54,419 nt of DNA. It comes from Solobacterium sp. GTDB lineage: Bacteria; Bacillota_I; Bacilli_A; Erysipelotrichales; Erysipelotrichaceae. The notes under the pieces are model-generated. The model was not told the DNA's origin. It searched no databases and saw only the letters and a list, made by a program, of their open reading frames with translations. Made by a program: the position numbers and the translations under genes. Shown in pieces: positions 1 to 54,419 of this stretch. Each line of letters opens with the position of its first letter. The first letter of the stretch is position 1. The stretch spans positions 1 to 54,419 of the forward strand of contig JAFOIT010000201.1 in the NCBI GenBank assembly GCA_017420585.1, given 5' to 3'.

Positions 1-125
1 CATTTGATTTAGCTCTTTAACTGACTCTCTCGTCAGTTCTTTCCATAAATTCTTGACGTTTCGTTGCTTAATTCCTGTTCAGTTTTCAAAGATCACTGCT
101 TCGGCTTTTTCCTTACCTCAGCAAA
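1..125 (-). rRNA. rRNA operon 5' leader and probable first bases of 16S rRNA (gene continues outside the window)
   Basis: Minus strand has GTGATCTTTGAAAACTGAACA (76-96), the Firmicutes pre-16S boxA/processing-stem motif. It ends ...AAATCAAATG at base 1, as expected just before GAGAGTTTGATCC. No credible ORF. Confidence 0.75.
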
Positions 126-130
126 TCAAG

Positions 131-159
131 AGTTTACTACTTTCCAAATTGACTGTCAA
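131..159 (-). promoter_or_regulatory. rrn P2-like sigmaA promoter
   Basis: TTGACA (154-159), 17 bp spacer, TAAACT (131-136); AT-rich UP-like tract upstream. Confidence 0.75.
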
Positions 160-222
160 CAGTTTTTTCAGAAATTGTTTTATCCTGATTTTCTGACGTC
201 CGGTTTTACCGAGCGCTTTGTT

Positions 223-250
223 ATATTACCACATTTATTCTGTTTGTAAA
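223..250 (-). promoter_or_regulatory. rrn P1-like sigmaA promoter
   Basis: TTTACA (245-250), 16 bp spacer, TG-G-TAATAT (223-228); A-tract upstream. Confidence 0.65.
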
Positions 251-270
251 CCCCTGATTTTTATTTTTTT

Positions 271-834
271 TCAGTTCTTTTTTTCGGAGTACGGTTCATC
301 CTGTTCAGCGGTTTTCATCCGGCGGTACTGGCGGTAATACCGTTCAATACATTCGTCATTGAACGGATCTTCCCGGTTTTCCATTTTCGTCAGCAGTTCC
401 TGCATCTGCCGTCTGAGAATATCCCTGATCTCATCCGGATAGCCCATCAGGTCAGCGTGCATCGCGTATTCATTCTCATCCAGGATCTGATAGGTATGGT
501 CCGGATACAGTTTGACATCCAGATCATAATCGATATTCTTGATGGCTTCCCCGTCATACAGGCTCGGTGACGCCAGGTTTACATAGAAGAAGATGCCGGT
601 CTTGCGGATCATGGAAATCACGTTGTACCAGCGGTCTGTCCAGAAAAAGCACACAGCAGGTTCGCGGGTAAACCAGCGGCGGCCGTCAGCCTCGACGACC
701 CAGGCCTTGTCCGTTACCGCCACATAGTGCGTTTCATCCGCTTCCAGCACAAAACCGCGGCACCACGTACGGTGCAGTGATCCGTCATGCTTGAAACTCT
801 GGATATATACTTCTTTTCCCGGTACCGGCTTCAT
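271..834 (-). CDS. ygaC: DUF402 family nucleoside tri/diphosphate phosphatase (YgaC/Ntdp-like)
   Basis: IQSFKHDGSLHRTW, TREPAVCFF, YVNLASP and IDYDLDVK motifs. Confidence 0.85.
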   Translation of the reverse strand: MKPVPGKEVYIQSFKHDGSLHRTWCRGFVLEADETHYVAVTDKAWVVEADGRRWFTREPAVCFFWTDRWYNVISMIRKTGIFFYVNLASPSLYDGEAIKNIDYDLDVKLYPDHTYQILDENEYAMHADLMGYPDEIRDILRRQMQELLTKMENREDPFNDECIERYYRQYRRMKTAEQDEPYSEKKN

Positions 835-879
835 CTGCTCTGCCCTTTCTGCACGTCATATTGTATACCATACAAACAG

Positions 880-910
880 AAAAAAAGTGCAAATTTGAAT
901 CTGCACTTTT
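880..910 (-). terminator. intrinsic terminator after thiT
   Basis: AAAAGTGCA...TGCACTTTT inverted repeat with a T-tract on the minus strand. Confidence 0.7.
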
Positions 911-924
911 CCGGAAGCGGATAC

Positions 925-1473
925 TCAGCGCATGAACCTGGCCTTCTGCAGGCGGCTGATCAGCAGCGGCACAACCGCCGCGCAGACAATCGCCGTTACC
1001 AGGTTGTACCAGAGATTGTAATTCAGGGAATAGATCCAGGCCGGCACCGAACCTGCGGCTGCCCCTTCCGGCCAGTAATAGACGCCGGACAGCACGTTGG
1101 ACGCGTACTTCAGGAACATCGAGATGACCACGCCGATCAGGAACCGGTTCTTTCCCCGGCCGCCGAACAGGCTGGCAATGCCGACCACAATCAGCGGGAT
1201 GAAGTAGTCCAGGGCATACTGCATCGGATTCAGGAACCATCTGCCGCTGCCCATGACAAAGGTGATCAGCCAGGACAGCAGGGCAACGCCGATGCCGTAG
1301 CTCCAGCCCAGATGCCACGAGGCAATAAACACGGCAATCAGTTCGATTTCAATCGAGCCGCCGTTGGGCATCTGCAGGAACGGTATGAAGTTCCCTACGG
1401 TTTTCAGCACCACATACAGTGCCGCGTAAAGGGCCATATAGGCCAGAAGCTTTGTCTGATTTCCGGTTTTCAT
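925..1473 (-). CDS. thiT: ECF S-component thiamine transporter ThiT
   Basis: Hydrophobic; MPNGGSI, PMQYALDY, SGVYYW and YSLNYN motifs; TPP riboswitch upstream. Confidence 0.9.
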   Translation of the reverse strand: MKTGNQTKLLAYMALYAALYVVLKTVGNFIPFLQMPNGGSIEIELIAVFIASWHLGWSYGIGVALLSWLITFVMGSGRWFLNPMQYALDYFIPLIVVGIASLFGGRGKNRFLIGVVISMFLKYASNVLSGVYYWPEGAAAGSVPAWIYSLNYNLWYNLVTAIVCAAVVPLLISRLQKARFMR

Positions 1474-1513
1474 AATAAAACACCTCCAATTCGAAGGCGT
1501 AAGGGTCAGATTT

Positions 1514-1589
1514 TGAACTCCCTACGCTAGCATAACCTAGATCAGGTGATAAGGGTTCTCTCTCAGCATTTACATGCGCCCCTGTTCAC
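1514..1589 (-). ncRNA. TPP (THI-box) riboswitch aptamer
   Basis: Minus strand: GAAC-AGGGGCGC...GCTGAGA...ACCCTT..ACCTGATCTAGGTTATGCTAGCGTAGGGA-GTTC, matching the TPP consensus with P1 GAAC/GTTC. Confidence 0.95.
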
Positions 1590-1596
1590 GATTGAT

Positions 1597-1605
1597 ATTA
1601 TAGCA
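1597..1605 (-). promoter_or_regulatory. extended -10 promoter for the TPP-thiT transcript
   Basis: TG-C-TATAAT about 7 nt upstream of the aptamer. Confidence 0.7.
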
Positions 1606-1684
1606 CTATATTTCCGTATTTCCACAGGACAGCAAACGGTTTCCCGCGGTCTTATTCTTATTAATATATGATATAGTACATTTT

Positions 1685-2143
1685 ATGGAAAACATGATGA
1701 TTAAAGAAATCGCGGCTCTCCTCGAGGAGCCGGACCTGACTGCCGCCCTGGCCAATGTCAGTGCCTGCATCAAGATGAACTACGACAACCTCAACTGGGC
1801 CGGCTTCTATCTGGTCCGGAACAATGAACTGGTGCTCGGCCCCTTCCAGGGCAAGCCGGCATGCACGCACATTGCCTTTGACAAGGGTGTCTGCGGGGCA
1901 TGCTACCGGGAGAAAGCCGTCCAGCGGGTGGATGATGTCTTTGCCCGGCCGGAACACATTGCCTGTGACGCTGACAGCCGCAGTGAACTGTGTGTGCCGA
2001 TCCTGGTCAACGGTGACGTCGTCGGGGAAATCGATCTGGACGCGCCGGTAAAGTGCCGGTTCACGGAAAAGGAGGAAAAAGAAATGCTGCAGGCAGCGGA
2101 AGCCATCGCTTCAGCGTGGGTGCAGCATCACTGGTCTGTTTAA
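1685..2143 (+). CDS. msrC: GAF-domain free methionine-R-sulfoxide reductase (fRMsr)
   Basis: NWAGFYL, LGPFQGKPAC, GVCG, HIACD.SRSE motifs with conserved Cys. Confidence 0.88.
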   Translation: MENMMIKEIAALLEEPDLTAALANVSACIKMNYDNLNWAGFYLVRNNELVLGPFQGKPACTHIAFDKGVCGACYREKAVQRVDDVFARPEHIACDADSRSELCVPILVNGDVVGEIDLDAPVKCRFTEKEEKEMLQAAEAIASAWVQHHWSV

Positions 2144-2952
2144 CGGTACAGGTCGTATACCACGGTTTTTTCGAAATATTCGGTCGCTTCGTCAATGGCA
2201 TCCACAGCCGAGAAGAAACTGATCGGGCAGTTATTGAGCATGGTCCTGCGGACCATGCCTTTCTTTTCCATGATCGCGCCGATCTTCTCGAACTCACTGT
2301 TGTCCAGGGCGAGATCGAGGTATTTGCGCCAGCGGTTTTCCTCACCCTCGGCCGCCGCGGCACAGTCCACCCGGATCGGCCGGCAGTCGGTGCGGTATTC
2401 CGCCAGGTGCATGCAGGTGCACTTGTCATACCCGGTGCCGATCAGCAGCACATGGCCGCGCAGTTCATACAGCCGGGCCGTCGGTGATTCCTCTGCCAGC
2501 GGGAAATGAATAGACTGCCGGTTGCACAGCAGCCGCGCATACTTGCCCCAGGCCGCATACGACAGCGACGGATGACCGGAGTAAACCACCCCGTTGCGGT
2601 GCCGGAAATTCTCCGGGATCGCCCCCATATACTGGATATCCGTATTTTCGGGATGATACGGCGGGGTGTTGTCCCGCAGGACCTGCCACAGCGACGGATC
2701 CACCGGCGGATTCTCCCAGCCGCTCGGATCGGTATTGTCCCCGGTCTGCATCGGCATCAGGATCGTGCCGCTGTCCCCGCACAGTTCCATCAGGGCATCC
2801 ACAACCGTTCGGGCCCCGCCTGCCACATAGCCCAGGGCGGAGAGCGAGGAATGCACTTCAATCACCATCCCGCTGCGGGCCCCCACGGCACTCAGGGCAG
2901 CCAGCAGGCTGTCTTTTGTTACGACCTGTCTGATTGTCTGCTGGTTTTTCAT
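2140..2952 (-). CDS. AAC(3)/YokD-family (Antibiotic_NAT) N-acetyltransferase
   Basis: VHSSLSALG, GTILMP, MGAIPENFR, SGHP, SPTARLY and LLIGTGYDKCTCMHLAE motifs. Confidence 0.85.
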   Translation of the reverse strand: MKNQQTIRQVVTKDSLLAALSAVGARSGMVIEVHSSLSALGYVAGGARTVVDALMELCGDSGTILMPMQTGDNTDPSGWENPPVDPSLWQVLRDNTPPYHPENTDIQYMGAIPENFRHRNGVVYSGHPSLSYAAWGKYARLLCNRQSIHFPLAEESPTARLYELRGHVLLIGTGYDKCTCMHLAEYRTDCRPIRVDCAAAAEGEENRWRKYLDLALDNSEFEKIGAIMEKKGMVRRTMLNNCPISFFSAVDAIDEATEYFEKTVVYDLYR

Positions 2953-2983
2953 ATCCTTTCCCCTTTCCTGTTTCTGTTCATTT

Positions 2984-3541
2984 TCAGTCAGGCACCTTCC
3001 GGCTGCGCCGCAGATGTTCCATCAGTTCTTCTGTCACCCGGTCCAGGCCGGCTTCCGTAAACGCACCGGTTTTCAGCATCATATAACCGGTCATCAGGCT
3101 CTTTTTGAATGCTTCGGTATCTTCCGGCCTGAGCTGCGTCATGTCCAGTGAGTTGCAGGCCATGATCACCTGCTGCAGCAGCACGGCCTTCTGCATGACC
3201 ATGTGCTCCTGCGCTGTTTCCTGCAGCACCCGGGACAGTGGCCAGTGCCGGTTGGTATCCGTCAGCGCCACCTTGATCGCATCAAAGTCACCGGTTACCG
3301 TTTCAATCTGCCGGAGCAGCTCCACCAGTTCTTCCCGGGGCAGGTCTGCCATCAGCATGTATTTCCCGGCTGGCAGAGCATGCGGGCCGCGGTGTTCGTC
3401 CATTTTCTCAAACAGCTCTTCCAGCGGCTCATCCAGGCAGGTGTCATCCACGATCCCGGTCGCAATCCCGAGACTGTCCGCAGCCGCCCGGCAGATTGCC
3501 AGGTCCTGCCAGTCCATGCCGTAAAAAAGTATCTTTTTCAT
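2984..3541 (-). CDS. DUF3783-like protein with C-terminal extension
   Basis: KVALTDTNRHWPLSRVLQETAQEH resembles the DUF3783 motif; start set at MKKILFYG. Confidence 0.6.
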   Translation of the reverse strand: MKKILFYGMDWQDLAICRAAADSLGIATGIVDDTCLDEPLEELFEKMDEHRGPHALPAGKYMLMADLPREELVELLRQIETVTGDFDAIKVALTDTNRHWPLSRVLQETAQEHMVMQKAVLLQQVIMACNSLDMTQLRPEDTEAFKKSLMTGYMMLKTGAFTEAGLDRVTEELMEHLRRSRKVPD

Positions 3542-3646
3542 TGTTCTCTTTTCCCTGTTATTCATGATAATCGGTCTTCCCCGATGAATCAATTTGGTTC
3601 TGTTTTTTTTGCCGTTCGATTATAATAAATACCAGAAAGGTTATGT

Positions 3647-4033
3647 ATGGCAATGAAAATATATCAGTCTGCTGAAGATTATCTTGAAACGATTCTTTTC
3701 CTGCAGGAAAAAAACGGATATGTCCGCTCCGTCGATATTGCCCAGGACCGCGGTCTGAGCAAGCCGAGTGTCAGCGTAGCCATGAAGAAGCTGCGTGAAA
3801 ACGGCTATATCCAGATGGGCCGTGACGGTTCAATCAAACTTCTGGAACCGGGATATGAAATTGCCCGGCGGACAGCCGAACGGCATCACCTGCTGACCAG
3901 CCTGTTCATTGCGCTCGGCGTGGATCCGGAAACCGCTGAAGATGATGCCTGCAAAATCGAGCACGACCTGAGCGGTGAAACGTTCGACCGGATCAAGGAC
4001 TACGTTACAAAAGCAGGGATCAAAACAGAATAA
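3647..4033 (+). CDS. DtxR/MntR-family metal-dependent transcriptional regulator
   Basis: SAEDYLETI, SKPSVSVAMKKL, ERHHLL, DACKIEHDLS. Confidence 0.9.
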   Translation: MAMKIYQSAEDYLETILFLQEKNGYVRSVDIAQDRGLSKPSVSVAMKKLRENGYIQMGRDGSIKLLEPGYEIARRTAERHHLLTSLFIALGVDPETAEDDACKIEHDLSGETFDRIKDYVTKAGIKTE

Positions 4034-4040
4034 CAAGAAG

Positions 4041-4067
4041 AAAAAAGCCGGTTGCCCGGCTTTTTTT
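4041..4067. terminator. bidirectional intrinsic terminator
   Basis: AAAAAAGCCGG-TTGC-CCGGCTTTTTTT between convergent genes. Confidence 0.85.
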
Positions 4068-4768
4068 CATGCCTTCAGTTTTTTCAGTTCCGCACTGACC
4101 GCGGCCAGGATCACAGCGGTTTTTTCCGGATCCAGGTCAACGCCTGTCTCGGCCGGGTCTTCAATCAGCCGGCGCGGTTTGCCGAGGTCCTTGTCCTTCA
4201 TGAAATCCAGGCCGATCGGCGGCAGGTCCAGTTCGGTCTTGCCGGTGATGACACCATAGTCAGCGGCAGCGATCAGGTAGTCACCGTAAAGGGAAGCGTG
4301 TTCGCCGTCCTTCCAGTACAGTTCGATCTCCGGATGTTCGTTCTGCAGCTTCTGCCAGGCCAGGCCGACCGGGGAAAGCAGGGCCCCGGTTTCCGCCGCC
4401 AGCTTTGTATAGCAGTCGATCATCTTGGCCTGGTTTTCCGGGAATCTCTTTTCCGCCCAGGTCATGAGAATCACCGGCACGGTACCGGCAGTGCGGCACA
4501 TTTCGATGATCCGCTTGGCGTTCGTGAAGGTGCTTTCCACTTCCGGGAACGGGTGGGCACCCTGCTGGATCACGCAGTAGTCATAGCCGCCGTAAAGAAT
4601 GTTGAACCGGGTGGCGAAGTATTCGTCCATATGCCAGTCGAGATACTTGCCCGGGTAAGCCAGCATGGTGACTTCCGGCTTCTGTCCGTCTGTTTCGCAG
4701 AATCTCGCAAACAGTTCGGGCATGTCGTTGAAGAACGTGTGACTGTTGCCGATAAACAATACTTTCAT
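4067..4768 (-). CDS. SGNH/GDSL-like hydrolase (DUF4886-like)
   Basis: VLFIGNSHT block I and DGEHAS (DxxH); GGAGG SD before MKVLFIG. Confidence 0.75.
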   Translation of the reverse strand: MKVLFIGNSHTFFNDMPELFARFCETDGQKPEVTMLAYPGKYLDWHMDEYFATRFNILYGGYDYCVIQQGAHPFPEVESTFTNAKRIIEMCRTAGTVPVILMTWAEKRFPENQAKMIDCYTKLAAETGALLSPVGLAWQKLQNEHPEIELYWKDGEHASLYGDYLIAAADYGVITGKTELDLPPIGLDFMKDKDLGKPRRLIEDPAETGVDLDPEKTAVILAAVSAELKKLKA

Positions 4769-4921
4769 AATTCCTCCTCTGTTCACCGCGCATCGTTTTT
4801 GTCTATGCGGGTTTTATAAAATAATGATACATGAAAAATCATGCCGATTGGGAAAAAACATCTGATTGACGAATCTTTGAAGATGACATACGCTGAAATT
4901 AACAACGGAGGAATAATTATA

Positions 4922-6073
4922 ATGAAAATCATTAAAAATGCCCTGGTGTACGCACCGGCTCCCCTGGGCAAAAAAGACATTCTTATTGAAGGTGAGAAGA
5001 TCGTCCGCCTGGCCGACAAAATCGATGAATATGACGCCATCGATGAAGTCGAGAAAATCGATGCCGGCGGTCACATGGTTGTGCCGGGATATCTTGACAT
5101 CCATGAGCATATTACCGGCGGCGGCGGTGAAGGCGGCCCGACCACCAGAGTACCGGAATCCCAGCTGTCCGTGATTGTCGGCAGCGGCGTGACAACCGTT
5201 GTCGGCCTGTTGGGCACAGACGGTATTTCCCGCAGCCTCGAGAACCTTCTGGAAAAGACAAAGTCCTATAATGAACTCGGCATCACCTGCTTCATGCTGA
5301 CAGGTTCCTACGGCCTGCCGACCGTCACCCTGACCGGCGACGCGGAACGCGATATCATGCTGTTCAGCCAGATCATCGGTGTCAAGACATCCATGTCCGA
5401 CCACCGCAGCTCCAATATCACCGGCGAAGAACTGATCCGCCTTGCCACAGCCGCAAGACGCGGCGGCCTGCTGGCCGGTAAAGCCGGCTTCACCTGCATC
5501 CACATGGGTGACAGCCCGCGGAAGCTGGAACCGCTGTTCTATGCCATTGATCATGCCGATGTGCCGATTTCCAAGTTCCTGCCGACCCACATGACCAGGA
5601 ACCCGGGCCTGTTTGAAGACGGCATCGAATTCATGAAGCGCGGCGGCTTCATCGACGTCACTGCCGGTGAGACCCTTGAAGACAATCGGAAGATGGCCGA
5701 CATGCTTGTCCACGCCTTTGCTGAAGCCGGTTATGACAACATGACCATGACCAGTGACGGCTACGGTTCCATGCCGAAGTTCAATGAAAAGAAAGAACTC
5801 ATCGGCCTGACCTACAGCACCCCGAAGTCCCTGCACCAGCTGATCAAGGTCCTGGTCAAGGAAAAGGATGTACCGCTGGAAGAAGCCCTGAAGCTGCTCA
5901 CCATCACCCCGGCCAGAATCATCAACCAGACCGGCATCAAGGGCACCATCGCGGCCGGTGCCGATGCTGACCTCATCATCTATGACGATGACATGGAAGT
6001 CGATACAGTCTTTGCCCGCGGCAGACTGGCTGTCGATCACAAGAACATCCTGATGAAGGGAAAGTTCGAATAA
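4922..6073 (+). CDS. iadA: isoaspartyl dipeptidase (beta-aspartyl peptidase)
   Basis: DIHEHITGGGGEGGP, GVTTVVGLLGTDG, SDHRSS, PTH and SDGYGSMP; GGAGG SD before ATG 4922. Confidence 0.93.
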   Translation: MKIIKNALVYAPAPLGKKDILIEGEKIVRLADKIDEYDAIDEVEKIDAGGHMVVPGYLDIHEHITGGGGEGGPTTRVPESQLSVIVGSGVTTVVGLLGTDGISRSLENLLEKTKSYNELGITCFMLTGSYGLPTVTLTGDAERDIMLFSQIIGVKTSMSDHRSSNITGEELIRLATAARRGGLLAGKAGFTCIHMGDSPRKLEPLFYAIDHADVPISKFLPTHMTRNPGLFEDGIEFMKRGGFIDVTAGETLEDNRKMADMLVHAFAEAGYDNMTMTSDGYGSMPKFNEKKELIGLTYSTPKSLHQLIKVLVKEKDVPLEEALKLLTITPARIINQTGIKGTIAAGADADLIIYDDDMEVDTVFARGRLAVDHKNILMKGKFE

Positions 6074-6077
6074 GCTG

Positions 6078-6120
6078 AAAGAAAACGGCTGTCCGGAGTC
6101 AATCCGGACAGCCTTTCTTT
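6078..6120. terminator. bidirectional intrinsic terminator
   Basis: GGCTGTCCGGA-GTCAA-TCCGGACAGCC flanked by A- and T-rich tracts. Confidence 0.85.
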
Positions 6121-6125
6121 ATTTA

Positions 6126-6677
6126 TTACAGCAGTTTTGCTAGTTCATCGGCAGACAGGTTGTCGTTGCTGGCCTTGCCGTAGTAGTCAAATACGATGTC
6201 CAGGTCATGATCGAGGACAAACGTTGCCGGCAGCTGCAGTTCCTCCCCTTCGTAAGCACCGTGGGTCAGGCCGGCCGCCTTGACAATGGCCCGCTTGGCA
6301 GCCCATTTCTCGGAATTGAAGTCATGCAGTTCATCCTTGTCCTTCGCAACCGGAATTTCGAATTCCAGGTACAGTTCCCGGTCCGGGTCACAGATCACTT
6401 CAAACGGCAGCGGGAAATCCTTTGTTTCATCCGCCACCCGCTGCGGGTCCGACTGCAGCACGATCAGCAGCTGCCCGCCGGTCTCTTTGATCTTTTCATA
6501 GTTCAGCGCATACTGCCGGATTTCAAACTGGCAGCTGGTGCAGCCCAGATAGCGGAGAAAGACCAGCGCTGTCCTGCCGGGAACCCGCCGGACTGTTTCC
6601 CCAAGGGTGCAGCCGGTTTCGAACGGAGTGCGGAATGTGAAGTCACGCATCACATCCCCTGTGTGCAGTTTTGTCAT
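6126..6677 (-). CDS. peroxiredoxin-like AhpC/TSA (redoxin) family protein
   Basis: FLRYLGCTSC CxxC, ICDPDRELY and QLPATFV motifs. Confidence 0.75.
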   Translation of the reverse strand: MTKLHTGDVMRDFTFRTPFETGCTLGETVRRVPGRTALVFLRYLGCTSCQFEIRQYALNYEKIKETGGQLLIVLQSDPQRVADETKDFPLPFEVICDPDRELYLEFEIPVAKDKDELHDFNSEKWAAKRAIVKAAGLTHGAYEGEELQLPATFVLDHDLDIVFDYYGKASNDNLSADELAKLL

Positions 6678-6692
6678 TCTTTTTTTTCCTCC

Positions 6693-7757
6693 TTATTTTT
6701 CCAGCAGGCGGATCAGCGCATCGCCGCATTCCTGCGTCGAAGCCGTGCCGCCCAGGTCAACGGTCAGTGAATCTTCTGTTTCGACCATGGTCTCAATGGC
6801 TTTCATGATTTTCCCTGCCCACGCGTCATGGCCGAAGAATTCCAGCATGTCCGCCACGGAACGGATCATCGCCAGCGGATTGGCAATGCCCTTCCCGGCA
6901 ATATCGGGAGCCGAACCGTGAATCGGTTCGAACATGGACGGATACTTCCGTTCCGGGTTCAGATTGGCGCCTGATGCCAGGCCCATACCGCCGGAAATCG
7001 CTGCCCCCAGGTCCGTCAGGATGTCCCCGAACAGATTGGACGCCACCACGACCTGGAAGCGTTTCGGATCCTTCACCATGAACATGCTGGCCGCATCAAC
7101 CAGGAATGTCTGGGTCTTCACATCGGGATATTCCTTCCCGACTTCCGCAAATACCTGATCCCAGAAAACCATGGAATAATTCAGCGCGTTGCCCTTGGAA
7201 ATGGAAGTCAGCGTCATCTGCTTCTTCCGCGCCAGTTCATAGGCATACCGCATGATCCGCTCACAGCCCATCCGTGAGAAGACCCCGTTCTGGATAACAA
7301 CTTCCTGCGGTGTGTCCGGATACAGCCAGGCACCGCTGCCATGGTATTCCCCTTCACTGTTTTCCCGGATGAAAATCATGTTGATGTCCTCCGGCTTAAC
7401 ATCCTTCAGCGGGCAGGGTGCGCCCGGCATCAGCTGTACCGGCCGCACATTGACATACTCATCAAAGCCATGCCGGATCCTGAGCAGAAGATCCCGCAGC
7501 GAGATATGATCCGGCACCCCCGGATAGCCTACAGCCCCCAGCAGGATCGCGTCATAGTCCTTCAGGATATCCATGCCGTCCGCCGGCATCATTTCCCCGT
7601 GTTCCAGATAATACTCACAGCCCCACGGGAATTCGGTAAAGCAGAACCTGATTTCCGGGTCCAGTTCCGCGATTTTTTCCAATACCCTGATGCCTTCGTA
7701 CATCACTTCCGGGCCGATTCCGTCCCCGGCAATAACCGCAATTCTGTATTCTTTCAT
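6693..7757 (-). CDS. tartrate dehydrogenase/decarboxylase-like (isocitrate/isopropylmalate dehydrogenase family)
   Basis: GDGIGPEV, FIRENSEGEY, SNLFGDILTDL, LNPERKYPSMFEPIHGSAPDIAGKGIANP; VPDHISL is typical of the TDH clade. Confidence 0.85.
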   Translation of the reverse strand: MKEYRIAVIAGDGIGPEVMYEGIRVLEKIAELDPEIRFCFTEFPWGCEYYLEHGEMMPADGMDILKDYDAILLGAVGYPGVPDHISLRDLLLRIRHGFDEYVNVRPVQLMPGAPCPLKDVKPEDINMIFIRENSEGEYHGSGAWLYPDTPQEVVIQNGVFSRMGCERIMRYAYELARKKQMTLTSISKGNALNYSMVFWDQVFAEVGKEYPDVKTQTFLVDAASMFMVKDPKRFQVVVASNLFGDILTDLGAAISGGMGLASGANLNPERKYPSMFEPIHGSAPDIAGKGIANPLAMIRSVADMLEFFGHDAWAGKIMKAIETMVETEDSLTVDLGGTASTQECGDALIRLLEK

Positions 7758-7820
7758 GTGTTCCCTCCGCTGATACAGTTTCAGTATAGCAGATATCCCT
7801 GCCCCTATTTATCTATATAT

Positions 7821-9167
7821 TTAATCCGTAAAACTGACCGTAAGCAGGCTCACGGGCACCGGGCTGCGGAAGCGCAGCTCCGCTTCCGCATGTTCCGCCG
7901 CAGCCGCAAACCGGACGCTGTCCTGCAGTGCCTCTGTGCCGGCATAAGCCCCGTTGATGAACAGTTCCACCGTGCCGCCGGCTGTACCGCTCAGTTCCAG
8001 CCCGATTTCCTTCAGTTTCCTGATGTGGCGGAAGACCACGGCCGATTCACGGATATTGATGACCCTGTCCCGGTCGATCCGGGCCGTATCCACGGGCACA
8101 GCCCCAAACGGGATGAACGTGCCGTCTGCGCCGTCCCGCACAAAACAGGCGTGCCCGGCCGCATACCTGCCCGGTTCCAGGTCATTGCCGCTGATCCCTT
8201 CCGTACTCATCACGGCCGTAAGGAATCTGCCGTTTTCAAACCGGACCGGTTCGGCACAGGCCTGGCGGCTGTACTGGGTTCCGCACGTATGCCGGTGATA
8301 GAACACATAGAAACGGTCTGCAATCTGTACGACACTGCCGTGGTTATTGGCCCAGTTGCCGCGGAGATGCCCGTCTTCCATAGCGTTGGAGATCAGTACG
8401 CCCTGATATTCATATGGTCCGAAGATGCTGTCACTCACCGCCCAGCAGAGCTCATGCTGGTGCTGGGAAGAATAGATGAAATAGTATTTCCCGTCATACT
8501 TCCGCAGCGAGGAAGCCTCCAGGAATTCATGGCCGGCAAAGGAAGTCCCCTTACCCTGCCCGCAGCCCGGGATCACATACTGCGGAATGGTTTTCATTGT
8601 GCGCATGTCCGCTTCCAGTTCGGTGATGATGGCCCCTTTCATGTTCTGCGGCTTCAGATCCATGCCGGCAATCGGGAAGTCCACGGAAAAGCCCAGGGCC
8701 AGATAGACATGGCTGCCTTCCCGGTACAGGCCCGGGTCAAAACCGAACGGATAGAACGGCAGTTCTTCCCGCTTCACCCCGGCGGGATAGGCCACCTGCC
8801 CGTAATAGGAAAACGGGCCGGCCGGGGACTCACTGACGGCCACGCTGATACCGTCAACACCTTCCAGTTCATAGTAGAGGTAATATTTCCCGTCCGGGCC
8901 GTCAATGACATCCGGCGCATAGAGACAGCGGGTGCCGGCAGGATCATGCGGATCCTGGCCGCGGCGGTAGATCACCCCTTCACAGCGCCAGTCGGAAAGA
9001 TCATCCACGGGACAGGACCAGGCCGTATAATCCCCCGGACTGTAGCGGTCCCCGCGGTAAACATCATGCGAGCCGTAAAGATACAGCCGGCCGGCGAACA
9101 CATGCGGTTCACAATCCGGCGTATACTCGTCAAACCCGAACAGCGGGTTCAGAATCTGTTTCATCAT
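7821..9167 (-). CDS. glycoside hydrolase family 43 with C-terminal beta-sandwich
   Basis: PDCEPHVF..RLYLYGSHD, LYAPDV, FDPG, FLEASSLRK, NNHGS. Confidence 0.85.
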   Translation of the reverse strand: MMKQILNPLFGFDEYTPDCEPHVFAGRLYLYGSHDVYRGDRYSPGDYTAWSCPVDDLSDWRCEGVIYRRGQDPHDPAGTRCLYAPDVIDGPDGKYYLYYELEGVDGISVAVSESPAGPFSYYGQVAYPAGVKREELPFYPFGFDPGLYREGSHVYLALGFSVDFPIAGMDLKPQNMKGAIITELEADMRTMKTIPQYVIPGCGQGKGTSFAGHEFLEASSLRKYDGKYYFIYSSQHQHELCWAVSDSIFGPYEYQGVLISNAMEDGHLRGNWANNHGSVVQIADRFYVFYHRHTCGTQYSRQACAEPVRFENGRFLTAVMSTEGISGNDLEPGRYAAGHACFVRDGADGTFIPFGAVPVDTARIDRDRVINIRESAVVFRHIRKLKEIGLELSGTAGGTVELFINGAYAGTEALQDSVRFAAAAEHAEAELRFRSPVPVSLLTVSFTD

Positions 9168-9173
9168 GCCTCC

Positions 9174-10682
9174 TCAAAGACCGCACACCAGCAGGACTGC
9201 CAGGATGACAGCCGGTACGGTTACCGTGTCCCATTCACTCGGCGAGACCAGTTCCGTCAATGCCCCGGCCAGGGCTGCCCATGCGACCCGGAACCAGACG
9301 CTTCCCGGCATATGGCAGTACAGCAGGAAGAACACCAGCCCCGTGAGCAGGGAAGTCAGGAACATCACGCCGGTTCCTTCCCATGATTTCTTCCCGTCCG
9401 TCAGCCGCCAATGCACTTTATGGCGCCCGAACGGAATCCCAACCAGGGCCGCCATGGCATCCCCGGTTCCCCACATCAGGATCGCCGCCGCGGCCGGTTC
9501 CCGCCTGCCGAACAGGCCCCATGACACTGCCGTCAGGGCCGCGAACATGAAGAACAGCAGAAGCAGGCTCATGCGGATCTCACCGGGTTCTTTTTCCACA
9601 AACAGCGGGCTGTACCACGGTTCCTTCTCCACCAGGCGCAGCAGCGGGTAGATTACCACCGCAATCAGACACGAAGTCAATGATGCGGCCATCCAGCTTT
9701 CCGCTTTGGCAATCATCATCGTGACACAGGAAAATGCCACCAGGTGCAGGCATTTGCGGAAGACAAACTGCGGCAGGGCAAACAGGAACCGGATCACAAG
9801 CAGCCCCAGCACACAGGGAATAATAAAGACAATAAAATCCCGCAGGCAGTGCATCACCTGCAGATAAAGCGGGATGGCTGTCAGATACTCCCGGTAAAAC
9901 AGCAGGATCATCGCGGCCCCGAGCACGGTCAGAACCACCCCGGTGACCAGTCCCACAGTGCGGCTGCTGACCCGGTTGGCAAAGCGGGCGGAAACCAGCG
10001 AAGCCAGCGTGGCGGTAAACATGCACAGCAGCAACACCGGCCAGCGCTCCAGCACAATTGCCGGATGAATCAGCACATGGCTGACGGAAGCGATCAATGC
10101 CGTAAACGTCATGATAAACGTACTGGTGCCCACCGCGGTCTTGAGTTCCATGCCGAGGAACACCATAAACACCACCAGCAGCATCATCCCGCCGCCGGTG
10201 CCGACAAAACCCGTGCCGAAACCGATGGTCAGCCCGAAGAACAGGGAAACGCACACGCCCTTCCAGTCCAGGGAGGCTCCTTTTGAAACTGTCTGATCCC
10301 GGGAAGTGTCCGGTTTTACCAGGAAGCGGATGCCGATGAAGAATGTCAGGAACAGCGTGAAGCTGCCCAGCACGAAATTGCCGGCCAGCCAGGCTGCGTA
10401 ACTGCCGGCCGTGCACATGACCAGGATGCATACCAGCATGATCCAGCCGCGTTTCAGATCGATATTCTTATGCCGCGCGTAGGTCCAGGCAGTCACCGCC
10501 GAACCGAGGATATCGGATGCCAGGGCAATGGCCGTCGCCTGATAAGCACCGGTTTCCCCGCCGAAGGAAGGACACAGGACAATCAGGACCGGAACCATGA
10601 CCGTCGCTGCCGACAGCCCGGCCAGCCCGGTGCCGATCCCTGCCCCAAGGGATGCGATCATGTACCAGAAGTATTCCATCAT
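9174..10682 (-). CDS. fusion of a TSUP (TauE/SafE) permease and a CTP-dependent dolichol/phytol/DAG-kinase-like (CTP_transf) membrane domain
   Basis: N-part: GAGIGTGLAGLSAA, GFVGTGGG, AVGTS. C-part: RKCLHL, GTGDAMAALVGIPFGRHK, KKSWEG, ELVS..WDTV. One uninterrupted ORF; start is 10682 or 10679. Confidence 0.75.
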   Translation of the reverse strand: MMEYFWYMIASLGAGIGTGLAGLSAATVMVPVLIVLCPSFGGETGAYQATAIALASDILGSAVTAWTYARHKNIDLKRGWIMLVCILVMCTAGSYAAWLAGNFVLGSFTLFLTFFIGIRFLVKPDTSRDQTVSKGASLDWKGVCVSLFFGLTIGFGTGFVGTGGGMMLLVVFMVFLGMELKTAVGTSTFIMTFTALIASVSHVLIHPAIVLERWPVLLLCMFTATLASLVSARFANRVSSRTVGLVTGVVLTVLGAAMILLFYREYLTAIPLYLQVMHCLRDFIVFIIPCVLGLLVIRFLFALPQFVFRKCLHLVAFSCVTMMIAKAESWMAASLTSCLIAVVIYPLLRLVEKEPWYSPLFVEKEPGEIRMSLLLLFFMFAALTAVSWGLFGRREPAAAAILMWGTGDAMAALVGIPFGRHKVHWRLTDGKKSWEGTGVMFLTSLLTGLVFFLLYCHMPGSVWFRVAWAALAGALTELVSPSEWDTVTVPAVILAVLLVCGL

Positions 10683-10743
10683 AGATGGCTCTATTCTAGC
10701 AAAAACCGCCTTGTCTACCCCAGAAAAACCATCTTCCGCACAG

Positions 10744-10775
10744 AAAAAAAACAGGTTCCCGGGGGAGCCTGTTTT
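10744..10775 (-). terminator. terminator of the maltodextrin operon
   Basis: Minus strand CAGGCTCCC..GGGAACCTG followed by a T8 run. Confidence 0.8.
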
Positions 10776-10778
10776 CAC

Positions 10779-12323
10779 TCAGCCCAGCAGCGCAAAGGAC
10801 TGCGGGCCCAGAATCAGTGTTTCTTCCGACAATTCCGCCGCGCCGGTCACCGCCAGCACGTTCTTTCCTTCCAGCTGTTCATCCCGCAGCTGTTTTGTGG
10901 TCCCTGACGGATTCATCGCGCAGACCAGCTTTCCCCGCTGATACGCGAATATATCCTGCCCGCCGGCGGCAGACAGCACCGCAAACGGCGCATCCGCCTG
11001 CAGATCCGGATACCTGTGCCGCACGGCAATCCACTTCCGGGCCGTGTTCAGCAGCGACTCCGGATCCTGTTCCTGGTCCGCCGCGGTGACGGCATCCGGG
11101 GCAGTATCCACCGGCAGATACAGGTCTTCAGCCCCCGCGTCTGAAAAGCCCAGGTTGACACTGTGGTCCCACTGCATCGGGGTGCGGCTGCCGGTCCGCT
11201 GATAGCCGCCTTCCTTGGTCGGCACATCCGCGTACTTCATGCCGATCTCATCCCCGTAGTAGACAAACGGCACGCCCGGCATGGTCATCAGGAAGGCAAA
11301 GTACAGCTTCATCTCATCAGCCGACAAAGTCCAGGCCGGCCGCGGGGTGTCATGGTTGCAGGTAAACATCGAGATGTATCCCCGGGACCGGGTATTTTCA
11401 TATTTCGGCAGATAGTCATCCAGAAACCGCCGGATATCCCCGCCGCTGTCCTTCCGGAAATAGCTGCGGTCAGCCCCGCCGGCTTCGTAGTCACGCAGCA
11501 GTGTATTATAGCCGTTGCCCACATGATCCAGATAGAAATCCATGTGAAAGCCGCCGCCGTTGATGGCCTGCACCGGATTGGACCACTCGCTGACCAGCGC
11601 CGCTTCGGGATAGTCATGATCCAGCATGGTCCGTACATCCCGCCAGACGGCAGCCGTAGCCGACTTGTTTTCATCGTCGTTTTTGACCAGGGAGTCCGCC
11701 ATATCCACCCGGAACCCGTCACAGCCCCGGTCCAGCCAGTACCGCATGACATCCTTCATCGCTTCCCGGGTAGCCAAAGCTTCCGGTGAATCCGCCGCGC
11801 TCATCCACGCTTCCGTGCGGTTGAGCCAGCCGTAGTTCAGGGCCGGCTGGGAAGCGAAGAAATTCAGCATATATGACCCGGCCCGTTCCTTCATGCCGGA
11901 AATATACGGATGTCCGGCTATTCCGGCAAAGGGATGGTCGGTCCACACATAGCGGCCCCAGTATTCATTCGGTTCGGCCCGGCAGGAAGCCTGGAACCAG
12001 GCATGCGTATCCGATGTATGCCCCGGCACCAGGTCCAGCAGTACCCGGATCCCCAACCGATGCGCTTTGTCAAACAAACGGACCAGATCCGCTTCCGTCC
12101 CGTACCGCGGGGCAACTTTCTTATAGTCACGGATATCATAGCCCCCGTCCAGGAACGGCGAATCGAAGACCGGGTTCAGCCACAGGGCATTGCAGCCAAG
12201 TTCCCGGACATAGTCCAGCCCGGCGGTGATGCCGGCCAGGTCACCGATCCCGTCCCCGTTTCCATCCCGGAACGAAGGCGGGTAAATCTCATAGAAAACT
12301 GCGTCTTTCAGCCATTCCGGCAT
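10779..12323 (-). CDS. cytoplasmic GH13 alpha-amylase/alpha-glucosidase family enzyme
   Basis: WLKDAVFYEIYP, DLVPGH, DGFRVDMA, LVSEW, CNHD, YYGDEIGM; GGAGGAG SD before ATG 12323. Confidence 0.9.
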   Translation of the reverse strand: MPEWLKDAVFYEIYPPSFRDGNGDGIGDLAGITAGLDYVRELGCNALWLNPVFDSPFLDGGYDIRDYKKVAPRYGTEADLVRLFDKAHRLGIRVLLDLVPGHTSDTHAWFQASCRAEPNEYWGRYVWTDHPFAGIAGHPYISGMKERAGSYMLNFFASQPALNYGWLNRTEAWMSAADSPEALATREAMKDVMRYWLDRGCDGFRVDMADSLVKNDDENKSATAAVWRDVRTMLDHDYPEAALVSEWSNPVQAINGGGFHMDFYLDHVGNGYNTLLRDYEAGGADRSYFRKDSGGDIRRFLDDYLPKYENTRSRGYISMFTCNHDTPRPAWTLSADEMKLYFAFLMTMPGVPFVYYGDEIGMKYADVPTKEGGYQRTGSRTPMQWDHSVNLGFSDAGAEDLYLPVDTAPDAVTAADQEQDPESLLNTARKWIAVRHRYPDLQADAPFAVLSAAGGQDIFAYQRGKLVCAMNPSGTTKQLRDEQLEGKNVLAVTGAAELSEETLILGPQSFALLG

Positions 12324-12325
12324 AT

Positions 12326-13951
12326 TTACTCCTCCCCAGTCAGCACTGCCGTTCCCCACGGCGGCAGGGTCAGTGTGTCATCCCGGAAACCCACGGGTTC
12401 TGCAGATACCGTCAGAACACCCTTCAGATGATGGAATTCCGTGCTGCCCGTATGAATGGTCTGTGTTTCCGGACTGATGTTGTATACGACCAGGGCCGGG
12501 GCGTGCACGCCGTCCTCCCGGATCAGCACACAGACATCATCCGTGGTCAGATCCTGATGTACCCAGGTACGCCCGGATGTGATTACCGGCAGGGCATTGC
12601 GGATACGCATGACTTCCCGGATGTAATTCAGAATCGAGTACGGATCCTTCTCCTGTTCCGCCAGGGACGGGAATTTCATCTGCACGTTGTCCATGCCCGG
12701 CGGGGCCTTGGTCATCCCCGCAGCCTGCGGGTCATCGCTCCAGTACATGGGGGCCCGCTTGTTTTCATCTCTTCCGGCCCCTTTCATGCCGATTTCCTCG
12801 CCGTAATACAGGAACACTTTCCCGCCGGCAAGCAGATTCATCGCCTGTGCCAGCTTGGTGCGGTCACCTTCGTCCGTGGCATAATACCCCGCACTGCGGC
12901 CCATATCATGGTTGGTGTAGAACGGGGCGTTGACTGCCTGGGGTCCATAGGACTCGTACAGTTGCCATTCCTTTTCCAGCATATTGCCGAAGTCCCTGGC
13001 CGTGTACTGTCCCAGCAGGGTTCCGGCAATAATCCCTGAGGCATCCGCAAAGGCAAAGTCAAACATGGAATCCACCCCGGACGCGTAGTACCGGGCATAG
13101 ACTTTCTGGCTGTCCCAGCCCTCACAGACGATATAACAGTCCGGATCCAGTTCTTTCGCCGTCTGATTGACAAACGAAAGGAATTCAATATTTTTGTCCG
13201 CGTTTCCCGTGTAGTAGGACGTGACGGCATCCAGGCGGAATCCGTCGGCCCCTTCATTGAGCCAGTAACGCATGATCTCACGGATTTCCCTCCGGACGGC
13301 ATCACTGTCCAAGTTGAGGTCCGGCATGCCTTCCCAGAAGCGGGCCTCATAGTACCAGCCGCTGTCAGCCAGCTGCGCATAGCCGCCCTGGGCCTGGCGC
13401 GTGAAGCGGTAATAGTCAACATACGGGCAGGCCTGCGGATCCGGTTCAGCCCCTTCCGGCAGGTCATGGAGGTATGCTGCGGCAGTCTGGAACCATGGGT
13501 GCTGCACCGAGGTATGGTTGAGCACCAGGTCCACGATGACCTGCATGCGGCGTTCGCGGCAGGCTGCCGCAAGCGTGCGGAAATCCTCCCGGGTGCCGTA
13601 GGCCGGATCTATATCCGTGTAGTCAGCCACATCATATTTATGATATGTCGGCGAAGGCGCAATCGGCATCAGCCAGATGCCCCGGAAACCCAGGTCATGG
13701 ATGTAATCCAGTTTCTGTGTGACCCCGTTCAGATCGCCTGTACCGTCTCCGTCTGCATCGTAAAATGAGCCGACAAATACTTCATATACTGATGGATACA
13801 CACCCTCCGGTATATCCTCCTGCAGGGACGCATTTACCTGTGACATGACAGAAACAGCAGACTTCCGAGAACTCTGCTGTTTTACTGCATATACGATCAA
13901 TACGGACAGGAGAAGAACCAGGGAGAGGATGATCTTCCTGTATTTCTTCAT
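12326..13951 (-). CDS. exported or membrane-anchored GH13 alpha-amylase
   Basis: Basic then hydrophobic N-terminus; YEVFVGSFYD, DLVLNH, DGFRLDAV, VCEGW, TNHD, YYGEEIGM. Confidence 0.88.
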   Translation of the reverse strand: MKKYRKIILSLVLLLSVLIVYAVKQQSSRKSAVSVMSQVNASLQEDIPEGVYPSVYEVFVGSFYDADGDGTGDLNGVTQKLDYIHDLGFRGIWLMPIAPSPTYHKYDVADYTDIDPAYGTREDFRTLAAACRERRMQVIVDLVLNHTSVQHPWFQTAAAYLHDLPEGAEPDPQACPYVDYYRFTRQAQGGYAQLADSGWYYEARFWEGMPDLNLDSDAVRREIREIMRYWLNEGADGFRLDAVTSYYTGNADKNIEFLSFVNQTAKELDPDCYIVCEGWDSQKVYARYYASGVDSMFDFAFADASGIIAGTLLGQYTARDFGNMLEKEWQLYESYGPQAVNAPFYTNHDMGRSAGYYATDEGDRTKLAQAMNLLAGGKVFLYYGEEIGMKGAGRDENKRAPMYWSDDPQAAGMTKAPPGMDNVQMKFPSLAEQEKDPYSILNYIREVMRIRNALPVITSGRTWVHQDLTTDDVCVLIREDGVHAPALVVYNISPETQTIHTGSTEFHHLKGVLTVSAEPVGFRDDTLTLPPWGTAVLTGEE

Positions 13952-13953
13952 GA

Positions 13954-14838
13954 TTATCCCTTAACGGCACCTCCCATGCCTTCCACATAGAACCTCTGCA
14001 TGTAGAGGAACAATGCGGCGATCGGAATCGAGATCAGCACGGCTCCGGCCGCGAAGCAGGTATACCACTGGTAGATATACTCTTTCTGAAGCATGTTCCA
14101 GAGGCCGATGGCCACTGTGAACTGGTCGGCATTGGCACGGCAGACCACCTTGGCAAAGATGAAGTCCACCCACGGCGCAATGAACGAAGTCATGACCGTG
14201 TAGATGACGATCGGCTTGGCCAGCGGCATTGTGATCCTGGTGAAGACCTGCCACTGGGTAGCCCCGTCGATTACGGCCGCTTCATCAATGGAACGCGGGA
14301 TCGTGTCAAAATAGCCCTTGGCAATCTGGAAGCCCAGGCCGGTGCACGCGGAATAGACGATGATCAGGCCGAAGCGGATCATGGCCCCTTCCGTCAGGCC
14401 CATGGCTTTCAGGATAAAGTACTGGGCCACCATTGTCATGAAGCCCGGGAACAGTCCGAGGATCATGGCCAGGTTCATGTACGGCTTGCGGAACATGAAC
14501 CGCATGCGGCTCAGGGAATAGGCCACGGACAGCACAAAGAACGTGCTGATGATGCAGCAGCAGATCGCTATGATCAGCGTGTTGCCGAACATCTTCGGGA
14601 AATTCAGGACATTCCGGTCCGTCAGCAGCTTGACATAATTGTTCAGCGTATATCCCTGCGGCAGGAAGGTATTTGTGTAGGCGCCCGGTTCTGCCCGGAA
14701 ACTGGTCAGTACGATCCAGAATATCGGCATAACCCAGATGGCCGCCAGCACCGCCAGCAGCAGATGCACCAGCAGATTGACAACAATGCTCCTGGTACTG
14801 CGCCGGTTCTTCTTTCCGGTTACATTCACGGCAGTCAT
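13954..14838 (-). CDS. malG: maltodextrin ABC permease (MalG/MalD-type)
   Basis: KGYFDTIPRSIDEAAVIDGA EAA motif; start set at MTAVNV. Confidence 0.85.
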   Translation of the reverse strand: MTAVNVTGKKNRRSTRSIVVNLLVHLLLAVLAAIWVMPIFWIVLTSFRAEPGAYTNTFLPQGYTLNNYVKLLTDRNVLNFPKMFGNTLIIAICCCIISTFFVLSVAYSLSRMRFMFRKPYMNLAMILGLFPGFMTMVAQYFILKAMGLTEGAMIRFGLIIVYSACTGLGFQIAKGYFDTIPRSIDEAAVIDGATQWQVFTRITMPLAKPIVIYTVMTSFIAPWVDFIFAKVVCRANADQFTVAIGLWNMLQKEYIYQWYTCFAAGAVLISIPIAALFLYMQRFYVEGMGGAVKG

Positions 14839-14839
14839 A

Positions 14840-16186
14840 TTACATGAACGCCTCCTCATTCTTGTAGGAACTGGAGCTCCTGTAGGTAACAAGTGTAATG
14901 ATCGTCAGGATGACGAAGGTCATGATGCCGATAACAGCGCCTAGGTTGTAATACTGCTGGTCAATCGTCAGCTTGTACAGCCAGGTCACGAGCAGGTCGG
15001 TCTGGCCGGCCGTGTCGCCGACATATGTCGGTCCGCCTCCCGAGAGCAGGTAGATGACATTGAAGTTGTTGATGTTCCCGACAAAGCTCGCAATCAGGTA
15101 CGGCGTTGTGACAAACAGCATGTACGGCAGCGTAATCTTGAAGAAGATGGTAACCGGTCCGGCCCCGTCCATCCGGGCTGCTTCATACAGTTCCGCCGGA
15201 ATATTCTGGAGAATGCCGGTAACCTGCAGCATCGTATACGGAATACCGACCCACAGGTTGATCACGATGATCGTGATCCTTGCCCACATCCTGCTGGTCC
15301 AGAACGGCAGCGGTGACGTGATCCAGCCGAGGTTCTTCAGCAGCACGTTGATTGCGCCGGAGGGCTGCAGCATGATGTTCATGATCATCAGGGTGACAAA
15401 CTGCGGCACGGCAATCGACAGGACGAAGCAGAAACGCCAGAATGCTTTCCCCTTTGTATCCTTGCGGTTGATGATCATGGCCAGGATCATGCCGAGAATA
15501 TAGTTCAGGAACGTCGCGAAGATCGCCCAGACAATCGTCCAGGCCAGGACATGCCAGAACTGCCGGCCGATGTTGCCGTTCATGTTCAGCACCCGCCGGA
15601 ACTGATTCACCCCGTCCCAGTCAAACAGGACCAGGTGTTCGCCTTCCTTGGAATAGGTGGTGAACGCCATGGAGATCATGTATACCAGCGGCACAATATT
15701 GAACACCAGGATGCCCAGGCACGGCAGCGACATCAGGGTTATGTACAGGTTTTTGTCAAAGAGATTGCGGACGTCTTCCTTCAGGGAAGGAATATGCGTG
15801 CCTTCCTCCTGCATCTTCTGCAGTTTGTACGCATGCCGCATCTGCAGAACCCACAGGACGATGATCGCAGCGATTACAAACAGGGTAATGACACCGGCAA
15901 GCAGGATCTGCTGAGAGTTGTCTCCGGTGGTATACTCGTAAATCTGCTTGGCTTCATTCCACACTTTTTCCTGCACCTGGTCACCAAGTGAAGGAAGCAT
16001 GCCCAGGGAAGCGATCCCTTTATTAACCATGTAGTACAGAAAAGCGATTTCGCACAGCAGAACGGCACATCCCTTGGCCACCTGTTTCCGGACAATCATG
16101 CCGAGTCCCATGATGACAGCTGACAGCTTTGTAAACAGATCACCTTTCAGTATCGCGTTTCTTGCATTGATCTGACTGTTTTCCAT
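14840..16186 (-). CDS. malF: maltodextrin ABC permease (MalF/MalC-type)
   Basis: LYEAARMDGA, NINNFNVIYLL, TDLLVTWLYKLT. Confidence 0.85.
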   Translation of the reverse strand: MENSQINARNAILKGDLFTKLSAVIMGLGMIVRKQVAKGCAVLLCEIAFLYYMVNKGIASLGMLPSLGDQVQEKVWNEAKQIYEYTTGDNSQQILLAGVITLFVIAAIIVLWVLQMRHAYKLQKMQEEGTHIPSLKEDVRNLFDKNLYITLMSLPCLGILVFNIVPLVYMISMAFTTYSKEGEHLVLFDWDGVNQFRRVLNMNGNIGRQFWHVLAWTIVWAIFATFLNYILGMILAMIINRKDTKGKAFWRFCFVLSIAVPQFVTLMIMNIMLQPSGAINVLLKNLGWITSPLPFWTSRMWARITIIVINLWVGIPYTMLQVTGILQNIPAELYEAARMDGAGPVTIFFKITLPYMLFVTTPYLIASFVGNINNFNVIYLLSGGGPTYVGDTAGQTDLLVTWLYKLTIDQQYYNLGAVIGIMTFVILTIITLVTYRSSSSYKNEEAFM

Positions 16187-16210
16187 TTAATCACCTCCCG
16201 CAGAGTCAGG

Positions 16211-16248
16211 GAAAGAATGCCGCGGCCGGCCGTTATGCCGGCCGCAGC
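16211..16248 (-). terminator. intercistronic hairpin after the binding-protein gene (stabiliser or partial terminator)
   Basis: Minus strand GCTGCGGCCGGC-ATAACG-GCCGGCCGCGGC then ATTCTTTC. Confidence 0.6.
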
Positions 16249-16267
16249 TGTTTCAGATAAACTGCAA

Positions 16268-17500
16268 TCAGTTGACGCCGGACGAATTCATGGATTCGTT
16301 CATGGCTTCTGTCTTTTCCGCCGCATTGTCATGTGTGACACTGCCGGATACGAGTTCTTCACCCATGGACTGTGCAGGTGTCCAGTAGTTGCCCATGTCG
16401 GCCTGCAGCGGCTGGACGATCGACGCGAAGTCCATCGTATCCATCTGTGCCTTTGCCAGGGCATCGTCACCGACGTTGATCGCCATGTCAGTCGGGATGA
16501 TGTTGCGCAGGTCATAGTGTGCCTGCTGGGCGGCAGTGCTGCCCAGGTATGCTGCCAGGGCAACGGCGATTTCCGGGTGCTCCTTGTAGAGCGCGGTTGT
16601 CGGGTTGACACCGATCGCCTTGGAACCGGCGAAGGACTTCATCTGCTTCAGCTCGCCATCCAGGGTGTAGGACGGGGCTGCGGCGATGCCGAGGTTGTCA
16701 CCATAGGCGTCAACAGCCTTCTGGTAATCCCAGGTACCGGAGAAGAATGCGTCGATGTCATTGCCGGTGGAAACGTCACCGTTGACGAAGTTCGGATTGG
16801 CTACCAGGTCAACCAGGTAGTTCGTTACGGCAGCTGCCTTGTCACCGCTGAAGTCAATGCCGGCGGCAGCGTCACCGCCGTCCGGACCGAACAGTGTGCA
16901 TCCGTTGGCAACATAGAATGCCGCGATGTACCAGGAGTTACTCAGCGGGAACGCCACCTTGCCCTTGGCGAGCATGGCATCAAGGCTCTTGGCATCTTCG
17001 TCTGTGAAGACACTCTTGTCATAGTACATGAACCATGTATTGGCAGTGAACGGGACACCGTAAACGGCACCGTCATAGGTTACTGTATTGACAGCTGTCG
17101 CGGAATTGGCAGCCTTGACAGCGTCCAGTGTCTTGCCGCCGAGTTCAGCGATAGCGCCTGCCTTCAGCAGGTCCGGAATCTGGTCATTCGCAAACATGTA
17201 TACATCTGCGCCGGCCGCCGGGTCAGTGCTGAGGTTTGTCTTGGCATCGCCTTCGGAGCATACACCGTAATTGAAGGTGATATCCCATTCTTCATGTTCC
17301 TTGGCGAAGTTTTCGCACTGGGTCTGCAGCCACTTTCCGTTGTCGTCGGACTGGTCTTCCTGCGGGCCCCATACAGTGACGGTTACGCTGACCTTTTCAT
17401 CTCCGCCGGAAGGCTTATCGTTGGAGCCGGAGCCGCTTCCGGAGCAGCCGGCCAGCAGTGCGGCACAGAGCACGCCTGCCATCAGTTTCTTTGCGTTCAT
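16268..17500 (-). CDS. malE: maltodextrin ABC substrate-binding lipoprotein
   Basis: Lipobox LAGC; ADVYMFANDQ, YGVPFTANTWFMYYDKS, MGNYWTP. Confidence 0.85.
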   Translation of the reverse strand: MNAKKLMAGVLCAALLAGCSGSGSGSNDKPSGGDEKVSVTVTVWGPQEDQSDDNGKWLQTQCENFAKEHEEWDITFNYGVCSEGDAKTNLSTDPAAGADVYMFANDQIPDLLKAGAIAELGGKTLDAVKAANSATAVNTVTYDGAVYGVPFTANTWFMYYDKSVFTDEDAKSLDAMLAKGKVAFPLSNSWYIAAFYVANGCTLFGPDGGDAAAGIDFSGDKAAAVTNYLVDLVANPNFVNGDVSTGNDIDAFFSGTWDYQKAVDAYGDNLGIAAAPSYTLDGELKQMKSFAGSKAIGVNPTTALYKEHPEIAVALAAYLGSTAAQQAHYDLRNIIPTDMAINVGDDALAKAQMDTMDFASIVQPLQADMGNYWTPAQSMGEELVSGSVTHDNAAEKTEAMNESMNSSGVN

Positions 17501-17556
17501 CTTTTCTTTTCCTCCTAAATTATGCTTATCGCTGGTAGTGTTACCACGATGACGCC

Positions 17557-18750
17557 TTATTTATACTCCAGGTTCAATCCTTCCGAATCGAACATATGGA
17601 TGACATTGTTCCCGAACGTGAAGCGCACCGGTGTACCGATGCCCATCGGGCGGCCCTTCAGGTCCAGGGTCGGCACGATGATGATGCTGTCCTTGCCGCC
17701 GGAATTGATATGCAGGTGCACGGAGCTGCCCATCATTTCGCTGACATCGACGACGCCCTCGATCATGGCCCCTTCCTTTTCATGCAGGGAGATGTGCTCC
17801 GGCCTGACCCCGACCGTAATGTCCTGCGGCTTTGTATTCCGCTCACGCAGGTTATTCTGCTTTTCTTCCGACAATTCGATCACCGCATCACTGACCTGCA
17901 CGGCATAGGTTCCGTCTTCTTTCAGAAGCAGCCTGCCGTCATAGAAGTTCATCTGCGGCATGCCGATGAAGCCGGCCACGAACAGGTTGTGCGGTTCGTC
18001 GAACACTTCCTGCGGTGTGCCCACCTGCTGCACTTCGCCGTCCTTCATGATGACGATCCGGTCTCCCAGGGTCATGGCTTCGGTCTGGTCATGCGTGACA
18101 TAGATAAACGTGGCGTTGATCTTCTGGCGCAGCTTGATGATCTCGGCCCGCATCTGGTTCCGCAGCTTGGCGTCCAGGTTGGACAGCGGTTCGTCCATCA
18201 GCAACAGTTTCGGATCCCGTACAATCGCCCGGCCGATCGCGACTCTCTGCCGCTGCCCGCCGGACAATGCCTTCGGCTTGCGCTCCAGATATTCGGTAAT
18301 GCCGAGGATTTCCGCCGCTTCATCAACCCGGCGGTTCATCTCATCCTTCGGTACTTTCCGCAGCTCGAGCGGGAACTGCAGGTTCTGCCGGACGGTCATA
18401 TGCGGATACAGGGCATAGTTCTGGAACACCATAGCGATATCCCGGTCCTTCGGGGCCACATCGTTCATCCGCTTGCCGTCAATGTACAGGTCTCCGCGGG
18501 TGATGTCCTCAAGCCCGGCCACCATGCGCAGGGTTGTGGACTTGCCGCAGCCGGAAGGCCCGACCAGGACGATGAATTCCTTGTCGGCGATCTCGAGGTT
18601 GAACGAATCAACCGCGACAACACCCTCATCGGTAATCTTCAGATTACTTCTGCGCTTCGGGGCGTCATCCTCTTTCTTCTTCCGCTTTCTGGTATCATCC
18701 GCGGTATTGGGATAGATCTTCTGGATATTTTTCAGACTGACTGTTGCCAT
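17557..18750 (-). CDS. msmK: sugar ABC ATPase (MsmK/MsmX/UgpC type)
   Basis: GPSGCGKST, LSGGQRQR, LLMDEPLSNLD, VTHDQ, C-terminal TOBE. Confidence 0.93.
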   Translation of the reverse strand: MATVSLKNIQKIYPNTADDTRKRKKKEDDAPKRRSNLKITDEGVVAVDSFNLEIADKEFIVLVGPSGCGKSTTLRMVAGLEDITRGDLYIDGKRMNDVAPKDRDIAMVFQNYALYPHMTVRQNLQFPLELRKVPKDEMNRRVDEAAEILGITEYLERKPKALSGGQRQRVAIGRAIVRDPKLLLMDEPLSNLDAKLRNQMRAEIIKLRQKINATFIYVTHDQTEAMTLGDRIVIMKDGEVQQVGTPQEVFDEPHNLFVAGFIGMPQMNFYDGRLLLKEDGTYAVQVSDAVIELSEEKQNNLRERNTKPQDITVGVRPEHISLHEKEGAMIEGVVDVSEMMGSSVHLHINSGGKDSIIIVPTLDLKGRPMGIGTPVRFTFGNNVIHMFDSEGLNLEYK

Positions 18751-18764
18751 GATGGTTCCCCCTT

Positions 18765-19790
18765 TCAGTGCGGTCTGTGCAGGTCGGATATACTGTCTCC
18801 GGCCGTAAATTCATATGGGATCATTTCGTGGACGGCCGGCCGCTTGGTGTTGATCTGCAGCAGCAGGGTCTCCACGGTCCGGCTGGCCAACCGGCTGGTA
18901 TCCTGGCGGATCGTGGCCAGGCAGGGATTGGCATAGCTGCCGAAGCTGATGCCGTCAAAGCCGATAATCGATATGTCATCCGGGACCTGTTTGCCTATGG
19001 TGCGGAGTCCTTTCATCGCGCCGATGGCAATCATGTCCCCCAGGGCAAAGATGGCAGTCAGGTCCGGTGCTTTCTTCAGCAGCCGGATTACCCCGGCCTC
19101 CCCTTCGGCCATGGAGAAGCCGCAGCCCTCATAGTCCCGGTCCCGGTCAAAGCTGATGCCGTGTTTCTGCAGTTCCTCCACCGCCCCGGTAAAGCGCTTC
19201 ATGCTGTTGTCTTCCGGGAAGGAGACCGGATATCCGCCCAGGATCCCAATCCGCTCGTGGCCGCCGGCCGCCAGCCGCCTGACGGCTTCTGCCGCGGCTT
19301 TTGCGTCGTCGGTGCAGAAACTGGACAGCTGCGGGAAACCGAGCCCGGCAGCGTCCGCCGTCACCAGGACAGACGGCACATTGATCTGGCCGAAACCATC
19401 CCGGAAATTGCGCACGCTGCCGCCCAGGAAAATCAGTCCCTTCGGCTTCCGGCGGCTGATAATCCTTGCCGCTTCGGCAATCTCATCAGCCTGTTCATCC
19501 AGGAAGGTGACATTCACGCTTTCCCCATGCATCTGCATGCTGATCTGAATGGCTTCGAGAATGGATTCCAGGAACGGGTTGCCGATTCCCTTGACAATCA
19601 CCGTAACCGGTGAATGCAGCGTCTGTTTCAGAAACTTCGCATTGGTATTCGGCTGAAAATTCTGCTCCCTGATGACCCGTTCAATGATCTCACGGGCAGC
19701 CGGACTGACATCACTGCGCTTATTAATGACCCGGGATACGGTACCGATACTGTATCCCGACAGTTTTGCTATGTCCTTAATCGTTACCAT
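18765..19790 (-). CDS. LacI-family transcriptional regulator of the maltodextrin operon
   Basis: TIKDIAKLSGYSIGTVSRVIN HTH; VPDDISIIGFD. Confidence 0.93.
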   Translation of the reverse strand: MVTIKDIAKLSGYSIGTVSRVINKRSDVSPAAREIIERVIREQNFQPNTNAKFLKQTLHSPVTVIVKGIGNPFLESILEAIQISMQMHGESVNVTFLDEQADEIAEAARIISRRKPKGLIFLGGSVRNFRDGFGQINVPSVLVTADAAGLGFPQLSSFCTDDAKAAAEAVRRLAAGGHERIGILGGYPVSFPEDNSMKRFTGAVEELQKHGISFDRDRDYEGCGFSMAEGEAGVIRLLKKAPDLTAIFALGDMIAIGAMKGLRTIGKQVPDDISIIGFDGISFGSYANPCLATIRQDTSRLASRTVETLLLQINTKRPAVHEMIPYEFTAGDSISDLHRPH

Positions 19791-19798
19791 GATAATTC

Positions 19799-19822
19799 GT
19801 TAACGTTCCCGTAAACGTTTCC
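19799..19822 (-). promoter_or_regulatory. two tandem LacI/MalR-type operators
   Basis: Minus strand GGAAACGTTTAC (19811-19822) and GGGAACGTTAAC (19799-19810), AACGTT-centred palindromes between the promoter and the ATG. Confidence 0.7.
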
Positions 19823-19829
19823 ACATTTT

Positions 19830-19857
19830 ATGATAGCGCTTTCAGGTAAAATGTCAA
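19830..19857 (-). promoter_or_regulatory. sigmaA promoter overlapped by a cre (CcpA) site
   Basis: TTGACA (19852-19857), 16 bp spacer, TATCAT (19830-19835). TGAAAGCGCTATCA (19831-19844) matches cre TGWAANCGNTNWCA. Confidence 0.75.
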
Positions 19858-19892
19858 CAAATCAAATAAAAAAACAGGATTTCTCCTGTTTC

Positions 19893-20456
19893 TCATTCCT
19901 CAATTTCCGCCGGCTCATCACCGTCCGGGTGGTTATACAGCCGGTAGATCATCATGGCGACACTGTGCGCGCTTTCCCGCCGGCCGCCTTCCTCCCACTT
20001 CAGGAAGGAGTTCAGCAGGCCGCCGGCATACGCATACAGTTCATACATGTGCAGTTTCTTCTGCGGCATGATGTTTTTCATCATGTATTCATTGACCGCG
20101 TCAATCAGTATCGTGTAGAGCCCGTGCCGGTTCAGCACCAGGAAGAAACGCGAATACCGGTCAAAGTAGTTCAGTGAGAATTCGATATGCTCAAGGCGCA
20201 TATAGACCCCCGGGTCATTCACTTCCCCGCCCTCGATCATATATCCGGTCACGATGATATCAAGGCAGTCGCACAGGGCATCATACAGATTCTCATAGTA
20301 GCGGTAAAACGTCATCCGCGACACCCCGGCAATCCTGATGACATCCGTCACCTTGATGCGGGCGAATTCTTTTTTCTCCAGTTCGTCGAGAATGGCATTG
20401 CCGATGGCCATTCTGGTGGCGGCTGTCCGGCTGTTCAAATCAGTCCTTATTTTCAT
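19893..20456 (-). CDS. TetR/AcrR-family transcriptional regulator
   Basis: IKVTDVIRIAGVSRMTFYRYY HTH. Confidence 0.9.
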   Translation of the reverse strand: MKIRTDLNSRTAATRMAIGNAILDELEKKEFARIKVTDVIRIAGVSRMTFYRYYENLYDALCDCLDIIVTGYMIEGGEVNDPGVYMRLEHIEFSLNYFDRYSRFFLVLNRHGLYTILIDAVNEYMMKNIMPQKKLHMYELYAYAGGLLNSFLKWEEGGRRESAHSVAMMIYRLYNHPDGDEPAEIEE

Positions 20457-20479
20457 AAATGTTACATATTTCCTTTTTC

Positions 20480-20495
20480 TGTACCCAATGTTACA
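20480..20495. promoter_or_regulatory. candidate TetR operator
   Basis: Imperfect palindrome TGTACCCAATGTTACA, plus a repeat of the ATGTTACA half-site at 20459-20466, between divergent tetR and degV. Confidence 0.5.
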
Positions 20496-20571
20496 CTTTT
20501 CTTCTTTGTGTTTATTTTATCATCCGGATACGTCCCATACAATTTCGATGTTATTTCAGGAGGTGATTTTC

Positions 20572-21405
20572 ATGAGAATCATCGCAGATTCATCCTGTGA
20601 TCTGCAGGGCCTTGACTGGGAGGACTTCCGTACAGTCCCGCTGACCATCTATACAGATGAAAGAAGCTTTGTCGATGAACCGGATCTGAACATCACAGAA
20701 ATGCTGGATTACCTGGCCCGTTTCCGCGGCCGTTCCTATACTTCCTGTCCTTCAGCCGAAGCATGGCTGAACGCTTTTGCCGGAGCCCGGGAAATCTTTG
20801 TCATGACCGTAACCAGCTCGCTGTCCGGATCCTATGCCAGCGCCATGATGGCTGCCAAGCAGTATATGGAAGAAAACCCCGGGGCAAAAGTCTCGGTGAT
20901 CGACTCCCTGTCCACCGGCGGTGAAGAAGTGCTGGTACTGCACAAACTGGCAGAACTGGCCCATACCGATATGACCTTTGAGGAAATCGATCAGGCCATC
21001 AGGGATTACCTGCTTCATACCCGGCTCTTCTTTGCCTTCTTCTCGGTTCACAACCTGAGCCAGAACGGCCGGGTCAGCAAGACCGCTGCCGCGGCCCTGA
21101 GCATGTTCAATATCGCTGTCACCGGCACGGCTACCGAAACCGGCACAATCAATGTCAACGGCAAGGCCCGGGGTGAACGCGGGGCCATGAAGAATATCTA
21201 CAAAGCGGCGCTGGAAGCCGGCTATACCGGCGGCCGGGCTGTCATCACCCATGTGGAGAACCCGGAACTGGCATCATGCCTGAAGAACATGGTCCGACAG
21301 GACTATCCGGATGCCGAAGTGCTGATCTTCCCGACCCGCGGCCTGTGCAGTTATTACATGGAACGCCGCGGCATCGTCTTCAGCTGCGAAACGGCCGGGA
21401 AATAA
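20572..21405 (+). CDS. DegV/FakB family fatty-acid-binding protein
   Basis: IIADSSCD, TSCPS, TVTSSLSGSY, VIDSLS, NGRVS; AGGAGGTG SD before ATG 20572. Confidence 0.92.
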   Translation: MRIIADSSCDLQGLDWEDFRTVPLTIYTDERSFVDEPDLNITEMLDYLARFRGRSYTSCPSAEAWLNAFAGAREIFVMTVTSSLSGSYASAMMAAKQYMEENPGAKVSVIDSLSTGGEEVLVLHKLAELAHTDMTFEEIDQAIRDYLLHTRLFFAFFSVHNLSQNGRVSKTAAAALSMFNIAVTGTATETGTINVNGKARGERGAMKNIYKAALEAGYTGGRAVITHVENPELASCLKNMVRQDYPDAEVLIFPTRGLCSYYMERRGIVFSCETAGK

Positions 21406-21419
21406 AAAAACACCCTGCT

Positions 21420-21462
21420 GAAAATGCCGTCAGGACACACGCAGTATCCCGACGGCATTTTT
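21420..21462. terminator. bidirectional terminator
   Basis: AAAATGCCGTC...GACGGCATTTT between convergent genes. Confidence 0.75.
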
Positions 21463-21477
21463 CTTTGGCGGCATCTG

Positions 21478-22308
21478 TCACCATTCTTTCAGTATCGTTT
21501 TGTAATCCAGGTTCCGGCCAACCTTCCTGTAAATATAGAACAGGCAGACAAGCTCAACGGCCAGCTGGATCAGATAGACAACGGTCGTCCCGCTGTCCCC
21601 GGAGGTATATGTCGCAGACGTATCCGTCTCAGTGAACAGGAAGATCTCATTGAGGAATCCCGGCAGGAAATCGTTCAGTCCGTGAATGATAGCCAGGCCA
21701 AGCAGATTCCTGGTCTTCCAGTACAGGATCATCATCATGCTTCCGTATACCGCGGTGTTGGCAATCTTGAGAAAAAACTGCAGGGTCTGATGCAGGTCCG
21801 AAAAGTCCGCGCTGACCACATGGACATAGCCGAATACCAGGCCCGAGATCAAAGCGGTCCAGAGGAACGGGTGCCGGCGGTTTTTCAGCAGCGGCAGCAG
21901 CGCGTCGCAGGCACAGGCACGGAAGCACGCTTCCTCATACACCCCGACGAGGAACATGTCTGCCGCAAACAGCGCCAGGTTCACCGGCCAGCCGGGGATC
22001 AGCGGCGGGTGTTCAAAGAATACTTCGAGAATCCCGAAGAGCCCGAACACAGCCGAAAAAATCAGCGTCGGCGCCAGCATCCTGAATGTATAACCTGTCT
22101 GATTGGTCAGAAACGAGAAGGTTTTCTTCCCGGAAATCAGATACAGCCATAACAGGGATACGATGGTGATGACGGCAAATTCCACCAGCAGTCCGCCATT
22201 GTCCTCAACCAGTATCCGGCTGCCCAGGATCATCAACCCGATCATCGAGGCAACCGACAGCAGCCAGAGGACCACATTCACCCATTTCCGTTTATCTGTT
22301 AAGTTCAT
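21478..22308 (-). CDS. CPBP (CAAX/Abi) family intramembrane glutamic protease
   Basis: EEACFR, FGYVH, HGLND motifs; multiple TM segments. Confidence 0.88.
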   Translation of the reverse strand: MNLTDKRKWVNVVLWLLSVASMIGLMILGSRILVEDNGGLLVEFAVITIVSLLWLYLISGKKTFSFLTNQTGYTFRMLAPTLIFSAVFGLFGILEVFFEHPPLIPGWPVNLALFAADMFLVGVYEEACFRACACDALLPLLKNRRHPFLWTALISGLVFGYVHVVSADFSDLHQTLQFFLKIANTAVYGSMMMILYWKTRNLLGLAIIHGLNDFLPGFLNEIFLFTETDTSATYTSGDSGTTVVYLIQLAVELVCLFYIYRKVGRNLDYKTILKEW

Positions 22309-22422
22309 GTCAGTTCCCCCCTTCACTGCCGGATATTTTCCCGCGGCATCCGGACACATTGAAACGTACCTTTTATTTTATACCGCAGCAGCCGTTCCGG
22401 ACATACAGAACTGATGACCGCG

Positions 22423-22456
22423 GAAAGAAAAGAAGCAGCCCCCGGGGATACTTCTT
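22423..22456 (-). terminator. terminator closing the WYL operon
   Basis: Minus strand AGAAGTATCCC..GGGGCTGCTTCT followed by TTTCTTT. Confidence 0.6.
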
Positions 22457-22481
22457 CCTGTATTCATTTATCGTTAAGCGG

Positions 22482-22808
22482 TTATTTCCGGGCCGGTTTC
22501 TTCTTTTTTCTCTCCGGCAGCTCCGGCCACATGGCCTGCAGCAGTTCACACAGGAATTCCCGGTTATCCACTTCCTTCACCAGCAGCATCTCCTTCGCGC
22601 CTTCATAGGGGATTTCTTTCGGCGCGCCGGGCATCATCTTCAAGGCTGCAGGAACCGGTTTTACCAGGAGCCGGTCATCATAGATCCCGCCGGCCAGACG
22701 GTCACGGTAGTACAGTAAATACTCGCCCATCATCGGCCGGATACGCACGTCATCCAGTCCGGCCAGCTGTTCGGAAATATAATCCAGATATGCTTTTGTT
22801 GAAGCCAT
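22482..22808 (-). CDS. TfoX N-terminal domain protein
   Basis: RPMMGEYLLYY..GGIYDDRLLVK, PYEGAK. Confidence 0.82.
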   Translation of the reverse strand: MASTKAYLDYISEQLAGLDDVRIRPMMGEYLLYYRDRLAGGIYDDRLLVKPVPAALKMMPGAPKEIPYEGAKEMLLVKEVDNREFLCELLQAMWPELPERKKKKPARK

Positions 22809-22817
22809 ACAATCCTC

Positions 22818-23564
22818 CTATCCGTTGATCAGTTTCAGGAACTTCCTGTCATTCATCTGCTCGTTTGTCAGGTATTCCCCGTCATGAAACAGGGCGTAAT
22901 TCGTAACCGGGGACGGGGCATTCCGGGCCGCCTCGCGGCTGTCCAGCCTGACTGCCCTGAAAGGGATGCCGGCCCTGGCGGCAGTTTCTTCCAGAACCGG
23001 TACATATTTGGCGTTGAACGGGCACTGATTTGTGTAATACAGCACATAGCCGCCCTCATCAATGTGCGGGTGCCTGGCGCATTCCCGAAACCGCGGTGCG
23101 GGCGCGGTCTTTTCAAACGGGAGATACCACAGCTGGATCCCGTTATCCGCCTCATCGCATACCGTAAACCCCTTGTGCTGCAGGTATTTCGGGTCCGCCA
23201 GGAAAGGTTTCTTCTTCGCTGCCGCCAGGATGCACAGCCCCGCTTTGCCCTTGGCCCGGCTGTCGGCAATGCAGGCATTGAGGAGATCGTTGGAATATCC
23301 ATGTCCCTTGAATGATCCCGACACCCACAGGCAGTCAATATACATGTAGCCGTCCGCGTCAACCGGCACCCAGGCATTTTCCGCCGGAATATACTCGATG
23401 AAGCACTTGCCCCGTTCCGCGCTTTTCAGGAAGACCAGGCCTTCATCAAACCGGTCAGCCAGCCAGGCTTTCTTGGACGAAACCTGTACATCCTTATTGT
23501 TTGAAATAGCACAGCAGATATGTTCTGTTTCCAGGTTTTCCCTTGTTACCCTTATATACTCCAT
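22818..23564 (-). CDS. YoaP-domain GNAT-like protein
   Basis: EHICCAIS, CFIEYIPAE, CLWVSGSFKGHGY (acetyl-CoA loop), C-terminal QCPF/APSP. Confidence 0.82.
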   Translation of the reverse strand: MEYIRVTRENLETEHICCAISNNKDVQVSSKKAWLADRFDEGLVFLKSAERGKCFIEYIPAENAWVPVDADGYMYIDCLWVSGSFKGHGYSNDLLNACIADSRAKGKAGLCILAAAKKKPFLADPKYLQHKGFTVCDEADNGIQLWYLPFEKTAPAPRFRECARHPHIDEGGYVLYYTNQCPFNAKYVPVLEETAARAGIPFRAVRLDSREAARNAPSPVTNYALFHDGEYLTNEQMNDRKFLKLING

Positions 23565-23580
23565 ATGCTCAGCCTCCTTC

Positions 23581-24459
23581 TTACAGGTCAAATATGTTCA
23601 TCTGCGGAAATCTCTCCGGCAGTTCGCTGATAAACCGGAAGCACTCCTCCGGACTCGACAGGATCCCGTTTGCCCGGCAGGTTTTCTGAAATACCGCTTT
23701 CAGTTCCGCGGCGTTCGGACTGGGCAGTTCATAGGCATTCCCATACTGTCTGATGTACAGTTCCTTCAGGCCGGGAAAATGTCTGTCAAGCGCGGCATAA
23801 TAGTATTCCCGGCTGCCTTCCCGCAGGGTCAGCCCCATGCCGAAATCAATAATGCCTTTGACCCCGGTACGGATGCATTCATTCAGGATTGCCGTGAGGT
23901 TTTCCTCCGTATCATTGATGAACGGGAGAATCGGTGTAATCCACACAACCGTGGGAATTTCCCTTTTCTGCATTTCCGCCAGTACTTCTATCCGCCGTTT
24001 TGTATTGCACACACCCGGTTCCAGGATTCTGCACAGGTCATCGTCGTAAGTTGTCAGCGTCATCTGCACCACACACTTTGCCGAACGGTTGATCTCATCC
24101 AGCAGATCGATATCCTGCAGGATCCGGTCCGATTTTGTCTGTACCGCGGCCCCGAACCCGTATTTATGTATGATTTCCAGGCACTTCCGGGTCAGCCGCA
24201 GTTCTTCTTCAAGAGGTATATACGGATCTGACATCGCGCCGGTTGCGATCACACACCTCCGTTTTTTTGACCTCAGTGCCTTTTCCAGCAGTTCCGGGGC
24301 ATTGCGCTTTACCTCTATATCCTCAAACGGGTGGCTGAACTGATAGCATCTGCTCCTGCTGTCACAGTAAATACAGCCATGGCTGCAGCCCCGGTAGATG
24401 TTCATTCCGATATGCCCGCCGCTGCCGGTCAGTATTCCTTTGGCATCAACAAAATGCAT
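23581..24459 (-). CDS. SPL (spore photoproduct lyase)-like radical SAM protein
   Basis: NIYRGCSHGCIYCD (CxxxCxxC), SDPYIPLE, TKSDRILQD, PILPFIND. Confidence 0.87.
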   Translation of the reverse strand: MHFVDAKGILTGSGGHIGMNIYRGCSHGCIYCDSRSRCYQFSHPFEDIEVKRNAPELLEKALRSKKRRCVIATGAMSDPYIPLEEELRLTRKCLEIIHKYGFGAAVQTKSDRILQDIDLLDEINRSAKCVVQMTLTTYDDDLCRILEPGVCNTKRRIEVLAEMQKREIPTVVWITPILPFINDTEENLTAILNECIRTGVKGIIDFGMGLTLREGSREYYYAALDRHFPGLKELYIRQYGNAYELPSPNAAELKAVFQKTCRANGILSSPEECFRFISELPERFPQMNIFDL

Positions 24460-24462
24460 GGC

Positions 24463-25101
24463 TCAGCTTCCTTTCGGTTTTACCGGGTGCCGGATCACGG
24501 TTTTCAGTTTTTCCGGTGCTGTTTTCCTGGCATCGTTCAGGTAGATTTCATGGTGCCGGCGCTGGTCCGTGATGTCCAGGTCATAGCCTTCCTGTTCCAT
24601 GAACGCATGCATCTTCTGCACCGTTGCGGGTTCATCATCATAGCAACCGATATGCATGCACTGCACGCAGAGCCCCTCTTCCAGCGTCAGATATTCCACT
24701 GCAGAACAGTCCAGCCGCTTTTTCCGGGCCGTTTCATTCACAGCCCAGCGGAATTCTTCTTCCGTTACAAAATCCGGCAAGCGGATCACGGCAATCCAAT
24801 GGAAATCCTGCTTGCGGCTGTAATCCACACCCGCGGTGCCTTCCTGCCACCAGAACCCTTCCAGCGGCGGCACCACATAATCAAAGTAGCCCTCGATCCT
24901 GTGGCCTCCTTTTTTGCTCATCTTGATGGTATAGGCAACTGCATACAGAAGCCCGATTGCCTGCTGATATTCACCATCTGCGGCATTGGGATCCCCGCTG
25001 CCCCGGACAGCAATGAAATTCATCGCGGGAACATTGACAATGGATGGCTTCCCCGCCGGCAGGTAGTATTCCTTGTATTCTTTCTTATAATCAAACGCCA
25101 T
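24463..25101 (-). CDS. GyrI-like protein of the lin2189/cyclopropyl-hydrolase-like type
   Basis: GSGDPN, LYAVAYTIKMSK, VVPPLEGFWW, MHIGCYDDE, HHEIYL. Confidence 0.82.
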   Translation of the reverse strand: MAFDYKKEYKEYYLPAGKPSIVNVPAMNFIAVRGSGDPNAADGEYQQAIGLLYAVAYTIKMSKKGGHRIEGYFDYVVPPLEGFWWQEGTAGVDYSRKQDFHWIAVIRLPDFVTEEEFRWAVNETARKKRLDCSAVEYLTLEEGLCVQCMHIGCYDDEPATVQKMHAFMEQEGYDLDITDQRRHHEIYLNDARKTAPEKLKTVIRHPVKPKGS

Positions 25102-25106
25102 GCTGT

Positions 25107-25499
25107 TTACCTCTCGATGAAAGATCCGATTTCTATCAGGTTGCCTTCCGGATCTGCAATATAGCAGGTCCTCTGCCCCCAGGGCTCTGTTGCCGGCGCC
25201 ATAATACCCTCAGCTCCTGCCGCTGTCACATCCGCATAAGCCTTGTCAACTGCGGCGTAATTATCGACACCAAGGGCTATTTCAAAATGCCCGTTAATTC
25301 CGCGGCAATAAGAATATTTCCTGTTTGTCATCTTTTCAAAGTCCGTTTTCCGATAAAGCAGGAAAAGTGTGCCGTCTTTTTCAAGAAAAACATTTGTCGT
25401 ATTCTCTTCCTCTTTGATTTCAAACCCCAATACGTCCCTGTAAAAGCGGACCATTGCCGCCATATCATCAACCATGATCCCGAATCCATCCAACCTCAT
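25107..25499 (-). CDS. VOC (glyoxalase/bleomycin-resistance fold) protein
   Basis: DMAAMVRFYRDVLGF, FEIAL, PWGQRTCYIADPEGNLIEI. Confidence 0.9.
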   Translation of the reverse strand: MRLDGFGIMVDDMAAMVRFYRDVLGFEIKEEENTTNVFLEKDGTLFLLYRKTDFEKMTNRKYSYCRGINGHFEIALGVDNYAAVDKAYADVTAAGAEGIMAPATEPWGQRTCYIADPEGNLIEIGSFIER

Positions 25500-26416
25500 A
25501 ATACCTTATCCTCTCTGTATAACATCGCCATTTTATCTGCCATACGGGCGATTTCGTTTCTTGCTTCTATGGGCTCGAGTACTTCCGCCTTGTCCCCGAA
25601 TGTCATCAGCCACGTGACCAGGTTCTCTATATCTGTATAGTCCGCCGTGAACAGCAGTCTGCCGTCTCCAGACTCTGTAAAGCATGCCGGACCGAACTCT
25701 TCTACCAGCCGCCACTTCTGATCAGCACTGAATAAAACCTTTACCCTGATTCCGCCAGGAAAGATTTTTTCATTTGACAGATCCGGCAAAACCGTTTCCC
25801 TGCACACAAAAGAGGTATTTGCCTTACGGACATGAACCATGCGGTTCAGTTTGAACAGCCGGAAATCCTGACGGTCACAGCACCAGGCCCAGAGGTACCA
25901 GCTGGACCAATGGAAGATCAGATAATACGGCTCAACAGTCCGCACGCTGTCCCCCGTCGGCGCATAGTACTGAAAGCTGATCAAGTGCCGGGTTTCAACC
26001 GCGTCCTGTATAGTCTCTATCTTCGGAGCCAGTGAATCCCGATTCCATGACGACAGATCGATCAGGATCGAATCCCTGCCGCTGATAAACTCTGATGATC
26101 CGGTCTGGATCTTCTCCATCAGCTGGCTGTAGTACCGGCTGCCGCTGACACTGTCCAGGCTGCGAAGCCCGGCAAGTATCATCTGCATATCCTTTGAAGT
26201 CAGGATCATCCGGTCCATCCGGTAGCCGTCCATGATGCGGATGCCGCCTCCCGGCCCGCGCAGGGTCTGGATCGGTATGCCGGCCATGCACAGTGTTTCG
26301 ATATCCCGGTTGATTGTCCTTCGTGACACTTCGAATTGTTCCGCCAGTTCCGGGGCGGTTGTCTTGTCTTTCTGCAGCAGCACCGACAGGATGCCGATCA
26401 GTCTGTCTGTTTTCAT
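25496..26416 (-). CDS. YafY/PafB-type HTH-WYL-WCX transcriptional regulator
   Basis: TAPELAEQFEVSRRTINRDI HTH; RTVEPYYL, SWYLWAWC, FRLFKLNRM; WLMTFGDKAEVLEP; ATGA overlap with the VOC gene. Confidence 0.92.
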   Translation of the reverse strand: MKTDRLIGILSVLLQKDKTTAPELAEQFEVSRRTINRDIETLCMAGIPIQTLRGPGGGIRIMDGYRMDRMILTSKDMQMILAGLRSLDSVSGSRYYSQLMEKIQTGSSEFISGRDSILIDLSSWNRDSLAPKIETIQDAVETRHLISFQYYAPTGDSVRTVEPYYLIFHWSSWYLWAWCCDRQDFRLFKLNRMVHVRKANTSFVCRETVLPDLSNEKIFPGGIRVKVLFSADQKWRLVEEFGPACFTESGDGRLLFTADYTDIENLVTWLMTFGDKAEVLEPIEARNEIARMADKMAMLYREDKVL

Positions 26417-26433
26417 CTTTCTTTCTCCGTATG

Positions 26434-26472
26434 TATCATAGCAGGGATAACATGACACCTCTATGTCATGTT
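26434..26472 (-). promoter_or_regulatory. WYL operon promoter: palindromic operator plus extended -10
   Basis: Perfect AACATGACA-N6-TGTCATGTT (26449-26472) just upstream of TG-C-TATGAT; no consensus -35. Confidence 0.75.
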
Positions 26473-26515
26473 TATGACAAAATCTGTTTTCTGCCGATTT
26501 TTTGTCTGAAATAAC

Positions 26516-26545
26516 AAAAGACAGCCGTGTTATCACAGCTGTCCC
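26516..26545 (-). terminator. terminator after the serine hydrolase gene, insulating the WYL promoter
   Basis: Minus strand GACAGCTGTG-ATAA-CACGGCTGTC-TTTTGTT. Confidence 0.75.
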
Positions 26546-26569
26546 ATTAACTGTTTTGCACGATTCCGG

Positions 26570-27553
26570 TCAGAGGCTCCGCAGCAGATCCAGACCGGGA
26601 TTTTCCACATCAAGCAGCGCGTAATTGGTGCCGATGAACACGGCTGTCCTGTTCCGGCGGCTCAGGCCAAGCCAGGCACTGAAAGCACCCGCGCTGCCGG
26701 TATGCCAGGAAATGCCGTCGTCCGTCAGCCGCCAGGCAAGGCCACTTCTGAACCCTTTTTCGCCTTCACCCTGGACCTGGTGGCAGAGATCCAGGTACGG
26801 CCTGCTGTCATCCATCTGGATGGCCGCGTATTTCAGCATATCCGCAGCGGTTGAATTCAGGGCTCCGGACGCCATGATAATGTCACTCTTTTCCCACTGC
26901 CAGGTGGAACAGGGATTCCCTTTCCTGTCATAGCCGGTGATATCAACATTGCCGATCATCGTCTCCTGCAGACCCAGGTCATTCTGGATATAGTCATTCA
27001 TCAGATCCCAGTAATTGTTTTCCCCGATCACGCCGAGAATATAGCCGAGGATCCCGTAGCCGAGATTGGAATAGGCGAATTTATACTCCTTGTCCTTCAG
27101 CTTCGTTTCGGCAATCAGTTTCCGCATGGCAGCCTCGTCAAGGGTGCCGCGGAACGGATTGACATGCAGGAGGCCGTCCGGTTTATTCATGTTCGCAAAC
27201 CGGATGAGTGTTTCCAGCGTGCCGAAAGGCTTCCCGCCGTAACCGGACGAATGCACAGCCAGCCTGCGCAGGGAAGGATAGTACTGCTTCGGAAGGCCGT
27301 TGATATATTCGGAAATCGGCGCGTTGAGGTCTGCTTTCCCTTCCCGGACATACTTCGCAAGCAGTGAAGCGGTAAAGGTTTTGCAGATGGACCCAACAGG
27401 ATACGTAAGGGTTTCAGCGGATTCATTCTGTTCAGGATCAAGGTGAAGAATCTGTGTCTCCTCGTCCCGGAGAATGCCGAGGGTCATTTCCATGTGTGAT
27501 GTTTTCGGGTACAGTTTCCGGATGACCGGAGCGGCAGCTTCTCTGATATCCAT
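26570..27553 (-). CDS. serine hydrolase of the beta-lactamase class C/esterase family
   Basis: SxxK (GSICK), YxN (AYSN), HTG; no signal peptide. Confidence 0.85.
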   Translation of the reverse strand: MDIREAAAPVIRKLYPKTSHMEMTLGILRDEETQILHLDPEQNESAETLTYPVGSICKTFTASLLAKYVREGKADLNAPISEYINGLPKQYYPSLRRLAVHSSGYGGKPFGTLETLIRFANMNKPDGLLHVNPFRGTLDEAAMRKLIAETKLKDKEYKFAYSNLGYGILGYILGVIGENNYWDLMNDYIQNDLGLQETMIGNVDITGYDRKGNPCSTWQWEKSDIIMASGALNSTAADMLKYAAIQMDDSRPYLDLCHQVQGEGEKGFRSGLAWRLTDDGISWHTGSAGAFSAWLGLSRRNRTAVFIGTNYALLDVENPGLDLLRSL

Positions 27554-27738
27554 AATGATCTCCTTTATCTATATTTTCCGGTTTGCATATAGTGCTGTCT
27601 TTGTCCCCGTTACGGCGGTCAAACGGAATAATATCACTGCTGTCCGCCGTCTGCGGCAGCACAGATTTCCATGTATTGACAATGAAGATAAATCCTGATT
27701 TGTATTTCCTGGTCTTTTTTGAATGACAGCCGGCTCTT

Positions 27739-28095
27739 TCAGGATTCATTCTTCCCGGCAGTTTCGAGCCTGCCCAGCGCATCAGGATTGTTTCTGATAA
27801 TCGCCCCGACTTTTCCGCACGACTTCATTTCCGGGCAGCTGCCGCAGGTTTCCATCTTCCTGGCTGCAGCACAATGCCTGATCGGACATAAAGAATCACA
27901 GTACACAGTCTTTACTCCCGGAATCCGGCAGCCGGAACAGTTGATCATTTCCGGGGTGATTTCCGCGCCGTTAAGTATGGACCATTCCTTGGCGACTTTT
28001 ACCCGCAGATCATTATCGTTGTTTACTGTTGCCAGACGCGCTTCACAGGCCTCACAGTCCAGGCCGCAGTATGCAGTATAAGCATTCATAACCAT
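27739..28095 (-). CDS. DUF3795 Cys-rich protein
   Basis: YCGLDCEAC, CSGCR, CPIRHCA, CGSCPE. Confidence 0.8.
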   Translation of the reverse strand: MVMNAYTAYCGLDCEACEARLATVNNDNDLRVKVAKEWSILNGAEITPEMINCSGCRIPGVKTVYCDSLCPIRHCAAARKMETCGSCPEMKSCGKVGAIIRNNPDALGRLETAGKNES

Positions 28096-28163
28096 AGCCC
28101 TCTTCCCTTCATTTTACACTTCTATGTTTTCATAATATACATTGAAAAGAAGCTTATGTGCCT

Positions 28164-28676
28164 TTACATGATATTGATCCAGTATCTTTGTTCCGCAACA
28201 CCGTCAACAACGATTTCATTTTCGAGAATGCCGCCGTTGTTGATGATGCTTTTGGCCGATCCGACATTATCCCTGTCACATACCATAAGCACCTTGCGGA
28301 TACCCAGTTCCCTGCATTTTTCCAGCGCCAGCGTAATCATGGCTGTGGCATAGCCCTTTTTTCTCTCACTTGGCCTGATGCCGACGCCTATATGCCCGCC
28401 GTTTAATAACAGCCGCTCGTTCAGACAGTGTCTTATATTCACAGCGCCGACGATTACATTTCTGTCCGTATCAAAACAGAAATAAGTCGAATCCGGCACA
28501 AGCCCTTCCTGCGGTTCGGTAACTTCAAGCGAGGCAAGATACTTTTCAAAATCATGATAGTCTGTCTTGCGGATGGCATACGGAATAATTTTCTCGCCGG
28601 TCATTGTCCATTCATCCATCATCTCGGAAATCTGTCTTCTGTATTTTTCCTCACCTTTTACCAGCACCAGGTTCAT
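28164..28676 (-). CDS. GNAT N-acetyltransferase (COG3981-like)
   Basis: GGHIGVGIRPSERKKGYAT, CDRDNVGSAKSI; GAGGTG SD before ATG 28676. Confidence 0.87.
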   Translation of the reverse strand: MNLVLVKGEEKYRRQISEMMDEWTMTGEKIIPYAIRKTDYHDFEKYLASLEVTEPQEGLVPDSTYFCFDTDRNVIVGAVNIRHCLNERLLLNGGHIGVGIRPSERKKGYATAMITLALEKCRELGIRKVLMVCDRDNVGSAKSIINNGGILENEIVVDGVAEQRYWINIM

Positions 28677-28944
28677 GGTTTCACCTCTTTGCGCGCTGCT
28701 GCAGCGCCTGGGACAGCATGACTGCCGTTCTTCATATAATTGAATCTCATCGTCCAGGGATTCCATCCGGTGCCGGCACCGGGCATCATCCATGACCGCT
28801 TTCATTGTATCAATATAAAAAACGGGTTTGCAGATGCTGTCTCCCCGTTTTTCGTTTTTTGCCTGTAAGGCGTTCTCCCAGGTCATCGATTTTCCCCATG
28901 GCCTGCAGTCTGAAGATCATCTTTCCCAAAAACGCCGGCCAGTC

Positions 28945-29139
28945 TCAGACACCCGGCCGGTGTGCCTTTTCAACTTCCTTAATGAATTGTTCTGTGTTTT
29001 CCCCGATCAGGCCGCCGTGTCCCATGTCTTCGAAAATCCTGAAGGTGAATGGGTAATCCTTTTCTTTCAGTTCCATCAGGCCGGCCGAAAGCTTTTTGTC
29101 CACGGTTCCTTTGATTCCGTACCAGATATGCATATCCGT
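28945..29139 (-). pseudogene. C-terminal remnant of an alpha/beta hydrolase
   Basis: (TD)MHIWYG...FEDMGHGGL resembles the hydrolase tail with the catalytic His; the N-terminal part is replaced by repA sequence. Confidence 0.6.
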
Positions 29140-29267
29140 AGACCATAAAGGAACTTCGCCTCAACAGATATATCCTTGAACTGCTCGCTGGTGATCAGCA
29201 GCTTCAGGATCCGATAGAACTGATACTGCTCGGCATCTTCCGGTCCGTAGAAATAGTTAAACTCCAT
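29138..29267 (-). pseudogene. repA: truncated replication initiator RepA (RepA_N) of an ICE/IME
   Basis: MEFNYFYGPEDAEQYQFYRILKLLITSEQFKDISVEAKFLYGL matches the RepA_N start; AAGGAGG SD; similarity stops after about 43 codons. Confidence 0.78.
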
Positions 29268-29302
29268 CTGCTCTCCTCCTTTCTCAAATCTTCTTTAAAC
29301 GC

Positions 29303-29345
29303 AAAAATGACGTTTACTCTCCGCGAAATGCAGAAAATAAACGTC
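29303..29345 (-). terminator. terminator/attenuator hairpin directly upstream of repA
   Basis: Minus strand GACGTTTATTTTCTGC-ATTTC-GCGGAGAGTAAACGTC-ATTTTT, a 16-bp stem with G-U pairs. Confidence 0.7.
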
Positions 29346-29516
29346 CATAATCAACGTGGTACTCTATTGTCTATAAGTCCTCGAGTTTTGTTCCTACAGT
29401 AACGAGTTCAATTACTATAGACACCCGAACGTACTTTTCGAGGCGTTTTCCACGCTTCGGCCAGTCGGTCTCACCGAAGGTAAAATGCTCGTAAAAGTGC
29501 TTAAAATAAAGGATTT

Positions 29517-30848
29517 CTACGAGTTCAACTTTTGTAGCAACACTATAGTCTCGATGTGCAGGGTGCCCGGGAACATGTCCACGGGCTGCACGCTCTGCAC
29601 TTCATAACCCTTTTCACGCATATATGCACAGTCCCGGGCCAGGGTGGCCGGATCACATGACACATAAACCAGTTTCTGCGGGGCGATGCGGACAATGGCA
29701 TCCAGGGTATCCTGGGTGCATCCCTTGCGGGGCGGGTCAACGATGACCACATCGGCTTTGACCTGGTTCCGGAGCAGCTGTCTTGCCCCGGTGTTGGCAT
29801 CCGCTGTCATGAACTCGATATTCCTGACCCCGTTGCGTTCCGCGTTGATCCGGGCATCCTTTATTGCGTCGGCCACGATTTCAATGCCGTATACCTGTTT
29901 TGCCTGCGCGGCTGCGAGGATGCCGATGGTGCCGGTGCCGCAGTACAGGTCAATGACTGTTTCCTTCCCGGTCAGCCCGGCTGTCTCCACTGCCTTGCCA
30001 TAGAGCACAGCGGTGCTGTACGGATTGATCTGAAAGAACGAGCGGGCACTGATGCGGAAGGTCCTTCCCAGCAGTTCCTCCTCGATATACCCGGGGCCGC
30101 TGAGGATAACCTCCTTGCCGTCCAGGATCACATTGTCTTCCCGCCGGTTGATGATGCAGGAGATGCTTTTGACCTGCGGGTATTTCTTCTGAATCCGCCG
30201 CAGCAGCTCATCCGCTCCGCGGAACGGATAATGCCGGACGATCATGCAGATCATGGCCTGCCCGCTGTTATGGGCGTGCCTTATAAGCACATGGCGGAAT
30301 TCGTCCGCGCAGCGCAGTTCCTTCAGCCAGCGGCGCAGGTCCCCGGTCACGTCATTGGAAAAATCTGTCTGCACCAGGCAGCGGTCGTATTCAACGATAT
30401 CGTTGGTCCGGTTGCGGTAAAAGCCCATCAGCACCTGGCCGCGGCTGTACTGCACCGGCACCTGCACCTTGTTGCGGTAAGCCGTCTGTTCCGGCGTATA
30501 CAGGATTGGCAGGATATCCACTTCCATGCCGGCATTCTGGCGGAAACAGTTCCTGACTTTGTCTTCCTTGAACGCGTGCTGCTCGGTGATGTCCATATGC
30601 ATCAGCTGGCAGCCGCCGCACTGCCTGTAGACACTGCAGGCAGGTTCCCGGCGGTGTGCCGATTTCTTCAGCAGCCGGACAATCCGGGCATAGCCGTAGT
30701 TTTTCTTCATGGCCGTGATGCCGAGTTCCGCTTCCTCCCCGGCAATCAGCCCGGGCACGAAGAAAACCATGTCCCCGGCATGAACCACGCCGGCCCCGTC
30801 AAATGTGTAGCCGCTGCAGACTGCTGTAAATGTATCGTTCTTCTTCAT
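29517..30848 (-). CDS. rlmD: 23S rRNA m5U1939 methyltransferase RlmD (RumA)
   Basis: TRAM domain, C..Y..CGGC Fe-S motif, SFFQIN, DLYCGTG, VDPPRKG, YVSCDPATLARD, DMFPGT.HIE; ATG 30848 preferred to TTG 30854. Confidence 0.95.
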   Translation of the reverse strand: MKKNDTFTAVCSGYTFDGAGVVHAGDMVFFVPGLIAGEEAELGITAMKKNYGYARIVRLLKKSAHRREPACSVYRQCGGCQLMHMDITEQHAFKEDKVRNCFRQNAGMEVDILPILYTPEQTAYRNKVQVPVQYSRGQVLMGFYRNRTNDIVEYDRCLVQTDFSNDVTGDLRRWLKELRCADEFRHVLIRHAHNSGQAMICMIVRHYPFRGADELLRRIQKKYPQVKSISCIINRREDNVILDGKEVILSGPGYIEEELLGRTFRISARSFFQINPYSTAVLYGKAVETAGLTGKETVIDLYCGTGTIGILAAAQAKQVYGIEIVADAIKDARINAERNGVRNIEFMTADANTGARQLLRNQVKADVVIVDPPRKGCTQDTLDAIVRIAPQKLVYVSCDPATLARDCAYMREKGYEVQSVQPVDMFPGTLHIETIVLLQKLNS

Positions 30849-30855
30849 AATCAAT

Positions 30856-30880
30856 AAAAAGGCATGTTGCCATGCCTTTG
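30856..30880 (-). terminator. terminator-like hairpin immediately before rlmD
   Basis: Minus strand AAAGGCATG-GCAA-CATGCCTTT-TT. Confidence 0.65.
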
Positions 30881-30881
30881 T

Positions 30882-31562
30882 TCAGTTGGTTCCTTCTTCC
30901 GTGTCCTCGCCGCCGACTGTCATTTCATCGGTTTCTTCCGGCGTCGGGGTCGGATTGTTCCGCTGCTCCACGGCATCGCGCAGCTGCTGGGCCAGTTCCG
31001 CATTGACCGGCTCACTGACCAGCTGGGTCACCGGTTCTGCCATATAGGATGTCTTGGTTTCAATTGCGTAGGCAAACGCGTCGGAATCCCGGTCTTTTGC
31101 CAGATTGTAGACATGGACTTCCACGTCATACATCTTCATGTTGTCATGCTGGCTGAAATAGACCGCCGGATCCAGCACGGATGCTACCGCATTGTATACT
31201 TCGGAGCATCTCGCCACGACCGTGTCGCCGCCGGCGCTGTCTTCGATATCCGCATAGACCCGCAGCGTGCCGGAAGCCAGCTGCACATCCACGCTCTCGA
31301 CACCGGTTACGTTCTTCACGTCGTTTTTGATATCCGCCAGCTGGTCTTTGGTGATCGCCGGATTCAGGTCATCCTTGAAGCGGTCACCGACCACCGGCTT
31401 GCCGGTATCCATGGCAGCGGAAATCAGCACCCAGCCGAAAATCCCGGCCGGGATGAGAATCAGAGCCAGACACACCCAGAAAATTACAGCCGTACGGTTG
31501 CCTTTTCTTCTCTTCCGGGTTTTTGTATTCGTTGTTTTTTTCTTTTTCTTTGTCGTTGTCAT
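30882..31562 (-). CDS. hypothetical single-pass membrane protein
   Basis: Basic N-terminus, one TM helix, acidic tail; own TGGTATAAT upstream. Confidence 0.75.
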   Translation of the reverse strand: MTTTKKKKKTTNTKTRKRRKGNRTAVIFWVCLALILIPAGIFGWVLISAAMDTGKPVVGDRFKDDLNPAITKDQLADIKNDVKNVTGVESVDVQLASGTLRVYADIEDSAGGDTVVARCSEVYNAVASVLDPAVYFSQHDNMKMYDVEVHVYNLAKDRDSDAFAYAIETKTSYMAEPVTQLVSEPVNAELAQQLRDAVEQRNNPTPTPEETDEMTVGGEDTEEGTN

Positions 31563-31613
31563 ATTTTACCTGCAACGTTTATTGTAACGTGTCGGCTCTG
31601 ATTATACCATATG

Positions 31614-33044
31614 TCAGCCGATTCTCTTTTTTAACATTTCCTGAATCAGCCCGTTGACCATGCCCGGGTTGGCCTTGCCGGCAGATGCCTTCATGACCTG
31701 GCCAACCAGGAAGCCGACCGCCTTGTTTTTACCGGCCGCATAGTCCGCAATCGCCTGCGGGTTGGCATCCAGCACCTGGGCAATAATCGCCTCGATGGCA
31801 CCGGCGTCGCTGACCTGCTCCAGGCCGCGGTCTTTCGCTGCCTGCACCGGATCCTTGCCGGCCATCAGATCATCGAGCAGTTCCTTGGCCTGCTTGGAGG
31901 AGATCCGGCCTTCATCGATCAGCCCGACGAACGCAGCCAGATGCGCCGGGGTCAGGGCACTGTTTTCAATCGCCTGGCCGTTCTTGTTCAGCCAGCCGCT
32001 GATATCCGACAGCAGCCAGTTGCACACACCCTTGGCGTTCTTGCTGAGGGTCATGGTCTTTTCATAGAACTCAGCCATTTCCTTGTTGGCAATCAGGATG
32101 CCGATATCATGGGAACTCAGGCCGTATTCTTCCGCATAGCGGACCCGCTTTTCATCCGGCAGTTCCGGCATGTTGTCCTGAATTTCCTTAATCCATTCTG
32201 CACTGAGCCGGATCGGCGGGATATTCGGTTCCGGGAAATACTTGTAGTCAACAACGCCTTCCTTCTTCCGCATCAGGACCGTCTCGTTGATCTTGTCATC
32301 GAACCGCCGGGTTTCCTGCACAATGGTCCCGCCGGACTCGTAGATGGCCTTCTGCCGGGCAATTTCAAAGTCGATCGCCTTGCCGACATTGGAAATCGAG
32401 TTGATGTTCTTGATCTCGTTCTTTGTGCCGAGATGATCCGCCCCGGCCGGGGCCAGGGAGATATTGACGTCACAGCGCATGGAGCCCTCTTCCATCTTGG
32501 CATCGGAAGCGCCGATATAGTACAGCGTCTGCCGCAGGGCTTCCACGTAGGCTTCAGCTTCCTGACCGGTCGACATATCCGGTTCGGAGACAATTTCAAT
32601 CAGCGGCACACCGCTGCGGTTGAAGTCCATCAGTGTCTTGTCATTCATATGGAACTGCTTGGCAGTATCCTCTTCCATATGGATCCGGTTGATGCGGACC
32701 TTCTTCTTGCCTTCCGGGGTATCGATCATCAGATAGCCGTTGCGGCCCAGCGGGTGGAACTGCTGGGTGATCTGGAAGCCTTTGGCCAGATCGGAGTAGA
32801 AGTAGTTCTTGCGGTCAAACCGGACCAGCGGATCCAGGGTCAGATGGAACGCCGTGCAGGCCTGGATGGCCTTGCGGACGCCCTCTTCGTTGAGTTCCGG
32901 CAGGGTTCCCGGCATTGCCAGGTCAATGGCGCAGGTACCGGCATTCGCCTCCAGGCCGAATTCATTCGGCGCCCCGGAGAACATGCCGCTCTTTGTCTTC
33001 AGTTCACAGTGGATTTCAATGCCTATGGTTGCTTTGTATTCCAT
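31614..33044 (-). CDS. gatB: Asp/Glu-tRNA amidotransferase subunit B
   Basis: IGIEIHCEL, FDRKNYFYSDL, RIHMEEDTAK, GSMRCDVNIS, YKYFPEP, GKANP. Confidence 0.97.
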   Translation of the reverse strand: MEYKATIGIEIHCELKTKSGMFSGAPNEFGLEANAGTCAIDLAMPGTLPELNEEGVRKAIQACTAFHLTLDPLVRFDRKNYFYSDLAKGFQITQQFHPLGRNGYLMIDTPEGKKKVRINRIHMEEDTAKQFHMNDKTLMDFNRSGVPLIEIVSEPDMSTGQEAEAYVEALRQTLYYIGASDAKMEEGSMRCDVNISLAPAGADHLGTKNEIKNINSISNVGKAIDFEIARQKAIYESGGTIVQETRRFDDKINETVLMRKKEGVVDYKYFPEPNIPPIRLSAEWIKEIQDNMPELPDEKRVRYAEEYGLSSHDIGILIANKEMAEFYEKTMTLSKNAKGVCNWLLSDISGWLNKNGQAIENSALTPAHLAAFVGLIDEGRISSKQAKELLDDLMAGKDPVQAAKDRGLEQVSDAGAIEAIIAQVLDANPQAIADYAAGKNKAVGFLVGQVMKASAGKANPGMVNGLIQEMLKKRIG

Positions 33045-33045
33045 C

Positions 33046-34458
33046 TTATTTCACCTCCGCTGTCAGGCCCTTGAGACCGGTGATTTCCTCCACGGCCTTG
33101 GCAACATTGAACATGGTAATTTCATCAAACGGCTTCGCCGAAATGCTGATGCCGAGCGGGCAGCCCTGATCAAATCCCATCGGTACGGACATGGACGGGG
33201 AACCGTTGAAGTTCTCCAGGTCCAGATGGCCGCCGGTAACCAGATTGTAGTCACTCAGCGGGTCAGCCCCCGGATCATCGAAGCGCGGGGCGATATCGCC
33301 GTCGGTCGGTGCCAGGATCGCGTCGTATTCCTCGAGGCAGCCGTTGATTTCCCGGCAGATCAGCCGTCTGACCTTCTTGGCCTTGCCGAGGATCTTTTCC
33401 TGATTCTCGCCATCCAGCGCAAAGGCCCCGATGGTGAACCGTCTGCGGATCATCTTGTTGAAATTCTTTGTCCGGGTATTCATCATGATGTCTTCGGTGG
33501 TCTCGCCCGGTTCCCGCACCCCGAAGCGCATGCCGTCCAGATCAGCATTGTTGCTGGAGGCTTCGGCATTGGCGATCGCGTAGTATGCCGGCAGTACCGC
33601 CCGCATGATCTTCTGGTCAAAGTAGACAACATCCACCTGGGCCCCGCGTTCCTTCAGCTTCTCGACGATGCCGTTGAAGACCTTGCGGACATTGTCATTC
33701 AGCAGGCCGTCCATGACGTTGCCGAGCACTGCCAGCTTCTTCCCGTGCATGTCGGAATTCAGGTTGGCGAGGTAATCCGGGATTTCCACATCCGCGCTGG
33801 TCATGTCGCGGCTGTCCCGGCCGGCTACTGCCTGCAGCGCAATGCAGGCATCCTCGACACTCCTGGTGATCACGCCGAGGGTATCCAGGCTGGAAGCGTA
33901 AGGCACACAGCCATAGCGGCTGATCAGGCCGTAGGTCGGCTTGACGCCGATGACCCCGCACCAGGCCGCCGGCTTGCGGATGCTGTCACCGGTATCGGAA
34001 CCGATGGCCATCGGCACCGCCCCGGCCGCCACCAGCGCCACACTGCCGCCGGAAGAGCCGCCCGGAATCCGGTTTTCATCCCATGGGTTGTGCACCGGGC
34101 CGGTAAACGCGGTTGTATTGGCACCGCCCATGGCCAGCTCATCCATGCTGGTCTTGCAGATCATGACGGCGCCTTCCTTCTTCAGGTTCTCGACAATAGT
34201 GGAATCATACGGCGGCACAAAATCCCGCAGGATGGCAGAGCCCGCTGTTGTCAGGATGCCCTTTGTGCAGCAGTTGTCCTTGACCGCCACTGGTACGCCC
34301 CGCAACAGTCCTTCCGCCGGCAGGCTGGCCAGCTGTTCTTCCGGGTCAATGAATGTGATGACGGCATTCAGTTTCGGCTGCAGGGCCTGGGTATCCGCAT
34401 AGGCTTTACGGCATACTTCCGCTGCCGCTTCCCGGTTTTCTCTGATTTCCTTAATCAT
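33046..34458 (-). CDS. gatA: Asp/Glu-tRNA amidotransferase subunit A
   Basis: VAVKDN, PGGSSGGS, GSDTGDSIRKPA amidase signature. Confidence 0.95.
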   Translation of the reverse strand: MIKEIRENREAAAEVCRKAYADTQALQPKLNAVITFIDPEEQLASLPAEGLLRGVPVAVKDNCCTKGILTTAGSAILRDFVPPYDSTIVENLKKEGAVMICKTSMDELAMGGANTTAFTGPVHNPWDENRIPGGSSGGSVALVAAGAVPMAIGSDTGDSIRKPAAWCGVIGVKPTYGLISRYGCVPYASSLDTLGVITRSVEDACIALQAVAGRDSRDMTSADVEIPDYLANLNSDMHGKKLAVLGNVMDGLLNDNVRKVFNGIVEKLKERGAQVDVVYFDQKIMRAVLPAYYAIANAEASSNNADLDGMRFGVREPGETTEDIMMNTRTKNFNKMIRRRFTIGAFALDGENQEKILGKAKKVRRLICREINGCLEEYDAILAPTDGDIAPRFDDPGADPLSDYNLVTGGHLDLENFNGSPSMSVPMGFDQGCPLGISISAKPFDEITMFNVAKAVEEITGLKGLTAEVK

Positions 34459-34754
34459 TATTTCACCACCCTCGGAATCACAATGTGTCCGGCCAGGGTT
34501 TCCTTCGCGTTCATCAGCGCTTCTTCCTGGGTCAGCACATCGGTTACTTCGTCCTTACGCATGTAGGTTGTCTCGTCTTCAAACGGCCAGGTAGCTTCCT
34601 CGACGCCTTCGGTATCCACTTCGTCGAGCACTGCCAGCTGTTTCCGGATCGTTTCGAATTCCTTTACGATCCAGTCTGCTTCTTCCCCCGGAAAATCAAA
34701 CATGAGTGATCTTGCCAGGCTCAGTAAGTACTCCTTTTCCTGATTCTTGTCCAT
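34458..34754 (-). CDS. gatC: Asp/Glu-tRNA amidotransferase subunit C
   Basis: VDTEGVE, MRKDEV, IPRVV; TAATG coupling to gatA. Confidence 0.9.
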   Translation of the reverse strand: MDKNQEKEYLLSLARSLMFDFPGEEADWIVKEFETIRKQLAVLDEVDTEGVEEATWPFEDETTYMRKDEVTDVLTQEEALMNAKETLAGHIVIPRVVK

Positions 34755-34782
34755 ACTGTTTTCTCCGTTTCCTGTCTATCTT

Positions 34783-34811
34783 ATTCTAAAGAAGCCTGTG
34801 CAGGCGGTCAA
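34783..34811 (-). promoter_or_regulatory. gatCAB promoter
   Basis: TTGACC, 17 bp spacer, TAGAAT. Confidence 0.65.
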
Positions 34812-34813
34812 CT

Positions 34814-36832
<2,019 letters not shown>

Positions 36833-36929
36833 TTATACTATGGGACGCCGTTGTTTCCTCAGCCGAAATTAGCCGCAGTGCTGACTTTACCGGCCTGCAT
36901 CGGGTACAATGACAGAAAGGAATCCTTAC

Positions 36930-38567
36930 ATGAATACCGTTATGCTGCAGGCCCTGACCAGGGGCGGATCATCCATGACTTCCTATACCCGGATCCCGGT
37001 GCTTTACGCGCTGCTGTGCGGGCTGGCCATCCTGGCTGTGCTGCGGACCGAACGGCTGGTCAACCGGATCATCTACCGCCCGCTGCGCCTGGCCATGCGG
37101 CTGACCGGCAGCTGCCTGTGTGCCGTGTTCCTGCTGGTGCTCGGCAGCGGTCTGATCCCGGAGAGTCCGCTGATCCCCTGGTTCTGGTACGCTGCCATGA
37201 CGGTTTTCCTGGTGCTGCTGTGTGCCCTGCATGAACTGCTGGAACTCTCCCGGCGGGCGGAAAGCGGCCTGCTCGTGCCGGTCCGGGTCCGGATCCTTTC
37301 GGCTGTCAGCATCGGTTTTATCATCCTGGTCATGACCAACGGCCTGCACCGGCTGGTCTTCCGGTTCACCCCGGTCAATGACGGTTCGTTCCGCAACCCG
37401 GTGTTCCAGCCGCTGTTCTATGTCACTGCAGCCTGGATGCTGGTGCTGTTTGTCTGGTTCAACGGGCTCCTGCTGCAGCGCGGCCTGCGCCGGCCGGCCC
37501 GGTCAGCCCTTCTGCCCCCGCTGTTTATCCCGCCGGTCCTGGCCGTGCTCCTGACGGTTTTCTGTTTTTACTTTTTCCGCCACCCGCATCATCTGAGTGC
37601 CCAGGCCTATGTCACCTGCATCGGGGTGCTGCTGCTGGCGTTCCTGGAAGCCTGCGTTTCCAGCCGGCTCCTGCCGGTGAATACCCGGTACCGGAAATGG
37701 TTTACCCTGACCGATCTGGATGTGCAGATCATTGATTCCGCCGGCCGCCCGGTATTGAAATCCGCGCAGGCCAAGGAACTGCCGTCCGGACTGCTGGAGC
37801 GCCTGCTGGACGAGCAGACCGTCACCGAAGGCGATACCGTCTTCCATGCCACCCCGGTCACCGGCGGCACCGCTGTCTGGCAGGAAGACATCTCCCGTAT
37901 CCGCCAGCTGACAGCGGAAGCCCGGAAACTCGTGAAGCGTCTGCAGCATTCCAACGGCCTGCTGCAGCGGGAAACCGAAATCCGCCGCAGCGCTGCCGAA
38001 AAAATCATCCGCGATGAACTGTACTCGCAGCTGGAAACCCTGCTGCACGACAAATTGATCCGGGTATCCACCATGGCCCATAACCTGCGTGATCACCCGG
38101 AAGATCTGCCGGCCCGCTCCATCATCACCCTGGAGCTGTGCGCGGCCAAGCGGCATTCCAACCTCTTCTTCCTCGAACAGGGCAAAACCCCGTTCACCGG
38201 GGATGAACTGATGGTCTACTTCGATGAACTCGGGGAAATCGCCGGGTATGCCGGCATTCATGTGCGCACCGGTCCCGGCCCGCGCTGCCAGCTGGATATC
38301 ACGGCCGCGGCCCTGCTGTACTCCTGCTTTGAGGAAACCCTGGTCTGGTCAATTTCCCGCCACAGTTCCTTCCTCTACGGCGGCCTGAGCGAGACGGACG
38401 GACAGTTGCAGCTTGATATCCTGACGGAACTGCCGCCGGACGGACTGGCCTGGAGCCAGAGCCTGGACGATAAACTCAGCGCTGCCGGGGCTCTCACGGA
38501 ACTGCGCAGCACCGAAGACCTGCACGGCGTGCAGATCCGGATCAGAAACGGCGGTGAGAGCGCATGA
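36930..38567 (+). CDS. multi-TM sensor-like protein (HisKA_7TM-like N-terminus) with degenerate kinase core
   Basis: About 7 TMs with MTNGLHRLVF, PAS-like LLPVNT..QIIDSAG, coiled coil, KRHSNLFF; no N/G1/G2 boxes; GAAAGGA SD before ATG 36930. Confidence 0.65.
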   Translation: MNTVMLQALTRGGSSMTSYTRIPVLYALLCGLAILAVLRTERLVNRIIYRPLRLAMRLTGSCLCAVFLLVLGSGLIPESPLIPWFWYAAMTVFLVLLCALHELLELSRRAESGLLVPVRVRILSAVSIGFIILVMTNGLHRLVFRFTPVNDGSFRNPVFQPLFYVTAAWMLVLFVWFNGLLLQRGLRRPARSALLPPLFIPPVLAVLLTVFCFYFFRHPHHLSAQAYVTCIGVLLLAFLEACVSSRLLPVNTRYRKWFTLTDLDVQIIDSAGRPVLKSAQAKELPSGLLERLLDEQTVTEGDTVFHATPVTGGTAVWQEDISRIRQLTAEARKLVKRLQHSNGLLQRETEIRRSAAEKIIRDELYSQLETLLHDKLIRVSTMAHNLRDHPEDLPARSIITLELCAAKRHSNLFFLEQGKTPFTGDELMVYFDELGEIAGYAGIHVRTGPGPRCQLDITAAALLYSCFEETLVWSISRHSSFLYGGLSETDGQLQLDILTELPPDGLAWSQSLDDKLSAAGALTELRSTEDLHGVQIRIRNGGESA

Positions 38568-39973
38568 TGCAGTTTCTTTATCTGAGCGGCTTTGCCCAGG
38601 TTGTCTTCGCGGTGTTCCTGCTGGCGACGCTGATCCTGCAGACGCTGGTCATCTCCCAGGATATCTACCTCCACAATTACCATCCGGCCTTTCTGCCCAG
38701 GCTGCTGCTGGACATCTCCTTCCTGGTCCTGCTGTGCGGGCCGGTTCTCAGCCTCTATGCGGCGGCGCAGCAGTTTGTGCCGGGCCAGGGAGTCTGGCTT
38801 GACGAGTTCTTCTGGCGCAGTGTCTTCTGCCTGCTCCATGCCTGCGTGTCGTTGGTATATCTGTTCCGGCAGAAGGAAGCCGCCGTCCTGATCCACCCGC
38901 TGCTGGCTTTGCTGGCCAGCCCGCTGACCGACCGGCTGGCGGACAGCATCAGTTTTCCGGCTTATATCTGCCTGTATGGCTTAAGCATGTTCTGCAGTCT
39001 GCGGCAGATGCTGCATAACCGCCGTCTGCGGCGCAGCACCATCACCGGCTTTTCGGTCTATGAGGCCGTATCCGCCATGCATGAAGGCGTCTGCTTCTGT
39101 GATGAGAGCGGCAATATCCTGCTGGTCAACACGGAAATGTACCGGCTGATGCGGCGCCTCCTGCGGCAGATCTATACGGACGGCAGGCAGTTCTATCACG
39201 ACCTGCAGCAGCAGTACTTCCCCTCCGGTGACCCGCTGGTCACCCTGGCGGACGGCACCACCTGGATGTTCTCCCATACGCCGGTCTCGGACGGCCGGAA
39301 CAATTACACGCAGATTACCGCGGCCGATGTCACCCGGCAGATGGAAGCGGCCTTCAGCCTCAGCCGCACCCGTCAGCAGCTGGAAAGCACCAGCGCCGAA
39401 CTGAAGAAGCATCTTGAAACCCTGATGGAAGACAGCCATGAGGAAGTCCTGCACGAGACCCGCATGCGCACCCACGACCTGCTCGGTTCCCGGCTGAGCC
39501 TGCTGCTGCAGTCGCTGCGCTATGAATCAGCCTCCCTGGACCTGCATGTGCTGGAAACCGCCTGTGATGACCTCATGGAGGAGATTGCCGGATCCGGCAC
39601 GAATATCTCCGCCGCCCAGGAAATGGACCGGCTGGAAACCGTCTTTGAGCAGCTTGGCATCGAGATCGAACGGTCCGGACCCCTGCCGGAAGGAAAAACC
39701 GGCCGGGTACTGGTCGATATCTTCCGTGAAGCCGTCACCAATGCCGTGCGGCACGGTTCAGCCACCAGGATCACCGCGGTCACCGAGGAAGCGGAAGATG
39801 CCCTCGTCTTTACCATCCGGGACAACGGCACCGGCGCCGCCGTATACCATGAAGGCAGCGGCATCCGCGGCATGCGCCGCAAGGCTGCCGAAGCCGGCGG
39901 CACCCTCGAAATCACCACCCAGCCGGGTTTTGTCATCACGATCCGGCTGCCCCGGGAAAGGAGTACACTATGA
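38564..39973 (+). CDS. membrane sensor histidine kinase (HisKA_3/NarQ-like)
   Basis: H-box RTHDLLG, N-box EAVTNAVRHG, G1 DNGTG, G2 GSGIRGM; ATGA overlaps on both sides. Confidence 0.88.
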   Translation: MMQFLYLSGFAQVVFAVFLLATLILQTLVISQDIYLHNYHPAFLPRLLLDISFLVLLCGPVLSLYAAAQQFVPGQGVWLDEFFWRSVFCLLHACVSLVYLFRQKEAAVLIHPLLALLASPLTDRLADSISFPAYICLYGLSMFCSLRQMLHNRRLRRSTITGFSVYEAVSAMHEGVCFCDESGNILLVNTEMYRLMRRLLRQIYTDGRQFYHDLQQQYFPSGDPLVTLADGTTWMFSHTPVSDGRNNYTQITAADVTRQMEAAFSLSRTRQQLESTSAELKKHLETLMEDSHEEVLHETRMRTHDLLGSRLSLLLQSLRYESASLDLHVLETACDDLMEEIAGSGTNISAAQEMDRLETVFEQLGIEIERSGPLPEGKTGRVLVDIFREAVTNAVRHGSATRITAVTEEAEDALVFTIRDNGTGAAVYHEGSGIRGMRRKAAEAGGTLEITTQPGFVITIRLPRERSTL

Positions 39974-40587
39974 CCCGTATTGTCATCGTCGACGATCATG
40001 AATCCCTGCGGGATTCCTTCCGCATTGCCTTTGAAACGGCCGGAGACCTCTCCATCGTGGCTGAAACCGCCAATGCCAATGAAGCCCTTGACCTGGTTCG
40101 CCGCACCCGTCCGGACCTCGTCCTGATGGATGTCTGTACAGCTGAAGGCGCCTCCGGGCTGGAAGCCACCCGGCAGATCCGGGAAGTCTTCCCCGATCTG
40201 AAAATTATCGTCATGAGCGGCTTTGACGAAATATCCTACGCTCCCCGGGCAAAGGAAGCCGGCGCGGATGCATTTGTCTATAAATCAAAATCCATGGCGT
40301 TCTTCCTGGAGATCATCCAGAAGGTCCTGGCCGGCGAGCAGTGGTTCCCGGAACCGCGCACCATCCCCCTGCCCAAGGGCGAGGCACCCCTGACCGCCAG
40401 GGAAATGGAAATCCTGCGGCTGATCTGCCAGTACCGGACCAGGAACGAAATCGCCAGGGAACTGTACATCCAGCCGGATACAGTCAAATACCATGTCAGC
40501 AACATGCTGGCCAAAACCGGCTGCTCCACTACGGCCGAGCTGGCCATCCTCATGATCAGCAGCGGCTGGATCAATCCCCGTTACTGA
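39970..40587 (+). CDS. NarL/LuxR-family response regulator
   Basis: IVDDH, LVLMD, MSG, YKS receiver; LTAREMEIL...TVKYHVSNMLAK HTH. Confidence 0.93.
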   Translation: MTRIVIVDDHESLRDSFRIAFETAGDLSIVAETANANEALDLVRRTRPDLVLMDVCTAEGASGLEATRQIREVFPDLKIIVMSGFDEISYAPRAKEAGADAFVYKSKSMAFFLEIIQKVLAGEQWFPEPRTIPLPKGEAPLTAREMEILRLICQYRTRNEIARELYIQPDTVKYHVSNMLAKTGCSTTAELAILMISSGWINPRY

Positions 40588-40591
40588 AAAA

Positions 40592-40634
40592 CTGCCCCTG
40601 CGGGTAGGTTACCGCGGGGCATTTTCAGTATAAT
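40592..40634 (+). promoter_or_regulatory. activator-dependent promoter of the SPFH operon with candidate NarL-type box
   Basis: CTGCCC-ctgc-GGGTAG (40592-40607) centred about 41-42 nt before the expected start; TATAAT at 40629-40634; no -35. Confidence 0.5.
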
Positions 40635-40681
40635 AATCTTAGTGAAATAGGGATCTTATCCCTGAAAGGAGAAGGTATCAT

Positions 40682-41869
40682 ATGGGACTTATTCAGGCAG
40701 CTCTTTCTGCAGCAGGCAGTGTTCTTCAGGATCAGTGGAAAGAATATTTTTACTGTGATGCTCTGGACAATAATGTCCTCGTTGCGAAAGGCGTAAAAAA
40801 GACTTCCGCATTCTCGGCCAACGCTTACGGCCGTGACAACATCATCACCAGCGGCTCCGGCATCGCGATCGCCGACGGCCAGTGCATGATCATTGTCGAA
40901 GACGGTAAGATCGTTGAATTCTGCGCCGAACCGGGCAACTTCATCTGGGATGCTTCTTCCGAGCCGAGCATCTTCAACGGTGATCTGAAGGAAAACATCA
41001 AGGATACATTTGCCAAGATCGGCGCCCGCTTCACCATGGGCGGTGACACCGGCAAGGATCAGCGTATCTACTACTTCAACACAAAGGAAATCCTGGACAA
41101 CAAGTTCGGCACACCGAACCCGATTCCGTTCGCGATCGTTGACAGGAACCTGAACCTCTTCCTCGACACGGCAGTACGCTGCAGCGGCACATACTCCTAC
41201 CGGATCACAGACCCGATGCTGTTCTATGCCAATGTCTGCGGCAATGTCGCCAGTGTCTTTACCCGGGATGAAATCGACGCCCAGCTGCGGGCTGAATTCG
41301 TTGATGCCCTGCAGCCGGCTTTCGGCAAGATTTCCGCGCTGGGCATCCGGCCGAGTGAACTGCCGAACCACGCCGCTGACCTGCGGGATCTGATGAATGA
41401 TGAACTGACCAGGAAGTGGAGTGAAACCCGCGGTATCGAAATCGTTTCGGTCGCGCTGAATCCGATCACGCTGCCGGAAGAAGACGCCAACAGGATCAAG
41501 GATGCGCAGCTGGCTGCCATCAACCGGGATCCGCTGATGGCCGCTGCCACAACCGTGGCTGCCTCTGCCCAGGCTGCCCGTGACGCCGCCAAGAATCCGA
41601 ACGGCGCCGCTGCCGCCATGATGGGTGTCAACATGGTCCAGGGCAATGCCGCGGCCAATGCCGCCGCGCTGTTTGCGGCAGGCGCACAGGCCCAGCCGGC
41701 TCCGGCTGCTCCGGCCGGCGCCGCGTGGACATGCGAATGCGGTTCTGTCAATACCGGCAACTTCTGCCCGAACTGCGGAAAACCGAGACCGGCCGCAGCC
41801 TGGACATGTGACTGCGGTACAGTCAATACCGGCAACTTCTGCACCAACTGCGGAAAGCCGCGGCACTGA
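40682..41869 (+). CDS. SPFH (Band 7_1/YdjI-like) protein with tandem C-terminal zinc ribbons
   Basis: DQWKEYFY, IITSGSGIAIADGQ, DQRIYYFNTKE, KFGTPNPIPF; two WTC.CG..N.GNFC.NCG repeats. Confidence 0.88.
   Translation: MGLIQAALSAAGSVLQDQWKEYFYCDALDNNVLVAKGVKKTSAFSANAYGRDNIITSGSGIAIADGQCMIIVEDGKIVEFCAEPGNFIWDASSEPSIFNGDLKENIKDTFAKIGARFTMGGDTGKDQRIYYFNTKEILDNKFGTPNPIPFAIVDRNLNLFLDTAVRCSGTYSYRITDPMLFYANVCGNVASVFTRDEIDAQLRAEFVDALQPAFGKISALGIRPSELPNHAADLRDLMNDELTRKWSETRGIEIVSVALNPITLPEEDANRIKDAQLAAINRDPLMAAATTVAASAQAARDAAKNPNGAAAAMMGVNMVQGNAAANAAALFAAGAQAQPAPAAPAGAAWTCECGSVNTGNFCPNCGKPRPAAAWTCDCGTVNTGNFCTNCGKPRH
41726..41863 (+). repeat. tandem duplication (75-nt period) encoding two Zn ribbons
   Basis: TGGACATG.GA.TGCGGT.C.GTCAATACCGGCAACTTCTGC.C.AACTGCGGAAA.CCG at 41726 and 41801. 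Confidence 0.85.
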
Positions 41870-41915
41870 TCACAGCCCGTCACGGACGGTGAATCAGTTT
41901 AATTCAGCATAACCT

Positions 41916-41965
41916 TCTCCACGGCAGCCGGCCGGCAGACATGCCGGAGGGCTGCCGTTTGGAGA
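41916..41965 (+). other. long intercistronic RNA hairpin
   Basis: TCTCC-ACGGCAGCC-gg-CCGGCA-gaca-TGCCGG-ag-GGCTGCCGT-tt-GGAGA. Confidence 0.65.
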
Positions 41966-41995
41966 CTTGCACCAAAATAGACTGGAGATGATGGC

Positions 41996-43075
41996 ATGAG
42001 CAATCTTACCGAGTTCAAATGTCCGAACTGCGGCGGTCCGCTGGAATTTGACAGCACGATACAGAAACTGCGCTGTCCCTACTGCCGGAGTACATACACC
42101 ATTGAGGAACTCGATGCACAGGATATTGAAAACAATGCCAATGAACCGATTTCCCTGGAATGGGATGCCGGTACTTCCGACTGGAAGGAAGAGGAAATCG
42201 ATGCCATGGCAGAATATGTCTGCCGGTCCTGCGGCGGCACCATTGTGACAGACCGCACCACCTCTGCCACTTCCTGCCCGTTCTGCGGCAATCCGGTAGT
42301 CATGAATGATCAGGTATCCGGCATGCTCAGACCGGATCTGGTCATCCCGTTCAAGCTGGACAAGGAAGCAGCCAAGGAAGGCCTGCGCCGGCATCTTTCC
42401 GACAAGAAACTGCTGCCGCGGGTTTTCACCGAGGAGAATCACATTGACGAAATCAAGGGCGTCTATGTCCCCTTCTGGCTGTTTGATGCCGATGTGCGCG
42501 CGGACATGCGTTACCGTGCCACCCGGGTCCGCAGCTGGACGGAAGGCGACTACAACGTGACGGAAACCAGTTACTACTCGGTATACCGCGGCGGAACCCT
42601 GAGTTTCTCCGCTGTGCCGGTGGACGGTTCCCGCAAAATGGATGACATCCTGATGGAAGCGATTGAACCGTTTGATGTCACTGCGGCCGTACCGTTCTCC
42701 ACTGCCTATCTGGCCGGCTATTATGCCGATAAATACGATGTCTCGGATGAGGAAACATTCGGCCGCGCCAATGAGCGGATCAAGACGAGTACCATGTCCA
42801 CCTTTGATTCAACTGTGGTCGGCTACTCCGGGGTCAACCCGCAGGGTGTCAACATCCGCCTGAACCGGGGCATGGCCCAGTACGCGCTGTATCCCGTCTG
42901 GCTGCTGAACACTTCGTGGCAGGGCCAGCAGTACACCTTTGCCATGAACGGACAGACCGGCAAGTTTGTCGGTGACCTGCCGGTGGACAACGGCAGATAC
43001 TGGATCATGGCACTGCGCAACACCGGTATCGTTGCCCTGATCCTGCTCCTCATCATGATGTTTGTGCTGCGCTAG
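41996..43075 (+). CDS. YdjG-like zinc-ribbon protein with C-terminal TM anchor
   Basis: CPNCGG..CPYC, CRSCGG..CPFCG, GVYVPFWLFD, YPVW..MNGQTGK. Confidence 0.85.
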   Translation: MSNLTEFKCPNCGGPLEFDSTIQKLRCPYCRSTYTIEELDAQDIENNANEPISLEWDAGTSDWKEEEIDAMAEYVCRSCGGTIVTDRTTSATSCPFCGNPVVMNDQVSGMLRPDLVIPFKLDKEAAKEGLRRHLSDKKLLPRVFTEENHIDEIKGVYVPFWLFDADVRADMRYRATRVRSWTEGDYNVTETSYYSVYRGGTLSFSAVPVDGSRKMDDILMEAIEPFDVTAAVPFSTAYLAGYYADKYDVSDEETFGRANERIKTSTMSTFDSTVVGYSGVNPQGVNIRLNRGMAQYALYPVWLLNTSWQGQQYTFAMNGQTGKFVGDLPVDNGRYWIMALRNTGIVALILLLIMMFVLR

Positions 43076-43086
43076 GAGGGAAGAAA

Positions 43087-44292
43087 ATGAAAACGATCAG
43101 AAAAATCATTTCACTTCTGGCTGCAGTTGTCCTGCTCATCCTGAGCGGCAAGCCCGTCAGGGCGGAAGAGGGTGTCCTCTTTCAGGACCAGGACGGCTAT
43201 CTGACTGCCAATGAACTGGACCAGCTCAACCGCGAGGCCGGCCAGGTGCTGGAAGATACCGGACTGGCTGTCATGGCTGTTTTTGACGAATCCTACACCA
43301 GCTGCGTTCAGCTGGCCATGGACACTGCCGAAGGCGCACCTTCAGCGGACGGCATTGTACTGGCCCTGACAGAAAAAGAATGGTATATGTATCCGTTCGG
43401 AAAAGCCGCCGATGTCTTCACCGACGAGCAAATCGACGCGCTCTGGGACACCGCTGTTGCCGAACCGGACAACCTGAGTGCCATGCAGGCCTATATACGG
43501 GCCGCTCGGGAAGTCTATCTGTACGGCAATATGAGCCAGCCGGTCATAACCCCGGTCCCATCCGGCTACCGGAAGCCCCGGGTTGTGGATGACGCCGACC
43601 TGCTGACCTATGAAGAAGAGCAGGACCTGCTGAAGAAACTGGATGAAATCAGTGAACGGCAGAACTGCGATGTGGTGGTGGTCACGACCAATTCCCTGTA
43701 CGGACAGGATGTGACTGCCTATGCGGATGACTTCTATGATTACAACGGCTACCGCGATGACGGCATCCTGCTGCTGATTTCCATGGAAGACCGTGACTGG
43801 GCCCTGTCAACCAAGGGCTTCGGCATCACTGCCTTCACGGATAAGGGCATGGATGAGCTGATGAAGCAGGTCCTGCCGTCCCTGAGCACCGGCAGCTACT
43901 ACAATGCCTTTGACACATACGCCGACCTGTGTGACCAGTACATCACCCAGGCTGTGGAAGGCGAACCCTATGATATCGGCAATCTGCCGGATCAGGGTTT
44001 CCAGCCCTTCTGGTTCCCGCTGGCCGCTGCCATCGGTGCAGTCTTCGGCTTTGGATCCGCCAGCCGGGAAAAGAGCAAGCTGAAGAGTGTCAGAAGGCAG
44101 AGAAGCGCTTCTTCCTATCTGGTGCCCGGCAGCCTGGATGTCACCGACAGCCATGATCATTACCTGTTCTCCCGGACCACCCGGGTACAGCGGCCGAAGA
44201 GCAGTTCTTCTTCCGGCAGTCATGGCGGCGGCTCATCGACGCATATCTCATCGTCCGGATCATTCCACGGCGGGTCCCACGGAAAATTCTGA
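43087..44292 (+). CDS. exported double-TPM-domain membrane protein (YdjH-like) with Ser/Gly/His tail
   Basis: Signal peptide (PVRA/EE); FQDQDGYLT..DGIVLAL and VVDDADLLT..DGILLLIS repeats; TM; SSSSSGSHGGG...GGSHGKF. Confidence 0.85.
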   Translation: MKTIRKIISLLAAVVLLILSGKPVRAEEGVLFQDQDGYLTANELDQLNREAGQVLEDTGLAVMAVFDESYTSCVQLAMDTAEGAPSADGIVLALTEKEWYMYPFGKAADVFTDEQIDALWDTAVAEPDNLSAMQAYIRAAREVYLYGNMSQPVITPVPSGYRKPRVVDDADLLTYEEEQDLLKKLDEISERQNCDVVVVTTNSLYGQDVTAYADDFYDYNGYRDDGILLLISMEDRDWALSTKGFGITAFTDKGMDELMKQVLPSLSTGSYYNAFDTYADLCDQYITQAVEGEPYDIGNLPDQGFQPFWFPLAAAIGAVFGFGSASREKSKLKSVRRQRSASSYLVPGSLDVTDSHDHYLFSRTTRVQRPKSSSSSGSHGGGSSTHISSSGSFHGGSHGKF

Positions 44293-44300
44293 AAACCATC

Positions 44301-44328
44301 AAAAAAACCGGAGAAATCCGGTTTTTTT
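44301..44328. terminator. bidirectional terminator
   Basis: AAAAAAACCGGA-GAAA-TCCGGTTTTTTT. Confidence 0.88.
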
Positions 44329-46499
44329 CAGTTCAATTCGCTCTTCCGTTTCAGACTCGGATGGCCGGCCAGCATTTTCTTGATCCCGAAGGGATACGCA
44401 AAGGCAATCTCGGCAATCCCCTTTTCGCACTTGAGCACAATACCCTCACCGAACTTGGAATGCACCACCTGCTCGCCCTTGCGGAACTCAACAGCAGCCG
44501 ACTGCTCCAGCCGCTGGTTGAAGGTCTCTTCCGGGTCCGCGAACAGCTGCCGGTTGAGCGGCCGGCTGTCCAGCGGATTGCCCTGGAATGTGGCCCCCAT
44601 GTGTTCGATATACTCGTCATCGATCTCATCGATGAAGCGGGACCTGGTCCGGGCTTTCTGCAGAATATAGCTGAATCCCCCGGCTTCGGTCAGATACAGC
44701 TTGTTCCGGGCCCTGGTAAAGGCCACATACGCCAGGCGCCGTTCTTCCTCTACACCCTTCCGGCCGTCATTCATGGCTCTTTCATTCGGGAAAATGCCGT
44801 CATTCATATCGGATACGAAAACCGTATCAAATTCCAGGCCTTTGGCCGCGTGCACCGTCATCAGCTGCACGAAGTCACTGTTCATCGTTTCATCCCGGTC
44901 GCCGTACAGTGACACCAGCTGCAGGTATTCCTCCAGCGTACTGTCCGGATAGTTCTCGCTGAATTCCCGCACATCATCGATCAGTTCCTTCAGGTTTTCC
45001 AGCCGGTCTGTTTCATGATCGTCTTCCAGCATTGCCCGCAGGCCCGATTCCTCGATGATGTTTTCAAAGAGCCGGAAGATTTCCGTCCTGCCGGAAGCGG
45101 CCTTTTCCCGCCAGGATTCCACCATGGCCACAAAGTCATTCAGGGTTTTCTGCACCTTGCCGGAGAAGAGCTGCTCTTCCTTCAGCACGGTGTACATGGA
45201 CCGGCCGGTGCTGATTGCCCGCTGGGCGATCGTGTCCATGGTCTTGTTTCCGATGCCGCGCTTGGGCCGGTTCAGGATCCGCTGCAGGGCCAGGTCATCA
45301 GCCGATGAGACCATGCGCAGATAGCACAGGGCATCCTTGACTTCCTGGCGTTCATAGAACCGCACACCGCCATAGATTACATACGGGATCCGCTCATCCA
45401 GCAGCCCTTTTTCCAGGGAACGGGACAGGTAGTTGGAGCGGTACAGCACGGCCATGTCATGGTACGGCTTGCCCTGCTTGTGCAGTTCCTGGATCTTGGC
45501 CGCGATCCAGGCTGCCTCGTAGGCATCACTGGCACTGGCATAATGCGTGATCTTCACATCGGAGCGCCGGTTCGTATAAAGATCCTTCTCCAGGCGGTGA
45601 CGGTTGTTGCGGATGACGCTGTTGGCACCGTTCAGGATCGCCGAAGTCGAGCGGTAATTCTCATTCAGCATGATGGTCTTCGTGCCCGGGAAATCCTTCT
45701 CGAAGTTCAGGATGATATTCACATCGGCCCCGCGCCAGGTATAGATGGTCTGGTCCGGGTCGCCGACAACATAGAGGCTGTTGTCAATGCCGGTCAGCTG
45801 CCGGATCAGTTCGTACTGCACCTTGTCAATATCCTGGAACTCATCAACATGGATCCAGTGATAGCGGCGCTGCCACTTGTCCAGCACTTCGCTGTACGTC
45901 TTGAACATCTGCACCACCCACAGAATCAGGTCATCAAAATCCAGCGCGAACAAGGCCTTCTGGCGCTCCACATAGTACTGGTAGACTTCGGCTTTGGACT
46001 TGTCGCCGGTGAAGCTGCCGGCCAGTCTGAACGCGTGTTCCACGGAGATGCCGGAGGACTTGTTGTTGGCGATATAATCCAGCATGACACTGTACGGATA
46101 GCTTGTCGCGTCCAGCCCGAGAACCTTGTACGCTTCCTTCAGCACGGACTTCTGGTCTTCCGCGTCCATGACCGTGAAATTGCGCGGCCAGCCCATGCAC
46201 TGGATATCCTCCCGCAGGATCCGCACGCAGAGCGAGTGAATCGTGCTGATCCACGGCTGTCCGGCATCCTCGGCCAGCATCTTCCGCAGTCTGTCCTTCA
46301 TTTCGTTGGCTGCCTTGTTGGTAAAGGTGATCGCCAGGATTTTCCGGGCATCTTCCCCCAGGTCCTGCACCAGGTGGGCAATGCGCATGGTCAGCACCCG
46401 GGTCTTCCCGCTGCCGGCCCCGGCGACCACCCGCAGATATTTATCATCCGAAAGAACAGCTTCTTTCTGATTTTCATTCAAAATACTCAGATCCATCAT
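44328..46499 (-). CDS. pcrA: ATP-dependent DNA helicase PcrA/UvrD
   Basis: AGAGSGKT, TFTNKAA, VDEFQD, VGDPDQTIY, NYRS, TVHAAKGLEF, EERRLAYVAFTRA, C-terminal Tudor-like domain. Confidence 0.96.
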   Translation of the reverse strand: MMDLSILNENQKEAVLSDDKYLRVVAGAGSGKTRVLTMRIAHLVQDLGEDARKILAITFTNKAANEMKDRLRKMLAEDAGQPWISTIHSLCVRILREDIQCMGWPRNFTVMDAEDQKSVLKEAYKVLGLDATSYPYSVMLDYIANNKSSGISVEHAFRLAGSFTGDKSKAEVYQYYVERQKALFALDFDDLILWVVQMFKTYSEVLDKWQRRYHWIHVDEFQDIDKVQYELIRQLTGIDNSLYVVGDPDQTIYTWRGADVNIILNFEKDFPGTKTIMLNENYRSTSAILNGANSVIRNNRHRLEKDLYTNRRSDVKITHYASASDAYEAAWIAAKIQELHKQGKPYHDMAVLYRSNYLSRSLEKGLLDERIPYVIYGGVRFYERQEVKDALCYLRMVSSADDLALQRILNRPKRGIGNKTMDTIAQRAISTGRSMYTVLKEEQLFSGKVQKTLNDFVAMVESWREKAASGRTEIFRLFENIIEESGLRAMLEDDHETDRLENLKELIDDVREFSENYPDSTLEEYLQLVSLYGDRDETMNSDFVQLMTVHAAKGLEFDTVFVSDMNDGIFPNERAMNDGRKGVEEERRLAYVAFTRARNKLYLTEAGGFSYILQKARTRSRFIDEIDDEYIEHMGATFQGNPLDSRPLNRQLFADPEETFNQRLEQSAAVEFRKGEQVVHSKFGEGIVLKCEKGIAEIAFAYPFGIKKMLAGHPSLKRKSELN

Positions 46500-46611
46500 A
46501 TTCCTGCTCCACGCCCCACTCCGATGAGGCTATGTTATTATACCAAGAAAGAATCAATGCTGTCTGACTGAGTTTTATGCACATGCTATAATAGACAGCG
46601 GAGTGTAAACT

Positions 46612-47502
46612 ATGGTAAAGACTGCTGAAAACTGGAAAGATTTTGCCTGTATCGACGCCGGTGACGGGGAAAAGCTGGAGCGCTGGCAGAATATCGTGCT
46701 GCGCCGCCCGGACCCGCAGGCAATCTGGCCAAAAGATAAAAACGAAAAACTGTGGCAGAACGCCGATGCGGTCTATCACCGCTCCCGTTCCGGCGGCGGT
46801 TCCTGGGAATACCGGAAGAAACTGCCTGAAGCCTGGACGATTCAGTACGGTGAGTTGACCTTCAGGGTTTCTCCGACCGGCTTCAAGCATACGGGGCTGT
46901 TCCCCGAGCAGGCTGTCAACTGGGACTGGATGGCGAATCTGATCCGTACCCATAAGGATGAAAACCTGCGGATTCTGAACCTGTTTGCCTATACCGGCGG
47001 GGCTACCATGGCCTGTGCCGCGGCCGGCGCTGCCGAAGTGGTGCATGTGGACGCCGCCAAGGGCATGGTGCAGTGGGCCAAGGAGAACCGTGACCTATGC
47101 GGCCTGCAGGATCATGTCATCCGCTTCATTGTCGATGACTGCCTCAAGTTTGTGGAACGGGAGAAGCGCCGCGGGCATACCTACCACGGCATCCTGATGG
47201 ATCCCCCCTCCTACGGCCGCGGTCCGAACGGGGAGATGTGGAAGTTCGAAAAGGAAATCGTGCGGCTCATCGATGCCTGTCTGGATATTCTGGATGAACA
47301 TGCCCTGTTCTTCCTGATCAATTCCTATACAACCGGGTTCTCTTCCACATCCCTGGGTGATCTCATGAAGACAACCGTGCTGGCCGAGCATCCGGACGGA
47401 ACCATCGATGCCGGGGAAGTCGCCTTGCCGATCGCCGGCCGGGACCTGCTGCTTCCGTGCGGCATCTACGGCAGATGGGAGCGCCATGAAGATTCTCTAT
47501 GA
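46612..47502 (+). CDS. class I SAM-dependent methyltransferase (RlmI/RlmK-like)
   Basis: KHTGLFPEQ, LNLFAYTG, DPPSYGRG. Confidence 0.85.
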   Translation: MVKTAENWKDFACIDAGDGEKLERWQNIVLRRPDPQAIWPKDKNEKLWQNADAVYHRSRSGGGSWEYRKKLPEAWTIQYGELTFRVSPTGFKHTGLFPEQAVNWDWMANLIRTHKDENLRILNLFAYTGGATMACAAAGAAEVVHVDAAKGMVQWAKENRDLCGLQDHVIRFIVDDCLKFVEREKRRGHTYHGILMDPPSYGRGPNGEMWKFEKEIVRLIDACLDILDEHALFFLINSYTTGFSSTSLGDLMKTTVLAEHPDGTIDAGEVALPIAGRDLLLPCGIYGRWERHEDSL

Positions 47503-48145
47503 AGACAACCACCTGCTGGTATTGGAAAAACCGGTAAACATACCGGTGCAGGCAGACAGTTCGAATGATCCCGACCTGCTGACCATGGCCAAGGCATATA
47601 TCAAGGACCGGTACAGCAAACCCGGCAATGTCTATCTCGGCCTGGTGCACCGGCTTGACCGGCCGGTCGGCGGGGTCATGGTCTTCGCCCGCACCAGCAA
47701 GGCAGCCGCGCGGCTGTCCGATACAATCCGGAACCGGAAGATGAAGAAAACATATCTGGCGGTTCTGGACGGGATCCCGGCGGAAAAAAATGCCGTGCTG
47801 GAAGACTGGCTGCAGAAAGATCAGAAAACCAACACAACCCGGACGACAGACCGGGAACACGGCAAATACGCCCGTCTGTCCTACCGGATCCTGGCAGTAG
47901 CTGACCGCCGGGCCCTGGCTGAAATCACACTGGATACCGGCCGGTCCCATCAAATCCGGGTCCAGTTCGCGTCCCGCGGCTGGCCGCTGGCATATGACCA
48001 GCGCTATAACCCGCATCCCGGAAAAGGCCAGATTGCCCTCTGGGCAAGCCGGCTCGAGTTTCCGCATCCCGTCACCGGGGAAATGCTCACCTTTGAGGAT
48101 CTTCCCCAGGGCAGGCCATGGACAGATTTTGAGGTAATGGAATGA
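47486..48145 (+). CDS. RluA-family RNA pseudouridine synthase
   Basis: ILYEDNHLLVLEKP, VHRLDRPVGG, TGRSHQIRVQF. Confidence 0.92.
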   Translation: MKILYEDNHLLVLEKPVNIPVQADSSNDPDLLTMAKAYIKDRYSKPGNVYLGLVHRLDRPVGGVMVFARTSKAAARLSDTIRNRKMKKTYLAVLDGIPAEKNAVLEDWLQKDQKTNTTRTTDREHGKYARLSYRILAVADRRALAEITLDTGRSHQIRVQFASRGWPLAYDQRYNPHPGKGQIALWASRLEFPHPVTGEMLTFEDLPQGRPWTDFEVME

Positions 48146-49416
48146 CTGAAGTAAAAAAGAAGAGAAGAAAGCGCAGAAAGTACAAACTGGTACTGCCATG
48201 GAAACAGAACACCGCCCAGACCGGCAATAAGACCGTCCGCCGGAAAAGACGCCGGCTGAAACTGAAAAAGGAAGTCTGGTACGCGATTGCCGGCGTTGCA
48301 GCTGTTCTCCTGCTCATTCTGGTGCCGCGGGCCATGGACAACAGCAAGCTTAAGAAACTCGGCTATAAAAAAGATGAAATCGCGGCGATCCGGGAACAGA
48401 AACTGACCCGTACGCTGCTGGAAAACGAATGGTATTCCCCGTATCTGGCCCAGGCAATCAAAAACAACTCCCTGGATAAGGACTACCTGGAACTCTATAC
48501 CGTCGTCTCGCCTGAACGCGGGCTGTCGGCGCAGGACTTCCTGCTCTACAACCGGCTGCTGGACAAGGGCTATGTGGACAAGCAGCTTCTGAACCTGTTC
48601 AAGAATCTGAAGTACTGGGAAATGACGCCGCTGCTGGTCTTCGACTACCAGTATGACGAAACCATGTACATCAACGACTGCACAAGTCACCGTGAGACCA
48701 ACAGCCAGGACCACTTTGTCCTGGACGGCAACTACTATACGTTCTATGAAAATACCCTGCCGGTGGATGATGTCAGCAGCGTGGATATGCTGGTGAACAA
48801 GACCTATTATCTGGACGGGTCGTATCTCCCGCCGCAGCTGACGGATCTTTCCATACAGTACGCCGCAACCGACCGGCAGCTGGCCCAGACAGCGGCTGAT
48901 GCCCTGGCTGACTGGTGCAACGCCGGCCGCGGGGTCGGGGTCACCTTCTACGCCACCAGCGCCTACCGTTCCTATGAATCCCAGGAAACCCTGTACAGGA
49001 ACTATGTCGGGGTCTATGGTGAAGCCCAGACCGACCTGATGTCGGCCCGGCCGGGGTTCTCCGAACACCAGACCGGCTATACCGTTGACATCGCGGCCAC
49101 CCATGAGGATGACATCGAAGAGTTCAAGGATACGCTGGCATACCGCTGGACCAGCACGAATTCACCGGATTACGGCTGGATCCTGCGCTATCCGGAAGGC
49201 AAGGAAAGCATCACCGGTTATGAGTTCGAGTCCTGGCATTACCGCTACCTCGGCGTTGATCTGGCCCGGGCTGTCGCCGCTTCCGGCATGACCTACGATG
49301 AATTCTACTGCCTGTACCTGAAGCCCTGGAACGGCGAAGGTGAAAACAAGCCGAAGGACAGCATCCTCGAGGCCAGTGACTGGCATAACCTGATCGCTGC
49401 CGAAACCGCAGAATAA
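48142..49416 (+). CDS. membrane-anchored M15B (VanY/LdcB-like) carboxypeptidase
   Basis: SAYRSY, ARPGFSEHQTG..VDI, ESWHYRY; basic N-terminus plus TM. Confidence 0.87.
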   Translation: MTEVKKKRRKRRKYKLVLPWKQNTAQTGNKTVRRKRRRLKLKKEVWYAIAGVAAVLLLILVPRAMDNSKLKKLGYKKDEIAAIREQKLTRTLLENEWYSPYLAQAIKNNSLDKDYLELYTVVSPERGLSAQDFLLYNRLLDKGYVDKQLLNLFKNLKYWEMTPLLVFDYQYDETMYINDCTSHRETNSQDHFVLDGNYYTFYENTLPVDDVSSVDMLVNKTYYLDGSYLPPQLTDLSIQYAATDRQLAQTAADALADWCNAGRGVGVTFYATSAYRSYESQETLYRNYVGVYGEAQTDLMSARPGFSEHQTGYTVDIAATHEDDIEEFKDTLAYRWTSTNSPDYGWILRYPEGKESITGYEFESWHYRYLGVDLARAVAASGMTYDEFYCLYLKPWNGEGENKPKDSILEASDWHNLIAAETAE

Positions 49417-49442
49417 AACCGGATCACACGATCCGGTTTTTT
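49415..49442. terminator. bidirectional terminator
   Basis: AAAACCGGATC-ACAC-GATCCGGTTTTTT. Confidence 0.88.
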
Positions 49443-50241
49443 ATTTCAGTATATGTGCACGCACGTAGCGGGCAAAGCCCTGTTCATCAACGGACGGGGC
49501 AATGTCATCCGCCGCGTCCCTGGCATCCTGTGTACCGTTTGCCATGCATATGCCGGCCCCGGCATACCTGAGCATGGCAATATCATTTGTGGTATCACCG
49601 AAGGCCATGATCTCCCCGGCGGTAATGCCCATCATCTCTGCCGCAATGGCCAGCCCGGTATCCTTGTTCAGCCGGGCATCGTTGAACTCCAGCAGGTCCG
49701 GCGCGGTCCTGAACCCGATATAGCGCGGATCCCGGTGGGTTCTTTCGAATTCCTCCGCGGCTTCCATATCCTCCGGGTTCAGCACGAACATCACCTTGAT
49801 CTGCGGCCTGACCGTCAGCGTACGGATGTCACCTTCCCGCACTTCCTGGCCGACCCGGTCAGCCACGATCCGCACCTGCGGCGTGATCTTCTGGGCATAG
49901 AACATGGCTCCCTCATACATGGTCGGAATCAGGCCCTCCGGCTCATACAGGTCGATGATCTCCCGGATCAGGGGCACATCCAGCATATACGGCACAACCA
50001 TCCGGCCGGTTTTCATATCCAGTACTTCCCCGCCGCCGGAACCGATCAGGTAATCGAGTTCGCCCTCGAGATGCCAGCCGGCCAATAAGCCTGTTATGCT
50101 GGCCACCGGCCGGCCCGAGCAGATCGCAAAGGCCACGCCGTTCTGCCGCAGTTCCCTGACAGCTGCCGGCACGGAAGGATCACACACGCCGCTGGCATTG
50201 ATGATCGTCCCGTCCAGGTCCGCTGCCACCAGCTTGATCAT
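49441..50241 (-). CDS. Cof-type HAD-IIB hydrolase
   Basis: DLDGT, CSGRP, AFGDTTNDIAML. Confidence 0.92.
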   Translation of the reverse strand: MIKLVAADLDGTIINASGVCDPSVPAAVRELRQNGVAFAICSGRPVASITGLLAGWHLEGELDYLIGSGGGEVLDMKTGRMVVPYMLDVPLIREIIDLYEPEGLIPTMYEGAMFYAQKITPQVRIVADRVGQEVREGDIRTLTVRPQIKVMFVLNPEDMEAAEEFERTHRDPRYIGFRTAPDLLEFNDARLNKDTGLAIAAEMMGITAGEIMAFGDTTNDIAMLRYAGAGICMANGTQDARDAADDIAPSVDEQGFARYVRAHILK

Positions 50242-51095
50242 TCTGTCTTCCCCAGGAACCGGAACAGTTCCTCTTTTCTGTTTTCCATGTCCTGGTAGCC
50301 CAGGTCATACAGTTCCTGCAGTTCCGGCGTATTGCCGCTGAACCGGGCCACATGCAGGGTGCTGGACGGCCGGAACAGCATCGCGTTGCCTTCATCCACC
50401 AGCCGGTAAATCAGGTCCATCTGGTGATTGTAGTTGATATGGCGGATCGCGTAGTCCTCCACCATTTTCGGATAGTTGTGATAGAACATCTTCATCATGA
50501 CCTTGACGGCCGGACTGCCCGGTTTGCGGACATAGCCGGCCGGCTTGGTGGTAATGACGATATGCTTCGTGCAGCCTCTTTCAATGGAGCGCTCAATCGG
50601 AATCATCTTGGTGATCCCGCCGTCAAGGTACTCCCGGCCGTTGAACTTCACCCGGGCCGAGGCAATCGGCAGGGAACAGGCCGCCAGCACCAGCTGCAGG
50701 TTGTCATCCAGGTCCTGCGCATTGAACCAGATGGTCTCCCCTTTCTGCAGGTCATAGCAGCCGATCTCCATGTCCGGGTTCTCTTCCTTCAGCTGCGCAA
50801 TGGAGAAGTTCTCCTTATCAACCAGGTCATGAAACAGATGCTGGTAAGCCACATAGTGATGTTCCTTGACAAAGGCGGACAGACCCACAATATCCGGGTC
50901 CGCGACATATTCGGTCGACATCTTGTGCGGCACATGCTTGTTCCGCATCAGATAGCAGATCAGATACAATGCCCCGGAAGAAATCCCGGCGCCGTAATCA
51001 AATGTTACATCGTGATCGTTCAGCCAGGCCAGCGCCCCGGCCGTATAGGCACCGCGCATCCCGCCGCCTTCCAGTACCAGTCCATATCGTTCCAT
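50238..51095 (-). CDS. patatin-like phospholipase
   Basis: GGGMRG, GISSG, YLDGG; start set at MERYGLV. Confidence 0.9.
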   Translation of the reverse strand: MERYGLVLEGGGMRGAYTAGALAWLNDHDVTFDYGAGISSGALYLICYLMRNKHVPHKMSTEYVADPDIVGLSAFVKEHHYVAYQHLFHDLVDKENFSIAQLKEENPDMEIGCYDLQKGETIWFNAQDLDDNLQLVLAACSLPIASARVKFNGREYLDGGITKMIPIERSIERGCTKHIVITTKPAGYVRKPGSPAVKVMMKMFYHNYPKMVEDYAIRHINYNHQMDLIYRLVDEGNAMLFRPSSTLHVARFSGNTPELQELYDLGYQDMENRKEELFRFLGKTE

Positions 51096-51108
51096 ATATC
51101 TGTTCCTC

Positions 51109-51846
51109 TTACTCTTCTGTTTCTGCATTGGCTTCCGCTTCCGCCGCGGCTGCCTGCAGTTCATCATAGTCCGCCTGAATCAGTTCCATGAACCAGGTCA
51201 CCTTGTTTTCGGTGATCAGCCGGTGCGGACAGATTTTTCCCATGAAATCCCGGTGCAGATAAACATCATCCGGGGTCAGCCTGTACGCCTGCAGCAGTTC
51301 GGCACACAGCCAGGCGGTATTCCTGACGGTCTGATCGAAATCCCCGCTGACATTGACGCACATCTCAATGCCGATGCCGTTCATATTGCCGCCGTCCCGG
51401 GAGCGGTTGTCCCCGGCATTCCAGGCAATTTCATTGTCCGGCAGGTTGTGGTAAATGCTGTGGTCATCCACAGTGTAGTGCCATGACGTGATATCCGCGG
51501 TATCCCCGGTCAGGAACCGGCTGTGGGCTTCCGCGTCAGCCCCGGGCGAACGATTATCCGTCTCATGGATAATCAGGAACCGGATCTCCCGGATTTCACC
51601 GGGCCGGCGGGAGCTGTCATACGGGATAAACACATGATTCACCGGGATGCCGTGCACATCATCAAGGGTGACGGCATAGGTAATATAGCCGCTTTCCTCT
51701 TCTTCGATGACTTCCGCGGTGAGGACGGGCGTAGTTTCCGGCTTCCGGCGCAGCAGCCGGTATGCTGTTCCTGCCAACAGCAGCGGGATCAGAAGCAGAA
51801 TCAGGACCCGCTCAAGCCTGACTCTTCCCGGACGTTTCGCAGCCAT
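51109..51846 (-). CDS. membrane-anchored N-acetylmuramoyl-L-alanine amidase (Amidase_2)
   Basis: IHETDN, SWHYTVDD, AWNAGD, IGIEMC, HRDF.GKICP. Confidence 0.88.
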   Translation of the reverse strand: MAAKRPGRVRLERVLILLLIPLLLAGTAYRLLRRKPETTPVLTAEVIEEEESGYITYAVTLDDVHGIPVNHVFIPYDSSRRPGEIREIRFLIIHETDNRSPGADAEAHSRFLTGDTADITSWHYTVDDHSIYHNLPDNEIAWNAGDNRSRDGGNMNGIGIEMCVNVSGDFDQTVRNTAWLCAELLQAYRLTPDDVYLHRDFMGKICPHRLITENKVTWFMELIQADYDELQAAAAEAEANAETEE

Positions 51847-53375
51847 CAGAACAGCGGCGCCATCAGCCTCAGGACAGCGCGCCAGACCCGGACCGCCGGA
51901 TTCGTATTCTGTACTTCCTCCAGCGTGACCTCGTGGGACCGCTCCAGGGCCTGTTCAAAGTCTTTCCGGATCTGCAGGATTTCCGGTGAATCGAACATGA
52001 GCACCCCGTCTTCAAAGTGCAGGAAGTAACTTCTGTAGTCCGTGTTGACGGAACCGACAATGGCCAGGGTATCATCCGACACAATGGCCTTGCTGTGATT
52101 GAACCCCGGGGTGAATTCATAGATTCTGACCCCGTTGATCAGCAGCTGGTAATAATTCGAGCGGGTAATGGAGAACACATACCGCTTGTCCGGTATATGC
52201 GGGACCAGGATCCGCACATCCACCCCGGTCTCTGCCGAAAGGGTCAGGGCCCTGAGCATATCCGCGTTGAGCACCAGGTACGGTGTATTGATATAAACAT
52301 ATTTCCGGGCGTGGTTGACGATATTCAGGTGCATGCTCAGGCCGACATCCGAATCATCGGTCGGCGTATCCGAAAACGGCTGATAAAGACCGTGGTAACC
52401 GACATCCTCAGGAATAATATGATACTTCTCATAGTCAACAGCCGCATCATCCGGCTTAAGATAGCTGTACATGCTTAAAAACATATCCGACAGACTCCAG
52501 ACCGCTTCCCCTTCCAGCATCAGGACAGAATCCCGCCAGTAACCGTAGCGTCTCTTCAGATTGATGTATTCATCGGCCAGGTTCACCCCGCCGGTAAAGC
52601 CCACACGGTTGTCCACAACACAGATCTTGCGGTGATCCCGGTTGTTCATCTGGATCATCAGGGCCGGCCTCAAGCGGTTGAACCGGTAGGTTTCAATGCC
52701 CATTTCATTCAGCTTTTTATCATAGCGGTACGGCAGCGTGGTGGCACAGCCGAAATCATCGTAAATCAGCTTTACTTCCACGCCGGCCGCAGCTTTCTGT
52801 TTCAGTATTTCCAGGACGCTGTCCCACATCTTCCCTTCATCGATGATGAAGTATTCCATGAAAATAAAATGCTCAGCCTTCTTCAGTTCTTCCAGCAAAA
52901 CCGGGAACCACTCCTCCCCGCTTGCAAAAAACCGGGCTTTCGTATCGTCATAAACCGGGAACCGGCTGGTTTTCAGAGCATAGGCAAACATCTTGTGCAC
53001 CTGCGGGTGTTCCCACGCCAGCCTGTTCATCAGGCTGCCGTCCTGCTGCAGCAGCTCCTGCATTTTCTCCGATGCCCGGCTGGTCCCGCGGGAGAGCTTC
53101 TTCGGCATGCGCTTGTTGCCGCAGACCAGATACAGCGGAATGCCGACAATCGGTACAGCCAGGATCAGGATACTCCAGACAATCTTGTATTCCGAATCCT
53201 CGTAGCGGTTCAGGATGATAATGGCAAAGACAATGGCAATCGCGTTGAACCACGGCGACAGTTTCCAGGTGAACGCTGCCCGGTAAAACCACATGAAAAG
53301 AAACCAGAGCTGAATCAGAATCAACACGGCAGTAATCATCATGCGGCTCGTCAGGATTTTGAAGAGACGATGCAT
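51846..53375 (-). CDS. cls: cardiolipin synthase
   Basis: N-terminal TMs; two HKD motifs (HRKICVVD, HSKAIVSD). Confidence 0.93.
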   Translation of the reverse strand: MHRLFKILTSRMMITAVLILIQLWFLFMWFYRAAFTWKLSPWFNAIAIVFAIIILNRYEDSEYKIVWSILILAVPIVGIPLYLVCGNKRMPKKLSRGTSRASEKMQELLQQDGSLMNRLAWEHPQVHKMFAYALKTSRFPVYDDTKARFFASGEEWFPVLLEELKKAEHFIFMEYFIIDEGKMWDSVLEILKQKAAAGVEVKLIYDDFGCATTLPYRYDKKLNEMGIETYRFNRLRPALMIQMNNRDHRKICVVDNRVGFTGGVNLADEYINLKRRYGYWRDSVLMLEGEAVWSLSDMFLSMYSYLKPDDAAVDYEKYHIIPEDVGYHGLYQPFSDTPTDDSDVGLSMHLNIVNHARKYVYINTPYLVLNADMLRALTLSAETGVDVRILVPHIPDKRYVFSITRSNYYQLLINGVRIYEFTPGFNHSKAIVSDDTLAIVGSVNTDYRSYFLHFEDGVLMFDSPEILQIRKDFEQALERSHEVTLEEVQNTNPAVRVWRAVLRLMAPLF

Positions 53376-53419
53376 GCCCCTATTATAGCAAAAGCAGAAT
53401 CAAACTGCAGAGTATGCCG

Positions 53420-53905
53420 TCAATCCTGCTTCAGATCATATTCGTAGATATTCTTTATGGTTTCACCCCGGCGGTAGAGCCAGTGGTCTTCCGGCACGGG
53501 TACTGTTTCCAGCAGGGTGCCGTTGAGCTTTTCCAGAGTCCGGCGGGACGCTTCGTTGTCCGGGGAACAGGTGATCAGCAGCTTCTCAAAGCCGTACACA
53601 TCCCTGGCCACCGGCAGGAGCACCCGGCAGGCGTGGTACGCATAGCCGTTTCCCCGGTGGACCGGGCTGACATTGTAGCCGATATTGCCGGCATAATACA
53701 GCGTCGGATCATCGCCGATCCGCAGATCACACGTCCCGACTTTCACATAGGATCCGTGTTTGTAGATCCCGAAGAGGATCGAGTGGGTATTGTCGTTGAA
53801 TACGTTGGCGGGAATATCCTGTTCCTGCACCAGGTCAACCACATCACCGCTGTAACGGATTTCTTTCCTGACCGCCGCCAGCAGCCGTTCAAAAATCACA
53901 GGCAC
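53420..53905 (-). CDS. GNAT N-acetyltransferase
   Basis: AGNIGYNVSPVHRGNGYA, ITCSPDNEASRR; GTG start with GAGGAGG. Confidence 0.85.
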   Translation of the reverse strand: MPVIFERLLAAVRKEIRYSGDVVDLVQEQDIPANVFNDNTHSILFGIYKHGSYVKVGTCDLRIGDDPTLYYAGNIGYNVSPVHRGNGYAYHACRVLLPVARDVYGFEKLLITCSPDNEASRRTLEKLNGTLLETVPVPEDHWLYRRGETIKNIYEYDLKQD

Positions 53906-53912
53906 CGCCTCC

Positions 53913-54419
53913 TCAGTCCGCCAGGCTGATGATCAGATCCCGGTAGATATCCCGCAGCGTTTCCTTCTGTTTGTCATCCAGCTGGGCATCCCCGCTTGTG
54001 AACTCAAAATCATCCACCAGTGAAATGTGATTGCCGATGATTTTCCCTTCTTTGACCGCAATGACATCCGGAATCAGGAAGTTCTTTTCGCCGCTCTCCG
54101 ATACGGACAGCGCCGCGTCGAGATACGGCAGGAGTTCCTCATACTTTTCATAGGTCAGCTTGGACATGTCCACATCGATGTAGTAAACGGATATGCCGTA
54201 TTCATTGAGCACGGCATCCAGCTCCGGCACGGCCCGCTGACAGTATGGGCAGTTCGAACGGCCGAAATAAAGCAGCCCGGTGCCGCCCTCATCGAAAAAG
54301 CGCATGCTCTCATCCGGCGTGATTTCCAGAAACGGCGGCTCCTCGTCATTGAGCCACTGGTAATCCCGCATGTCCGCCGGCTCACTGACCGGTTCCACCG
54401 CACTGGTGATGACCAGGCC
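53913..54419 (-). CDS. thioredoxin-like protein (bacteriocin transport accessory-like), 5' truncated by the window
   Basis: LYFGRSNCPYC, VYYIDV, IP; frame stays open to the window edge. Confidence 0.7.
   Translation of the reverse strand, partial: GLVITSAVEPVSEPADMRDYQWLNDEEPPFLEITPDESMRFFDEGGTGLLYFGRSNCPYCQRAVPELDAVLNEYGISVYYIDVDMSKLTYEKYEELLPYLDAALSVSESGEKNFLIPDVIAVKEGKIIGNHISLVDDFEFTSGDAQLDDKQKETLRDIYRDLIISLAD

Follow-up and report, generated by a model that had tools for sequence, protein, structure and literature searches.

What unites six genes headed by a WYL-domain regulator in Solobacterium sp., and which signal could switch them on? We analyzed contig JAFOIT010000201.1 of assembly GCA_017420585.1 over its 54,419 nt (the window), in which a preliminary description had recognized a candidate operon for sensing and resisting DNA-damaging compounds. 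The six genes are indeed co-oriented, all on the minus strand, with gaps of -4, 5, 3, 16, and 9 nt (Table 1). In gene order they encode the Pfam domains HTH_11, WYL, and WCX; Glyoxalase; GyrI-like; Radical_SAM; YoaP and Acetyltransf_1; and TfoX_N, the last scoring slightly below its cut-off (29.4 vs 30.1 bits). The insulating terminator and the palindrome-bearing promoter reported upstream are both present, and the palindrome is perfect. The terminator reported after TfoX-N is supported in part: the hairpin and U run are plausible, but the z score is weak and a consensus terminator scan did not call the hairpin. The WYL gene starts at the ATG at 26416, and we rejected a 346-aa version beginning with GTG at 26536, a frame that would overrun the promoter and terminator. 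The RNA-labelled runs consisted of contigs with short scattered pieces only, one run with flank pieces too, and gave no sign of co-transcription or induction.

Table 1. Features of the WYL-led cassette and its surroundings in the window
Position	Strand	Feature	Basis or score
29076..29267	-	RepA_N replication-initiator fragment, probable remnant of a mobile element; rlmD (29517-30854) directly 5'; context	
26518..26545	-	Intrinsic terminator, belonging to the serine-hydrolase/beta-lactamase-fold gene upstream and insulating the cassette from it	z -4.0, strong
26449..26472	.	24-bp palindromic operator AACATGACA-N6-TGTCATGTT; predicted WYL-dimer site, ~-44 to -21	
26435..26443	-	Extended -10 (TG-C-TATGAT), 8 nt from the operator, without a -35	
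25496..26416	-	wHTH-WYL-WCX regulator, class A, YafY-type, 306 aa	Pfam
25107..25499	-	VOC-fold protein; nearest solved relative the mitomycin-binding protein MRD	Sequence
24463..25101	-	GyrI-like protein, lin2189 cyclopropanoid cyclopropyl hydrolase type	Sequence
23581..24459	-	Radical SAM protein, CxxxCxxC 25-32, PA0069/Rv2578c-related 'SPL family'	
22818..23564	-	YoaP: GNAT domain and C-terminal thioredoxin-like YoaP domain	Pfam
22482..22808	-	Stand-alone TfoX-N domain protein	Pfam (sub-cut-off)
22423..22458	-	Probable terminator, bulged hairpin and U run, weak	z -1.3

The regulator has the architecture of class A WYL proteins, with HTH_11, WYL, and WCX all above the Pfam cut-off; its best PDB match was PafC, to which it is nearer than to CapW. 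All 81 WYL homologues compared keep R33, R37, R159, Y174, R186, and R192 unchanged. Two of these residues, R33 and R37, form an i, i+4 arginine pair in the HTH and, by analogy, probably contact the GTC triplet, which is present in both operator arms. The second of the two arginines that bind ssDNA in the WYL domain corresponds to R192, and the first (R201 in PafC) is a lysine, K189, in all 81 homologues; in the passages on DdaA (PMC12392091), that protein likewise departs at the first position. A YafY match in Listeria innocua was considered as a neighbour of lin2189 and discarded, as it adjoins a DJ-1-type gene instead.

We then compared the promoter region among relatives, defined as the closest 80 of 316 WYL loci. 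An operator of the consensus AACATGACA-N6-TGTCRTGTT lies 8 nt 5' of an extended -10 without a -35 in 73 of the 80, and TAnnnT follows at this fixed spacing in 73 of 73 operator-bearing loci; a -35 scoring at least 4/6 was found at this promoter in 0 of 77 loci. The palindrome of the window is the sole exact copy in the 1.97-Mb assembly. That genome contains no second operator of equal quality, and one site with two mismatches, on contig C68, is within the control count. Among 935,801 flanking bases, only three operator copies occur elsewhere, each 5' of a radical SAM or GyrI gene. A search for the Firmicutes SOS box between 21400 and 29500, allowing one mismatch to the motif, found none, and the only LexA-like match in the genome was below the cut-off. 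DriD and PafBC, both activated by ssDNA, use this same geometry of an operator next to a -10 that lacks a -35.

The available passages on DriD (PMC13004042) and DdaA (PMC12392091) describe a wHTH-WYL-WCX architecture, a site at the regulator's own promoter, and a palindrome whose GAC...GTC core covers the place of a -35, with constant spacing to the -10 of a promoter lacking a -35, all as in the cassette; the DriD site CGAC-N7-GTCG overlaps the -35 at a fixed distance from the -10 (PMC13004042). Unlike these systems, the cassette has a GAC-N8-GTC core (not N7), longer arms, and an extended TG -10, occurs in Firmicutes, and is likely mobile, and its operator type has genes for small-molecule detoxification and accessory repair as targets instead of recA/didA-type core genes. 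SiwR from Mycobacterium smegmatis, in the excerpts of PMC10693628, is also a local class A WYL activator with a palindrome 5' of the -10; it activates adjacent small genes (DinB superfamily, at times glyoxalase-like) and its system is induced by genotoxic and oxidative stress. However, the actinobacterial SiwR system is divergently arranged and has another palindrome (GGA at -26), whereas here the WYL gene heads its own operon, with GyrI, VOC, radical SAM, YoaP, and TfoX-N as cargo. PafBC, as far as the cited passages describe it, reads tGTCgg(N10)tA(N3)T via two HTH arginines (PMC8635444, PMC11804915, PMC6789036). The cassette resembles this sigma adaptation in its GTC near -26, two arginines (predicted to be R33 and R37), and -10 without a -35, but PafBC binds a half site as a heterodimer, and the cassette has a full palindrome, TGTCRT(N11)TAnnnT, and one regulator gene. 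The open literature searched contained no description of the cassette. We regard it as a DriD/SiwR-like regulon in a Firmicutes form, packaged as a likely mobile cassette for detoxification.

Two cargo proteins support the functions first ascribed to them. The GyrI-like protein aligns with lin2189 over 205 residues (E 1.6e-65) and retains the catalytic glutamates (E157 in 57/57 homologues; E185 in 56/57, with one X) and an aromatic cage of Y45, W84, F100, Y154, and Y187 for Y46, W85, W99, F154, and Y187 in lin2189, three of them identical and two being aromatic exchanges (W99 to F, F154 to Y). Relative to the passages on lin2189/YtkR7 (PMC5684135), the equivalents of E157, E185, Y46, Y54, Y58, W85, and Y187 are identical; those passages mention neither WYL control nor an operon. 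The cassette protein is predicted to share the activity. The VOC protein had MRD as its best PDB match (E 2e-14; next family, 4e-6). In MRD, H38 and W108 presumably contribute to the drug-stacking clamp. W108 is retained as an invariant W107, but the H38 position is N36 in 39 of 39 VOC homologues. Accounts of MRD from Streptomyces lavendulae (PDB 1KMZ/1KLL), in the part cited, describe the drug as clamped between a pair of aromatic side chains (PMC3175449). The cassette VOC protein may bind a planar drug.

The remaining cargo is less readily assigned, and PDB sequence searches with the radical SAM, YoaP, and TfoX-N proteins gave zero matches. The radical SAM protein is related to the PA0069, Rv2578c, and mobile-pair-B equivalogs without being a member (NCBIfam bits vs cut-off: 144.8/360, 135.4/430, and 80.6/410). 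The label 'SPL-like' reflects these sub-cut-off matches and automatic Atlas names. Fold searches placed SPL among the top matches (TM 0.53, 12% identity; Z 13.1, rmsd 3.9, 237 aligned residues) but ranked lipoyl synthase, NifB, and SuiB level with it. The suggested roles of this protein in SPL-type repair and of YoaP in drug acetylation found no support, since the searches returned generic folds and generic GNATs, respectively, and nothing linking them to these functions. For YoaP, a profile search gave generic GNAT/thioredoxin matches only, and a structure search with the model (pLDDT 95) gave generic GNATs without a substrate clue; C181 in its thioredoxin-like domain is invariant. TfoX-N had a weak match to Vibrio TfoX-N in a profile search, and kinship with YjbR was undetected (probability 1.6, with shallow alignments).

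To what extent do these genes travel together? Among the 56 relatives whose sequence extends 3.5 kb or more beyond WYL, at least one of the five cargo genes follows it in 54, with YoaP in 44, GyrI in 43, VOC in 30, TfoX-N in 28, and radical SAM in 16. Gene order is preserved in 42 of 47 loci, VOC is swapped for YjbR in 13 of 80, gene loss and frameshifts are frequent, and the flanks beyond the cassette are not conserved. All six genes occur together in only 5 of the 56, so the conserved co-occurrence proposed earlier applies to a shared, ordered cargo but not to a fixed set. The cassette is modular and conserved across gut and rumen Firmicutes. It is likely to be horizontally mobile, and the tree, built with a quick method, is taxonomically mixed. 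Synteny alone is not independent evidence here, because the closest 80 of 316 loci are linked by descent and transfer.

The same element occurs outside the cassette. A strict motif found matches in 26 of the 200 Clostridia-class genomes scanned and, when reversed as a control, in 0 of 201, with a WYL homologue of the cassette regulator type inside the fetched DNA at 19 of 36 Clostridia sites. It is also found in metagenomes, and the TG of the extended -10, which was not part of the query, is present at 45 of 66 unique non-WYL sites there. Units headed by the element include GyrI-like, VOC, SPL-family radical SAM, ClbS-family, Tag, Fpg-like, AlkZ-related, and redox genes. Sites without a WYL-start remnant directly head radical SAM (L029/L039, L149, L271), VOC (L127, L291), lin2189-type GyrI (L253, L272-L274), DUF1706/ClbS-family (L180, L189, L292), Tag (L168), Fpg-like (L135), and UvrA-like (L173) genes. 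WYL-start remnants at L064, L132, and L225 mark these loci as deletion derivatives, and we rejected them as independent sites; at L202 a DUF3795-like start precedes TfoX, and TfoX-N was never the first gene among the element sites. At 4 of the 36 Clostridia sites an AlkZ-related gene occupies the second or third place, and at 15 of 36 a GyrI/Cass2 binder comes first, in the majority of cases not of the hydrolase type. Redox and uncharacterized targets are common (PNPOx-like, nitroreductase, flavin reductase, DJ-1, DUF3795, DUF3788); neither recA nor lexA was among the first genes, and UvrA-like occurred once. That the element heads DNA-repair and genotoxin-immunity genes elsewhere agrees with the notion of a WYL-type damage switch, and we propose a more extensive WYL regulon in Firmicutes, of which the cassette is a single packaged unit.

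We favour, with a probability of roughly 0.6, a WYL-switched and likely mobile cassette in which ssDNA from DNA damage turns on all six genes. A WYL dimer would sit on the palindrome via R33/R37, beside its own promoter, and ssDNA bound at the WYL domain would convert it into an activator, as for DriD, SiwR, and PafBC, independently of LexA. The -35-less promoter would then yield all six genes as one transcript. In most relatives, bound WYL would in addition block a second, canonical promoter with its -10 right beside the palindrome (decayed in the window), so that basal expression would be low and feedback positive. GyrI would hydrolyse cyclopropane warheads, VOC would sequester planar drugs, and radical SAM, YoaP, and TfoX-N might act on further lesions or compounds. 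Against this reading stand K189 in the regulator, N36 in the VOC protein, the near absence of core damage genes among the first genes, the many redox or uncharacterized targets, and the generic folds matched by YoaP and the radical SAM protein; moreover, producers of yatakemycin, CC-1065, or mitomycin are not known to live in the rumen or gut. More tentatively, gut and rumen Firmicutes may possess a LexA-independent, horizontally traded anti-genotoxin regulon, in which a single WYL switch and a single operator-promoter would bring together orphan immunity proteins that counter cyclopropane alkylators (lin2189-type and ClbS-family hydrolases), planar cross-linkers (MRD-like VOC), and the lesions they cause (AlkZ-related, Tag, Fpg-like). 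If true, these habitats would contain unrecognized small-molecule genotoxins, and YoaP, TfoX-N, DUF3795, DUF3788, and the radical SAM family seen here would represent new detoxification or repair activities. The characterized WYL damage activators among the matches listed come from Actinobacteria and Proteobacteria, yet class A WYL proteins abound in Firmicutes. The present Firmicutes regulator, with its list of targets and a precisely defined operator-promoter, is open to direct testing. It connects two cyclopropane-hydrolase families of separate descent, as well as an MRD-like binder, with a single putative damage-sensing switch in commensals, and provides guilt-by-regulation leads for several uncharacterized families. 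This may be relevant to how gut bacteria withstand genotoxins of the colibactin type and to how microbes handle DNA-reactive drugs.

Because the wider regulon is rich in redox and uncharacterized genes, the same regulator and operator could instead govern a broad response to electrophile, redox, or xenobiotic stress, with another nucleic-acid fragment as a possible WYL ligand and DNA-reactive products as only part of the compounds handled. We consider this unlikely rather than negligible. The many PNPOx-like, nitroreductase, flavin reductase, DJ-1/PfpI, isochorismatase, Cass2, and Cys-rich DUF3795 genes headed by the operator fit such a response, as do C181 of YoaP, K189 in place of one ssDNA arginine, and the SiwR targets, which in the passages cited respond most to H2O2 and zeocin (PMC10693628). 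However, the element is common to the lesion-specific Tag, Fpg-like, AlkZ-related, and UvrA-like genes and to two unrelated cyclopropane-hydrolase families, and DriD, PafBC, SiwR, and DdaA, the characterized class A WYL activators considered here, all belong to DNA damage responses in the passages on them.

A second, canonical promoter was found in relatives, with a -10 of at least 5/6 in 64 of 77, ending 1 nt before the palindrome; 37 of the 64 also have a -35 of at least 4/6, compared with 8 of 320 shifted controls. A bound dimer would thus cover its start site, as expected if WYL were a CapW/BrxR-like repressor that silences the cassette from the palindrome until released by a ligand. This appears improbable, as the canonical promoter is mostly limited to WYL genes (14/26 vs 2/66 other sites) and has decayed in the window, the promoter common to all sites is the fixed-distance -10 without a -35, and the regulator contains a WCX domain and is nearer to PafC than to CapW.

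Block inheritance of functionally unrelated accessory genes in a mobile-element remnant at rlmD is more doubtful still. The RepA_N fragment and rlmD lie 2.5-3 kb upstream, rlmD precedes the cassette in 16 of 48 loci, and the gene losses, frameshifts, and mixed tree would suit such chance cargo; gene order is nevertheless kept while the flanks vary, and divergent homologues of the cargo families (44-71% identity) have their own operators at unrelated loci, an observation that block inheritance leaves unaccounted for. An anti-phage module is hardly credible, for although WYL regulators govern defence systems in other bacteria, PADLOC models matched 0 of 5 cargo proteins and the genes headed by the operator belong to detoxification, repair, and redox families.

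The cassette forms the block outlined in the preliminary description, with six co-oriented ORFs on the minus strand separated by gaps of -4, 5, 3, 16 and 9 nt. A purine-rich ribosome-binding tract is clear ahead of four of the five downstream genes. Pfam assigned the six proteins to HTH_11-WYL-WCX, Glyoxalase, GyrI-like, Radical_SAM, GNAT-YoaP and, as a borderline match, TfoX_N. Of the two terminators proposed as borders, the upstream one is strong (z -4.0); a hairpin is present after TfoX-N but is weak (z -1.3). The upstream neighbours are a beta-lactamase-fold gene, a DUF3795 gene, a GNAT gene, a RepA_N initiator fragment and, with this fragment directly downstream of it, rlmD. The positions of the features are collected below.

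Coordinates of features in the window, the host genome and retrieved loci
Feature	Sequence	Position	Strand
Operator, predicted WYL-dimer site	window	26449-26472	
Upstream terminator	window	26518-26545	
DUF3795 gene	window	27739-28089	-
RepA_N initiator fragment	window	29076-29267	-
rlmD	window	29517-30854	-
Further WYL-domain genes (three in all)	own genome, G000:C69	19600-23211	
Further WYL-domain genes (three in all)	own genome, G000:C61	35673-35900	
Operator site, Listeria innocua/Enterococcus	L300	3862-4000	
Operator site, Listeria innocua/Enterococcus	L302	3448-3500	
Operator site, Listeria innocua/Enterococcus	L301	4913-4981	

We searched GTDB species genomes with the WYL protein, which gave 316 relatives, and kept the best 80 of these (67-80% identity). 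The operator AACATGACA-N6-TGTC(A/G)TGTT is present upstream of WYL at 73 of these 80 loci (64 exact and 9 single-mismatch copies, scored over 16 fixed positions with the two degenerate positions left free). At these 73 loci a TAnnnT element, usually as TGnTATGAT, always lies 8 nt past the operator. For promoter scoring a looser operator pattern was used, which retained 77 loci; none of them has a -35 of 4/6 or better for this promoter. A second, TATAAT-like -10 stops 1 nt short of the palindrome at 64 of the 77 loci (among L011-L090); its -35 was found at 37 of the 64, against 8 of 320 shifted controls. This canonical upstream promoter has decayed in the window. At four retrieved loci (L016, L034, L035 and L131) the WYL leader is longer, with about 80 nt inserted after the promoter and ahead of the WYL start.

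The geometry resembles that of characterised WYL activators. DriD, according to the accessible text on it, binds CGAC-N7-GTCG where a -35 would lie, with constant spacing to the -10, at promoters without a -35 (PMC13004042; PMC12392091), whereas the cassette operator core is GAC-N8-GTC. The PafBC motif, tGTCgg(N10)tA(N3)T, is described in the available part of its source as read by two HTH arginines (PMC8635444); the cassette counterpart is TGTCRT(N11)TAnnnT. Residues R33 and R37 of the cassette HTH are invariant across 81 WYL homologues, as are R159, W173, Y174, R186 and R192 of the WYL domain. Unlike PafC, for which the excerpt consulted gives two ssDNA-binding arginines, the cassette protein has K189 in place of the first (PMC11804915). 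The own genome holds three more WYL-domain genes, and no match to the cassette operator was found at these.

The cargo was compared with characterised proteins. The GyrI-like protein matches the cyclopropane hydrolase lin2189 (E 1.6e-65) and keeps the catalytic E157/E185 and an aromatic cage, which distinguish hydrolases from SbmC, BmrR and Rob in the accessible text of PMC5684135. The best solved relative of the VOC protein is the mitomycin-binding MRD (E 2e-14), whose ligand is held between two aromatic side chains (PMC3175449, available portion); W107 is kept, and the H38 position is N. The radical SAM protein is related to the PA0069 and Rv2578c families with scores below both cut-offs, and for its model (pLDDT 76) SPL tied with other radical SAM enzymes as fold match. 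SOS regulons are linked to SplB-like radical SAM proteins in the consulted parts of PMC3765255 and PMC7739468. YoaP consists of a GNAT domain and a thioredoxin-like tail, and its C18 and C181 are invariant; sequence-profile and fold comparisons gave no clue to its substrate.

Our preferred reading, with a probability of about 0.62, is that a WYL dimer would occupy the palindrome and block the canonical upstream promoter where that promoter survives; once bound to ssDNA, WYL would recruit RNA polymerase to the -35-less promoter, and activation from there would amplify WYL itself and the cargo.

The operator is not confined to the cassette. Among 50 WYL-bearing genomes (50 of the 80 are given) the element also occurs elsewhere, and the 15 extra sites fetched include cassette copies, stand-alone VOC, YjbR-DUF3795, DUF3795, Cass2/GyrI, an Fpg-like glycosylase, and a WYL remnant with radical SAM and a DNA-alkylation-repair gene behind it; a recognisable target is absent at four. 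An exact-motif metagenome scan covering 3 of 64 parts gave at least 115 loci (about 3600 estimated), and first genes were named by BLAST to cassette proteins and by Pfam (78 ORFs scanned). In raw counts, which include redundant human-gut cassette copies (99 unique motif strings), these were WYL (37), DUF3795 (9), GyrI/Cass2 (8), VOC (7), PNPOx-like (5), zinc ribbon (3), and YoaP, DUF1706, YjbR and isochorismatase (two each), with one case each of radical SAM, Tag glycosylase, UvrA-like, nitroreductase, flavin reductase, GNAT and MFS, besides others; 17 sites lacked a usable ORF and 7 first genes had no family. The search pattern did not include the TG of the extended -10, which is present at 45 of 66 unique non-WYL sites. 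The DUF3795 gene in the window has no operator, and elsewhere its family is among the commonest first genes after it.

Among 200 genomes drawn evenly from Clostridia (the class of genome G070), 26 had the strict motif, at 36 sites in all, with none for the reversed-motif control; of 400 genomes from the host's own GTDB phylum, only 3 had the strict promoter motif. Raw counts of first genes at the 36 sites were GyrI/Cass2 15, DUF3795 6, VOC 3, DUF3788 2, zinc ribbon 2, one each of DUF1706, radical SAM, WYL, DJ-1 and flavin reductase, and 3 without family. Later genes were AlkZ-related at four sites, Fpg-like at one and DUF1706 at one, and a WYL homologue (32-65% identity) lay within the fetched DNA at 19 of the 36. 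One DUF1706 protein matches ClbS at E 6e-6. ClbS, a DUF1706 member, detoxifies colibactin by ring opening (PMC10693628), and non-producers also carry orphan ClbS-like proteins (PMC11581169). The main rival, that the operator serves a broader electrophile or redox regulon, has a lower but appreciable probability. Action of WYL by repression is less likely than this rival.

The expected co-occurrence is conserved for individual genes at the 56 of the best 80 loci that have 3.5 kb or more of downstream sequence (YoaP 44, GyrI 43, VOC 30, TfoX-N 28, radical SAM 16), but all six genes occur together at only five, with radical SAM broken in two. Of the 47 loci that carry at least two cargo genes, 42 share the same gene order; in the five that depart from it, radical SAM has moved to the end. 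A YjbR-family gene takes the VOC slot after WYL at 13 of 80 loci (L025, L036, L037, L039, L047, L057, L059, L060, L062, L064, L066, L073 and L090), VOC is present at 41, and the two never occur together. The family also goes by the name MmcQ/YjbR and has a link to the mitomycin cluster. Chance assembly of the cargo is, like phage defence, less likely than the electrophile or redox rival.

By record title the best 80 of 316 relatives are mostly Lachnospiraceae, with Erysipelotrichaceae, Oscillospiraceae and Anaerovoracaceae. Within the own genus, part of the cassette was matched in 19 of 24 genomes, and one (G012) has all six genes in the same order. In a quick tree, the four WYL copies from the own genus are scattered over four places, and near-identical WYL proteins occur under both Lachnospiraceae- and Erysipelotrichaceae-labelled records; this phylogeny fits horizontal transfer. 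No conservation of flanking genes beyond the cassette was found among the fetched relatives' loci, and 16 of 48 have rlmD upstream at a distance of 8 kb or less. Firmicutes mobile elements use rlmD/rumA as an integration site, and the RepA_N fragment is probably the remnant of an element that integrated at the 3' end of rlmD and whose cargo would reach to about 21500. GC3 is lower in the cassette genes (0.50-0.68) than in housekeeping neighbours such as rlmD and an ABC ATPase (0.75-0.77). At L121, L125 and L069/L072/L083, cassette ends adjoin serine recombinase, Tn916-type integrase or primase/helicase genes, an arrangement consistent with carriage on integrative elements.

The preliminary description knew of no account of this combination as one system, and our search of the open literature (subscription papers and supplements being outside its scope) likewise found no paper joining WYL, GyrI-like and radical SAM. 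The SiwR paper was the sole match for WYL domain, glyoxalase and mitomycin, and for WYL and ClbS; titles and abstract openings gave no Firmicutes WYL regulon. New here are the Firmicutes operator, the detoxification-centred target set and the packaging as a probably mobile cassette.

The same operator geometry was seen by eye near YafY proteins of 34-41% identity in Listeria innocua and two Enterococcus records, ahead of DJ-1-type or flavin-reductase genes. Together with the many non-cassette targets, these sites indicate that the element, judged from sequence, is family-wide among Firmicutes YafY-type WYL proteins. In six operator-headed units of a recurrent type (L262, L263, L279, L289, L158 and L164), DUF3795 or a PNPOx-like gene precedes an AlkZ-related one, in several cases with VOC after or a distant WYL before.
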